From: Candidatus Benthicola marisminoris
GTDB taxonomy: Bacteria; Gemmatimonadota; Gemmatimonadetes; Palauibacterales; Palauibacteraceae
NCBI GenBank assembly: GCA_023554335.1
Contig: JAMJQR010000113.1
Span: 1 to 50,994, forward strand
DNA: 50,994 bases
Reading direction: 5' to 3'
Of this stretch, positions 1 to 50,994 are shown piece by piece. Positions within the stretch are counted from its first letter, which is position 1. Each line of letters opens with the position of its first letter. Below the pieces are notes generated by a model. The model made no database searches, was not told the DNA's origin, and saw nothing but the letters and a program-made list of their open reading frames with translations. A program made the translations under genes and the position numbers.

Positions 1-1644
1 GAGGGACCCGAGATGCGCTTCCACGGCGGGGCGCAGCTCGCGCGGGGCCTCCACCGCGTCGGCCAGGACGCCGACGACACCGTGTTCCGCTCCGAGATCG
101 TCCAGGAGATCGGCAACCACGGGAGGCAGGTCACGACCTTCCGCCAGCATCGAGGCAAGACCGGCCGCCACGGCCGCCGTCGACGCAATGTCGCTCTTCA
201 GCGCTCCGACCCGGTCCCTCTCCCGCCGGAGGCGCTCGCGCAATTCCTGGTCTGCCGCTCGTGCCTCGGCCACCTTGCGCTCGAGATCCGCGAGGGCATC
301 CGACTCCTGCCCTGCTGCCGCGTCGATCTCGTGGACTCGACGCTCCGCATCGGCAACTGTGTTCCGCAGTGCCTCGACTTCCTCTTCGCGGCGATCCAGC
401 TCCCGTTGCCACTCACGGGCACGCTCCCGAATCGCCTCGCCCTCGGCCTCGAGCGCTCCGGCCTCCCGAATGACCTGCGCGAGCTCTGCTAGCGCCGCCT
501 GCTCGCGTCCCTCGACCTTCTGACGATCGACGCGCAGGCTCTCCACGGCCGCTTCGAGCGCCTTCGCCACCGCGTCCCTGTCCCGGAGTTCACCCTCGGA
601 GGTCGCAATCTCCCCCTCGAGCCGCCGGGCTTCCTCCTCCAGGACCAGGCGCCGGCCCGCGATCCCCTGCAGCTCCACCCCGATGGCCTGGATCCGCCCC
701 TCAGCCGCGGAGACCCGTTCCGTGGAGAGGAGGCGTTCCCGCTCGAGCAGCTCGGCGCGGGTCCTCGTGCTCTCCAGGTCTGCGGCCACTGCCGAACGCT
801 CCCTCTCCCTCTCGACGAGCTGCAGCCTCAGGGTCTCGGCTTCCGTCTCCGCCCGGCGCAAGTGCGCCTCCTTCTCGGGCTGGCTGCGCTTCAGTGCGAG
901 GAGTTCCGCCTCCGCTTCCCCGAGCCGGACCTCCATCGAATCCAGGCGCGCCGCTGCCACGGCCACATCCAGCTGCAAGCGGCGCTCGCGAAGGTCTTCG
1001 TACTTCCTGGCTCTGCCGCGCTGGCGCCCGAGTGAACGCACTTTGCTGCGGACCTCGCCCAGCACGTCCTCCAGGCGGTCGAGGTCATGTTCTGCCTGGT
1101 CCAGGCGGCGCAGGGCCGTGCGGCGCCGGTCCTTGTAGCGTCCCACTTCGGCGGCTTCCTCGAACAGGGAACGCCGCTCCTCGGCGCGGTCCGAGAGGAT
1201 CGCGTCAATCATCCGCGCTTCGATGATCGAGTACGCGTTGGCCCCCAGGCCGGTATCCCGGCAGAGATCGTGGATATCCTTGAGCCTGCAGCTGGATCCG
1301 TTGAGCTGGTAGTCGGACTCGCCGCCGCGCAGGACCGTCCGGCCGATGACGACTTCCGGGTAGGGCACCGGAAGGACCCCGTCCTCGTTGGTCAGCGACA
1401 GCGCCACTTCCGCTCTGTGAATCGGCTTGCGGTGGGACGTCCCCTGGAAGATGGCTTCCTCCATCCGGCTCCCACGGATGGCCGTCGGCCTCTGCTCGCC
1501 GAGGACCCAGCGAAGCGCGTCCGAGATGTTCGACTTACCGCAACCGTTCGGGCCCACGATCGCCGTGATGCCCTCGTGCACCGAGATTTCCGTCCGATCG
1601 GCGAACGATTTGAATCCGTGCAGTGTGAGCTTCTTGATCTTCAA
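1..1644 (-). CDS. smc: Chromosome segregation protein SMC (N-terminal part; runs off the left edge)
   Basis: Not in the ORF track (no stop in window). Hand translation from TTG at 1644: MKIKKLTLHGFKSFADRT...IVGPNGCGKSNISDALRWVLGEQ (SMC Walker A), coiled coil RYKDRRRTALRRLDQAEHDLDRLEDVLGEV, and start of hinge GVVGVLADAV...AVEAHLG in the same frame at the window edge. Confidence 0.96.
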   Translation of the reverse strand, partial: MKIKKLTLHGFKSFADRTEISVHEGITAIVGPNGCGKSNISDALRWVLGEQRPTAIRGSRMEEAIFQGTSHRKPIHRAEVALSLTNEDGVLPVPYPEVVIGRTVLRGGESDYQLNGSSCRLKDIHDLCRDTGLGANAYSIIEARMIDAILSDRAEERRSLFEEAAEVGRYKDRRRTALRRLDQAEHDLDRLEDVLGEVRSKVRSLGRQRGRARKYEDLRERRLQLDVAVAAARLDSMEVRLGEAEAELLALKRSQPEKEAHLRRAETEAETLRLQLVERERERSAVAADLESTRTRAELLERERLLSTERVSAAEGRIQAIGVELQGIAGRRLVLEEEARRLEGEIATSEGELRDRDAVAKALEAAVESLRVDRQKVEGREQAALAELAQVIREAGALEAEGEAIRERAREWQRELDRREEEVEALRNTVADAERRVHEIDAAAGQESDALADLERKVAEARAADQELRERLRRERDRVGALKSDIASTAAVAAGLASMLAEGRDLPPVVADLLDDLGAEHGVVGVLADAVEAPRELRPAVEAHLGSL

Positions 1645-3077
1645 CTGGGCTCGCCTCTCCTGGCTACGAGCGTAACACCCAGACCCGCAGCAGAGAGAAT
1701 GCTGTCCGCGGGCGCGGAGGCCGCCTCGGATTCGTACGCCCCGGAGTAGAGTCGGTACGCTGCCTCGGTCGAATCGCCTACCGAAAGCACATAAGCGGGC
1801 AGCCCCGCCTCGTGCAAGCGGTCGCGCTCCGCGTCCGCATCCTCGCGAGATCGGTATTCACCCAGGGACAGCGCCCAGGTCGTCGGCCGCATGTCCCAAT
1901 CGCGCTCACGCTCTTTGATGCCATCCTCCACCAGGCGCGCCATGAGAGCCCGCGCCCCCTCCCGGTCCTCGAGGGCCCCGGCGAATACTCGGTAGTACAG
2001 CCGGCCGCGCACCGGGGTAGGGGCTACGAAGGCCAGTTCGCCCGCCCGCAAAACCTGGTTTCGTTTGGCCGCCGCGTCCTCCCAGGCAACCGAGCTCGCT
2101 ACCAGCACGGAATACGGGAGCTCGACCCCGACCTCCCCCGGCGGGGAGGTTTCGACGGCGCCGATCGCGGTGTCCTCTGCGGTCGCTTCCACAGGCTGCT
2201 CCCGCGGAGTGCCCGGGGGCGGCTGTGTCATCGTCGAGGCCTGCGAGGGCTCGTCCAGGTCCTCCTGGAAAGCCGGCCAGCCCGAGAGCCCCTGCCACAC
2301 CAGCCAGACCGCCAGGATCGCCGCCAGCCACACGACGACTACCCCTCCCGCACCCCGGAGGAAATCGCGCTGCCTCACCCTGGCGATCCATGCCGCCAGA
2401 CCGCCGGTTGGTCGCCTTGGCGCCCGGCTCTCGGCCACGATCGCCGGAGTGCCCTTCGCCCGGCTGAAGCCACCGGTGCCCGCCGTCGAGGGTCGGGCGG
2501 CAGGGCCGGCGCCAGAGGGAGAGGGAGTGACCTCGACGCGCGCCAGCACCCGGATCCCCGGTGGGACGCCAGCCGGTAGCCGATCCGTTCCGAGGAGGAC
2601 CAGCCCGTCGAATCCGGGACCGTCGTGGGCGGACAGGACCTGGATCAGCTCCGCCACCTGGTCCGCTTCAGCCACGAGCAGCAGGGTGCCACCGCGGCCC
2701 CCGGCGTCCAGAAGGTGCCGAAATGCCGGAGAACGGCCGAGGTCGGCGGCAGACATGGGGGTCGCACCCGCGGGAACCAGCAAAAAGGACCGTCCGGGCG
2801 GGTGCGCCGCCACGTCCTTCACACGACACTCGCCACGAACGACCTCGGACAGGCCTCGCCCGCCCTGCTCCAGGTCCGTGAGGTCCCCCGCTCCCGCAAC
2901 GTCGGTCGCCAGGCTGACCAGCAGCGTGCGTGGCCTGTGACTCGCGACCAGCTCCGCCATCTCGAGCGTCGCTCTGCCGGGACCGCCCTCGGCTTCCCGA
3001 GATACGACCAGCAGAACTCGACGCGCCGTCTCGGGCAACCAACCGAGGTCCGCCGCGGTGCCGTCGCTCTCGATCAT
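1641..3077 (-). CDS. Membrane protein: degenerate CpsD/MinD-like N-terminal domain, one TM helix, two C-terminal SPOR domains
   Basis: TM VVVVWLAAILAVWLVWQGL; SPOR-like repeats YSVLVASS...YYRVFAGAL..REGA and WALSLGEYRSREDA...YRLYSGAYES; N-terminus resembles the BY-kinase fold (LLVVS, TLLVS, GLSEVVRG, LLVPAGATP). Stop overlaps the smc start (TTGA). Confidence 0.75.
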   Translation of the reverse strand: MIESDGTAADLGWLPETARRVLLVVSREAEGGPGRATLEMAELVASHRPRTLLVSLATDVAGAGDLTDLEQGGRGLSEVVRGECRVKDVAAHPPGRSFLLVPAGATPMSAADLGRSPAFRHLLDAGGRGGTLLLVAEADQVAELIQVLSAHDGPGFDGLVLLGTDRLPAGVPPGIRVLARVEVTPSPSGAGPAARPSTAGTGGFSRAKGTPAIVAESRAPRRPTGGLAAWIARVRQRDFLRGAGGVVVVWLAAILAVWLVWQGLSGWPAFQEDLDEPSQASTMTQPPPGTPREQPVEATAEDTAIGAVETSPPGEVGVELPYSVLVASSVAWEDAAAKRNQVLRAGELAFVAPTPVRGRLYYRVFAGALEDREGARALMARLVEDGIKERERDWDMRPTTWALSLGEYRSREDADAERDRLHEAGLPAYVLSVGDSTEAAYRLYSGAYESEAASAPADSILSAAGLGVTLVARRGEPS

Positions 3078-3096
3078 CTTTCCCGCTCGATCAGGG

Positions 3097-4647
3097 CTAC
3101 TCCTCCTGCGTCCGGCGAGCGGCGGCGACCTCGGTGACCCACGCTTCCAGCCGTCGTTCCCTCAAGAGCTGTCGCGCGGCGGCCTCGGCCTCAGAGCGCG
3201 ACCGATACGGACCGACCAGCCCTCGGAACCACGTGCGTCCCGCTTCATCGGGGAAGCTCTGGACCTGGGTCGCGAAACCCGCCTGCTCCAGCGACTGAAC
3301 GAGATCGCGAATCCCCCCGGACTGCCTGGCCGATCCCACGATCGCGTAGAAGCCGGGAGGGGGGCCGGGCGCAGCCGGCGCCATCTGCCGGTCTCTCAGA
3401 CCGGGCACGATTTCCTCCGCGGCCGCCGAGTCTGGGCCCGCGACCTCGGCAGGGGGAACGGCCGGTTCTTCCGCCTCGCCCGTCAGACGGTCCGCAGTGA
3501 CGGTGGCCCGGGCCGGGTTCCACTGCATCGGAAGCCACCATCGTTCGCCGCCGGCGTCATCCACCACGGTAGCGGTCCCCGAGGCGCCTCCGGCCATGAC
3601 CACCGCCCCGTCCGAGACGGCCAGCACCGCACCTCCGGGGAGTCCAATGGGAAGGTCCGGCCGCCACTCGGCGGGAACTCGAGCTGCAGCTCCACCCCCG
3701 ACCGGCAGACGGGAGACCCGGTCACCCTGAGCCACGAGTATTCCCTCGCCAAACAGCGTCGGCCGCATGTTGGAGGTCGAAACGGCGAGATCCGCGATCG
3801 TACGGCTCGTGAGATTGAACCGGTTGACCGCGACCACGCGCGGCGGATCGTCCAGCGCCAGATAGATCTCATGCGTCGAGGGCGACGTGGACATCGCCGT
3901 AATCGGCGACCCGAGGTCCAAACTTCCCGCGCGTTCGATGGGCGACACGGTGAAGACCTCGATGGCCTGCTGTGCGGCCGTCGTGAACACGGCTCGGCGG
4001 CCCCACGCGGTCACGATGCCCGGCGCGCGCGCATCCGCCGTCCCGGTCTCGACCGGCGCGTCCTCGTCTCTTCGCAGAAGCCAGATCTCCCGCTGGCCGG
4101 TGTCCGCCTCCAGGGCCACCAAAACTCCGCCCTCGGCGGGAGAAGCCCACGCGACCTGCCGCTCCATGGAATAGCGCCATACACCCTCGGGGGCGATCTC
4201 GACCAGCGAGCCGTCCGCTCCCACGTAGAGCCCAACCGACCGGTCCCCCGCCCAGGTGGCCTCGGACGGGACCTCGCCCACCTGAAGCAGCAGGTCGGAC
4301 TCGGGATCGTAGGAATGGAGGGTCCCCTCGGCAGTACGGAGGATGATCCGGCCGCCCCGCAGCGTGTGCGCGTCGACAGAGGCCGGCAGCTCAGTGCGCC
4401 CCGTCCAGACCACACGCTCCGGATCCGTCAGATCTCGGGCTTCCGCGACGCCTCCAGCGATGGGCAGGCTGACGAGGCTCCATTGATCCGCCGTGCTGCC
4501 TACGACCAGGTTAACGCCACGCGGGGCTGCCTCCGGAGGAAGCTCCGTAGAGTCGGGCGCCGTGTCGCACCCGCTCATCAGGACCGCGGTCAGCAGCGCG
4601 GCGCCACGCAGGGCGGCACGCTGGATCCAGCACGGAGTCTGCTTCAA
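3097..4647 (-). CDS. Predicted lipoprotein with beta-rich N-terminal region and C-terminal SPOR domain
   Basis: TTG start at 4647 after AGAGGAAG; signal peptide ending LTAVLMSG-C (lipobox-like); C-terminal FYAIVGSAR...WFRGLVGPYRSRSEAEAAARQL is a typical SPOR domain. Confidence 0.75.
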   Translation of the reverse strand: MKQTPCWIQRAALRGAALLTAVLMSGCDTAPDSTELPPEAAPRGVNLVVGSTADQWSLVSLPIAGGVAEARDLTDPERVVWTGRTELPASVDAHTLRGGRIILRTAEGTLHSYDPESDLLLQVGEVPSEATWAGDRSVGLYVGADGSLVEIAPEGVWRYSMERQVAWASPAEGGVLVALEADTGQREIWLLRRDEDAPVETGTADARAPGIVTAWGRRAVFTTAAQQAIEVFTVSPIERAGSLDLGSPITAMSTSPSTHEIYLALDDPPRVVAVNRFNLTSRTIADLAVSTSNMRPTLFGEGILVAQGDRVSRLPVGGGAAARVPAEWRPDLPIGLPGGAVLAVSDGAVVMAGGASGTATVVDDAGGERWWLPMQWNPARATVTADRLTGEAEEPAVPPAEVAGPDSAAAEEIVPGLRDRQMAPAAPGPPPGFYAIVGSARQSGGIRDLVQSLEQAGFATQVQSFPDEAGRTWFRGLVGPYRSRSEAEAAARQLLRERRLEAWVTEVAAARRTQEE

Positions 4648-4657
4648 AGCTCTTCCT

Positions 4658-5002
4658 CTATTCCACGGCCAGAGCCGGGGCATCTCCCCAGAGCCGTTCC
4701 AGCTCATAGTAGTCTCGTACCCGTGGCAGGAACACGTGGACCACGAGCGTGATGTAGTCGAGTAGAATCCACGTCGCCGCCGACTTTCCCTCGACGCCGG
4801 CGGGCCGATAGCCCGACGCTCGCAGGCGCTCCAGAATGTTGTCCGCGATGGCCCTTGAATGCGTGTCTGAGTCGCCGCTCGCGATGAGGAACCAGTCCGT
4901 TGCGTCCGAGAGGCCCCTCAGGTCCATCAACAAAGGCTCCCGGGCGTTACGCTCGAGGGCGGCCTCGACGGCCAACACCACCTCCGGCGGACGCTGCTCC
5001 AT
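4658..5002 (-). CDS. rsfS: Ribosome silencing factor RsfS (Iojap)
   Basis: DLRGLSDATDWFLIASG, WILLDY, VHVF..RDYYELERLW motifs; start moved to ATG 5002 (MEQRPPEV). Confidence 0.95.
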   Translation of the reverse strand: MEQRPPEVVLAVEAALERNAREPLLMDLRGLSDATDWFLIASGDSDTHSRAIADNILERLRASGYRPAGVEGKSAATWILLDYITLVVHVFLPRVRDYYELERLWGDAPALAVE

Positions 5003-5122
5003 CGCCTTTCCCGTCTCATTCCGGCTGTTCGACACGCAACCTCTCCAGTGGTGGATGGAACCGTCGCTGCGAGAGAGAGTCTCGTCTCTCGCAATCGGGC
5101 CGTCCATGTGCTGGGAATCGAC

Positions 5123-6988
5123 TCACTCTTCCACCTGGTAGGCAACCGCCCAGGCTCCCGGGCCCGTGTGCACCGCCAGCGATGCGTTCGTGGGGGCGCT
5201 GAGTATTTCGACCGGATCGAAGCGCGCCTCCATCTCGCTGACCAGGGCCGCGGCCACATCGGGAACGGCAAAATGGGACACCCCAAGTCGATACCGGCTG
5301 GCGCCGGCGAGGCGTTCTTCCAGCAGCAGCATGACCTGCTCGAGCAGACCTTCCGTACCCCTCGCGGTTCCCGCCTTGATCACCCGACCCTTGTCGTCCA
5401 GCGAGAGGATCGGCTTGAGGTCGAGCAGACCACCGAGCCAGGCCTTGGCTCTCCCGACCCGGCCGGAGCGCAGAAGGTACTCGAACGTGTTCACCGTGAG
5501 GAAGATGTTGGACCGATCCCGAACGGCCCGCACTTCCGCTGCCACCTCCTCGAGGCTGTGGCCATCGTCCAGGAGCTCCACCGCCCGCGCCACCAGGAGG
5601 CCCACGCCGAGCGAGCCCGACCGGGAGTCGATCGCCTCCGACGGCACATCGAACTCCCTCATCGCCGCCGCCGCCGACCCGTACGTCCCTGAGAGCCCCC
5701 CACTGACGAAGATCCCCAGCAGCTCCTCGGCCCCGCGTTCGAGGGCCATTCGGTATCGGTCCACGAACACGGAAGGCGCGGGCTGCGACGTAGTCGGAGA
5801 CGGAGAGCCCGGAGTCGTCATGAAATCCTTGAGCGCTTCTCCGGTCAGGTCGACGCCATCGCGATAGGTCTCATCGCCCACCATCACCTGGAGCGGTACG
5901 ACGGTTACCCCGTGCCGCTCCGCCCACTCGTGCGGAAGATCCGCGGCCGAGTCCGTCACTACCGCGACGTGCCGGCCGGCCCCGACCAGATGAGTGTCCT
6001 CGATTACCTCCGACACGATCTCGCCAAACCCGCTAAGAAGAGCGCGGACGGCCTCGGGCTCATCCGCGTGGATGTGCACCTTGGCCACGCTTCCGGTCCG
6101 GATCACGATCGTGGACGTTCCCATCTCCTGCAGTGTCCGGCGCAGCTCATCCGACTCAGGGACGCCCTCCCCCCGAACTGCAATCTGCGTACAGAAACGG
6201 CCCTCGTTCGCTCCGTATCCGGCCTCGCGGGCGACATACAGCGACGGTCGGTCTGCTCCGTGCGTACGCTCCAGCGGCGCTTCGTAGATCACGTCTCCCG
6301 GCGCGTGACCCTCGATGTAATGGACGACGCCCTGAAAGAAGGACACGAAGCCCTTGGCTCCGGCGTCCACGACGTCGGCCTCCCTCAGCACCGGCAGCAG
6401 GTCTTTGGTCCGCTGCAGCGACCGCTCGGCGGCCGACTGCAGATCCCGCAACCACAGATACATGTCCTGTCGGGAGTGGGCTCGACGTTTCGCCTCTGAT
6501 GCGAGGTCCCGGGCCACGGTGATGATCGTGCCTTCCCGGGGATCCTCGAGAACATCGTGAAGAGACTCGGCGGCCACGGAAAGGGCTTCCGCGATGTCCC
6601 TGGGGCCTACCCGGAGGCGGCGGCCGATGCTCTCCGAGAAGCCCAGAAGGTACCGGGAAAAGAGCATACCCGAATTGCCACGAGCCCCAAGCACACCGGC
6701 TTCGGCCGCGACCCCGGCCACCTCCGCGAACGAATCGCTGCGCACGCTTCGAACCGCGTCCGAGATGGACCGCAGAGTAAGCGTGAGGTTCGTGCCGGTG
6801 TCACCGTCCGGGACCGGGAAGACGTTGATCCGGTCGAGCTCCGCTCGCTGGCGGCCCACATAAGCCGCACCGGCGAGGAACCCCCGTCGAAGGCGGTGGC
6901 CGTCGAGATACGCGATGCGGACGCGTGGACGCTCTCCTGCCAACACAGGATCAGGGCCTCTCGTCTGGGACTCAGAGTGGTGGCTCAA
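5123..6988 (-). CDS. DAK2 (FakA-like) - DegV (FakB-like) fusion, putative single-chain fatty acid kinase
   Basis: INVFPVPDGDTGTN, GARGNSG, EGTIITV, VVDAGAKG (DAK2); KVHIH; VTDSAADLP, PTTSQP, SGTY, LLRSGRVG, HTGPG (DegV). Confidence 0.92.
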   Translation of the reverse strand: MSHHSESQTRGPDPVLAGERPRVRIAYLDGHRLRRGFLAGAAYVGRQRAELDRINVFPVPDGDTGTNLTLTLRSISDAVRSVRSDSFAEVAGVAAEAGVLGARGNSGMLFSRYLLGFSESIGRRLRVGPRDIAEALSVAAESLHDVLEDPREGTIITVARDLASEAKRRAHSRQDMYLWLRDLQSAAERSLQRTKDLLPVLREADVVDAGAKGFVSFFQGVVHYIEGHAPGDVIYEAPLERTHGADRPSLYVAREAGYGANEGRFCTQIAVRGEGVPESDELRRTLQEMGTSTIVIRTGSVAKVHIHADEPEAVRALLSGFGEIVSEVIEDTHLVGAGRHVAVVTDSAADLPHEWAERHGVTVVPLQVMVGDETYRDGVDLTGEALKDFMTTPGSPSPTTSQPAPSVFVDRYRMALERGAEELLGIFVSGGLSGTYGSAAAAMREFDVPSEAIDSRSGSLGVGLLVARAVELLDDGHSLEEVAAEVRAVRDRSNIFLTVNTFEYLLRSGRVGRAKAWLGGLLDLKPILSLDDKGRVIKAGTARGTEGLLEQVMLLLEERLAGASRYRLGVSHFAVPDVAAALVSEMEARFDPVEILSAPTNASLAVHTGPGAWAVAYQVEE

Positions 6989-7047
6989 CCCCGGATTCCT
7001 CCAGTATCGAGGGCGGGGATCCCGCCCGCCTCAGGCCAGCGCAGGGA

Positions 7048-7518
7048 TCAGCTCTCGTCTTCACCCTCCGCGACGACCCACACCGTCACTTCGGGCCGCA
7101 CTTCTGCGTGCAGCCGAACCGTGACCTTGTACACACCGAGCTGCTTGATCGGCTCCTCGAGACGGATCAGATGCCTGTCCACCTCGAGCCCCTTCTCCGC
7201 AAGCGCTTCCGAGATGTCCGAAGCGGTCACCGAGCCGAAGAGCTTCCCTTCCTCCCCGGCGCGGACCGTGAAGCTAACCGATTGCCCCTCGATGCGCTCT
7301 GCGGCTGCCTTTGCTCGATCGAGCTCCCGCGCGGAGCGTTCCAGAATGTGACGGCGCTCCTCTTCGAAGCGCGCCTGGTTCGCATCCGTCGCCTCGTAGG
7401 CAATGCCCTGGGGAATAAGGAAGTTTCGAGCATAGCCCGGCTTCACGTCGACCACCTCGCCGATGTCGCCGAGATCGTCGACCGCCTGTCTCAGTATTAC
7501 CTGTACCATGTCCGCCAC
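7048..7518 (-). CDS. rplI: 50S ribosomal protein L9
   Basis: LGDIGEVVDVKPGYARNFLIPQG, KLFGSVT, PIKQLG motifs. Confidence 0.98.
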   Translation of the reverse strand: MADMVQVILRQAVDDLGDIGEVVDVKPGYARNFLIPQGIAYEATDANQARFEEERRHILERSARELDRAKAAAERIEGQSVSFTVRAGEEGKLFGSVTASDISEALAEKGLEVDRHLIRLEEPIKQLGVYKVTVRLHAEVRPEVTVWVVAEGEDES

Positions 7519-7573
7519 CCTTTACCTTGCATATCCAGCCGCTCCCGACGTATTGGCGCCGGCAGCGGCGCGT

Positions 7574-8518
7574 CTAAAGATCGTGGTCCGCGCTCGACCG
7601 CGACAGCCTCGCCCTGAGATCGACCCAGGTATCGCTGAGGCCGAGAACCAGGGCGGTCCCGAGGACCACGGGATACAGGAGTACCGCCGCCAGGGTCAGC
7701 AATATACCGCTCCACACCGAAGTAGCGGCGGCAGCGCCGATCCACATCAGAATCGCCACGCCCCTGAGGAGATACAGCCCGCCCATGAACAGTGTCGCAT
7801 TCTCACCCACCTGAAAAGCCATCCGCCCGAGAGGGAGAACGAGCAGCAACAGCCCCCCGATCAACAGCCAGACCAGATGGTGGCTGAAGCGAAAGTCGCG
7901 GATCGCGCGCGGGCTCTGGAAGCGGCCTGACAGCCTCTCGAAGCCGAACCAGGCCACACCGAGACCCGCCGCGGTAGCGAGCGACAGCATCGCCGGATAC
8001 ACATCCTGTTGGAACCCGACCCAGCGTTGTACGGCCGCCTGCAAGCGGTCGCGGACCTCGGGATCCGCGCTACCCTGCAGCTGCTCGAGTATGTTACCGG
8101 CCACGAGAGATGCCTGGCGGATCTCGCCCACCATCCACCAGTTGACTCCCTCGATCACCCCCGGTCGTACGATTCCGATCAGCAGCACCACGGCCGCCCC
8201 CACGACGATGGTCCAGAGCACGCGATCTAGCAGCCCTTCCAACTTCGTGAACGCCGTGACCGCCACGAACGCTCCCCCGGCGATCAGGCTCCAGGCCCGT
8301 GGAACGTACCACTCCATGCCGCCCGGGCGGCTGCCGGCGAAGGCGAGGCCCAGCACGACCGCGGCGACGGCCACGCTGAGCCAGTCATCGGACCGGAAAG
8401 CGAGAAGAAGCAGCGCGAACGGGACGAATACGAGCCAGATCGGACTGATGGGCGACAGCATGACTGTCACCATCACCAGCAGCGCCGCTCGAGTCAGCGT
8501 CCACCCGCGCTCGGTCAC
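7574..8518 (-). CDS. DUF2232/YybS-family membrane protein
   Basis: Multi-TM protein ending LGLSDTWVDLR, located between rpsR and rplI as yybS is in other bacteria; GTG start at 8518 chosen to avoid overlap with rpsR. Confidence 0.8.
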   Translation of the reverse strand: MTERGWTLTRAALLVMVTVMLSPISPIWLVFVPFALLLLAFRSDDWLSVAVAAVVLGLAFAGSRPGGMEWYVPRAWSLIAGGAFVAVTAFTKLEGLLDRVLWTIVVGAAVVLLIGIVRPGVIEGVNWWMVGEIRQASLVAGNILEQLQGSADPEVRDRLQAAVQRWVGFQQDVYPAMLSLATAAGLGVAWFGFERLSGRFQSPRAIRDFRFSHHLVWLLIGGLLLLVLPLGRMAFQVGENATLFMGGLYLLRGVAILMWIGAAAATSVWSGILLTLAAVLLYPVVLGTALVLGLSDTWVDLRARLSRSSADHDL

Positions 8519-8549
8519 TAGATCGAGGCCTTTCCCCCGCCGTTCTGGC

Positions 8550-8768
8550 TCAGGAGTAGTAGCCCTGGATGTACGGGACGAGGGCCAGATAGCGTGCCCT
8601 CTTGATCGCTGTACCCAGCTGGCGCTGGTGACGGGCACACGTACCCGTCGCACGCCGCGGGAGGATCTTGCCGCGGTCGGTGATCAGGCGACCAAGCGTA
8701 TCGGCATCCTTATAGTCGATCCGCTCCACGTTTCGCTCGCAGAACTTACATACTTTTCGGAAAGCCAT
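8550..8768 (-). CDS. rpsR: 30S ribosomal protein S18 (zinc-binding C+ form)
   Basis: CKFC...IDYKD...[29 protein letters not shown]. Confidence 0.98.
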
Positions 8769-9341
8769 CTATCGATCCTCCTCTTCTTCGTCACCCGTGT
8801 CCTCAGCGGCGGCGTCGCCTTCACCATCGTGAGCGGCGGCGTCGGCTTCGCCGGCCTCGGCGTCTTCGGCCTCGGCGTCGTCGCTCCCAGTTTCGTCGTC
8901 GGCCGCGTCATCGCCTGTGTCGTCCGCATCACCGTCTTCGGCCGCATCCGCTCCATTGTCCTCCGCGTCCGGCTTCGGCTGGTCGTCACCGCGCTTGTCG
9001 CGGTCACCGTCGCGGCGGTCGTCGCGGTCGTCCACGGCCGGCATGGGAAGCTCACCTTCCGAGAGCACGACGAGATGGCGCAGGAGATCCTCGTCCAGCT
9101 TGAGAACGCGCTCGTAGTCGGGCAGAACGGTGGGAGATGCGGTGAACTGGGTCACCACGTAGTAGCCGTTGTCGTTGCGGTCGATGGGATAGGCAAGCTG
9201 GCGCTTGCCCCAGTGCTCGACTGCTGTGATCTCACTTCCATCGGAGGCGAGGATCTTCGCATGATAGCCCTCGAGCCGGGCCTCGATCTCTTCGGTCGTC
9301 AGGGACGACTTGAAGATGTACACGACTTCATAGTCCCGCAT
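8769..9341 (-). CDS. rpsF: 30S ribosomal protein S6 with long acidic C-terminal tail
   Basis: MRDYEVVYIF, HWGKRQLAYPI, GYYV, LLRHLV; ATG 9341 preceded by AAGGAG. Confidence 0.97.
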   Translation of the reverse strand: MRDYEVVYIFKSSLTTEEIEARLEGYHAKILASDGSEITAVEHWGKRQLAYPIDRNDNGYYVVTQFTASPTVLPDYERVLKLDEDLLRHLVVLSEGELPMPAVDDRDDRRDGDRDKRGDDQPKPDAEDNGADAAEDGDADDTGDDAADDETGSDDAEAEDAEAGEADAAAHDGEGDAAAEDTGDEEEEDR

Positions 9342-9348
9342 TACGTCG

Positions 9349-9392
9349 CTCCTTCGGTCTGAGTCGGCCACGGGCATGTCCCGCGGCAGGAG
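9349..9392 (-). promoter_or_regulatory. S6:S18 (rpsF leader) autoregulatory RNA element
   Basis: mRNA reads CUCCU-GCCGCGGG-ACAUG-CCCGUGGC-CG-ACUCAGACCGA-AGGAG: inner hairpin, CCG motif at its 3' base, and CUCCU able to pair with the AGGAG SD, matching the described rpsF-leader architecture. Confidence 0.8.
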
Positions 9393-9451
9393 ATTCTGTT
9401 CTCCGTCATTGACTTGACAGGCCGCGCGTCCAAAGGGTTACGCGGCCCGCC

Positions 9452-9480
9452 AAGCTACTGAACGGGTCGCGGCAATTCAA
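9452..9480 (-). promoter_or_regulatory. Putative sigma70 promoter for rpsF operon
   Basis: TTGAAT-N17-TAGCTT upstream of the rpsF leader. Confidence 0.35.
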
Positions 9481-9494
9481 GCCGCATTCAATCC

Positions 9495-11618
<2,124 letters not shown>

Positions 11619-11648
11619 GAGAAGCCTCTCTTGTATTCCGTTACTGGT

Positions 11649-12230
11649 TTACCGCCCGCCCTGACCGCTGTTGAAGGCGTTCATGGCGTTCTCCACGCCC
11701 TCTTCGATCCAAGCTTCGACCGCGAGGGCCATCCTCGAGAACTGCTCGAGAATCGCTTCTTCTTCCTTCGCTGAGGGGGACGCGAGCACCCAGTCCGTGA
11801 GCGCGACCTCGCGATCTCCCGGCGCGCCGACGCCGATCCTCAGGCGAGGATACTCCCGGCTCTGCAGGCAATCCTCGACTGACAGCAGTCCCTTGTGACC
11901 ACCGCCAGAGCCCCGACCGCGCAGCCGGAACCGGCCCGGTGGAAGGGCCGTATCGTCCACGACCACGAGTAGGTCGTCCTCCGGTCGAAAATCCGTCGCG
12001 GCCAGGTACTTCGCGAGCACCCGGCCGCTTCGGTTCATATACGTCAGGGGCTTCACGATCCGGACGGACTCGTCGCCGACCCGGCCGCCGGTGGAGGCTT
12101 CCGGGCCCTCCCGGCGAAAAGGCGGAAGAGACCAGCGTCTGCCCAGGTGATCGGCGAGCCACCAGCCGGCGTTGTGTCTCGTGTCCCGGTATCGATCCCC
12201 CGGGTTGCCGAGGGCCAGGATCAGCTTCAT
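11649..12230 (-). CDS. pth: Peptidyl-tRNA hydrolase
   Basis: LGNPG..Y..TRHNAG, KPLTYMNRSG, GGHKGL, RLRIGVG. Confidence 0.97.
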   Translation of the reverse strand: MKLILALGNPGDRYRDTRHNAGWWLADHLGRRWSLPPFRREGPEASTGGRVGDESVRIVKPLTYMNRSGRVLAKYLAATDFRPEDDLLVVVDDTALPPGRFRLRGRGSGGGHKGLLSVEDCLQSREYPRLRIGVGAPGDREVALTDWVLASPSAKEEEAILEQFSRMALAVEAWIEEGVENAMNAFNSGQGGR

Positions 12231-12248
12231 CCGCCCGTGCTGACCGGA

Positions 12249-12914
12249 CTACTCGTCCTCCGGCTCCTCGTCGTCGCCGCGGGCCGTGATCACCTCCGGC
12301 TCGACCTCGCCCTCGAGCTCGGAGATCTCCTCGCCCTCTTCCTCGACCTCTTCCACGACACGCGGCGCCACCACGGTGCAGACCGTGAGGCTCTCGTCCT
12401 CGAGCAGGAATACGTCGCCCGTGTCGATCTCCGAGATGTGAAGGGAGTCTCCGATCTCCATCTCCGAGATGTCCACCTCGAACCCGGTGGGAATCTCCCG
12501 GGGCAGGCACTCGACCTCTAGCTCGTACCGGATGACCTGAAGGGTCCCACCGTTCCTCACACCGATCGGAGTGCCCTCGAGGCGAACCGGAACCGCGACC
12601 TTGATCTTCTCGCCGGCTGTGATCTCGAAGAAGTCGACATGCAGGATGGCGGAACGGTACGGGTGCCTCTGGATCTCACGAATCAGCACCGCCTTCGGCT
12701 GGTCGTCCCCGATCTTGAGGTCGATCAGCGTGTTCTCGGTCGAGATCTTGCTGATCAGGGCCTTGAACTGCAGCTCGTCCGCCTGGACCGCCGTCGACTC
12801 GGCTCCATGACCGTAGACGTTGCCCGGGATCTTGCCGGCCGCGCGGATCCTGCGCGCCGCCCCTTTCCCCGTCTCGCTTCTCGTCTCGACCTCTAATGTC
12901 ACCAGCTCAGTCAT
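12249..12914 (-). CDS. rplY: 50S ribosomal protein L25/Ctc
   Basis: GKGAARRIR..GKIPGNVYG, IQRHP, LHVDF, TL5-like C-terminal domain. Confidence 0.97.
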   Translation of the reverse strand: MTELVTLEVETRSETGKGAARRIRAAGKIPGNVYGHGAESTAVQADELQFKALISKISTENTLIDLKIGDDQPKAVLIREIQRHPYRSAILHVDFFEITAGEKIKVAVPVRLEGTPIGVRNGGTLQVIRYELEVECLPREIPTGFEVDISEMEIGDSLHISEIDTGDVFLLEDESLTVCTVVAPRVVEEVEEEGEEISELEGEVEPEVITARGDDEEPEDE

Positions 12915-12963
12915 CTTTAATCCTCGTCCGCCGTCCCGCAGGGTCCGGCTTCATGGTCCATGC

Positions 12964-13923
12964 TCATGTGAACAGCTTGCTCACGGAACGATTGTAGTGC
13001 GTGCTCTCGATGGCCCTGGCCAGGAGGCTGGCAACCGAGACGGTCGTTAGATTTCGGAGGCTGAGCCTCTTCTCCTCGGGCACGGCGATGGTATCCGTTA
13101 CCGCCAGCTCCACCAGGTCGGCCCCGTTCAGACGTTCGACCGCCGGGCCCGAAAGGAGCGCGTGCGTCGCGATCGCGTAGACCTCGCTGGCCCCGCGCTC
13201 GCGGAGCGCAACGGCCGCGTTGGCCATGGTACCTGCCGTGTCCACCATGTCGTCGGAGATGATGCACCGCATCCCGTCCACGTCTCCGACCACGTTCAAC
13301 ACCTCGGCCTCGTTGGGTTCCGGACGCCGTTTGTCCATGATCGCGAGGCCTGCCCCGAGACGTTTCGCGTAGCCCCGGGCCATCTTCGCCGCGCCCACAT
13401 CCGTAGCCACGACCACCAGGTCGTCCTTGCTCATGCTCTCGTAGTGGCTCATGAACACAGGCGCCGCGTACAGGTGGTCCACCGGTATGTCGAAAAACCC
13501 CTGCAACTGGTGCTGGTGGAAGTCGATCGTGATCAGCCGGTCCGCTCCGGCGGCCACGATCAGGTTCGCCATTAACTTGCCCGCAATCGACACGCGCGGC
13601 TGGTCCTTCCGATCCTGACGGGCGTAGCCGAAGTATGGTACCACGGCCGTCACCCGGGCCGCCGAGGCGCGCCGGGCCGCGTCGATCAGGAGCAGTAGCT
13701 CCAGTATGTTTTCCGCTGGCGGGTTCGTGGACTGAATCACGAACACGTCCCGCCCGCGTACGTTCTCATCGATCCGGACGAAGATCTCTCCGTCCGCGAA
13801 CCGCTTGATCGTCACCTCGCACAGCGGCTGGCCAAGCTCCTCGGCGATGTTCGCCGCGAGGGCCGGGTTTGCCGTGCCCGTGAGCACCATCATCGGAGTG
13901 CCGGTCGCTGACAGCTCCATCAT
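12964..13923 (-). CDS. prs: Ribose-phosphate pyrophosphokinase
   Basis: FADGE, PYFGYARQDRK, DKRR, DDMVDTAGT motifs. Confidence 0.98.
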   Translation of the reverse strand: MMELSATGTPMMVLTGTANPALAANIAEELGQPLCEVTIKRFADGEIFVRIDENVRGRDVFVIQSTNPPAENILELLLLIDAARRASAARVTAVVPYFGYARQDRKDQPRVSIAGKLMANLIVAAGADRLITIDFHQHQLQGFFDIPVDHLYAAPVFMSHYESMSKDDLVVVATDVGAAKMARGYAKRLGAGLAIMDKRRPEPNEAEVLNVVGDVDGMRCIISDDMVDTAGTMANAAVALRERGASEVYAIATHALLSGPAVERLNGADLVELAVTDTIAVPEEKRLSLRNLTTVSVASLLARAIESTHYNRSVSKLFT

Positions 13924-13976
13924 GTCCGCCCCGCTCCAAAGGCTGCGTCGTTCACGCGTCCCGAAAACAGCCGCGT

Positions 13977-14005
13977 ATGTTACATGCCATGCCGGGAATC
14001 GTCAA
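13977..14005 (-). promoter_or_regulatory. Putative sigma70 promoter for prs-rplY-pth
   Basis: TTGACG-N17-TAACAT about 55 nt upstream of the prs start. Confidence 0.6.
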
Positions 14006-14028
14006 CCGGATCGCGGCCATCCGACGTC

Positions 14029-15108
14029 TCAGCCAGCCATCGGCTCCAAGGGCTTCTGGTACTGCAGCTGCGTCGGATACGCGAACTCCACTCCGGCGGT
14101 CGTCAGTCGCCTCATCAGCGCCAGGTTTACGCGCTGCTGCACGTCCATGAAGACCTCGTAGTCGGGAACGGTCAGGTGGTACACGGTCTCGAACTCGAGC
14201 GCCCACTCGCCGAGGGTCTTCAGGTGGCAGCGTGCAAATCGGGCCCACTCCTCCGCCTCGACGATCTCCCTTACCCAGGTCGGAATCTTCTCGACGACTG
14301 CCGGATCGGTCTCGTAGACGATGCGGAGCGTGAACGAGGCCCGTCGTTCCTCCATTCGACCGTAGTTGCGGATCCTGCTATTCAAGAGGTCACTGTTCGA
14401 GAAGACGAGCTGCTCTCCCGATATGCTGCGGAGCTGGGTGCTTTTCAGGCCGATGGATTCCACCGTGCCGCCTAAGCTGTCGACTTGCAGGTAGTCCCCC
14501 ACGAGGAACGGCTTGTCGAAGATGATGGACAGGGATGCGAACAGGTCGGAAAGAATGTTCTGCACCGCCAGCGCGATCGCGATTCCGCCGATGCCGAGAC
14601 CCGTGATCAGGGCCGTCACGTTCACGCCCCACACCTGCAGGACGAACACGAAGACCAGGAACCAGATCGTACCCGTGCCCAGCAAGCGGATGAGGTTGAA
14701 CGACGACGCGACCTCCGGGTCGTCCGGGTAGCGGTGATCCCGAGCATAGAGCAGAAGGCTTCGGTAGCCGGCCACGAGCCAGAGGCACAGCTGAAGAAGC
14801 AAAGCCGTAAACAGGACCTGATCGAAGATCTGCTCGACGCCGGACGCAAGTCGCACGTAGCGGGCGCCGGCCCAGACTCCGACCGCCACGTAGAAGAAAC
14901 CCCGTGTCGCCCCCGCTGCAGCTACCAGCGAGTCATCCAGATATGTGCTCGTAGATCGGGCAAGGCTCGTCGCCCGGCGGATCAAAATGGGTACCAGAAA
15001 ACGGAGAAGCAGTGCGGTACCCAGGAAGATCGCGACCCCCGCGAGCCACGTTTCGACTGAGTTGCCCCAGACGATCTCGGACAGGAAATCCATGAACTCC
15101 ACTCCCAT
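14029..15108 (-). CDS. Small-conductance mechanosensitive channel (MscS family)
   Basis: LGIGGIAIALAVQNILSDLFAS, DKPFLVGD, GTVESIGLKST, FAYPTQ. Confidence 0.95.
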   Translation of the reverse strand: MGVEFMDFLSEIVWGNSVETWLAGVAIFLGTALLLRFLVPILIRRATSLARSTSTYLDDSLVAAAGATRGFFYVAVGVWAGARYVRLASGVEQIFDQVLFTALLLQLCLWLVAGYRSLLLYARDHRYPDDPEVASSFNLIRLLGTGTIWFLVFVFVLQVWGVNVTALITGLGIGGIAIALAVQNILSDLFASLSIIFDKPFLVGDYLQVDSLGGTVESIGLKSTQLRSISGEQLVFSNSDLLNSRIRNYGRMEERRASFTLRIVYETDPAVVEKIPTWVREIVEAEEWARFARCHLKTLGEWALEFETVYHLTVPDYEVFMDVQQRVNLALMRRLTTAGVEFAYPTQLQYQKPLEPMAG

Positions 15109-15232
15109 GTCGAACTCTGGCCATCAGCGAGCCGCTCGTCTAGCAGCCGCGCGCAATCTCACTCCCTTGAGCCTGGCCGCAAGCGCCCCGGTCCCCTTGT
15201 AGCGACACCCGGCCACGATCTATTGTCGTGCC

Positions 15233-16759
15233 ATGAACAAGGACCCCGCCCGAAAGGCTCCGAACCGACCCGTGGGTCCGGGTGCTGACTCAGCCCTGGA
15301 CCTCGAGGTCCTGATCCGGTCGCGGTACCCCGTGGTGGCGGTAGACACGTTGGAGGAGGAGCGGCTCTCGGAGCTTCTCGATCGTGTGGCTCAGCGCCTC
15401 GACGTCCCCCTATACACGTGGAGCCGAACCCGGGGCCTGGTACGGGAGGGCATGAGCCAGGCGACCTACGACACGGCCGATCCAATGAAGATGCTCGCCC
15501 ACCTGCAGGCGGCAGGAGCTCCGGGCGTGTACCTGCTGGCCGACTTTCACCCCTACCTCGAAGACTCCGTGATCGTGAGGAAGCTCCGCGAGGTGCTTCC
15601 GGGTTTCGTCGACGATCGGCGGGCGCTCGTGCTCTCGGGTCACGGCGTGACGCTGCCACCGGAGATCGGCACCCAGGGCGTTCCCTATCGCCTGAACCTT
15701 CCGGACCTCGAACAGATTCGGCTCGAGCTGCGAGAGGTAGTGCGCCAGGCCGCCCGGGAGGAAGGGGTACAGATCGAGATCGGCCAGGCCGAGGCGGAGG
15801 AGATCGCCCGCGAGCTGCAGGGACTCACGAGGGACGAGATCCGCCGCACGATCAGAAGGGCCATGGTCGTCGACGGGCGCCTCTCGGCTGGCGATGTCGA
15901 TCTCATACGGGCTGCCCGGCGAGAGAGCCTGGGTCGCAAGGGAGTCCTCGAATTCGTTCCGATCACCGACCCGGAGCCGGTCGGAGGGATGGATTCACTT
16001 CGGGAGTGGCTGTCGAAGCGTCGTGACGCACTTGGCGAGGCCGCCCGAGAGTTCGGGCTGGAGCCGCCGCGTGGGGTCCTTCTGATGGGCGTTCAGGGCT
16101 GCGGCAAGAGCCTGATGGCCAGGAACATCGCAGCGGAATGGGATCTTCCGCTGGTGCGCCTGGATCCGTCAGCGCTGTACGACAAGTTCGTGGGAGAGAC
16201 GGAGAAGAACCTCAGGCAGTCACTGGACACGGCCGATGCCATGTCGCCCGTGGTGCTGTGGATCGACGAGATCGAGAAAGGATTCGCTCGGGACGGAGGC
16301 GAAGCCGACGGCGGCGTGAGCGGTCGGCTGCTGGGGACGTTCCTCACCTGGCTTCAGGAGAGGGACAGCCGCGTGTTCGTCGTGGCGACGGCGAACGACG
16401 TCGAGCGCCTCCCGCCGGAGCTGCTGCGCAAAGGTCGCTTCGACGAGGTGTTCTTCGTGGATCTGCCGGCTGCCGAGGAGCGGCGCGTGATCTTCGCGCT
16501 GCACCTCGCGCGCAGGAGCAGGGATCCCGACGCATTCGACCTCGCGGCCCTGGCCGAGCGGTCGGAAGGCTTTTCCGGCAGCGAGATCGAGCAGGCGGTC
16601 GTGGCAGGTCTGTACACGGCTTTCGCTCGCAAGACGGACCTGGACCAGGACATTCTGGTTGAGGAGGTCCAGGCGGCGGTGCCGCTCTCGGTCACGCTCT
16701 CGGAGAGGGTCCAGGCGCTGCGGGCATGGGCGCAGGGCCGCGCCGTCCCTGCCGCGTGA
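15233..16759 (+). CDS. Ycf46-like AAA+ ATPase
   Basis: N-terminal IRSRYPVV...EEER, LADFHPYL; Walker A GVQGCGKS; Walker B WIDEIEK; ATAN; LLRKGRFDEVFFVDLP. Confidence 0.9.
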   Translation: MNKDPARKAPNRPVGPGADSALDLEVLIRSRYPVVAVDTLEEERLSELLDRVAQRLDVPLYTWSRTRGLVREGMSQATYDTADPMKMLAHLQAAGAPGVYLLADFHPYLEDSVIVRKLREVLPGFVDDRRALVLSGHGVTLPPEIGTQGVPYRLNLPDLEQIRLELREVVRQAAREEGVQIEIGQAEAEEIARELQGLTRDEIRRTIRRAMVVDGRLSAGDVDLIRAARRESLGRKGVLEFVPITDPEPVGGMDSLREWLSKRRDALGEAAREFGLEPPRGVLLMGVQGCGKSLMARNIAAEWDLPLVRLDPSALYDKFVGETEKNLRQSLDTADAMSPVVLWIDEIEKGFARDGGEADGGVSGRLLGTFLTWLQERDSRVFVVATANDVERLPPELLRKGRFDEVFFVDLPAAEERRVIFALHLARRSRDPDAFDLAALAERSEGFSGSEIEQAVVAGLYTAFARKTDLDQDILVEEVQAAVPLSVTLSERVQALRAWAQGRAVPAA

Positions 16760-17730
16760 GGCGCCCGGGACAGGCCGGTACAGGGTCCGGCGGCCGGGTT
16801 CACACGTTCGCGGGAGGCGAGCTCGACCGCGCCGCCCATCTGCGCACCGACGAGTCCCGCATCCGCGACCTGCACGATTCGCCCCAGTCCCGATACCTGG
16901 CCTTTCGAGCCCTCGACCCCCTCGTCTCCTTCGACACGACGGCGCGGCTGGTCTGGCTGCCCAGGGCCGCCCTGGACGGTTTGGTCGACATCGGGGCCGA
17001 CGCACTGTTCCTCGGCCTCGGCCGGGACGGGGCCAGGTTCGCCGTCCCCGTTCCCGACACCGTCGGCCCTGAAGAACTGGGACCGGATGAATCCGAATTC
17101 GTGGGCGTCCGCGAAGTCGCGCCCCTGGTGGAACCGCAGGACGCATCCATCCTGGCACTCGGGCGCTCGCTGTCGATCTGGCACGCGGAGCATGGCTTCT
17201 GCCCGCGCTGCGGTCACGCCACGTCGATTGCGGAGGCCGGCCACGCGAGGGCATGTTCGGCCGAGAGCTGTGGGAAGAGCCAGTTTCCGCGGACCGATCC
17301 GGTGGTGATCATGCTCATACATCGGGGCGGTCGCTGCCTTCTGGGGCGATCCGTCCGCGCCGTGCCCTACCCGCCCGGCCTGCATTCCTGCCTGGCCGGC
17401 TACGTGGAGCCCGGGGAGTCGATCGAGGAGGCCGTGCGGCGCGAAACCTGGGAGGAAGCGGGACTCCGCGTGTCAGAGGTGCGCTACCATTCATCGCAGC
17501 CCTGGCCGTTCCCGTCTACTTTGATGATCGGTTGTTTCGCGGAAGCGCTGGGTGGAGAGCCGCGCATCGACCCGGCTGAGTTGGAGTGCGTGCGCTGGTT
17601 CGACCGCGAGGAACTCCGAACGGCAGTCGAACGTTGGGAGGAGGCAGACGCCCTCCGACTGCCTCCGCCCATCACGATCGCGCATCAATTGGCCCGGGCC
17701 TGGCTGGAGGATGAAGAGCCCGCAGCTTGA
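16756..17730 (+). CDS. nudC: NADH pyrophosphatase / NAD-cap decapping enzyme
   Basis: FCPRCG zinc site, FPRTDPVVI, Nudix box GYVEPGESIEEAVRRETWEEAG, SQPWPFP; GTG 16756 overlaps the AAA stop (GTGA). Confidence 0.95.
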   Translation: MRRPGQAGTGSGGRVHTFAGGELDRAAHLRTDESRIRDLHDSPQSRYLAFRALDPLVSFDTTARLVWLPRAALDGLVDIGADALFLGLGRDGARFAVPVPDTVGPEELGPDESEFVGVREVAPLVEPQDASILALGRSLSIWHAEHGFCPRCGHATSIAEAGHARACSAESCGKSQFPRTDPVVIMLIHRGGRCLLGRSVRAVPYPPGLHSCLAGYVEPGESIEEAVRRETWEEAGLRVSEVRYHSSQPWPFPSTLMIGCFAEALGGEPRIDPAELECVRWFDREELRTAVERWEEADALRLPPPITIAHQLARAWLEDEEPAA

Positions 17731-19412
17731 ACGCCAAACGCAGAACTGCCACGCGCATGCAAGATCGAGTCGTAGCCCCACACGCCACCACCCCGGCTCT
17801 GCCGACGCCCACCGACGGCGGCATGGGCTTCATGCCCTCCGACATCCTGGAGCAGACGTGCAAGCGGGTGGGTGTCGCATCGCTGGTGTTCGCGGCCATC
17901 TGGGCCTGGGTACTGGCGATGGTGCACCTGGCGTGGCGGCCGTTCGGCCCGCTGCCTCCCCAGGCCGAGCTGTGGTCCGGGTTCGGAACTCCGATCGCCG
18001 TCATCGGCCTCGTGATCTCCCTCGGCATGGTCTTCGTGGCCGGGAAGCTGCATCACGAGCCGGAGAAGCTGCTCGACGTCGGGCTGGGGTTCGAGGTCGT
18101 GACGGCGTCGCTGGTGGCGGCCATCAACTGGTGGATGGCCGTACCTATGGGTATGGGCGTCTCGTGGATCTGCGTGATCATCATCTTCTATCCCGCGATC
18201 GTGCCCGCCGGCATGCGCAAGATCCTGCTGGCGTCCCTGATCGCGGCCTCGATGGATCCGCTGTGGTACTGGATCGGTACGCTGCGGGGCGTCGAGTACC
18301 AGCTCAGCCAGTACGAGCTGCTGTGGGCTTTCGTCCCCAACTACGTGTGCGCGTTCCTGGCCGTGGTGCCGGCCAAGGTGATCCGGGGGCTGGGACGCCG
18401 GGTCTCGAGGGCCCGGGAGCTGGGGGCCTACAAGGTCGGAGAGCTCCTCGGACAGGGAGGAATGGGTGATGTCTACCGGGCAACCCATCGCCTGCTCGCT
18501 CGGCCCGCGGCCATCAAGTTGATCCGGCCCGAGGCGCTCGGCGAGTCCGAGACCTCGCGAGCCGTCGTGGTCGAGCGATTCCGCCGAGAGGCCCGCGCCG
18601 CGGCTAATCTCAGGTCACCGCACACGATCGAGCTCTATGACTTCGGCGTGAGCGATGATGGCAACCTCTACTACGTCATGGAGCTGCTGGAGGGACTCAA
18701 TCTGCAGGACCTGGTGCGCCGCTTCGGCCCGCTTCCGCCGGCACGGGCGATTCACCTGCTCAAGCAGGCCTGCCTGTCGCTCGGGGAAGCCCACGACCGC
18801 GGGCTCGTGCACCGGGACATCAAGCCTTCGAATCTGGTCGCCTGCCGGTTGGGTCTGGCCGTGGACTTCGTCAAGGTCCTCGATTTCGGGCTGGTGAAGA
18901 TGGCCGCCGAACAGGGAGCAGATCAGCCGTACCTGACCTCACCGAACGTCACCACCGGGACCCCGGCGTTCATGCCGCCCGAGGTCGCCCTCGGTAGTCA
19001 GCCCGTAGATGGCCGGGCGGATCTCTATGCACTCGGCTGCGTGGCCTACTGGCTGCTCACCGGGCGCACGCCGTTCGAGGCACCCACGCCGGTCGCCATG
19101 CTGATGAAGCACGTTCAGGAGAGTCCCAAGCCACCTTCCGAGGTGTCCGAGATCGAGATCCCCGAGTGCCTGGACGCGATCGTTCTCGACCTGCTGGCCA
19201 AGGATCCTGAGAACCGGCCAGCGACCGCTGGGGAGGTCTACCGTCGCCTGGCCGACTGCCCCGCACCGGACCCGTGGGACCGGGACCGGGCGGTCAGCTG
19301 GTGGAGCCTGCACCTTCCCGAGGCGGAGCCCCCGTCGAGTACGGAGGAGGATCCGTCGAGTGCGGCAGGTCATGAGACGGTGCTTTACGTCGAGGATCGG
19401 TCGAGGCCGTAG
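17727..19412 (+). CDS. Hanks-type Ser/Thr protein kinase with N-terminal multi-TM domain
   Basis: About six hydrophobic segments, then LGQGGMG, AAIK, HRDIKPSN, DFG, GTPAFMPPE, DLYALG. Start could be TTG 17727 or a downstream ATG. Confidence 0.93.
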   Translation: MNAKRRTATRMQDRVVAPHATTPALPTPTDGGMGFMPSDILEQTCKRVGVASLVFAAIWAWVLAMVHLAWRPFGPLPPQAELWSGFGTPIAVIGLVISLGMVFVAGKLHHEPEKLLDVGLGFEVVTASLVAAINWWMAVPMGMGVSWICVIIIFYPAIVPAGMRKILLASLIAASMDPLWYWIGTLRGVEYQLSQYELLWAFVPNYVCAFLAVVPAKVIRGLGRRVSRARELGAYKVGELLGQGGMGDVYRATHRLLARPAAIKLIRPEALGESETSRAVVVERFRREARAAANLRSPHTIELYDFGVSDDGNLYYVMELLEGLNLQDLVRRFGPLPPARAIHLLKQACLSLGEAHDRGLVHRDIKPSNLVACRLGLAVDFVKVLDFGLVKMAAEQGADQPYLTSPNVTTGTPAFMPPEVALGSQPVDGRADLYALGCVAYWLLTGRTPFEAPTPVAMLMKHVQESPKPPSEVSEIEIPECLDAIVLDLLAKDPENRPATAGEVYRRLADCPAPDPWDRDRAVSWWSLHLPEAEPPSSTEEDPSSAAGHETVLYVEDRSRP

Positions 19413-19419
19413 CGGCGGA

Positions 19420-19490
19420 TTGGCCCTCCAGGATTCGAACCTGGATTACCGGCTCCAAAGGCCGGGGTCTTGCCATTAGACGAAGGGCCA
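19420..19490 (-). tRNA. tRNA-Gln(TTG), CCA not encoded
   Basis: TGGCCCT/AGGGCCA acceptor stem, D arm GTCTAATGGCAAGAC, anticodon arm CCGGC-CTTTGGA-GCCGG, T arm CCAGG-TTCGAAT-CCTGG; followed by A-TCC. Confidence 0.97.
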
Positions 19491-19513
19491 GCGCGTACAG
19501 CATCCCAAACCGG

Positions 19514-19542
19514 ATAATCGACCGGGTCCGCGGGAGCGTCAA
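19514..19542 (-). promoter_or_regulatory. Putative sigma70 promoter for tRNA-Gln
   Basis: TTGACG-N17-GATTAT about 23 nt upstream of the tRNA. Confidence 0.35.
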
Positions 19543-19572
19543 GCCGGCGGCCCTGGCCTCGCCGGGTGACGG

Positions 19573-20463
19573 TCAGCCCAGGGTGTGCGTCGAGATCGTC
19601 CGAGTCCCTCCTGCCTCGAGACAGGCCCGCTCCGCCGCATCCCGGGCGGAATCATCGTCGAACAGGCCCGCCACGCACGACCCGCTTCCGCACAGAAACG
19701 CGTGCCTGGCCCCCAGGCCGGCCAGGTCGTCGCGAAGGCGCCTGAGCTCCGGGTGCCGGCGGAATACCGGGGGCTCGAGATCATTGACGCCGATGGATCC
19801 TCGAGCGGCCCCGTCCAGCAGGTCCGACGGGGGCGGGAGAATCGCCGGTCCCGGCGGTGACCCCAGGCCTGCCGCCCGGTCCTCCGCGAGCCAGCCGTAC
19901 GCGTCGCCGGCCGCGATGGGATCGCCGGGTACCAGGATGAGCACCGGACGAGGCGCCGTCGGATCTATCGGAAGGAGACGACGCCCTCGCCCCCATGCCA
20001 GAGCGACCGGCGAGGGACACAATCCGAACGGCACGTCGGACCCGAGCTCGCCCGCGATACCTTCCAGCTCGAGTTCCCCTACCGGGTAGCCGCACAATCG
20101 GTTCAGGCCGCTGAGAACCGCCGCGGCGTCCGCGCTTCCTCCGCCGAGCCCCGCGCCAGCCGGGATGCGCTTCTCAAGGCGGATGTGAACGCCGGGATCC
20201 GGCAAGTGCCGGCCGAGCGCCTCCGCTGCCTGCCAGCAGAGGTTGGACTCGTCCGCGGGGACGGTGGCGTCTCCGACGACCTCAAGGCGGATCTCCCCGG
20301 GGATACGGGTGAGCGTCACCTCGTCAGACAGTCGCAGCCGCTGCAGAAGGGTCTCGATCGAGTGATAGCCGCTCTCTTCCCGCGCCAGTACGTGGAGCCA
20401 CAGGTTCAGCTTCGCGTGAGCCTGGAGTCGGAGCGTGGCTTCCGAGCCGGCCTCACTCGTCAT
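19573..20463 (-). CDS. ispE: 4-diphosphocytidyl-2-C-methyl-D-erythritol kinase
   Basis: AKLNLWL, GYHSIET, KRIPAGAGLGGGSADAA, GSDVPF, NDLE, GSGS. Confidence 0.96.
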   Translation of the reverse strand: MTSEAGSEATLRLQAHAKLNLWLHVLAREESGYHSIETLLQRLRLSDEVTLTRIPGEIRLEVVGDATVPADESNLCWQAAEALGRHLPDPGVHIRLEKRIPAGAGLGGGSADAAAVLSGLNRLCGYPVGELELEGIAGELGSDVPFGLCPSPVALAWGRGRRLLPIDPTAPRPVLILVPGDPIAAGDAYGWLAEDRAAGLGSPPGPAILPPPSDLLDGAARGSIGVNDLEPPVFRRHPELRRLRDDLAGLGARHAFLCGSGSCVAGLFDDDSARDAAERACLEAGGTRTISTHTLG

Positions 20464-21490
20464 CGACGGCGGCCTCCACGAGTTCCTCCGAGTGCCCCAT
20501 CTCGGACCACGATAATCCGAAGCGCCGAATGTACCACAGGCCCATAATCGTGACGGGTATGAACGTCAGGATGTGGTAGCTCGTGGCGAAGCTCACCATT
20601 TCGGTGGCGGGTACATCCCACACACCCAGCCCCAGACGCGTGGCAGCTTCGAACACCCCGAAGAAGCCTGGGCTGGAAGGAGCGGCCACCGCAAAAGCGA
20701 TCACGCTCTGCAGGAAGATCGCACCGGTGAAACCTGGCGCCGTGATACCGAAAGCCAACAGCCCGAGCCAGATCGAAACCGCCAGGTTCACCCACACGAC
20801 AACAGACCACGCGAGAGCCCTGACGAACGTAGGTGTGTGACGCAGTGAGCCGAGGCCCGCCAGGAAGCCGGCGACGATGCGAGTCGCCCGCCGACTCAGG
20901 GACGGGCTGAGGAAACGGCCCGAGAGGCGCTCGAACAGCTGCTCGCTCCGGTCGGCGTTACGGGCCGCCAGCCACAGGAGGAAGAAGGCGACTGCGAACG
21001 CGACGGCACCGAAGTTGGCTGTGCGCCGCAGGAGCACGGCTGTGCTGCCGTCTCCCAGGGGAAATCCCGGCAGAGAGATCGTCGCGAACAGGAAGAATGC
21101 CAGGACCAGGCCATCGAACACCCGCTCCGCCACCAGGGAGGCGACGGACGCGCCGAGGTTCAGATCCTCGGTCCGCGACAGTGCATAGGCGCGAGCGAAC
21201 TCGCCCAGACGGGCCGGGAGGAGGTTGTTCACCGCGAACCCTATGCACACGGACCCGAACCGCGTATCGAAGCGCGTGTGCGGGTGGGAGGGCTCGAGGA
21301 GAACCTTCCAGCGCCAGGCCCGGAGCACGAAGCTGAACGTCGCGGCGACCACAGCTCCGGTGAGCAGCCACGGGTCCGACTCACGAACGCGGGCCCAGAC
21401 CTCGGCGACCGATACGTCCCGGAGTACCCACCAAAGCAGAAGGACAGTCAGGAGCAGGCCGACGGTCGTCTTCCAGGCGTGTCCTCGCAC
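20453..21490 (-). CDS. Lysylphosphatidylglycerol synthase TM-region (flippase-like) protein
   Basis: LRAWRWKVLL, NNLLPARLGEFARA, ERVFD, PSSPGFFGVFE motifs; multi-TM. Confidence 0.9.
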   Translation of the reverse strand: MRGHAWKTTVGLLLTVLLLWWVLRDVSVAEVWARVRESDPWLLTGAVVAATFSFVLRAWRWKVLLEPSHPHTRFDTRFGSVCIGFAVNNLLPARLGEFARAYALSRTEDLNLGASVASLVAERVFDGLVLAFFLFATISLPGFPLGDGSTAVLLRRTANFGAVAFAVAFFLLWLAARNADRSEQLFERLSGRFLSPSLSRRATRIVAGFLAGLGSLRHTPTFVRALAWSVVVWVNLAVSIWLGLLAFGITAPGFTGAIFLQSVIAFAVAAPSSPGFFGVFEAATRLGLGVWDVPATEMVSFATSYHILTFIPVTIMGLWYIRRFGLSWSEMGHSEELVEAAVDDE

Positions 21491-21493
21491 CGA

Positions 21494-22222
21494 TCAGGCC
21501 CCCCGGGCCCGACGCATGATCCCCTTCATTTCCCGGACCGCCCTCTCGAGCCCTACCAGAACCGCGCGACTCACCACGGAGTGACCGATGTTAAGCTCCT
21601 CGCAGCCCTCGATCGCGGCAACGGGAGCCACGTTCTCGTAGGTGAGGCCATGCCCGGCATGCACCGCCAGCCCCAGTTCCCTGGCCAGCCCGGTCGCGGC
21701 GCGGAGTCGCTCGACCTGGCGCCGCCTCTCGTCCGCGTCCTGGGCGTTGGAGTACTCGCCCGTGTGAAACTCGACCGCCGTGGCGGGAAGGTCGGCGCAG
21801 CGTCGCACCGTCTCCACGTCCGGATCGATGAACAGCGATGTGCGCACGCCGGCCGCCTCCAGGCGACTGAGCGCCGCTTCGAGTCGGACGGCCGATCGAT
21901 TGCTCACCTCGAGCCCACCTTCGGTGGTGATCTCCTGCCTCTTCTCGGGCACCAGGGTCGCCTGATACGGAAGCCAGGACGTCGCCAAGTCGAGCATCTC
22001 CTCGGTGACCGCGAACTCCAGATTCACCGGAGTGCGCGCCGTCGCCAGAAGAAGCTCGACGTCGCGATCCTGAATGTGCCTGCGATCTTCCCGCAGGTGG
22101 ACGGTGATCCCGTCCGCCCCTCCGAGCTCCGCCAGAACCGCCGCGCGTACCGGATCGGGTTCATCCGTTCCACGCGCCTGCCGGACCGTGGCTATGTGGT
22201 CGACATTGATGTAGAGCCGCAT
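21494..22222 (-). CDS. pdxJ: Pyridoxine 5'-phosphate synthase
   Basis: NVDHIATVRQAR, ITVHLREDRRHI, TLVPEKR, HAGHGL, ELNIGH. Confidence 0.98.
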   Translation of the reverse strand: MRLYINVDHIATVRQARGTDEPDPVRAAVLAELGGADGITVHLREDRRHIQDRDVELLLATARTPVNLEFAVTEEMLDLATSWLPYQATLVPEKRQEITTEGGLEVSNRSAVRLEAALSRLEAAGVRTSLFIDPDVETVRRCADLPATAVEFHTGEYSNAQDADERRRQVERLRAATGLARELGLAVHAGHGLTYENVAPVAAIEGCEELNIGHSVVSRAVLVGLERAVREMKGIMRRARGA

Positions 22223-22295
22223 CGGACACTCCGTGTTGGGCCGTCTCGACGAGGGACACGATACTGCGGGTTACCGGACCGGTCGAGAGCGACTC

Positions 22296-23597
22296 TCACG
22301 CGGGATCGAGTCGCGTAACCCGCACCGTCCTCTTGCTTCTCCAGCGCCCCAGGGTCGCAACGGGCAGGCGAGCGACCAGCACCACGTTCATGTCCCGGTC
22401 TTCCCGTTCGAGGATCTCGCCGGCTCGATACGCCTCCGCGAGCGTCCGGCCGTCCGTGACCGCAATCTCTAGCTTCACGGTCGGCCGCAGCTCTCGGAGA
22501 CGGGACAGTAGCTCGTTGCGCAGGGGCTCGAGCCCCCCTGGCTCCGTCACGGAAGTGAACACGTTGCAAGGCCATTCCACCGATACACGGCCACGCAATG
22601 CTTCTTCCTCCGGGTGCGTGAGCTGATCTACCTTGTTGAAGACCATGAGGGTGTCCGAGTCGGGAATCTCGAGATCGAGCAGAACCTCCTGCACCGCCTC
22701 CACCTGATGGTCCCAGCCCGGAGCCGAAGCATCCACGACGTGGATCAGGAGGTCTGCCTGCCGCGCCTCTTCCAGCGTGGCCCTGAATGAGGCTACGAGG
22801 TGGTGAGGGAGCTTGCGAATGAACCCCACGGTATCCGTGACCAGCGCCCGGTAGCCCGCGTCCAGCTCCACAGCTCGGGTCGCTGAGTCGAGGGTAGCAA
22901 AGAGACGGTCCTCGACAAACAGATCGGCGCCGGAGAGCGCCCGGAGGACCGAGGATTTTCCTGCATTCGTATAGCCCACGAGGGCGGCCCGGAATTCGTT
23001 CTCGCGCCGGCGGCGGCGTGTGTCGCGCGAGCGCGCGATGTGCTCCAGCTCCTGGCGAAGCCTGGTGATCCGCCGATCCATGAGTCGGCGATCGGTCTCG
23101 AGCTGCGTCTCGCCGGGCCCCCTCATTCCGATCCCGCCCTGGATCCGGGAAAGGTGGTTCCACATGCGCTTCAGGCGTGGGCGCATGTACTGCAATTGCG
23201 CGAGCTCGACCTGCATGCGGGCCTCTGCGGTCCGCGCCCGAAGTGCGAAGATGTCCAGGATCAGCTCGGTCCGGTCCATGACGCGGCGATCGAGCGCCTT
23301 TTCCAGGGCAGAACCCTGGGCCGGCGAGAGGTCCTCGTCGAAGATCACGAGGTTCGCTTCGGACCGGTCGGCCAGCAGTCGCAGCTGCTCGGCCTTCCCC
23401 CGCCCGATGTAAAGGGCGGGGTGGGGTGCATCTAATCGCTGGACCAGCCGGCCAGCGACCTCGGCGCCCGCCGTGTCGGCCAGTCGTTCGAGCTCTTCCA
23501 GGTGCTCGTCCACCAGCGCTTCAGGCTCGTCGGCTACGGGTGCTCCGACAAGAATGGCCCGCTCCAGCGGGCGCTCGATGTCAATCAGGTCAGCCGT
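22296..23597 (-). CDS. hflX: Ribosome-splitting GTPase HflX (start codon uncertain)
   Basis: ILDIFALRA, GPGETQLETDRR, G1 VGYTNAGKS, LFATLD, DTVGF, NKVD. Best SD-spaced codon is ACG at 23597; see findings. Confidence 0.95.
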   Translation of the reverse strand, partial: TADLIDIERPLERAILVGAPVADEPEALVDEHLEELERLADTAGAEVAGRLVQRLDAPHPALYIGRGKAEQLRLLADRSEANLVIFDEDLSPAQGSALEKALDRRVMDRTELILDIFALRARTAEARMQVELAQLQYMRPRLKRMWNHLSRIQGGIGMRGPGETQLETDRRLMDRRITRLRQELEHIARSRDTRRRRRENEFRAALVGYTNAGKSSVLRALSGADLFVEDRLFATLDSATRAVELDAGYRALVTDTVGFIRKLPHHLVASFRATLEEARQADLLIHVVDASAPGWDHQVEAVQEVLLDLEIPDSDTLMVFNKVDQLTHPEEEALRGRVSVEWPCNVFTSVTEPGGLEPLRNELLSRLRELRPTVKLEIAVTDGRTLAEAYRAGEILEREDRDMNVVLVARLPVATLGRWRSKRTVRVTRLDPA

Positions 23598-24978
23598 GGT
23601 TCTCCTCCTCGCCCGATGGCGTTCCGTCCTGCTGAGCCGAGCGGACATCGCGAGCGCGCGCGAGACGCCGGCCGATTCCGGTCTCTTCGCCCGTGTCGCC
23701 TGGCCGGTAGAACTGCCGCCCCGCAAGTACCTCCGGGAGATAGGTCTGAGGCGCGACGCCTCCTTCCCAGTCCGGATCGTACCGATATCCGTCCCCGTAC
23801 CCGAGGTCCTTCATCAGCCGCGTAGGAGCGTTTCGAATGTGGAGCGGGACGGGCTCGGCCGGAGTCTCGCGCGCCGCCCGCCTCGCTTCGCTGAATCCCG
23901 TATACAGCCGATTCGACTTCGGCGCGGCGGCCAGATACGCGCACGCTTCAGCCAGAGCCAGATCGCCCTCCGGCGATCCGAGGAAGTGGTAAGCATCCCT
24001 CGCGGCGACGGCCACGTGCAGCGCGCGTGGATCCGCCATACCGATGTCCTCCACCGACATGCGGACCATCCTCCGCGCGATGTACATGGGGTCCTCCCCT
24101 CCCTCGAGCATGCGGGCCAGCCAATACAGAGCGCCGTCGGCATCCGAGCCCCTGACGGACTTGTGGAGGGCCGAAATCAGATTGTAGTGCTCCTCGCCAG
24201 ACTTGTCGTAGCGAGCGAAGCGGTGCTGCAAGGCCGCTTCCACGTTCGCGAGCCCGATGGCACCGCCGTCGGGTGCCAGGTGCGCCGCCGTCTCAAGGGC
24301 GTTGAGTGCCCGGCGGGCATCTCCATCGGCCGACTCCGCCAGGCGCTTCAGCGCCTCCGGGTCGATCGACAGCCCTCGTTCACCCAGACCGCGATCCCTG
24401 TCCTTCATGGCTCGGCGAAGGAGTTCCGCCACCGATTCCGCCTCCAGCGGTTTCAGGACGAACACGCGCGTGCGGCTGAGCAGAGGACCCACGACCTCGA
24501 AGCTGGGATTCTCCGTCGTGGCTCCGATCAGGGTGATCGTCCCCGACTCGACGTGCGGCAAAAACGCATCCTGCTGCGACTTGTTGAAGCGGTGGATCTC
24601 GTCCACGAACAGGATCGTCTCCTGGCCCGTGGCTCGTTTCCGCTCGCCGGCCTGATCGATGAGCTCGCGGACGCGCGCGATGCCTTCGGTCACGGCTGAG
24701 AACGGCTCGAAGCGCGCCCCGGTGCGTCGGGCGACGATCCCCGCGAGCGTGGTCTTACCGCAGCCGGGTGGGCCCCAGAGAATGAGACTCGGCACCCGGT
24801 CCCGCTCGATTAGCTCCCTGAGCGCCGCCCCCTCTCCCACCAGCTCGGGCTGACCGAGGAGTTCGTCTACGGAGCGCGGACGCATTCGAGCGGCAAGGGG
24901 CGCACCGTCTCCTGCCGAGAGGGAGTCCGGGGCCGGTCGGCCTGCATCCGGGCCGAAGAGATCGGGAGCCCGATTCAC
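23590..24978 (-). CDS. rarA: Replication-associated recombination protein A (MgsA)
   Basis: PLAARMRP, WGPPGCGKTT, FVDEIHRFNKSQQD, GATTENP, HYNLISALHKSVRGSD, PLHIRNAPT. Confidence 0.97.
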   Translation of the reverse strand: MNRAPDLFGPDAGRPAPDSLSAGDGAPLAARMRPRSVDELLGQPELVGEGAALRELIERDRVPSLILWGPPGCGKTTLAGIVARRTGARFEPFSAVTEGIARVRELIDQAGERKRATGQETILFVDEIHRFNKSQQDAFLPHVESGTITLIGATTENPSFEVVGPLLSRTRVFVLKPLEAESVAELLRRAMKDRDRGLGERGLSIDPEALKRLAESADGDARRALNALETAAHLAPDGGAIGLANVEAALQHRFARYDKSGEEHYNLISALHKSVRGSDADGALYWLARMLEGGEDPMYIARRMVRMSVEDIGMADPRALHVAVAARDAYHFLGSPEGDLALAEACAYLAAAPKSNRLYTGFSEARRAARETPAEPVPLHIRNAPTRLMKDLGYGDGYRYDPDWEGGVAPQTYLPEVLAGRQFYRPGDTGEETGIGRRLARARDVRSAQQDGTPSGEEENHG

Positions 24979-26294
24979 TCCGGTCCGTCCGATTCCGGGC
25001 TGTCGAGGGAGTCCAGTCCCCCGAGCTCGATCAACTCACGGGCGCTCCCGAGAAGGGTCTCCCGCTCGTTGCGTTCGGGCGATTCGATCACCTGCTCGAG
25101 AAGCTCCTCGAGCATGACCCCCACCAGAGGCCCGCGGGGAAGTCCTAGCTCGAGCAGGTCGGATCCGTCGACGGCGAGTTGCGACAGGGTGACCGGGGCT
25201 GCCTGCACCAGCTCGTCGTGCACACGCTGCCAGGTGAACAGCAGGGCTCGCTGGCCCTCGACCGAGCCCGAGGCGCGTGCTGCCGCGAAGTGGAGCCGGA
25301 ACAGGTCCCGCGCCTGATCGGGTCCTACCGAGTGCAGCCACTTCCGCAGGGTCGCGGAACCGTCCGCCGGGTGAACGAGCGGGAGGTAGTGCTCAACCAG
25401 CCGAGTACCGCGCCGGATCTCTGCGTTCGAGAACTTGAGCCTCCGCAGGATCGCCTCAGCAGCCTCCGCATCTCCGCCACCGCCTGCGCCGGCTGCCAGA
25501 AGCAGGCGCACCACCCTGAGAAACGAGCGATGGGCCGGTACCGAGTCCACGGCCGCGAGCGTCTCAGTCCACAAAGGTCCTTCGACGGCCGGCGCAAGCT
25601 CGCGGTACCAGCCCTTGAGGGCTCCGTAGTCCGCGTAAAGGTCGAGCGCGGTCGACGGTGCAGGAGAAGCGATGACCTTCAGCAGCTCCTCCCGCACACG
25701 CTCAGCCGAGAGCCGAGGAAGGTGCTCCACCGAACCCGCGAGCGCGGCTCGGGTTTCCGCTTCGATCTCGAGTTCATGAAGCCCTGCGAAACGGAAGGCG
25801 CGCAGCACCCTCAGGTAGTCCTCCGTGAAACGGCGCCATGGATCGCCGACCGCTCGCAGGACTCTATTCTGCAGGTCCGCGCTGCCCCCGAACGGATCCC
25901 GCAGCTCCTCCGTGGACGGCCGCCAGGCGATGGAGTTGATCGTGAAGTCGCGGCGGGCGAGGTCTTCCTCGATGGTCGCAGCGAACTCGACGACGGCATG
26001 CCGTCCGTCTGTCTCGACGTCGAGCCGAAACGTCGTGACTTCGTACAGCGTGCCGTCCTCGGCCAGAACGCCGACGGTCCCATGCTCGGGCCCGAGCGGC
26101 ACGGTCCGCGGAAACAACGCGCGGACCTCTTCTGGAAGGGCATCCGTCGCCAGGTCCCAGTCCGCCCTGCTGCGGCCGAGAAGCGCATCACGTATCGCCC
26201 CGCCGACCGCCCATGCCTGGTATCCCCCGGCCTCCAGGCCGTCAGCAACCTCCAGCAGCCCGGCGGGCGGATGGAGAACAGGCAGTTCGGTCAC
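24975..26294 (-). CDS. cca: Class II tRNA nucleotidyltransferase (CCA-adding type, no HD domain)
   Basis: VGGAIRD..LG...DWDLAT, EVTTFR, DLARRDFTIN, FTEDYLRVLR, SAERVREEL; GTG 26294 overlaps the gmhA stop. Confidence 0.9.
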   Translation of the reverse strand: MTELPVLHPPAGLLEVADGLEAGGYQAWAVGGAIRDALLGRSRADWDLATDALPEEVRALFPRTVPLGPEHGTVGVLAEDGTLYEVTTFRLDVETDGRHAVVEFAATIEEDLARRDFTINSIAWRPSTEELRDPFGGSADLQNRVLRAVGDPWRRFTEDYLRVLRAFRFAGLHELEIEAETRAALAGSVEHLPRLSAERVREELLKVIASPAPSTALDLYADYGALKGWYRELAPAVEGPLWTETLAAVDSVPAHRSFLRVVRLLLAAGAGGGGDAEAAEAILRRLKFSNAEIRRGTRLVEHYLPLVHPADGSATLRKWLHSVGPDQARDLFRLHFAAARASGSVEGQRALLFTWQRVHDELVQAAPVTLSQLAVDGSDLLELGLPRGPLVGVMLEELLEQVIESPERNERETLLGSARELIELGGLDSLDSPESDGPE

Positions 26295-26887
26295 GGGCCG
26301 TTCCGGTTCGCCGCGAACCACTCGTCCACCAGGTCGGCTACCGCGTGCTCCACCGCGAGCTGCAACTCCTGCACGCCGGCCGAATCGTCGGCCGGCAGCT
26401 GAATCGGGAGATCCACGAGCGGAGCCAGTCTGCCTCCCGCGCGGTTCAGGAGCGCGACGCTGGTGATCTGCATCTCGCGGGCGGCCCGGGCGGCCTCGAG
26501 GAGGTTCTCCGAATTCCCGCTCGTGGAATGCAGCACGAGGAGGTCTCCGGCACGCCCGTGCGCCTCGAGGACCCGCGCGAAGACCCGTTCGAATCCGAAG
26601 TCGTTGGCGCACGCGGACAGGGTCGCAGTGCACGAGGAGAGCGCGATGGCGGGAAGGGCGCGCCGCTGGCGCCGCAGGCGCACCACGTACTCCGTGGCCA
26701 TGTGCTCCGCCGAGGCCGCGCTTCCCCCGTTGCCAGCGAAGAGAAGCTTGCCATCGCCCTGCAGGGTCGCGCGAACGAGCTCGGCGTAGCGCGCCGCCGG
26801 TCCGGCGACCTGGTCCGCCGCCAAGGCCGCGTTTCGGGCCAGCTCTTCAAGATGCCGGCGCACGGCATCGACCGATTCCGTGTTCAT
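26291..26887 (-). CDS. gmhA: Sedoheptulose-7-phosphate isomerase (SIS domain)
   Basis: GNGGSAASAEHMATE, ANDFGF, STSGNSEN, VQELQLAVEH with metal-binding His/Glu/Gln/His retained. Confidence 0.88.
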   Translation of the reverse strand: MNTESVDAVRRHLEELARNAALAADQVAGPAARYAELVRATLQGDGKLLFAGNGGSAASAEHMATEYVVRLRRQRRALPAIALSSCTATLSACANDFGFERVFARVLEAHGRAGDLLVLHSTSGNSENLLEAARAAREMQITSVALLNRAGGRLAPLVDLPIQLPADDSAGVQELQLAVEHAVADLVDEWFAANRNGP

Positions 26888-26888
26888 C

Positions 26889-27686
26889 TCAGCCTCCGGT
26901 CACGAGACGCCGAAGCCGACCCACCCAGCCCTGGCGCGGCTCGCACGGTGGAACCGCGACTGTCGGATCACCCGCGAGGACCGCAGCCGGGTTGGTGGCG
27001 GTCAACAGAGTCGCCTGCTCCTCACACCCGGCTTCGGCCAGGTACTCCCATGCCTCGCGGACCGTGGTTGCCCGGTGCGGCCGGGCGTGGTTGTCGGAAG
27101 CCACCAGGTCCACGAGGCTCTCGGCCAGCATGCGGTGCACCACCCTTTGTGCCTCCCCCCCGTGGTCACCCCAGAGGCTGCCGGCGTTCACACACATCAG
27201 CGCGCCGAGGTCGCGCCAGCGGTCGATCCAGCCAAACGAACGTTCTACCCCTGCGTATCGCTCCGGGTGAGCGAGAACGGGAATCCAGCCGGCGGCGAGG
27301 ACGATCTCCAGCATACGGTCCGGATAAGCGGGCATCGCGAGCATCGGGAACTCCACCAACAGTCGGCCGCCCTCGCCGAGGCCGATAGTCGGGTCGCTCA
27401 GGTCCGCATCCGGATCGTCCAGTCTGAACTCGAACGAGCGCTGGAGATCGACCCCGGGGCAGTCCCGCGCAGCCCCTTCCTTGAGCTCGGCGAACGCCGC
27501 TTCGATCCCGTCCCGCCAGTCTCCGTGAACGGCGCTCGCCGCCAGATGCGGAGTGGTAACCACCGTGTGGATTCCGAGTCGCTCGAACTCCCTGAGCTGA
27601 ACCAATGCCTCGTCCACGTCCCTGGCCCCGTCATCGACGCCGGGGACGAAGTGACAGTGGAGGTCCACGAGCGGAGGCAGGTTCAA
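26889..27686 (-). CDS. PHP-family tyrosine-protein phosphatase (CpsB/CapC/YwqE type)
   Basis: DLHCHFVPGVDDGA, TTPH, LAHPERY, VASDNH motifs. Confidence 0.92.
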   Translation of the reverse strand: MNLPPLVDLHCHFVPGVDDGARDVDEALVQLREFERLGIHTVVTTPHLAASAVHGDWRDGIEAAFAELKEGAARDCPGVDLQRSFEFRLDDPDADLSDPTIGLGEGGRLLVEFPMLAMPAYPDRMLEIVLAAGWIPVLAHPERYAGVERSFGWIDRWRDLGALMCVNAGSLWGDHGGEAQRVVHRMLAESLVDLVASDNHARPHRATTVREAWEYLAEAGCEEQATLLTATNPAAVLAGDPTVAVPPCEPRQGWVGRLRRLVTGG

Positions 27687-28045
27687 GAGCCCTCCGTCCC
27701 GGGGGTCGGCGACGCCGCGGTCGCCTCTGCGAGACGCCGACCGAGCTCGCCCCGCAGGCCGACAGCCTCCGCCAGCTCCTCGGACCGGCCAGAGTCGGCT
27801 GCGGCTTCGAACGCGTACGTGAGCGCCGCATCCGCGGCGAGAAGTCGGAGAGCCTCACGCCGGACGCCGGCTCCGCCGGCTACCTGCTCCAGCCCGGCGA
27901 GAGCCGCCGCGGCCAGCCCGCGGACGGGATCCCGAAGTTCTGAATCAGGAAGGCTCGAGACCAGAGACCTTATGTCGGCGCTCAGCTCCGCGGGGGCGGT
28001 CACGAGCCGGGACTCCAGCCAGCGGGTCGTCGCGTTCTCGCTCAC
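27683..28045 (-). CDS. Hypothetical protein (helical, 120 aa)
   Basis: Fits exactly between alaS and the phosphatase with 4-nt overlaps at both ends; LLAADAALTYAFEAAA segment. Confidence 0.75.
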   Translation of the reverse strand: MSENATTRWLESRLVTAPAELSADIRSLVSSLPDSELRDPVRGLAAAALAGLEQVAGGAGVRREALRLLAADAALTYAFEAAADSGRSEELAEAVGLRGELGRRLAEATAASPTPGTEGS

Positions 28046-30708
28046 GATGCGCCCGCTGACTCGCCGGCTTCGAGCGCCAGCTTCACCGCGGCCGCGATCG
28101 CGACGTCCACCGAGGCCGAGTCACCGACCCCTCCACGGGCGAGGTGCGGTCGCCCACCGCCACCCGAGCCCGTCGCGCGGCTGGCTGCCGCCACGAGGTC
28201 GCCGGCTTTCAGACCGCGGCCGATCCAGTCGTCGGTGACCACCGCGAGGAACGCGCCCCGGTCGGTCTCCCCGCTGCTGACGTGCACTACCGCGGCGCCG
28301 GATCCAAGCTCCGCCCGCAAGAGATCCCCAAACGCCGCGACGTCGGACCCAGCCGGCAAATCCACCGCTCCGGCGACGAGCTTGCCACCCGCTCCAAGCT
28401 CCTCCGCCGCTTGAATGATGTCCTCGACGACGGCCGAAGCGTCCCTGCCGTGCTGCTGATCCAGACGCTTCTCGAGCGTCGCCTTCTCCTCGAGAAGCGT
28501 CTCCAGACGCCGGGGCAGCTCCGTGGGAGGCGCGCGAAGGGCCGCAGCCAGCCCGGCCACCAGACCCTCCGTCTCACGTACCCGGCGATACGCGGCCGGA
28601 CCGGTCACCGCCTCGATCCTCCGGATGCCCGCCGCCACGCCCGTCTCGGATACGATCTGGAAGAGCCCGATCTGTCCGGTACTCCGAACGTGACAGCCCC
28701 CGCAGAGCTCCAGGCTCACGCCTGGAACGCTCACGACCCGCACCCGCTCTCCGTACTTCTCTCCAAACAGCGCCATTGCGCCCGCCGCGAGGGCCTCGCG
28801 GTAGTCCCGCTCCCCGATCTCCAGGGGGACGTTGTCCCACACGCCACGGTTGACGGCTTCTTCGATCGCTTCCCTCTCGTCCGGTGTGATCGGCCCCGTG
28901 TGGGTGAAGTCGAACCTGAGGCGATCCGGTGCAACGAGCGAACCGGCCTGCTGGACGTGATCGCCCAGCTCGGCCCTGAGTGCGGCGTGAAGGAGATGCG
29001 TCGCCGTGTGGTTCCGCTCGGTGTCGCGCCTCGCCCGCTCGTCGACGGTGGCTCGCACCATTTCCCCCGGCTCGTCGGACAGATAGCCGGAGCGCAGCTC
29101 GCCGACCAGCACGGCCTGCCCCCGGTCATTCCTGACCACTGACTCGACTTCCAGCTCCCACCCGTCTCCGGAGACGAACCCGTGGTCGCTGACCTGACCG
29201 CCAGCCTCCGAGTAAAACGGGTTGGTCTCGAGCATCAGGGCGTGGGCCCCGTCGACGGCGCGGCCCGCCAGGACCGAAGACTCTACGGCCAGTCGGTCGT
29301 ACCCGACGAACTCCTGCTCTCCGTCCACCGTCAGTGAGCGGGCAGCCAGGATGACCGCCTCGCTAAGCTCTTCGCCTTCGGCGCCAGCCGCCCGGTCTTC
29401 ACGGGACCGCCGCCGCTGCTCTTCGAGGGCGTCCTCGAATCCGCCGGTGTCCACGTCGTATCCCCGCTCTGCCGCCATCAGCTGCGTGAGGTCGAGCGGA
29501 AACCCGTAGGTGTCGTAAAGGCGAAAGACCTCTCGGCCAGCAATGGTCCCCTTCCCGCCGGCGGGCGCGAGCTCGTCGAATCTGCCCATCCCCGCGTCGA
29601 TCGTCGCGAGGAAGCGTTCCTCCTCGGAGCGGGTCGTCCGCACCAGGTGGTCCCGGCGATGCGCGAGCTGCGGGTACGTGTCCGACATCAGGTCGGCCAC
29701 TACGCTTACCAGCCGATCCAGCGTGGGTTCACGCCGCCCAAGCAGCCAGGCGTATCGCCCGGCTCGGCGGAGGATCCGTCGCAGGACGTACCCTCTCCCC
29801 TCGTTTGACGGGAAGACGCCATCCGCCAGCATGAACGCCACGGCGCGAGCGTGATCTGCAAGGACCCTGAACGGAAGGCCCGCTTCCCAGTCCTTCAGCT
29901 CCAGGCTGTATTCCCGGCCGACGATCTCCTCGGCAGCCGAGATGATCGGGAGGAAGAGATCCGTGTGGTAGTTGGTCCTCGTTCCCTGCATGATCGCAGC
30001 GATCCGCTCGAGGCCGGCACCCGTATCGATGGATGGAGCGGGAAGCGGTGCGTCACCATCCGCGGATCTCTCGAACTGCATGAAGACCAGATTCCAGATC
30101 TCCATGAACTCGTCCGCTTCGCCGAGCTCGTTGAACTGCTCCGGCGTCAGGTCCGTGGTGGCCCCGGAGGGCCGCATGTCGTAGTGAATCTCGGAACAGG
30201 GTCCGCAGGGCCCCGTCTCCCCCATCTGCCAGAAGTTGTCCTTGTCTCCCAGGCGCAGGACGCGCTCTGGAGGGATGCCGGTGAGCCGGGGCCACAGCTC
30301 CGCCGCCTCGTCGTCGGTGTAGTGCACTGTGGCCCAGAGTCTACCCGGTTCGAGTCCGAGCTCGGAGGTCACGAACTCCCATCCGAAGGCGATGGCGTCG
30401 CGCTTGAAGTAGTCGCCGAAAGAGAAGTTCCCCAGCATCTCGAAGAAGGTGTGATGCCGGGCCGTTCGTCCGACTTCCTCGAGGTCGTTGTGCTTGCCGC
30501 TGACCCGCAGGCACTTCTGTGACGTGACGGCGCGCGGCGCCGGCCGCTCCGCCTCGCCCACGAAGACCCTCTTGAACTGTACCATGCCCGCGTTGGCGAA
30601 CATGAGGGTCGGATCGTCTTCTGGCACCAGTGAGCTGCTGGGCAGATGCAGGTGGCCCTGCCGCTCGAAGTATCGAATGAAGCTGGAACGGATATCGCTG
30701 GCCTTCAT
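28042..30708 (-). CDS. alaS: Alanine--tRNA ligase
   Basis: FANAGMVQFK, HHTFFEMLGNFSFGDYFK, GPCGPCSEI, editing site NHTATH...ELCGGCH, C-Ala GGGG. Confidence 0.99.
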   Translation of the reverse strand: MKASDIRSSFIRYFERQGHLHLPSSSLVPEDDPTLMFANAGMVQFKRVFVGEAERPAPRAVTSQKCLRVSGKHNDLEEVGRTARHHTFFEMLGNFSFGDYFKRDAIAFGWEFVTSELGLEPGRLWATVHYTDDEAAELWPRLTGIPPERVLRLGDKDNFWQMGETGPCGPCSEIHYDMRPSGATTDLTPEQFNELGEADEFMEIWNLVFMQFERSADGDAPLPAPSIDTGAGLERIAAIMQGTRTNYHTDLFLPIISAAEEIVGREYSLELKDWEAGLPFRVLADHARAVAFMLADGVFPSNEGRGYVLRRILRRAGRYAWLLGRREPTLDRLVSVVADLMSDTYPQLAHRRDHLVRTTRSEEERFLATIDAGMGRFDELAPAGGKGTIAGREVFRLYDTYGFPLDLTQLMAAERGYDVDTGGFEDALEEQRRRSREDRAAGAEGEELSEAVILAARSLTVDGEQEFVGYDRLAVESSVLAGRAVDGAHALMLETNPFYSEAGGQVSDHGFVSGDGWELEVESVVRNDRGQAVLVGELRSGYLSDEPGEMVRATVDERARRDTERNHTATHLLHAALRAELGDHVQQAGSLVAPDRLRFDFTHTGPITPDEREAIEEAVNRGVWDNVPLEIGERDYREALAAGAMALFGEKYGERVRVVSVPGVSLELCGGCHVRSTGQIGLFQIVSETGVAAGIRRIEAVTGPAAYRRVRETEGLVAGLAAALRAPPTELPRRLETLLEEKATLEKRLDQQHGRDASAVVEDIIQAAEELGAGGKLVAGAVDLPAGSDVAAFGDLLRAELGSGAAVVHVSSGETDRGAFLAVVTDDWIGRGLKAGDLVAAASRATGSGGGGRPHLARGGVGDSASVDVAIAAAVKLALEAGESAGAS

Positions 30709-30842
30709 ACCGTACCGGTCGTGTCGATGAACGCTCGCCGAGCCCTACGGGATCGGACATATCCGGTTAATATGCCGAACGGGCAGCGCGCCAACAATCG
30801 GCATGGGGTGGGCGGACGGATCTTCACTCGCGGGCATGGGCG

Positions 30843-31496
30843 TCAGACCCCGGGAGCGTCCGTCTCATCGGGCAGCAGCTCAAGCACGACCTGCCGGATC
30901 TCTCCGGCCCTGAATCCTCGGCGCGCCAGGTAGGCGGAGAGCCGGCGGCGCGCGGTGGCGGGCTCCAGGGCCCTGAGCGCCCCGGCGCGGCGGACCGCGG
31001 CCGTTCTCAGGAGGGACTGCTCGCTGACTCCCTCCTCAGCCAGGACCGTCTCCACCGCCCGGTCCGCAGTCTGCCGTTCAATCCCGCGGGAGAGGAGCTC
31101 CGAGACCAGTCGGGGCGCTCCGCGCGGCCTGAAACGAATACGTTCCCTCACGAAAGCCTCTGCGTAGGCGCGGTCGTCCAGGTAGCCAAGCTCGACGCAC
31201 CGGTTGATCGCATGATCCGCGTATTTCGCGAGTCTGTGCTTCCCCAGGTAGCGACGCACCTCACGGCCGGTCCGGGGTCGATACGAGAGATAGTGCACCG
31301 CGCGGTCCATGGCCTCCGCGCAACCTGCCTCGTGCATGAGTGCCGCCAGCTCCACTGCCCCGAGGCTCATTCCGAGCTCCAGGTTCTCCCTTCGGGCCAG
31401 GTCATCCGAGACACGGAACGCAGCTTCGCCGTCGACTTGAACGAGACAGCCCCCGATCCAGCCGGGAGCTGGTTCGAGGGCCGTGACTATGGGCAC
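30843..31496 (-). CDS. recX: Regulatory protein RecX
   Basis: YLSYRPRT, GYLDDRAYA, YLARRGF; directly downstream of recA. Confidence 0.93.
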   Translation of the reverse strand: MPIVTALEPAPGWIGGCLVQVDGEAAFRVSDDLARRENLELGMSLGAVELAALMHEAGCAEAMDRAVHYLSYRPRTGREVRRYLGKHRLAKYADHAINRCVELGYLDDRAYAEAFVRERIRFRPRGAPRLVSELLSRGIERQTADRAVETVLAEEGVSEQSLLRTAAVRRAGALRALEPATARRRLSAYLARRGFRAGEIRQVVLELLPDETDAPGV

Positions 31497-31562
31497 GGGA
31501 CCGCCTCCCTCATCTCGATGATCTCAGGAAACGGTCTCCGAAATGCCCGATTCCGCGCGCAC

Positions 31563-32630
31563 TCACTCCGTCGGCGCAACCTGCGGAGAAGCTGAATCCT
31601 CGGCGGGCTCGTCCGCCGGCTCACTTGCCATGCCGAGCACGACCCGCAGACGGGTCTCCAGCTCTTCGGCGATGTCCGGGTTCTCAGAAAGAAAAATCTT
31701 CGCGTTCTCGCGACCCTGACCGAGCCTGACGTCGTCGCCATACGAATACCAGGCACCGGATCGCTTCACGATGCCGTGCTCCTCCCCGATGTCCACCAGA
31801 ATGCCGGTGCGGCTGATCCCCTGATTGAACATGATGTCGAACTCGGCCTGGCGGAACGGAGGCGCGCACTTGTTCTTCACTACCTTGACCCGCGTGCGAT
31901 TCCCCACCTGTTCGTTGCCGTCCTTGATCGACGCGATCCTTCGAATGTCCAACCGCAGCGAGGCGTAGAACTTCAGCGCCCGACCTCCCGAGGTCGTCTC
32001 CGGATTCCCGAACATCACGCCGATTTTCTCACGGATCTGGTTCGTGAAGATCACGGCCGTGTTCGACCGGCCGATGGCCCCGGTCAGCTTCCTGAGCGCC
32101 TGGGACATCAGGCGGGCCTGCAGACCCACGTGCGAGTCCCCCATCTCCCCTTCGATCTCGGCCCGCGGAACGAGCGCGGCCACCGAATCCACGACCACCA
32201 CATCGAGGGCGCCGGACCGAACCAGGACCTCGGCGATCTCCAGGGCCTGCTCGCCCGTGTCCGGCTGGGAGACGAGGAGGTTCTCCACATCGACCCCGAG
32301 CTTGGCCGCGTACGCTACGTCGAGCGCGTGCTCGGCATCGACGAACGCGGCCACTCCGCCGTCCTTCTGAGCATTCGCGATGATGTGCAGGGTGAGCGTG
32401 GTCTTTCCGGACGACTCGGGACCGAAGATCTCGGTGACGCGGCCGCGCGGCACACCGCCGATGCCCGTCCCGTGGTCGAGCGACAGCGCGCCGGTGGAGA
32501 TCGACTCCGTCCTCACACGCGCCCCTTCCGACCCCAGGCGCATGATCGCACCCTTTCCGTGTTGCCGTTCGATCTGGTTGATCGCCACGGAAAGGGCTTT
32601 CCGTCGCTCGTCATTCAGTTCCAGTGCCAT
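31563..32630 (-). CDS. recA: Recombinase RecA
   Basis: [49 protein letters not shown]. Confidence 0.99.
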
Positions 32631-32677
32631 CGCCGCCTCGTGCTCGTCTCAGGGTGGTCTGTAGTTTCGCTGAACCC

Positions 32678-32706
32678 AGTATATACAGGGCCTGCGACTT
32701 TCGCAA
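32678..32706 (-). promoter_or_regulatory. Putative sigma70 promoter of recA with overlapping inverted repeats
   Basis: TTGCGA-N17-TATACT, 47 nt upstream of the recA ATG. Confidence 0.65.
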
Positions 32707-32890
32707 TTTGTTCGGTTTTTGTCCCCGCGGCCTGTCTCGGATCGTCTGGCCGCGGATCATCACGTCGTCAACTGACGAGCGCATGATGACGCATCGTTCC
32801 CGGGATCGCCACGCCTCGGAGACGGCTTGCCCCCACTTCGAGGGGTGCACAGGATGTGGCTTGGCCGGAGCATTGAAACCCGCTGGAGGG

Positions 32891-35332
32891 ATGACCGCGA
32901 TGCCCACCGAAGAAATGCCCATCGACGTCGCGCAGTTCGAGAAGCTCGGGTCGTTCTACCTCGGTCGGGAGGTCGACCCCGAGGATACCGATACGACGGG
33001 CCCGTTGCTGATGTACGACGCGCGCGACCTGACGACGCATGCCGTGGCCGTGGGCATGACGGGAAGCGGAAAGACGGGCCTCTGCCTGTCGCTCCTCGAG
33101 GAGGCGGCGATCGACGGAATTCCGGCAATCGCCATCGACCCGAAGGGCGACCTCGGCAACCTTCTGCTCACGTTCCCGGACCTGGCGCCGGCGGACTTCC
33201 GACCGTGGATCGACGAATCCAAGGCCGCCCGTGAAGGCGTGACCCCGGACGAGCTGGCACAGAGTGAAGCCGCCAAGTGGAAGAAGGGGCTGGCAGGATG
33301 GGGACAGGATGGAGAGCGTATCGCGAGACTGCGTGAAGCGGTGGATCTCGCCGTGTACACGCCGGGCGCCAGCCACGGCATCCCACTCGCGGTACTCCGG
33401 TCCCTGGCCGCTCCCCCGGCTGGTTTGGAGGCGGATCCGGACGGCCGGCGCGAGAGAGTGGCATCCACTGTGTCCGCCCTGCTCGCGCTGGCGGGAGAGG
33501 AAGTCGATCCGCTCCAGAGCCGGGAGCATATTCTGCTCTCCCACATCGTGGAGCGAGCGTGGGACGAGGGGCGGGACCTGGACCTCGAGGCTGTGATTCG
33601 AGGAGTACAGTCCCCGGGATTCGACCGGGTCGGGGTACTCGACCTCGACTCGTTCTACCCCGAGAAGGACCGGTTTTCGCTCGCGATGAAGTTGAACAAC
33701 CTGCTGGCGGCCCCGGGATTCGAGGCGTGGCTCGAGGGAGAACCGTTGGACATCCGGGGCCTGCTTTACACACCTGAAGGGAAGCCCCGCATCTCGATTC
33801 TGTCCATCGCCCACCTGGCGGATTCCGAGCGGATGTTCCTCGTCACGCTGGTGCTGAACGAGCTCCTGGCGTGGATCCGAACGCGTCCCGGCACGTCCAG
33901 CCTGCGGGCGATCCTGTACATGGACGAGGTCTTCGGGTATCTGCCGCCCACGCGAATGCCTCCGTCGAAGCCACCGCTGCTCACCTTGCTTAAGCAGGCC
34001 CGAGCCTACGGCCTGGGCGTCGTGCTGGCCACGCAGAATCCCGTCGACCTGGACTACAAAGCCCTCAGCAACGCCGGGACCTGGTTCCTCGGGCGTCTCC
34101 AGACCGAGAGGGACAAGAAGCGTGTGATGGACGGACTGGACGGCGCTGCCGCCTTTGCCGAAACGGGCCTCGATCGGCGGGAGATGGACCGCATCCTCGG
34201 CGGGCTGGAGAGCCGGACGTTTCTCCTCAACAACGTCCACGAGGACGGCCCCGTCCTGTTTCGGACGCGCTGGGCAATGTCCTATCTCAGAGGTCCGATG
34301 GCACGGCCCGAGATCCGGCGCCTGATGGAGCCGCGGCTTGCCAACCTCGAGCAGGCACCCGTCACCTCCGGGCCGGAGACGCCCGCCAGCCCGGCCCCCC
34401 CGACCCCGACGCCGGCGCCGGTGGAGAGACCGGTGGTGCCGCCCGGCGTGGAAGAGGGCTTTCTCGCGCCTCCAGTGCCGGGTGAGCCGGGCGAGTACCG
34501 ACCGGCGCTCTTCGCCGAGGTGGACCTGCATTACGCGCGGGCTTCCCTCGCCCTCGATCACTGGGAGAGGGTCGTTTGCGTCTCCCCACTTCCCGAGGAC
34601 GTGCCTCCCGACCCGTGGCAGGAAGCGGTGTACTCTCCCGACGCGGACCTGAGGCCGGATCCGGCTCCGGGCGTGCCCTTTGCCGCTCTTCCTTCTGCCG
34701 CGGCCCGGCCAGCCAGCTACCGTGCCTGGAAGTCCGCCCTGAAGGGACACCTGTACAAGAACCGGCCGCTGGAGCTGCAGCGAAGCTCGAAGCCAAAGGT
34801 CGTGTCAACGGCCGGCGAGTCGGAAGCCGACTTCAGGATCCGGTTGCGCGAAGCGGTGCGGGACGCGCGCGACGAAGCGCTCGATGATCTGAGGGAGAAG
34901 TACACGAAGCGGCTGAACCGCCTCGACGAGAAGATCCGCCGTGCCGAGGAACGGGTCGAGCGGGAAGAGTCGCAGTATTCTCAGCAGAAGATGCAGACCG
35001 CCATCTCGGTGGGGGCCACGGTTCTCGACGCATTCCTGGGCCGGAAGAAGCTGAGCCGCCGCAGCATGGGCAGGGCGACAACGGCCATGCGAGGCGCGGG
35101 CCGGGCATCGCGCGAGAAGGACGACATCAGGCGCGCCGAAGAGGCCCTGGAGACGCTCGTGGAGCAGAAGAGGGAGATGGAAGAGGAGTTCGCGAGCGAG
35201 ACCGCCGAGCTGCGCGATCGATTCGACCCGGACGGGGTCGAGCTCGAGACCGTGGCTGTTGCCCCGCGAAAGTCAGACATCACGATCCACCGGCTGGTGC
35301 TTGCCTGGGTGCCGAGTCGTCCTTCGTCCTGA
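32891..35332 (+). CDS. HerA/FtsK-superfamily ATPase (DUF87-like) with long C-terminal coiled coil
   Basis: ATG 32891 after GGAGGG; GMTGSGKT, IDPKGD, YMDE, QARAYGLGVVLATQNP; Pro-rich linker; C-terminal helical region. Confidence 0.88.
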   Translation: MTAMPTEEMPIDVAQFEKLGSFYLGREVDPEDTDTTGPLLMYDARDLTTHAVAVGMTGSGKTGLCLSLLEEAAIDGIPAIAIDPKGDLGNLLLTFPDLAPADFRPWIDESKAAREGVTPDELAQSEAAKWKKGLAGWGQDGERIARLREAVDLAVYTPGASHGIPLAVLRSLAAPPAGLEADPDGRRERVASTVSALLALAGEEVDPLQSREHILLSHIVERAWDEGRDLDLEAVIRGVQSPGFDRVGVLDLDSFYPEKDRFSLAMKLNNLLAAPGFEAWLEGEPLDIRGLLYTPEGKPRISILSIAHLADSERMFLVTLVLNELLAWIRTRPGTSSLRAILYMDEVFGYLPPTRMPPSKPPLLTLLKQARAYGLGVVLATQNPVDLDYKALSNAGTWFLGRLQTERDKKRVMDGLDGAAAFAETGLDRREMDRILGGLESRTFLLNNVHEDGPVLFRTRWAMSYLRGPMARPEIRRLMEPRLANLEQAPVTSGPETPASPAPPTPTPAPVERPVVPPGVEEGFLAPPVPGEPGEYRPALFAEVDLHYARASLALDHWERVVCVSPLPEDVPPDPWQEAVYSPDADLRPDPAPGVPFAALPSAAARPASYRAWKSALKGHLYKNRPLELQRSSKPKVVSTAGESEADFRIRLREAVRDARDEALDDLREKYTKRLNRLDEKIRRAEERVEREESQYSQQKMQTAISVGATVLDAFLGRKKLSRRSMGRATTAMRGAGRASREKDDIRRAEEALETLVEQKREMEEEFASETAELRDRFDPDGVELETVAVAPRKSDITIHRLVLAWVPSRPSS

Positions 35333-35353
35333 CCGGGGGGAGCCCGGTCAGGA
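35327..35353. terminator. 11-bp hairpin between convergent genes (possible bidirectional terminator)
   Basis: TCCTGACCGGG-GGGAG-CCCGGTCAGGA; no U tract on either side. Confidence 0.5.
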
Positions 35354-36376
35354 GGCCAGCACGTCGGCCAGCGCCTGCACGGCAAGATCGATAGCCCGGT
35401 CGCCGACGCCGAGGTGAGTGACCGCGCGCAACCGTCCGGGTCCGGCGCCCAGGACCAATACGCCCAGCTCTTCCAGCTTCCCGGCGACCAGGGTCTCATC
35501 GAGATCTTCGCGCTCGAGGTCGACCATCACGATGTTCGTCTGCGGCTCGTCGGCCTTCACGCCGTCGATCGCTGCCCAGCCGGACGCCAGGCGGCGGGCC
35601 CGAGCGTGATCCTCCGGCAGTCGGTCCAGATTGTGGTCCAGCGCCCACAGTCCGGCGGCTGCCAGGATGCCCACCTGGCGCATCCCTCCGCCCAGTCGCT
35701 TGCGAACGGACCATGCGGCCTCGATGAGGTCGGCCGGACCGGCGAGCAGGGAGCCCACGGGACAGCCCAGTCCCTTGGAAATGCACACGGTCACGGTATC
35801 GGCACACGACGACAGATCCGCCAGTGTCTCTCCCGACGCCGCGGCCGCATTCCACAGGCGTGCTCCGTCGAGATGAACCGGAAGGGATCGGCGGTCCGCC
35901 AGCTCCCGGATCGCGCGCATGGCCTCGAGAGGAACGACCGCTCCACCGTGCAGGTTGTGCGTATTCTCGATGCACAGGAGTGACGTGACGGGATGGTGAC
36001 GGTCTCCGGGGCGAATCGCTGTCACGACGTCCCGCGCCGCCAGCGAACCCCGGTCCGACGAGACCGGGTGAAGCTGGACCCCGGCGAGCCAGGCGGCGTC
36101 GGCGAATTCATAGTGAAAGACATGGGACTCAGCCTCACACACCGCCTCGGTGCCCGGACGCGTGTGCAGGACGATGGCCGCCTGATTCGCCTGGGTGCCG
36201 GAGGGAAAGAAGAGAGCGTCCTCCTTGCCCAGCAGGTTGGCGACGCGCCGCTCCAGGCGGGCGGCCGTGGGATCCTTCCCGAGCACGTCGTCCCCGACTT
36301 CGGCCTCGGCCATGGCCCGACGCATTCCCTGCGATGGTTGCGTGACCGTGTCCGACCGCAGGTCTACTTCATTCAT
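35348..36376 (-). CDS. ltaE: Low-specificity L-threonine aldolase
   Basis: DLRSDTVT, PSGTQAN, IENTHN, HLDGARLWNA, SKGLG, GGGMRQ. Confidence 0.96.
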   Translation of the reverse strand: MNEVDLRSDTVTQPSQGMRRAMAEAEVGDDVLGKDPTAARLERRVANLLGKEDALFFPSGTQANQAAIVLHTRPGTEAVCEAESHVFHYEFADAAWLAGVQLHPVSSDRGSLAARDVVTAIRPGDRHHPVTSLLCIENTHNLHGGAVVPLEAMRAIRELADRRSLPVHLDGARLWNAAAASGETLADLSSCADTVTVCISKGLGCPVGSLLAGPADLIEAAWSVRKRLGGGMRQVGILAAAGLWALDHNLDRLPEDHARARRLASGWAAIDGVKADEPQTNIVMVDLEREDLDETLVAGKLEELGVLVLGAGPGRLRAVTHLGVGDRAIDLAVQALADVLAS

Positions 36377-36385
36377 CGCCCGGCC

Positions 36386-36730
36386 TCAGCTGAGGGCCCC
36401 ACCGCAAGCCGAGCAGAACTTGGCACCCTCCTTCACCGTGGAGCCGCAGGAGGGGCAACTAGCGGAATCCAGGCTCTCGCCAAGCTCATCGCGGGCGGCC
36501 AGCGCGTGTCGGGCGTAGCGCGCGCGAAGGGTGGCGTAGTCTCCCTCCGAGACCTTACCGGTCTGATACTCGAACTCCAATTCCCGCAGGTTGGCCAGCG
36601 CCTCCTCCTTGCGGTCCTCCGCCGAGCCGCCGCCCTTTCCTTCCCTCCAGCGCCCTTCGATCAGCGGAGCGAATATGACCGCCGCGACAAGTACCGCCAT
36701 GATGGAACCGAATATGTAGACCGCGTACAC
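36386..36730 (-). CDS. Membrane-anchored zinc-ribbon protein
   Basis: N-terminal TM, LRELEFEYQTGKVSEGDY helix, C-terminal CPSCG...FCSACG. Confidence 0.85.
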   Translation of the reverse strand: MYAVYIFGSIMAVLVAAVIFAPLIEGRWREGKGGGSAEDRKEEALANLRELEFEYQTGKVSEGDYATLRARYARHALAARDELGESLDSASCPSCGSTVKEGAKFCSACGGALS

Positions 36731-36757
36731 CGTACCTCCGTTGGTCGAAACGTCCCG

Positions 36758-37291
36758 CTACCGGCTCTCGTGCGCCGGCCGACCCGCCGCACGCCGCTCG
36801 GTGGCGAGCTCCAGGGCCCTGGCGACAGCCGCCGCCGGGTCATCGAAGCGCTCGATCTCGAATCGATCTCCCAACCGGTCACGCACACCGACCAGCGGAC
36901 GGCCGATCTTCATGCAGTGAGCCGCTTCGTTGAGAGTTCCCCAGCCTCCCGCCACTGCAATCACTGCTTCCGCCGCTCGAACCACGAGGAAATTGCGGGC
37001 CTCCCCCAGTCCTGTCGGCAGCGGTATCGTGACACCACCGGCTGCTCTCTCGGGATCGTCACCGGGAAGGATGCCCAGGACCTGGCCGCCCTCCGCCGAT
37101 GCTCCTTCGGCCGCCGCCGCCATCACCCCCCCACCGCCGCCACACACGAGCAGTGCCTCCGCGCGTCCCAGAGCCCGACCCACGGCATGGGCAACGGCCG
37201 AGGTCTCGACGTCCGCCACCGCCGATCCGATCACGGCGATGCGCAGCGGCCGATGCGCCGGGCCTGCTTCGCCTGATACCGCCCAGGTCAT
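36758..37291 (-). CDS. LOG/SLOG-family nucleotide-binding protein (TIGR00725-like)
   Basis: IAVIGS, CGGGGGVM, GILPG, TGLGEARN, GGWGTLNE; ATG 37291 overlaps the glpK stop (TGATG). Confidence 0.9.
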   Translation of the reverse strand: MTWAVSGEAGPAHRPLRIAVIGSAVADVETSAVAHAVGRALGRAEALLVCGGGGGVMAAAAEGASAEGGQVLGILPGDDPERAAGGVTIPLPTGLGEARNFLVVRAAEAVIAVAGGWGTLNEAAHCMKIGRPLVGVRDRLGDRFEIERFDDPAAAVARALELATERRAAGRPAHESR

Positions 37292-38814
37292 CAAGCCTCC
37301 TCGAGATCCCCGATGCGAGCCCAGTGGATAGCGGTCTCGACGGCTCGGCGCCACCCCTGGACGCCGTCGTTGACCGAATCCGACTTGTCCGTGGCCGGCT
37401 CGAAGACCGCTTCCTCACCACGGGCCGCGAGGAACTCCTCCGGCTCGCTCCAGACGCTTGTGTGCAATCCCGCCAGCCCGGCAGCCCCGAGGGCGGTCAG
37501 CTCTGTGGCCGCCGGCCTGCGCACCGGAACGCCGAGAACGTCGGCCTGGAACTGCATCAACCAGTCGTTCCTGGCCGCCCCGCCATCGGCTCGTAGAGAC
37601 CGGAGCCGGGCGTCCGTTTCGCGGGTCATGGCCGACAGCACGTCTCCCGTGGAGTATGCCATTGCTTCCACCGCCGCGCGCACCAGGTGCTCCCGGCCGG
37701 TGCCACGAGACAGGCCGACGATGGTCCCCCTCACGTCGGGCTCCCACCAGGGAGTCCCGAGTCCGGTCAGCGCCGGAACGAAGTACACTCCGCCGCTGGA
37801 CTCCACGGAACGGGCCATGGCCTCGGATTCGGCAGCGTCTTCCAACAGGCCCAGACCGTCTCGAAGCCACTGGATCGCAGCTCCGGCCACCAGCACGGCA
37901 CCCTCGTACGCGAAGGCGCGGCCGCCGCGCCGGTCGCAAGCGGCAGTGGTCAGCACGCCAGGCACGTCCGCGCCACGCGTCTTTCCTGCGTTGAGGAGAA
38001 GGAATGCACCGGTTCCATAGGTGTTCTTCGCCTCGCCCTCGTCCCAGCAACCCTGCCCGTACAAAGCCGCCTGCTGGTCCCCGGCCACCCCCGCGATCGG
38101 AACTTCCGCCCCGATCAGGTCCGAGCGCGTGCGGCCGAAGTCCCCGGCGGAGGGCCGGATCTCGGGCAGCATCGCCCGCGGAACGCCGAACAGTTCGCAC
38201 AACCAGGGATCCCAATCGCCGTCGTCCAGGGAGTACAGCATGGTCCGCGAGGCATTCGTGTGGTCGGTGGCGTGTACTTCGCCGCCGGTCAGCCGGAAGA
38301 CCACCCAGCTGTCGATCGTGCCGAAGGCTATCTCGCCGGCTCTCGCTCGATCCCGCCAGTCCGGATGCCGATCCAGGAGCCACTCCAGCTTGGTTGCTGA
38401 GAAGTACGGGTCGAGGACGAGCCCGGTTCGACGGCGAATCTCTTCCTCGTGTCCGAGCCTCTTGAGTTCAGCGCACCTCTCGGACGTGCGTCGGTCCTGC
38501 CAGACGATCGCCGGCGCCAGGGCCCGGCCCGTGGACCGGTCCCACACCACGGTCGTCTCTCTCTGATTGGTGATCCCCACCGCGGCGAGTCGCTCGAATG
38601 GGCGCCCGGCGGCCTGAAGACACTCCTCCACCGTTCCCAGAACGGACGTCCAGATCTCCTCCGGATCGTGCTCGACCTGGCCGGGCCGGGGAAAGAACTG
38701 TCGGAACTCCCGGTAGGCCGACCCGAGCAGGGTGCCGGTCCGGTCCATGACGAAGGCGCGGGTGCCGGTCGTGCCCTGATCGATGGCCAGCACCAGGTCG
38801 CGCCGGCCGCTCAT
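37291..38814 (-). CDS. glpK: Glycerol kinase
   Basis: AIDQGTTGTR, GITNQRETT, WQDRRT, DPYFSATK, GDQQAALYGQ, KNTYGTG. Confidence 0.97.
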   Translation of the reverse strand: MSGRRDLVLAIDQGTTGTRAFVMDRTGTLLGSAYREFRQFFPRPGQVEHDPEEIWTSVLGTVEECLQAAGRPFERLAAVGITNQRETTVVWDRSTGRALAPAIVWQDRRTSERCAELKRLGHEEEIRRRTGLVLDPYFSATKLEWLLDRHPDWRDRARAGEIAFGTIDSWVVFRLTGGEVHATDHTNASRTMLYSLDDGDWDPWLCELFGVPRAMLPEIRPSAGDFGRTRSDLIGAEVPIAGVAGDQQAALYGQGCWDEGEAKNTYGTGAFLLLNAGKTRGADVPGVLTTAACDRRGGRAFAYEGAVLVAGAAIQWLRDGLGLLEDAAESEAMARSVESSGGVYFVPALTGLGTPWWEPDVRGTIVGLSRGTGREHLVRAAVEAMAYSTGDVLSAMTRETDARLRSLRADGGAARNDWLMQFQADVLGVPVRRPAATELTALGAAGLAGLHTSVWSEPEEFLAARGEEAVFEPATDKSDSVNDGVQGWRRAVETAIHWARIGDLEEA

Positions 38815-38842
38815 GAGTATGGGCCTGAGTTCGTGATCGGGA

Positions 38843-39427
38843 TCACACGGCCTCCAGATTTCCGAATGCGTATCGCAGGTCGAATCGAGCCAATAGGGAA
38901 ACGAGGAGCTGGACCGGAAGTCCCATCACGTTGAAGTACTCGCCTTCGATCCGCTCCACGAGGGCTGCGCCGAGACCCTGTATCCCGTAAGCCCCCGCCT
39001 TGTCCATAGGTTCGCCGCTGGCAACGTATTCCGCGCATTCGGCCTCAACAAGCGATCGGAACCAGACGCGCGTGACGGCAACATCAGACTCGAGGCGCCG
39101 GGCCGAGCGCAGCGCGATCCCCGTGTGAACGTCGTGTGCGCGGCCCTGGAGCCGCATGAGCATCTTGATCGCATCAGCCTGATCCACCGGTTTCCCGAGG
39201 ATCCCATCCTCGAGCACGACCAGCGTGTCGGCCGCCAGTATCAGCTCGCCGGCGTCGAGCCGGGTCGCCTCGGCCTTTTCCCGGGCCAGGCGGCGCGCCT
39301 CGTGGTCCGCCGGAGCTCCGGGGTGCAGGGTCTCCTCCAGGTCGGGGGGTCGCACTTCATGCTCGAGGCCCAGGAGATCCAGGATCTCACGGCGTCTCGG
39401 CGATCCCGAGGCGAGTACGAGCTTCAA
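38843..39427 (-). CDS. maf: Maf-family nucleoside triphosphate pyrophosphatase (YhdE type)
   Basis: MKLVLASGSPRRRE, AADT, LGKP, DKAGAYGIQG, NVMGLP; TTG 39427 overlaps the dtd stop. Confidence 0.95.
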   Translation of the reverse strand: MKLVLASGSPRRREILDLLGLEHEVRPPDLEETLHPGAPADHEARRLAREKAEATRLDAGELILAADTLVVLEDGILGKPVDQADAIKMLMRLQGRAHDVHTGIALRSARRLESDVAVTRVWFRSLVEAECAEYVASGEPMDKAGAYGIQGLGAALVERIEGEYFNVMGLPVQLLVSLLARFDLRYAFGNLEAV

Positions 39428-39861
39428 CGCTCGACCACCAGCGTGACCGGTCCCTCGTTGACAAGCTCCACGCTCATTCTGGCTCCGAACTCGCCCGTTG
39501 CCACGGGCACGACTCCCGACCGGCACACATCCACGAACTCGTCGTACAGCGCCTCGGCCTCCCCGGGCGGTGCCGCGTCCACGAAAGACGGCCGCCGGCC
39601 ACGTGAAACGTCGCCATACAGCGTGAACTGCGAGACGATCAGCATCTCCCCGCCCGCTTCTCTCACGTCCAGGTTCATCTTCCCGTCCGAATCGGGGAAG
39701 ATCCGAAGTCCCCAGAGCTTCCGCGCCATCCAGTCCAGGGTCTCCCGATCGTCCCCCGCCGCGAAGCCGGCGAGCACCAGCAGGCCCGCCCCGATCTCCC
39801 CGACGGTTCGCCCTTTCACGGACACCGCCGCTCTCGAGACTCGCTGGACCACCACTCTCAT
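39424..39861 (-). CDS. dtd: D-aminoacyl-tRNA deacylase
   Basis: MRVVVQRV, LRIF, SQFTL, NEGPVT. Confidence 0.97.
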   Translation of the reverse strand: MRVVVQRVSRAAVSVKGRTVGEIGAGLLVLAGFAAGDDRETLDWMARKLWGLRIFPDSDGKMNLDVREAGGEMLIVSQFTLYGDVSRGRRPSFVDAAPPGEAEALYDEFVDVCRSGVVPVATGEFGARMSVELVNEGPVTLVVER

Positions 39862-39991
39862 ACCGGTCGCACTCCTGTAACGAGGTAACGCCCGTCTTGG
39901 CACGCTTGAAAGTAATCACCGGCCCGTTGATAACTCTACCTTACCTCGCGATACCGCAATTCACAGCGCCTCGCGCCCACCCAAAACACAT

Positions 39992-40038
39992 TTTTCCACA
40001 TCTTTTCCACGACCCTTCCACAATCATTTTTTTAAAAA
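39992..40038 (+). promoter_or_regulatory. Three phased DnaA-box-like 9-mers plus IHF-like AT tract (candidate oriC element)
   Basis: TTTTCCACA (39992), TTTTCCACG (40003), CCTTCCACA (40014) at 11-bp period; AATCATTTTTTTA at 40022-40034. Confidence 0.4.
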
Positions 40039-40140
40039 CCCTTCTTCAGTTGCACCTACCGCCTGCGTCTATCTGACGGCCGGCCGCCGGGGCTCTTGGC
40101 CGGCGCTCTCGAGTGCGGGGTATGACGAGCGGCGGGATGA

Positions 40141-40447
40141 GCGGACGGGGTAAGCAGCATGCGGAACGGGATGACGAGTCGTCGGAGCTGCGGGTGCTGG
40201 ATGTACTCAGCCCCTGGACGCTCCGAAGAGTCCCAGGGGCTGAGGAAGGATATATTTTCCGCACCGTAGCGTTCTTCTTGGTCGGTTGCGCTCCCCTTCC
40301 AAGAATCGACGAGCCTGGTACCGTTCGTCCGGTCAGCTGTGCGGGTTCTCTCGCTCACGGGGAGCTGAGTCATCCACGCCGAACAACTCGTCGTCGCTCT
40401 TGCGGTGCAGCGGCCTACCGGTCACGCCGGTGCCTCCTCCGCGGCAC
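40141..40447 (-). ncRNA. Candidate large structured RNA of unknown family
   Basis: Consensus-like promoter immediately upstream; nested long-range complementarity; branched inner domain; C(UUCG)G tetraloop on the minus strand. 3' end uncertain. Confidence 0.6.
40333..40425 (-). CDS. Candidate 30-aa small ORF / leader peptide MTGRPLHRKSDDELFGVDDSAPRERENPHS
   Basis: GGAGGAGG 7 nt before GTG at 40425, just downstream of the predicted transcription start; no recognised homology. Confidence 0.4.
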   Translation of the reverse strand: MTGRPLHRKSDDELFGVDDSAPRERENPHS

Positions 40448-40453
40448 GGAATA

Positions 40454-40481
40454 ATTATACAATAATTTTGTTTTCGGTCAA
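40454..40481 (-). promoter_or_regulatory. Near-consensus sigma70 promoter
   Basis: TTGACC-N16-TATAAT with AT-rich spacer and an A/T tract further upstream (40506-40516); predicted +1 near 40447. Confidence 0.7.
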
Positions 40482-40605
40482 CCCCGACTATGCAGCGATC
40501 TGATCTTTTTTTAAAACTTGGGCAATTCCCGCGGACATCCCGCTCCTGATCGCACCGTGCGGATCCCGCATAGGAAAGGCCCATCCGATTGTCAGGGGTG
40601 CTCAC

Positions 40606-42573
40606 TCAATCGGCGAGGAATACGGAGCTTTCCACAGCCAGCCGATCGGCATCCAGGACTCTGCCCTGCTCAGCGAGGAGCCGCAGGGTGCGATTCAGGA
40701 GGGCGTCCGCAGGGAGAGTCGTGGCAAGGCCGGTGGTCGTCCCGACGACGATCAAGGATTCCCGGCAGCGGGAGACCGCTACGTTCAATAGGCGGGGAAA
40801 GTCGGGGTTTCGTCGCTCGTTCAGGAACCAGCTCCCGCCGGGAGGAGCGTCGACGGTGTCCAGAATCACGGCGGTCTTTTCTCTGCCCTGGAAGCGATGG
40901 ATGGTAGCGATCTCGAGGTCCGAGGGCGCGGCTCGCCCGAGTCGTGAGCGAACCTGGCTCCATATCCGGCGCGATTGCAGGCGGTACGGCGTGACAACTC
41001 CCACGTCGTGTACCCCACGGCGAGCGAGGATCTCGAGCAGCTGGATCAGTACCTCGACGTGCGCCGGATTGGCACGCGACCTCTCCGCTCGCTCGACGAT
41101 GGGATCGAGCCCGACGGTATCCACCAGGAGAAGCGGCCGCAGAACGGCCGGCCGGGACGCAACCTCGGGAGCGTCCACCAGGCGTCCGCCGTAGAAGATG
41201 TCGCTGACCAGCTGACGAATCTTGGGCGCCATGCGGTACTGCTCGCTCAACATGGAGCACAGACCGTCCCGTGGATCGGGCAGGTGGCGACCGCCGTCCG
41301 GGTCGATCGACCCGGATTGACGGAAGATGTCCCGGCTGAGCCAGCGCGCCGCGCCCGGTGCCGTGGACATGACCACTGACGGCAGCTGCCGGAAGTCCCC
41401 TACGGCCACGGCCCGCTCGGACGACAGGCAGGCGCCTGCGAAAAGGTACGGGAGAGGAACGGTGCTGGCTTCGTCGACCAGCAGGGAGCGGAACCGAAGC
41501 TTCCACAGGTCGTCGCGAAGCGTGAGACGGGCGAAGGTGGTCAGGACGACATCGGCCCGAGCCAGCACCCTGGCGCCCGCGCGCTGGAATTCGGCAGTCA
41601 GGTGCCCCGCCCGCACCAGGGCCCCGGCCGCTCCCGCCTCGCGGGCACGGGCGAGCACGGTGCCTATTCGCTGCCGGAGTCCCGGCGACCGAGCCCTTGG
41701 GTGCACGATTCCAAGCTCTGCTTCCATCTCGCGCAGGGCCCGGGTCAACTTTCCGGGATCCTTCTCCTCCAGGCGCTGGACCACCGACTCGACGGACAGG
41801 TCCGCGTCCCCGGAAGGGCTGAAGCCGGCGCCCACCCGGACGACGCGGCCATCTGCAGCAGCCTCCGGCCCCATGTGGTCCGCGACCCTGCGGGCTGCCT
41901 CATCGACCGCGACGTTGGTGGTGGCCAGCACGAGCACCCGACCTTCTACCGCCAGCGCGGCCGCTGCCGCCCCGAGCAACCGGGTCTTCCCGGTGCCAGG
42001 CGGCCCCCAGACCAACTGTGTCCGGCTTCCGAGGACCCGCTCCAGGGCCTCCGCCTGACCACGATTGAGCCCCTCCCCGTGCGGTGCCACGGCGGGCCGC
42101 CGGCCGGTCTGAGGAAACTCCAGACCGAACAGGCCCAGAGCCGTATTCGTGTGGTATGCAGAGGGCTCGCCTGCCACGTGGCCAAGGCGGGCGTCGAGGG
42201 CTGAAAGGAGCCAGGTCGGGTCGAACGTGAGCTCTGCCGGACCGGCGAGTCGTCCCAGCCACTCGGTCATGTTGATTCGAATGCCGCGGCTGGCGGGGTC
42301 CCAGCGCGTGACGAATCCGAGGGCGTCCGCGTCCCGGGCCGCAACTCGAACTGCGTCATCAGGCCGGATCACATACCTTCCCGGCGGGAGAGTCCAGTCG
42401 TAAGCGAACCCGACCAGGTCCACGTCGACCTCGTGGCCGCCGGTTGCCTGGACAGGTTGCCCGATGCCCCGCCGACCCAGGTCGTCCTGGATCGCGAGGA
42501 TCTCCTCATCGAGAGCCTGCTCGAAGCACTCCAGGAGATCCGCTAGCGCCGTCGGCTCGGAAGTCGTGTTCAT
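40606..42573 (-). CDS. Superfamily 1B (Upf1/DNA2-like) helicase
   Basis: GLNRGQ, WGPPGTGKT, TNVAVD, LVDEAS, VGDFRQL, QYRM, TIHRFQGREK, LNVAVSR. Confidence 0.92.
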   Translation of the reverse strand: MNTTSEPTALADLLECFEQALDEEILAIQDDLGRRGIGQPVQATGGHEVDVDLVGFAYDWTLPPGRYVIRPDDAVRVAARDADALGFVTRWDPASRGIRINMTEWLGRLAGPAELTFDPTWLLSALDARLGHVAGEPSAYHTNTALGLFGLEFPQTGRRPAVAPHGEGLNRGQAEALERVLGSRTQLVWGPPGTGKTRLLGAAAAALAVEGRVLVLATTNVAVDEAARRVADHMGPEAAADGRVVRVGAGFSPSGDADLSVESVVQRLEEKDPGKLTRALREMEAELGIVHPRARSPGLRQRIGTVLARAREAGAAGALVRAGHLTAEFQRAGARVLARADVVLTTFARLTLRDDLWKLRFRSLLVDEASTVPLPYLFAGACLSSERAVAVGDFRQLPSVVMSTAPGAARWLSRDIFRQSGSIDPDGGRHLPDPRDGLCSMLSEQYRMAPKIRQLVSDIFYGGRLVDAPEVASRPAVLRPLLLVDTVGLDPIVERAERSRANPAHVEVLIQLLEILARRGVHDVGVVTPYRLQSRRIWSQVRSRLGRAAPSDLEIATIHRFQGREKTAVILDTVDAPPGGSWFLNERRNPDFPRLLNVAVSRCRESLIVVGTTTGLATTLPADALLNRTLRLLAEQGRVLDADRLAVESSVFLAD

Positions 42574-42645
42574 GAGCGTCTCAAGGTAGGGGGCGGGGCG
42601 GCGGTTGCCACGGGCATGGGGCGAAGATCACTCGATGGAGGACGC

Positions 42646-44064
42646 GTGAAGGACAGTGACTTCTTGGGCGACGCCGCGCGCGCGGCTCGTTGGATCGAGT
42701 CGTATCGGCGGAGAGTAGCTGCGCTTCCGGTGCTGCCACGCGTCCAGCCGGGCGAGATCGAAGCGCTTCTGCCGGCCGACCCCCCGGACGAGCCCGGGAG
42801 CTTGGCGAGCCTTCTCGCGGAGATGGACGAGATCATCGTCCCCGGACTGACGCACTGGAATCACCCCGGCTTCATGGCCTATTTCTGCAGTTCCACGACC
42901 GATGCCGGGGTCCTCGCGGAGTTCCTGGCCGCGGAGCTGAACCAGAACGCGATGTTGTGGCGTACGTCCCCGGCCGGGACCGAGCTCGAACGCAAGGTGG
43001 TCGACTGGATACGGCGTTTCGTGGTCCTCCCCGAGGCTTTCGAGGGACTGATCCTGGACACCGCCTCCACCAGCTCCTTCACCGCGCTGCTTGCGGCCCG
43101 CGAGCGGGCGGTGCCCGGAGTCCGCCAGTCGGGGCTCTCGGGTCGGGCCGGCCTCGGCCCGTGCACGGTCTACGTCTCTTCCGAAGCACACAGCTCGGTC
43201 CACAAGTCGGCCCTCGCTGCGGGCATGGGTCTGGAGCAGGTCCGATCCATCCCCGTGGACGATGCGCTTCGAATGATCCCGGACGAGCTGGAGCAAGCCC
43301 TGTCGAGGGACCGGGAGGCGGGCGACACGCCGGTCATGGTTTGCGCCACGATCGGCACGACGTCCACTACAGCCGTGGACCCCGTGTCCGAGATCGCCGG
43401 GGTGTGTTCCCGGCACGGCGTCTGGCTGCACGTGGACGCGGCCTACGCAGGTCCCGCGGCATCGCTGCCCGAGAAACGGAAGCTCTTCGACGGCTGGGAA
43501 CGAGCCGACTCGATCGTCCTGAACCCGCACAAATGGATGTCCACTCCAATCGACTGCAGCGTGCTGCTTTATCGGGACGCTGGGGCGATGAGAGAGCCGC
43601 TGTCGCTGACTCCGGAGTACCTGCGTAGCGAGGAAGACGGGACCAACCTCATGGACATCGGGCTGTCCCTGGGAAGGCGCTTTCGAGCGCTGAAGTTGTG
43701 GTTCCAGTTCAGGCTGGAGGGGGCCCAGGCGATGCGTGCGAGACTGCGCAGTCACATCGCACAGGCGGATCGGGTGGCAAAGTGGATCGAGACGGATCCC
43801 AGATTCGAGCTGGTCGCGCCCCACCCCTTCTCGCTCGTCGTCTTTCGGGCGGTCCCGCCGGACGGGATAGAAGGCGACGAATGGAACCGCGGTCTACTGG
43901 AATCGGTAAACCGTCGGGGTCAGGTGTTCCTCTCTCACACCAAGGTCGGGGGGAGGTATGTTATCCGGATCGCCGTCGGTAGCGCCCGTGGAACGGACGA
44001 GGCGGTCCGCGAAGCCTGGCAGGCGCTGCAGGAAGAATACGATCGGCTCGCGGAAGCGTATTGA
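42646..44064 (+). CDS. Group II PLP-dependent decarboxylase, aromatic-L-amino-acid decarboxylase-like
   Basis: PGLTHWNHPGFMAYF, SPAGTELE, EAHSSV, WLHVDAAY, NPHKW, PEYL, LGRRFRALKLW; GTG 42646 after GGAGGA. Confidence 0.92.
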   Translation: MKDSDFLGDAARAARWIESYRRRVAALPVLPRVQPGEIEALLPADPPDEPGSLASLLAEMDEIIVPGLTHWNHPGFMAYFCSSTTDAGVLAEFLAAELNQNAMLWRTSPAGTELERKVVDWIRRFVVLPEAFEGLILDTASTSSFTALLAARERAVPGVRQSGLSGRAGLGPCTVYVSSEAHSSVHKSALAAGMGLEQVRSIPVDDALRMIPDELEQALSRDREAGDTPVMVCATIGTTSTTAVDPVSEIAGVCSRHGVWLHVDAAYAGPAASLPEKRKLFDGWERADSIVLNPHKWMSTPIDCSVLLYRDAGAMREPLSLTPEYLRSEEDGTNLMDIGLSLGRRFRALKLWFQFRLEGAQAMRARLRSHIAQADRVAKWIETDPRFELVAPHPFSLVVFRAVPPDGIEGDEWNRGLLESVNRRGQVFLSHTKVGGRYVIRIAVGSARGTDEAVREAWQALQEEYDRLAEAY

Positions 44065-44086
44065 AATCGGAATGGGAGACGAAGCA

Positions 44087-44545
44087 ATGATGGAAGTCGG
44101 AGACATGGCGCCGGATTTCGAGCTTCCGGCGGACAACGGGGACATGGTGCGACTCGCGGACCTCCGGGGCACCCGGGTGATCCTATACTTCTATCCCAAG
44201 GATGATACGAGCGGCTGCACCAAGCAGGCGTGCGGCTTCCGGGACGCCATGCCGGCGATTCGGGAGCGGGACGCCGTCCTGCTCGGCATCAGCCCCGATC
44301 CCGTGCGATCCCACGAGAAGTTCCGCGACAAGTATGAGCTCAACTTCCCGCTGCTGGCGGACGAGGACCATTCCGTGGCCCTGGCCTACGGCGCGTGGGG
44401 AAAGAAGAAGCTCTACGGCCGCGAGTACGAGGGCATCCTGCGGTCGACCTTCGTGATCGACGCGGACGGGAGAGTCGAGAAGGTATTTCGCAGGGTTCGC
44501 CCGGCGGAGAGCGCCGCGCAGGTTCTCGCCGAGCTCGGCGCGTGA
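44087..44545 (+). CDS. bcp: Thioredoxin-dependent peroxiredoxin Bcp/PrxQ
   Basis: FYPKDDTSGCTKQACGFRD, GISPD, RSTFVID. Confidence 0.96.
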   Translation: MMEVGDMAPDFELPADNGDMVRLADLRGTRVILYFYPKDDTSGCTKQACGFRDAMPAIRERDAVLLGISPDPVRSHEKFRDKYELNFPLLADEDHSVALAYGAWGKKKLYGREYEGILRSTFVIDADGRVEKVFRRVRPAESAAQVLAELGA

Positions 44546-45219
44546 GGGGCGGCCGGAGCGGGCCTCGGACCCTGGCAATACTCCTCGGCGCCATCTTCGC
44601 GGTGCACCCGGGCGTTGCAGACGCCCAGGAACCGGCCGTGGTCCCTGCCGAACAGGCGGTGATCCTCGAGCGGGCCGATCGCGCTCGCGCGAAGGGGGAT
44701 CCAGATGCGCCGATCCGTATCGTCGAGATCTCGGATTTCGAGTGCCCGTTCTGCGCCCGTTTCTTCGAGGAGTCGTACCGGGCCATCGACAGCATCTACG
44801 TCCAGTCCGGATTGGCGCGCTACGTGTGGATCTCGTTCCCCAACTCCACGCACCCCCGGGCGTGGCCGGCGATCGAGGCGGCGTTCTGCGCGGGTGCGGC
44901 CGGACGGTTCTGGGCCATGCACGACTTGCTGTTCGAGCGACGCGAGGAGTGGAGCGAGGCGGAGGATCTGAACACTTTGTTCGAATCCTGGGCGCCCGAC
45001 GCCGGTGTGGAAGCCGAGTCGTTTGCGGCCTGCCTGCGCAACGATCAGACAGCGCCGCTCCAGGTGAGGGACTACGAGTCGGCCATCACGGCCGGCGTGG
45101 CGAGCACCCCCTTCTTCGTGGTCGGAGACAGCGTGGCCATCCGCGGGGCGGTTCCGTTGGAGACGTTTCGCTCGGCTATAGACAGCGTGCTGGTCCTCAG
45201 GGGACACGAAGCGCCGTGA
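44542..45219 (+). CDS. Exported DsbA/BdbD-like thioredoxin-fold protein
   Basis: Signal peptide (..VADA-QE), KGDPDAPIRIVEISDFECPFC, FWAMHDLLF, GVASTPFF; GTG overlaps the bcp stop. Confidence 0.92.
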   Translation: MRGGRSGPRTLAILLGAIFAVHPGVADAQEPAVVPAEQAVILERADRARAKGDPDAPIRIVEISDFECPFCARFFEESYRAIDSIYVQSGLARYVWISFPNSTHPRAWPAIEAAFCAGAAGRFWAMHDLLFERREEWSEAEDLNTLFESWAPDAGVEAESFAACLRNDQTAPLQVRDYESAITAGVASTPFFVVGDSVAIRGAVPLETFRSAIDSVLVLRGHEAP

Positions 45220-45221
45220 GC

Positions 45222-45947
45222 CTAGCGCTCTCCCGCTGACATCCGCTGGAACACGAGACGCATTCCCTCGATGGCCGCTGCGGCCGTATGCGCCGCGTCG
45301 TCGAAGCGGCCGGACAGCTCCCGTTCGCCTACACCCGCGAGCGGTATGTCCAGCGTGAAGTGCACGGAGACGCCCGCAGGTCGTACCTCCGCCGTCCGGT
45401 CCGCCCAGCCGTCCTCGGAGGCATCCAGCGCCCCCTCGATGTGAACCTCCACCACGTCACAGGCGCCTCCAACCTCCTGCGCCATCATGGCCAGCCTACG
45501 GGCCAGGGCCTCGTTGGAATCCGGGTCTGACCGGCGTTCCTGCATCCACAGGTTGGGAGGGGCTACGTCGAGCGCCAGGTACCCCATGTGGACGTCCGGG
45601 TGAAAATCGAGCCTGGATTCCGGGCCCGCAGAGGATCCGGCTACGCCCCCGAACGGGGCGTCGTCCGTTTCCCACGCCAGGTAGGAGAGCAACCCCTCGG
45701 GGCCGATGGCGGCGGCCGCCAGCGCCACCTCGTCGAGGGAGAGCTCGACGAGAACCGAAGGAGCGTGCAGGGCGTCGATGGCTCCCGACTCCATGATGTC
45801 CAGCTCGGACTGGTCGTATGCGAGGCAGCGGAAGAACCAGGAGGTCGGCTCCTGCCTTCCCTCGAACTCGTCGCGGACCCCGAGGCCAGCCCCCCTGAGA
45901 GCGCTCAGGAGATTGTAGGCGATCTGGTGGCGAGTGAAGTTCGGCAC
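45222..45947 (-). CDS. Hypothetical protein (241 aa, acidic)
   Basis: Fills the gap between convergent neighbours, preceded by AGGAGA, protein-like composition; no motif recognised. Confidence 0.7.
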   Translation of the reverse strand: MPNFTRHQIAYNLLSALRGAGLGVRDEFEGRQEPTSWFFRCLAYDQSELDIMESGAIDALHAPSVLVELSLDEVALAAAAIGPEGLLSYLAWETDDAPFGGVAGSSAGPESRLDFHPDVHMGYLALDVAPPNLWMQERRSDPDSNEALARRLAMMAQEVGGACDVVEVHIEGALDASEDGWADRTAEVRPAGVSVHFTLDIPLAGVGERELSGRFDDAAHTAAAAIEGMRLVFQRMSAGER

Positions 45948-45957
45948 AACGAATCTC

Positions 45958-46536
45958 CTAGCGACCGATCATGATGTGCGCCCACGGAGTGCCGGGCAGC
46001 ATCAGCCACGGGGAGTCGCCCTCCGGCCGAGTCGGAAGCCCGAGCGTTTCCGCCGTGGCACCCGGAACGTACACCACCACCAGTCTGCGTGCCTCATCCA
46101 GGTCGCCCGGGCCCGCGTCCGAGCTGATCGAGTAGAGGGCGGCCTGCTTCGGCATCCTGAAGTCACCGGCCTCCAGCGCCTCGTACCGCGCGCTCATCAC
46201 TTCGTCGCTCCCCTCTCCTTCCGCCCTGAGGCGCCGGCCCAATGACATGAAGGGCTCGAGGCTCTCGTGATAGCAGGAGGTGTGAAAGCCCTCCGTAGCC
46301 GGATCGTCGGCGAGGCATACGAGTCCGTTGCTCCCCGCCCGAAGCAGCGTCAGCGGGTCTGTCTCGCGCGGCTCGCCTCCGTAGCCCAACACCGAGGCCG
46401 AGGCACGGAGCGATTCAGGTGCGGCCAGGACGGCCTGCTCAATCTGGTTCTGGCGGTCCGGTCCCGCATCCTGAGCGCTCGCCGTGCAGCCCGTGAGGCC
46501 CAGAAGCAGAAGCGTTGCAGCGGCTCGAACCCGCAT
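45958..46536 (-). CDS. Conserved hypothetical exported/lipoprotein
   Basis: MRVRAAATLLLLGLTG-C lipobox; AVLAAP, GSNGLVC, PWLMLPGTPWAHIM. Confidence 0.8.
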   Translation of the reverse strand: MRVRAAATLLLLGLTGCTASAQDAGPDRQNQIEQAVLAAPESLRASASVLGYGGEPRETDPLTLLRAGSNGLVCLADDPATEGFHTSCYHESLEPFMSLGRRLRAEGEGSDEVMSARYEALEAGDFRMPKQAALYSISSDAGPGDLDEARRLVVVYVPGATAETLGLPTRPEGDSPWLMLPGTPWAHIMIGR

Positions 46537-46868
46537 GTTTACCCCCCTCACTTGTCACTTTGTCCCGCCGTGAGATAGCTTGACCCGCTACGGTGTCGGG
46601 ATCGGGTAGCGTGGCCCCACACACGAGGTGCCGGACCCACAGAAATGTACGATAGTCATGGTGTTTACGGCAGATCTCGGGTCCCCGCATGTGGCGGGAC
46701 GGCTTGTCCCGGCCCGCACGCATCACGGCACGCTTCTCGCTACCCACGCGGGGAATTGTGCTCGCTGTAGCCAGCACCGGCGAAGGGAAACTCCCCCTCC
46801 TGGTCGAGGTCATCGAGGTAACGCACGGTGGCCAGCGCGGTTGAACCCTACATGAGAGCGAACAACCC

Positions 46869-47999
46869 ATGCGAATAGCTGTCCCGAAGGAGCATACGCC
46901 GCTCGATCAGCGCGTGGCCATGACCCCGCAGGCGATCAAGCGTCTTGCTTCGGACGAGATCCAGTTCGTCGTGGAAAGCGGGGCCGGGCTCGGAGCCTCT
47001 TTCACAGACGACGAGTACCGCGAAGCCGGCGCCGAGATCGTCCAGGACCTGAAGGCCCTGTTCGATGGCGCGGACGTGGTCACGAAGATCAATGGCCCGG
47101 TCAAGAGGGAGGACGGGACGGACGAAGTCGAGCTGATCCCGGCCGGAGCCCTGTTCCTGGCCCAAATGCGACCGCACGAGAACTCCGAGATTCTCAGCCG
47201 GCTCGCCGAGCGTGGCGTGACCTCGTTCTCGATGGAGCTGATGCCGCGCACGACGCTGGCCCAACGCATGGACTGCCTCTCGGCGTTCAGCACCGTCGCG
47301 GGCTACATGGCGGTCATCCGGGGCGCCGAGGCCGGAAGCAAGTTCTTCCCCATGCTCACCACGGCGGCGGGGACGATACCTCCGGCGCACGTGTTCATCA
47401 TCGGCGCTGGCGTGGCCGGCCTTCAGGCCATCGCCACCGCGCGCCGCCTTGGCGCTGTGGTCGAGGGTTTCGACATCCGGCCCGAGACCAAGGAACAGGT
47501 GGAGAGCCTCGGGGCGAAGTTCGTCGAGTGGGAGGACGCCACCGACGACATGCAGACCGAAGGCGGATACGCCAAGGAAGTGTCGGAGGAGGAAGAGGAG
47601 CGCGAGCGTCAGCTTCTCTCAGATCACATCGCGATGTCCGACGTAGTGGTCACGACGGCGCTCGTTCCGGGCCGTCCGGCACCGAAGCTCATCTCCGAGG
47701 ACATGGTCAAGGGGATGAAGCCCGGGTCGGTGATCGTCGACCTCGCGGCTGAGACCGGTGGCAACTGTGAGCTGACGGTGAAAGGCGAGGTCGTGGAGCG
47801 CCACGGAGTAGTGATCCTCGGCCAGACCGACCTCGCGGCCTCGCTTCCGGTGCACGGAAGCCTGATGTACGGCCGCATCGTATCCGTCCTCCTGCAGCAC
47901 ATCATGAACGACGAGGGCAAGATCGTCATCGACCTCGATGAAGAGATCACGTCCGGGATCACGGTTACGCACGACGGAAATGTGAGGTATCAGCAATGA
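46869..47999 (+). CDS. pntAA: NAD(P) transhydrogenase alpha subunit part 1 (domain I)
   Basis: VPKE, RVAMTP, FFPMLTTAAGT, GAGVAGLQAIATARRLGA, GGYAKE, DLAAETGGNC. Confidence 0.97.
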   Translation: MRIAVPKEHTPLDQRVAMTPQAIKRLASDEIQFVVESGAGLGASFTDDEYREAGAEIVQDLKALFDGADVVTKINGPVKREDGTDEVELIPAGALFLAQMRPHENSEILSRLAERGVTSFSMELMPRTTLAQRMDCLSAFSTVAGYMAVIRGAEAGSKFFPMLTTAAGTIPPAHVFIIGAGVAGLQAIATARRLGAVVEGFDIRPETKEQVESLGAKFVEWEDATDDMQTEGGYAKEVSEEEEERERQLLSDHIAMSDVVVTTALVPGRPAPKLISEDMVKGMKPGSVIVDLAAETGGNCELTVKGEVVERHGVVILGQTDLAASLPVHGSLMYGRIVSVLLQHIMNDEGKIVIDLDEEITSGITVTHDGNVRYQQ

Positions 48000-48289
48000 C
48001 CGGTACGATTCTCATCAGCGTGTATGTCTTCGTGCTGGCGATGTTCGTCGGCTTCGAGGTCATCACGAAGGTCCCTCCCACGCTGCACACGCCGCTGATG
48101 TCGGGCTCCAACGCCATATCCGGCATCTCGATCGTCGGCGCGCTGGTCATCGCGGGCATGGGACAGGGAACGATGTTCGACATCATCGGCATGGTCGCGG
48201 TTATCGCGGCGACCATCAACGTGGTGGGCGGATTCATGGTCACCGACCGGATGCTGCAGATGTTCCGGCGGGACACCGACACGAACTAG
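47996..48289 (+). CDS. pntAB: NAD(P) transhydrogenase alpha subunit part 2
   Basis: VPPTLHTPLMSGSNAISG, NVVGGFMVTDRML. Confidence 0.97.
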   Translation: MTGTILISVYVFVLAMFVGFEVITKVPPTLHTPLMSGSNAISGISIVGALVIAGMGQGTMFDIIGMVAVIAATINVVGGFMVTDRMLQMFRRDTDTN

Positions 48290-48308
48290 CGAACGCCGAG
48301 GCAGATAG

Positions 48309-49748
48309 ATGGAAACCAGAGTCCTCATCATGCAGCTCGCCTACCTCGTGTCGGCGGTGCTGTTCATACTCGGGCTGAAGCGCCTCAGCCACCCCGACAC
48401 CGCACGTGGCGGGAACAGGCTGGCGGCGATCGGCATGCTGCTCGCGGTCGTCGCGACGCTCGTAGGCGAGCAGATCATCACCTGGCAGTGGATCATCGCC
48501 GGTCTGATCATCGGGGCCCTGATCGGCGGCTTCATGGCGCGGTTCGTGAAGATGACGGCCATGCCACAGATGGTGGGCCTGTTCAACGGATTCGGGGGCC
48601 TGGCCTCCGGTCTCGTGGCGGCGGCCGAGTACCTGCGCTACTCGATGGGAGTGGCAGGGACGGCCGATGTACCCGTAGACGCCTCCATTTCGATCATGCT
48701 CGGCACGCTGATCGGTGCCGTCACCTTCTCGGGAAGCTTGATCGCATTCGGAAAGCTCCAGGGCGTCGTGACGGAGAAGGCCGTGAAATTCCCCGGCCAG
48801 CAGTTCTTCAATGCCGTGCTCTTCCTGGGCATTCTGGCGGTGATGGCGTACCTCGTGCTCATGACGCCGGAAGCGATTACGGGCGGGGAGACGGGCACCA
48901 TCAACATCGTCTACTACGCGCTCTGGGGCGCAGCGATGCTTCTCGGCATCCTGCTCGTGATTCCGATCGGCGGAGCCGACATGCCCGTAGTTGTATCGCT
49001 CCTGAACTCGTACTCGGGTCTGGCGGCGTCGGCGGCCGGATTCGTTCTCAACAACAACGTCCTGATCATTTCGGGCGCCCTGGTCGGGGCCTCAGGTTTG
49101 ATTCTCACCCGGATCATGTGCAAGGCCATGAACCGGTCCCTCGCCAACGTGATCTTCGGATCATTCGGCCAGGTGGCGGGCAAGGAGCTCGCCAAGGGTG
49201 AGAAGCGCACGATGGCTGATGTGAACGACGTGCAGGCCGACGACGTGGCCATGCTGCTCGCATACGCCAAGCAGGTCGTGATCGTGCCCGGGTACGGCCT
49301 CGCAGTAGCGCAGGCCCAGCACAAGCTCCGCGAGCTATGCGATAACCTGGAGAGTCGTGGCGTCACGGTGAAGTACGTGGTGCACCCGGTTGCCGGGCGC
49401 ATGCCCGGACACATGAACGTGCTGCTGGCCGAGGCCAACGTGCCGTACAACCAGCTGTACGAGCCGGAGGACGTGAACCCGGACATCGCCAACGTGGACG
49501 CCTGCCTGGTCGTGGGTGCGAACGACGTGGTGAACCCTGCAGCCCGGGACGAGCCGGCCAGCGACCTGTACGGAATGCCCATCATCGAGGTGGACCGCGC
49601 GAAGCACACCGTGGTCATGAAGCGGAGCCTGAACCCGGGCTTCGCGGGCCTCGACAACGAGCTCTTCTACCTTCGGAACACGATGATGCTGTTCGGCGAC
49701 GCGGCCGACTCCATCGGACGGATTCTGGAGGAAGTGAAGCAGCTGTAG
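48309..49748 (+). CDS. pntB: NAD(P) transhydrogenase beta subunit
   Basis: MTAMPQMV, IGGADMPVV, PGYGLAVAQAQ, HPVAGRMPGHMNVLLAEA, GANDVVNP. Confidence 0.98.
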   Translation: METRVLIMQLAYLVSAVLFILGLKRLSHPDTARGGNRLAAIGMLLAVVATLVGEQIITWQWIIAGLIIGALIGGFMARFVKMTAMPQMVGLFNGFGGLASGLVAAAEYLRYSMGVAGTADVPVDASISIMLGTLIGAVTFSGSLIAFGKLQGVVTEKAVKFPGQQFFNAVLFLGILAVMAYLVLMTPEAITGGETGTINIVYYALWGAAMLLGILLVIPIGGADMPVVVSLLNSYSGLAASAAGFVLNNNVLIISGALVGASGLILTRIMCKAMNRSLANVIFGSFGQVAGKELAKGEKRTMADVNDVQADDVAMLLAYAKQVVIVPGYGLAVAQAQHKLRELCDNLESRGVTVKYVVHPVAGRMPGHMNVLLAEANVPYNQLYEPEDVNPDIANVDACLVVGANDVVNPAARDEPASDLYGMPIIEVDRAKHTVVMKRSLNPGFAGLDNELFYLRNTMMLFGDAADSIGRILEEVKQL

Positions 49749-49759
49749 TAGCGCCCCCT

Positions 49760-49791
49760 GCGCTCCTCCCGGCTCCGGCCGGGAGGAGCGC
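49760..49791. terminator. 14-bp perfect hairpin between convergent pntB and egtD
   Basis: GCGCTCCTCCCGGC-TCCG-GCCGGGAGGAGCGC, 11 nt after the pntB stop; no U tract. Confidence 0.6.
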
Positions 49792-49822
49792 CCCGGTGCC
49801 GGAGCCCGTGCGTCCCTTCAGA

Positions 49823-50815
49823 TCAGCGAGGAGCGCGCGCCAGCGCCAGGGCGAAGCGCCTCGCCTCGTCCGTGCACCATGACTCTAAGGCGAGGCCGGA
49901 AGAACCGAGCAGCATCTCTGCGGATTCCCGGGTGTACTTGTGGCTCAACTCCGTCCGGATCGTCTCTCCCTCGCGGACAGTGACATCGAGTCCGATCGCT
50001 GGAATCAGGATCCGCTGCTCCCGGAGCGATTCGAGATGCATCTCGACCCGCGACCTCCCCGCATTCCACTCTGCGCGGTGTCGAAAGGCCTCGAGATCGA
50101 AGGACGCCCCGAGCTCCCGGTTGAGCACCCGGAGAACGTTCAGATTGAACCTGGCGGTGACTCCAGCCGCGTCGTTGTAGGCACGCTCGAGGACGGTCGC
50201 TTCCTTCACGAGATCAAAACCGATGAGGAAGGCGTCCGCACCCGTCATCTCAGCTCTCACTGCCTCCAGGAAGGCCTGCGCTTGCACCGTCTCGAGGTTG
50301 CCGATCGTGGAACCGAGAAAGGCGATCAGGCGCGGGCGGCCTGAGAAAGGCAGATTCCTGGGTCGCTCGAAGTCGCCGATCACACCCTCGACCACCATGT
50401 CCGGATAATCGCGTATCAAGGCCTGGGCAGCCCGACGCGATGCGTCCACGCTGACGTCAACCGGCCCGTAGCCTTCGAGCAGTCCCCTCTCGCGCATGGC
50501 GTCGAGCAGAATACGTGTCTTGCGTGCCGCGCCTGAACCGAATTCCACCAGCACCCGGGGACGAGAGGTCTCCACGAAGCGCCCCGATTCCCGCTGCAGG
50601 ATCTCGGTCTCGGCACGCGTCAGGTAATACTCGGGCAGGCGCGTGATCATCTCGAACAGGTGCGAGCCGCGGGCGTCGTAGAAGTACTTCGACGGCAACG
50701 TCCGGGGCACGGCCGTGAGGCCGTCCCTGGCGTCCTTCGCAAGATCGAACGGACTCTCGTGTTCGCGAAGGGTATTGCGGAGAACGATCCTGGAACCGGG
50801 GGGCATGTCCGTCAT
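49823..50815 (-). CDS. egtD: L-histidine N-alpha-methyltransferase
   Basis: [60 protein letters not shown]; ATG 50815 overlaps the upstream stop (ATGA). Confidence 0.95.
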
Positions 50816-50994
50816 CGGGCCGAGTCCCGGGCCAGGCGGAAGCCAGCGAAGATCTGGCGGCGAATCGGGTGGTCCCAGTTGCGGAATGAGCTTCGCGCGA
50901 CTCCGGCGTCGGTTGCCCACGACGCGCCCCGCAGCACCATGTAGTCCTTTCCGAAGAACACCTTCGAGTAGTCGTCATAAGGATACGCCTCGAA
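50812..50994 (-). CDS. egtB: Ergothioneine sulfoxide synthase, C-terminal end (partial)
   Basis: Hand translation [28 protein letters not shown]...[28 protein letters not shown]-like C-terminus of EgtB, directly upstream of egtD. Confidence 0.9.

What the first reader, a model, noticed from the sequence alone, without database searches (positions are those of the whole stretch)
40141..40481. Unrecognised ~300-nt structured RNA behind the most consensus-like promoter in the window
Seen: minus-strand TTGACC-N16-TATAAT (40481-40454) with no long ORF downstream until dtd ~590 nt away. The predicted transcript starts with a hairpin (40447-40430), then forms a long interrupted rod from nested pairings 40407-40419/40149-40162, 40379-40395/40170-40185 and 40359-40376/40198-40214. 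The rod is capped by a branched domain (40339-40344/40259-40264 enclosing hairpins 40325-40329/40308-40312 and 40299-40305/40275-40281) and a stem ending in C(UUCG)G (loop 40224-40227). Established: UUCG tetraloops are enriched in functional RNAs, and here the loop lies on the promoter strand. I could not find the conserved cores of tmRNA, RNase P, SRP or T-box RNA. Inference: an abundant lineage-specific ncRNA (for example an RNA-polymerase-binding 6S/Ms1-like rod) or a large cis-regulatory leader for dtd-maf-glpK.
Basis: partly seen in the sequence, partly recalled or inferred. Interest (0 to 1): 0.85.

Follow-up and report, generated by a model that had tools for sequence, protein, structure and literature searches.

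The report
New abundant self-pairing RNA in Gemmatimonadota
A previously undescribed, very highly expressed small structured RNA gene of one family of Gemmatimonadota bacteria carries three evolving self-complementary motifs that suggest the RNA molecules stick to each other in a symmetric assembly.

Summary
There is a discrete non-coding RNA gene on the minus strand. It has a sigma-70-type promoter at 40481-40454, a start near 40447 and a UUCG-capped terminal hairpin at 40243-40206. Conservation ends at about 40196.

- **No known family.** Nothing in Rfam 15 matches.
- **Distribution.** A covariance model finds it full-length in 88 of 113 other genomes of the same family. It finds it in 0 of 31 genomes of the sister family and 0 of 144 other genomes in a phylum sample.
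- **Structure.** The fold is strongly supported by covariation: 63 of 77 pairs change on both sides and 0 of 500 shuffles reach the observed score. It includes a pseudoknot that ties the 5' hairpin loop to the 3' end.
- **Expression.** A metatranscriptome from the same sample as the best DNA holder covers 40243-40447 about 10,000-fold on one strand. It has zero reads on both neighbouring genes.
The proposed 300-nt rod reaching 40149 is not conserved or expressed. The dtd-leader idea is refuted, and a 6S-like architecture is not seen.
- **New observation.** Three unpaired elements are self-complementary and change from one palindrome to another across lineages. This is the signature used to infer intermolecular kissing contacts in OLE and GOLLD RNAs.

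The likeliest reading is a self-associating structured RNA. Its cellular role is unknown.

The parts
40454..40481 (-). Sigma-70-type promoter: -35 TTGACC (40481-40476), 16-nt spacer, -10 TATAAT (40459-40454)
   Evidence: 11 of 12 consensus positions; all 89 homologous loci with enough upstream DNA have a promoter-like pair scoring 8-11 of 12. The -10 ends 6 nt before model position 1 in 75 of 89.
40196..40447 (-). Conserved RNA unit, 252 nt (RNA position p = 40448 - window coordinate). Primary transcript from G at 40447 to the conserved tail after the terminal hairpin.
   Evidence: Searches show the conservation block and its sharp ends. Searches give full-length covariance-model matches. One search shows a coverage edge between 40447 and 40448.
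40243..40447 (-). Part seen as abundant RNA, about 205 nt (RNA 1-205)
   Evidence: depth reaches 10,060 with the first mate on + and 11 or less in the other orientation. Depth is 0 in every bin above 40447 and below 40176. 1,228 molecules begin at 40242/40243.
40430..40447 (-). P1 hairpin (RNA 1-18). Its loop, RNA 8-13 GGAGGA (40440-40435), is the 5' strand of the pseudoknot.
   Evidence: helix 1: 98.2% of cells paired. for the pseudoknot.
40245..40250 (-). 3' strand of the pseudoknot (RNA 198-203, UCCUUC), directly 5' of the terminal hairpin
   Evidence: compensating variants GAAGGA/UCCUUC, GGAAGA/UCUUCC, GGGAGA/UCUCCU and GGGAGGC/GCCUCCU. helix 2: 89.9% of cells paired and 4 of 6 pairs change on both sides.
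40411..40429 (-). P2 hairpin (RNA 19-37) with a loop holding self-complementary ACCGGU (RNA 26-31, 40422-40417)
   Evidence: helix 3: the stem covaries (GC/AU/GU); all 90 loops hold a palindrome of 4 nt or more. Cores are CCGG, CAUG, UCGA and CGCG, often extended to 6-8 nt.
40260..40409 (-). Core P3-P4 (RNA 39-45/182-188 and 51-53/177-179) closing a three-way junction with the long arm and P9
   Evidence: positions 39-188, 42-185, 51-179 and 53-177 show up to 6 pair types. helices 5-7.
40307..40393 (-). Long arm P5-P6-P7 (RNA 55-63/133-141, 64-69/116-121, 71-74/104-107) with a variable apical P8 (RNA 75-103, 40373-40345). P8 is expanded by up to about 55 nt in other genera.
   Evidence: helices 8-10: 95.9, 99.1 and 88.8% of cells paired, and every pair changes on both sides. 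One search shows the P8 insertions.
40334..40339 (-). J7/6 bulge palindrome CAGCUG (RNA 109-114)
   Evidence: (helix 11). Variants at the same site: CAGCUG 48, CCGCGG 18, CCUAGG 3, GCUAGC 3, and UAGCUA, AAGCUU and CCAUGG 1 each. The other 15 keep the inner AGCU.
40317..40322 (-). J6/5 bulge palindrome GGUACC (RNA 126-131)
   Evidence: 73 of 90 have a palindrome of 6 nt or more (GGUACC, UGGUACCA, CUGGUACCAG, GGAUCC, ACCAUGGU), against 8.6% of shuffled segments; in genus g26 it is replaced by a GUGC-GAAA-GCAC hairpin.
40276..40304 (-). P9 hairpin (RNA 144-172) with the most conserved loop, GGAAGG..AGCGCAACCGACC
   Evidence: invariant columns. helix 13: 95.5% of cells paired and all 8 pairs change on both sides.
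40206..40243 (-). Terminal GC-rich hairpin (RNA 205-242) capped by UUCG (40227-40224). Likely a terminator, followed by the conserved tail UACAUCCAGC (40205-40196).
   Evidence: helices 14 and 15; a T-run follows in only 6 of 89 homologues; depth here is 126 against 2,965 in the next bin.
40371..40371 (-). RNA G77: a site where RNA reads differ from DNA
   Evidence: 2,457 C>A and 1,188 C>G among 9,995 reads of X21. DNA contigs of X1, from the same sample, show only C at depth 20.

Best explanation
This is an independent gene for a stable, very abundant non-coding RNA that has not been described before.

**Shown**
- It is transcribed from its own conserved sigma-70-type promoter, starting at about 40447.
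- It is not translated and is not a leader of dtd.
- It folds into a conserved branched structure. A 5' hairpin (P1) has a GGAGGA loop that forms a 6-9 bp pseudoknot with UCCUCC just before the terminal hairpin.
- The remaining elements are a second hairpin (P2), a P3/P4 core, a long arm (P5-P8) with two large one-sided bulges, and a hairpin (P9) with a near-invariant loop.

**Inferred (about 60-65% likely)**
- The P2 loop and the two bulges are each self-complementary. Across lineages they switch from one palindrome to another.
- Adjacent or near-adjacent nucleotides cannot pair within one chain. The simplest mechanism is that copies of the RNA pair with each other at these three sites through symmetric kissing contacts.
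- This would give at least a homodimer. With three different two-fold interfaces it could give a closed higher-order assembly.

**Not known**
- What the assembly does in the cell.
- The RNA is dispensable at the genus level, since three genera lack it. It is therefore not an essential housekeeping ribozyme.
For: **Discrete gene**
- The conserved block 40487-40192 starts at the -35 box and ends just after the hairpin.
- Identity is 84-89% within the genus, higher than the 64-77% amino-acid identity of the neighbouring proteins in genus-g1 loci.
- The promoter is kept in 89 of 89 loci with upstream sequence.

**Expression**
- Run X21 is raw metatranscriptome reads from the same sample as DNA run X1. 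About 12% of it was read, and 10,193 reads were laid.
- Depth reaches 10,060 with the first mate on + and at most 11 in the other orientation.
- Every bin outside 40176-40447 has depth 0, including the helicase 3' end and dtd.
- Contigs from two other RNA libraries cover only the RNA: X4 at 40259-40433, identical, and X15 at 40262-40436.

**Structure**
- RNAalifold on 17 sequences gives 62 pairs, 19 of them compensatory.
- On 90 sequences, 93.0% of cells are paired against 80.5% in shuffles.
- 63 of 77 pairs change on both sides, against 43.9 in shuffles.
- The covariation score is 0.403 against 0.183 in shuffles. 0 of 500 shuffles reach it, and slid controls give 0.068 or less.
- The pseudoknot duplex is more stable than the shuffle mean in all 42 distinct loop/tail combinations, with compensating variants.

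**Self-complementarity**
- J7/6 holds a perfect palindrome of 6 nt or more in 75 of 90 sequences, against 12.4% of shuffled segments. Seven different palindromes occupy the same place.
- J6/5 does so in 73 of 90, against 8.6% of shuffles.
- The P2 loop holds a palindrome of 4 nt or more in 90 of 90, against 54% of shuffles, with four different cores.
- Control segments are not clearly enriched at 6 nt or more. The P1 loop, P9 loop and J3/4 lie at or below their shuffles, and the linker has 31% against 15%.
- Pair counts at J7/6: position 2-5 is AU 69 and CG 21. Position 3-4 is GC 86, UA 2 and AU 1.
- In genus g24, the two paralogues of one genome can carry different palindromes. G063 and G066 have CCUAGG and CCGCGG, G070 has CCAUGG and CCGCGG, and G068 has CCGCGG and CCUAGG. 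Each remains self-complementary, which argues for self-pairing rather than a shared trans partner.
- The sites are predicted mostly unpaired in the monomer: 0.59-0.66, against 0.37 overall and 0.07-0.16 in stems.

**Precedent**
- Kretsch et al., Nature 2025 (PMC12286853; passages read) use the same argument for intermolecular kissing loops. They cite palindrome-to-palindrome switches, GGCC to GAUC or AGCU in OLE L9.3.
Against: - No experiment shows oligomers.
- Fifteen of 90 J7/6 sites keep only the inner 4-nt palindrome; these read CAGCUA or similar.
- Fifteen of 90 J6/5 sites have no perfect palindrome of 4 nt or more under my test. They include odd-length forms such as GGGACCC, GGUAACC and GGAACC, and genus g26, where the site is replaced by a GNRA hairpin.
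- In about half of the sequences the P2 palindrome is only 4 nt. The fixed-column count for P2 is poor (61.8% paired) because loop lengths differ.
- In some sequences part of the P2 palindrome could simply extend the P2 stem, for example in the g24 second copies.
- Palindromes could instead be recognition sites for a dimeric protein.
- The sequences are related, so counts are not independent events. The 90-sequence alignment was fitted to the model, which favours the model's helices. This does not apply to the palindromes or the pseudoknot, which the model does not contain.
- The cofold gain of about 11 kcal/mol is expected for any palindrome-bearing RNA and carries little weight.
- Strand assignment from mate orientation assumes the usual stranded library chemistry.
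- The sharp 3' edge at 40242/40243 may be a library artefact caused by the very stable hairpin.
Confidence: 0.6

Rival explanations
1. A divergent functional analogue of 6S or Ms1 RNA. It would be an abundant RNA that binds RNA polymerase by mimicking promoter DNA, replacing the canonical 6S RNA that cannot be detected in this lineage.
For: - RF00013 finds no 6S in the window's own genome or in 0 of 145 genomes of the order.
- It does find 6S in other classes of the phylum: f10 4 of 13, f11 3 of 3, f12 3 of 3.
- The RNA is abundant and driven by a near-consensus sigma-70-type promoter.
- RNase P RNA, tmRNA and SRP RNA are all accounted for elsewhere in the genome.
Against: - The covariation-supported fold has no closing stem made of the two ends and no two-sided central bubble. 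The unpaired stretches lie on the 3' strand only, and a pseudoknot and a three-way junction are present.
- RF00013 gives no match to this stretch, even at E <= 10.
- The sister family f2 (0 of 31) and family f3 (0 of 71 for 6S) lack both RNAs, so there is no complementary distribution.
- The 6S genes found in other classes are not in the helicase-dtd context.
- This reading does not explain the three evolving palindromes.
Confidence: 0.12
2. An RNA partner or scaffold of a protein, for example the family-specific SF1B helicase encoded immediately upstream. The palindromes would be binding sites for a dimeric protein rather than RNA-RNA contacts.
For: - The helicase (Pfam AAA_11 and AAA_12) is restricted to the same family: f1 107 of 113, f2 1 of 31.
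- It lies directly upstream of the RNA in 23 of 30 loci and 17 of 20 loci.
Against: - The two are separable. Genus g27 has the RNA (3 of 3) but no helicase (0 of 3).
- Genera g10, g23 and g25 have the helicase (12 of 12) but no RNA (0 of 12). None was found downstream of the helicase with filters off; the best E-value was 0.15.
- Second RNA copies in g24 lie elsewhere.
- There are no helicase reads against about 10,000-fold RNA depth.
- Three different palindromes changing independently would require three co-evolving dimeric binders.
Confidence: 0.12
3. A trans-acting base-pairing regulatory sRNA. Its conserved unpaired segments (UCCUCC anti-Shine-Dalgarno-like, CAGCUG, GGUACCA) would be seeds for mRNA targets.
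For: - It has its own promoter and terminator, is abundant, and has conserved single-stranded stretches.
- UCCUCC resembles an anti-Shine-Dalgarno sequence; this is read directly from the sequence.
Against: - UCCUCC covaries with the RNA's own P1 loop, so it is occupied intramolecularly.
- Seeds for shared targets should stay constant. Here they switch between palindromes, and paralogues in one genome differ.
- Nine covarying helices and a pseudoknot are far more architecture than base-pairing sRNAs usually conserve. That comparison rests on general knowledge and was not tested here.
Confidence: 0.08
4. A cis-acting leader or riboswitch of dtd-maf-glpK, or a protein-coding or DNA-level element.
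For: It sits upstream of dtd on the same strand in all primary copies.
Against: - Transcription stops about 380 nt before dtd, and there are no reads on the spacer or on dtd.
- The spacer is not conserved, apart from a short block at 40041-39978 in four relatives.
- The g24 second copies are not next to dtd.
- The five sister-family dtd loci I inspected have no such element upstream, and the model found none anywhere in 31 sister-family genomes.
- Indels that are not multiples of three, and GTG to GAG at the only plausible start, break the ORFs. There is no Pfam match.
Confidence: 0.02

Closest known systems
OLE, ROOL and GOLLD 'ornate' bacterial RNAs (homo-oligomers by cryo-EM; Kretsch et al. 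2025, PMC12286853, passages read)
   Same: A conserved, multi-helix non-coding RNA of unknown function. It has a pseudoknot and symmetric loop or bulge sequences that switch between palindromes across homologues, which those authors read as intermolecular kissing contacts.
   Different: - Much smaller: about 205-252 nt against about 550-830 nt.
- No sequence or model similarity.
- Single-copy and chromosomal in a fixed context in one Gemmatimonadota family.
- Not found on viral contigs: 0 of 7 pattern hits confirmed.
- Oligomerisation here is inferred, not observed.
raiA motif RNA (Rfam family; PMC12968392, seen only as a search listing and abstract)
   Same: About 200 nt, very abundant, conserved complex fold, function unknown.
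   Different: - No Rfam match to it.
- Different phyla; Firmicutes and Actinobacteria is recalled, not tested here.
- I did not read whether raiA self-associates.
6S RNA (RF00013) and Ms1
   Same: An abundant RNA of about 200 nt with a strong housekeeping-type promoter. Canonical 6S is not detectable in this order.
   Different: Architecture is not met: no end-to-end rod and no central bubble, with a pseudoknot and three-way junction instead. There is no model match.
Retroviral dimerisation initiation site (HIV-1 DIS kissing-loop hairpin); recalled, not looked up here
   Same: The P2 hairpin has a 7-11-nt loop with a central 4-6-nt palindrome flanked by purines, for example AA-UCGCGA-A, AA-UUCGAA-A and AA-CUCGAG-A. 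This is the layout of a kissing-loop dimerisation hairpin.
   Different: It is a bacterial chromosomal sRNA. Two further palindromes sit in bulges rather than hairpin loops.

Membership tests
6S RNA (Rfam RF00013) | Match to the family covariance model at or near the gathering score (46.4 bits) | tested here: not met
   There is no RF00013 match in 39850-40650, even at E <= 10, and none in the whole genome.
6S RNA (Rfam RF00013) | Rod formed by pairing of the 5' and 3' ends, with a large two-sided central bubble and a terminal stem | tested here: not met
   The consensus fold has a separate 5' hairpin and a separate 3' hairpin, with a pseudoknot between the P1 loop and the 3' tail. It also has a three-way junction and bulges on the 3' strand only.
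6S RNA (Rfam RF00013) | Binds sigma-70 RNA polymerase and templates product RNAs | not testable with these tools
   Needs biochemistry or small-RNA sequencing.
RNase P RNA, tmRNA and SRP RNA | Is the genome's copy of one of these universal RNAs | tested here: not met
   All three are found elsewhere in the same genome above their cut-offs: contig C109 (253.4 bits), C105 (145.5 bits) and C91 (48.7 bits).
Any Rfam 15 family (including riboswitches, T-box, raiA, OLE, ROOL, GOLLD) | Covariance-model match | tested here: not met
   The gathering scan of the window finds only a tRNA at 19420-19490. The permissive scan of 39850-40650 gives five matches, all with E >= 0.52 and 20 to 51 bits below their cut-offs.
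Homo-oligomeric structured RNAs (a functional kind, not a homology family) | Self-complementary unpaired elements that stay self-complementary through compensating changes | tested here: met
   Three sites qualify, with seven, five and at least six palindrome variants respectively. Paralogues within one genome differ, yet each stays palindromic.
Homo-oligomeric structured RNAs (a functional kind, not a homology family) | Physical multimer observed | not testable with these tools
   Needs native PAGE, SEC-MALS, mass photometry or cryo-EM.
cis-regulatory leader or riboswitch of dtd | Transcript continuous with the downstream gene, and element linked to that gene wherever it occurs | tested here: not met
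   There are no reads from 40175 down to 39700. The g24 second copies are not next to dtd. No upstream element was seen at five sister-family dtd loci, and the model found none in 31 sister-family genomes.

The most novel reading that the evidence does not exclude
The RNA is a protein-free self-assembling particle. Each chain offers three different isologous (two-fold) kissing interfaces: the P2 loop, J7/6 and J6/5. This is the number needed for a D2 tetramer, and it is also compatible with a larger cage or lattice. It would be among the smallest natural chromosomal RNAs to build a closed quaternary structure, and it is expressed at very high levels in uncultured marine-sediment Gemmatimonadota. 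In genus g24, the paralogues' divergent palindromes would then be a natural example of orthogonal RNA assemblies evolving after gene duplication.
Probability: 0.3. Interest if true: 0.9.

Novelty: new member of a known kind. Interest (0 to 1): 0.78.

Why it matters
Natural RNA-only quaternary assemblies were recognised only recently and in few families, mostly large or phage-associated RNAs. This one is short, chromosomal, single-copy and extremely abundant. Comparative data alone already point to three symmetric RNA-RNA interfaces and a pseudoknot.

It is short enough to synthesise and test directly by native gels, compensatory mutants and cryo-EM. It also gives a family of uncultured, globally distributed sediment bacteria a dominant transcript that current annotation misses entirely. 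That matters for reading their metatranscriptomes. It also re-opens the question of what replaces 6S RNA in this class.

Tried and rejected
**Rfam.** The gathering and permissive scans gave nothing relevant.

The 300-nt rod folds no better than shuffles and uses sequence that is neither conserved nor expressed.

**Universal RNAs.** A divergent RNase P, tmRNA or SRP is excluded, because those genes are found elsewhere in the genome.

**6S by synteny.** The 6S genes of other Gemmatimonadota classes are not in the helicase-dtd context.

**A wider covariance model.** All searches therefore used R1, which was built from 17 sequences. More distant homologues outside the family may have been missed.

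**Genera without a match.** I looked for a diverged copy downstream of the helicase in genera g10, g23 and g25, in two g30 genomes and in one f2 genome. Nothing was found with filters off.

**Phage association.** There were 7 pattern hits in viral contigs, and none is the RNA.

**Whole-collection pattern scan.** Of 25 hits, 17 were confirmed by R1. All 17 are in records titled Gemmatimonadota or 'uncultured bacterium'. The 8 hits in other phyla were not confirmed and are chance matches.

**Context of the second copy in g24.** The only neighbour with a Pfam match is an M1 peptidase, which gives no functional hint.

**Coding potential.** The three overlapping ORFs have no Pfam match.

**Cofold energy of a dimer.** It is about 11 kcal/mol better than two monomers. 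I consider this uninformative.

**Literature**
- '6S RNA' with 'Gemmatimonadetes': 0 papers.
- 'Gemmatimonadota' with structured or noncoding RNA terms: none of the 10 papers listed held 'Gemmatimonadota'.
- 'Palauibacterales': 8 papers, none about RNAs by title or abstract.
- A text search inside PMC10469786 failed on a term that was too short and was not repeated.

**Earlier findings of this scan.** Three look-ups returned nothing.

**Supplements.** Supplementary files of papers were not consulted.
Full report
**1. What is in the sequence**

The minus strand carries TTGACC-16 nt-TATAAT at 40481-40454. It matches 11 of 12 consensus positions and is the only such site in 39000-41500; shuffles give a mean of 0.3. 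Six bases after the -10 hexamer the sequence GUGCCGCGGAGGAGGCAC begins at 40447.

Rfam 15 at gathering thresholds finds only a tRNA at 19420-19490 in the whole window. A permissive scan of 39850-40650 gives five matches, all with E >= 0.52 and far below their cut-offs. None is 6S, SRP, tmRNA, RNase P or T-box.

The three ORFs that overlap the region have no Pfam match at E <= 0.1. In homologues they are broken by indels that are not multiples of three.

**2. Extent of the element**

A blastn search of 40 relatives found the region in 17:
- 12 of 15 genomes of the same genus;
- 5 of 9 genomes from other genera of the family;
- 0 of 16 genomes of the sister family.

The match always covers window positions of about 40487-40192. 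Identity is 84-89% within the genus. The neighbouring proteins are only 64-77% identical at the amino-acid level in the genus-g1 loci.

Conservation begins at the -35 box. It stops abruptly about 10 nt after the UUCG-capped hairpin. The conserved unit is therefore 40447-40196, which is 252 nt.

A small second conserved block at 40041-39978 is AT-rich and followed by three GTGGAA repeats. It is seen in four relatives and is probably dtd's own promoter region.

**3. Distribution**

The organism is a Gemmatimonadota MAG. A pattern scan of one genome for each of 185,579 species gave 25 hits. R1 confirmed 17 as full-length copies. All 17 are in records titled Gemmatimonadota or 'uncultured bacterium', and one is Candidatus Carthagonibacter metallireducens (order Candidatus Palauibacterales). 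The 8 hits in other phyla were not confirmed.

The covariance model R1 was built from 17 sequences. Its results were:

| Group searched | Genomes with the RNA |
|---|---|
| Other genomes of the family | 88 of 113 (17 of 20 genera, G000's own genus included) |
| Family genomes >=90% complete (incl. G000) | 54 of 63 |
| Sister family | 0 of 31 |
| Non-family genomes in an even phylum sample | 0 of 144 |
| Family members in that sample | 6 of 6 |

Further points on distribution:
- Matches are full-length (model positions 1-253) and 247-311 nt long.
- There is one copy per genome, except in genus g24, where 11 of 12 genomes have two.
- Three genera have none: g10 0 of 5, g23 0 of 3 and g25 0 of 4. 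Some of these genomes are 92-95% complete.
- A filter-free search downstream of their helicase genes found nothing. The best E-value was 0.15.
- A wider model could not be built, so remote homologues outside the family are not excluded.
- The RNA was not found on viral contigs: 0 of 7 pattern hits were confirmed.

**4. Context**

The upstream gene encodes a 655-aa SF1B-type helicase (Pfam AAA_11 and AAA_12). Downstream lie dtd (Tyr_Deacylase) and maf.

The order helicase-RNA-dtd is kept in 23 of 30 loci. The other seven are:
- 3 loci from g27, which have dtd but no helicase;
- L063, with dtd but no helicase inside the fetched stretch (the helicase lies about 1.4 kb further on);
- 3 loci cut by contig ends.

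It is also kept in 17 of 20 loci. The other three are the g24 second copies, which lie elsewhere. One of them sits downstream of an M1 peptidase gene.

The helicase is itself family-specific: f1 107 of 113 and f2 1 of 31. It is separable from the RNA, however. Genus g27 has the RNA and no helicase. Genera g10, g23 and g25 have the helicase and no RNA.

In five sister-family genomes the sequence upstream of dtd shows no comparable element (read by eye).

**5. Expression**

Run X21 is a metatranscriptome kept as raw reads, from the same sample as the best DNA holder X1. About 12% of the run was read.
- 10,193 reads lie on 40176-40447.
- Mean depth per bin rises to 10,060 with the first mate on the + strand. 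It is at most 11 in the other orientation.
- Every bin from 39700 to 40175 and from 40448 to 40700 has depth 0. These bins include dtd and the helicase 3' end.
- With the usual stranded chemistry, a first mate on + means the RNA is the minus strand. This agrees with the promoter.
- The upstream edge falls between 40447 and 40448, as predicted from the promoter.
- At the other end, 1,228 molecules begin at 40242/40243. This is exactly the 5' base of the terminal hairpin (RNA 205/206). Depth over the hairpin is 126, against 2,965 in the next bin.

Either the hairpin is removed from the mature RNA, or this very stable stem escapes library preparation. I cannot tell which.

Contigs of two other RNA libraries cover only the RNA. 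X4 spans 40259-40433 and is identical. X15 spans 40262-40436 with 1-3 differences. Contigs cannot prove transcription, but neither library holds the flanks.

One site differs between RNA and DNA. At 40371 (RNA G77), 2,457 reads show C>A and 1,188 show C>G among 9,995, in reads that are otherwise clean. The DNA contigs of X1 show only C. This could be a modified G causing misincorporation, or a mixed population that contigs do not show.

**6. Structure**

RNAalifold on the 17-sequence alignment gives 62 pairs, 19 of them with compensatory changes. An independent mutual-information scan of 50 sequences puts the same stems at the top. For example, position 56-140 shows six pair types.

Counts on 90 homologues, using an alignment fitted to R1, are:

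| Measure | Observed | Shuffled |
|---|---|---|
| Cells that form a standard pair | 93.0% | 80.5% |
| Pairs (of 77) that change on both sides | 63 | 43.9 |
| Covariation score | 0.403 | 0.183 |

No shuffle of 500 reaches any of the observed values. Partners slid by 1-3 columns give scores of 0.068 or less.

The helices, in RNA numbering, are:
- P1: 1-5 with 14-18
- P2: 19-22 with 34-37
- P3: 39-45 with 182-188
- P4: 51-53 with 177-179
- P5: 55-63 with 133-141
- P6: 64-69 with 116-121
- P7: 71-74 with 104-107
- P8: variable apical region, 75-103
- P9: 144-149 with 167-172, plus an inner GG/CC pair
- Terminal hairpin: 205-242

The P1 loop (GGAGGA) pairs with UCCUUC at 198-203. This duplex is more stable than the mean of 200 shuffles in all 42 distinct loop/tail combinations. 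It also covaries: GAAGGA/UCCUUC, GGAAGA/UCUUCC, GGGAGA/UCUCCU and GGGAGGC/GCCUCCU. In one search this helix is 89.9% paired, and 4 of its 6 pairs change on both sides. The model R1 does not contain this pseudoknot, so the alignment is not biased towards it.

The exact 252-nt unit folds better than shuffles: z is -2.93, with 2 of 200 shuffles folding as well.

**7. The unexpected feature**

Three segments that are unpaired in the consensus are self-complementary. They are predicted 59-66% unpaired, against 37% overall.

*J7/6 (RNA 109-114)*
- It is a perfect palindrome of 6 nt or more in 75 of 90 sequences, against 12.4% of shuffled segments.
- The same place holds CAGCUG (48), CCGCGG (18), CCUAGG (3), GCUAGC (3), and UAGCUA, AAGCUU and CCAUGG (1 each).
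- The remaining 15 keep the inner AGCU.

*J6/5 (RNA 126-131)*
- It is GGUACC, extended up to CUGGUACCAG, or GGAUCC, or ACCAUGGU, in 73 of 90 sequences. Shuffles give 8.6%.
- The 15 exceptions are odd-length near-palindromes such as GGGACCC, GGUAACC and GGAACC, and most g26 sequences. In genus g26 the site is replaced by a GUGC-GAAA-GCAC hairpin.

*P2 loop*
- It holds a palindrome of 4 nt or more in 90 of 90 sequences, against 54% of shuffles.
- The cores are CCGG, CAUG, UCGA and CGCG, often as UCCGGA, UCAUGA, UUCGAA, CUCGAG or UCGCGA flanked by A residues.

*Controls.* The P1 loop, P9 loop and J3/4 are not enriched for palindromes of 6 nt or more. The linker has 31% against 15% in shuffles.

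*Interpretation*
- Neighbouring nucleotides cannot pair within one chain. Compensating changes that keep these sites palindromic therefore point to pairing between two copies of the RNA.
- Kretsch et al. use the same reasoning for OLE L9.3 and GOLLD L21a (PMC12286853, passages read).
- A natural test exists in genus g24. Where a palindrome changed, the two paralogues in one genome differ. G063 and G066 have CCUAGG and CCGCGG, G070 has CCAUGG and CCGCGG, and G068 has CCGCGG and CCUAGG. Each remains self-complementary.
- That pattern fits self-pairing. It does not fit pairing with a shared partner.

*Caveats*
- The sequences are related, so counts are not independent events.
- Some P2 palindromes could extend the P2 stem.
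- A dimeric protein could read palindromes.
- No physical evidence for oligomers exists.

**8. What it is not**

RNase P RNA, tmRNA and SRP RNA are present elsewhere in the genome.

Canonical 6S is not detected in this genome or in any of 145 genomes of the order. It is detected in other classes of the phylum:
- f10 4 of 13, f11 3 of 3 and f12 3 of 3;
- weak sub-threshold matches in f4 (2 of 31) and f8 (1 of 2). The f8 match is in G236, an unpublished genome.

This leaves room for a 6S analogue. However, this RNA's fold is not a 6S-type rod. The sister family and f3 lack both RNAs, and there is no shared synteny with the 6S genes found. I keep it as a rival at about 0.12.

**9. Verdict**

The finding is a real, new RNA family. 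It is highly expressed, structurally well supported and restricted to one family. The rod, the extent, and the 6S and leader ideas were not.

The most likely mechanism is self-association through three symmetric kissing contacts on a pseudoknot-closed core. The biological role is open.

Literature searches found nothing on such an RNA in this phylum. Supplements were not available, and the library excludes most subscription journals.

Noticed in passing
window 40371 (RNA G77): The RNA reads differ from the DNA. There are 2,457 C>A and 1,188 C>G among 9,995 metatranscriptome reads, in reads that are otherwise clean. DNA contigs of the same sample show only C. This is either a modified guanosine or a tri-allelic population.
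   Followed up: no
window 40517-40502 and 40039-40023; 40023-39987: Two similar AT-rich stretches (GTTTTAAAAAAAGATC and GTTTTTAAAAAAATGAT) flank the RNA gene. The second is followed by three GTGGAA repeats. The block 40041-39978 is weakly conserved in four relatives. They may be UP-like elements, a dtd promoter or operator, or the borders of an old insertion.
   Followed up: partly
loci L090, L092, L105 and L147-L156 (genus g24): Genus g24 carries a second, diverged paralogue of the RNA at another locus. In L092 it lies downstream of an M1 peptidase gene. The paralogues can differ in their J7/6 palindrome.
   Followed up: partly
loci L098, L131, L132, L137, L140, L144 (genus g26): The GGUACC bulge is replaced by a small GUGC-GAAA-GCAC hairpin with a GNRA loop, as if one contact type had been exchanged for another.
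   Followed up: no
window 40606-42573 (minus strand): The SF1B helicase (AAA_11 and AAA_12, with an N-terminal region of about 165 aa that has no Pfam match) is almost confined to the same family as the RNA: 107 of 113 against 1 of 31 in the sister family.
   Followed up: partly
window 40196-40205 and homologues: The terminal hairpin is followed by a conserved U(A/G)CAUC(C/U) tail rather than a U-run. A T-run is present in only 6 of 89 homologues. This may be a lineage-specific termination or processing signal.
   Followed up: no
G000 contig C83, 4966-5145: Two partial sub-threshold RNase P RNA matches (40.6 and 34.3 bits) lie at a contig end, in addition to the full gene on C109. They may be a fragment from a second organism in the bin.
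   Followed up: no
window 40076-40204: The DNA contigs of run X1 break here into short alternative pieces with 1-6 differences. This suggests strain variation in the unconserved spacer just downstream of the RNA.
   Followed up: no
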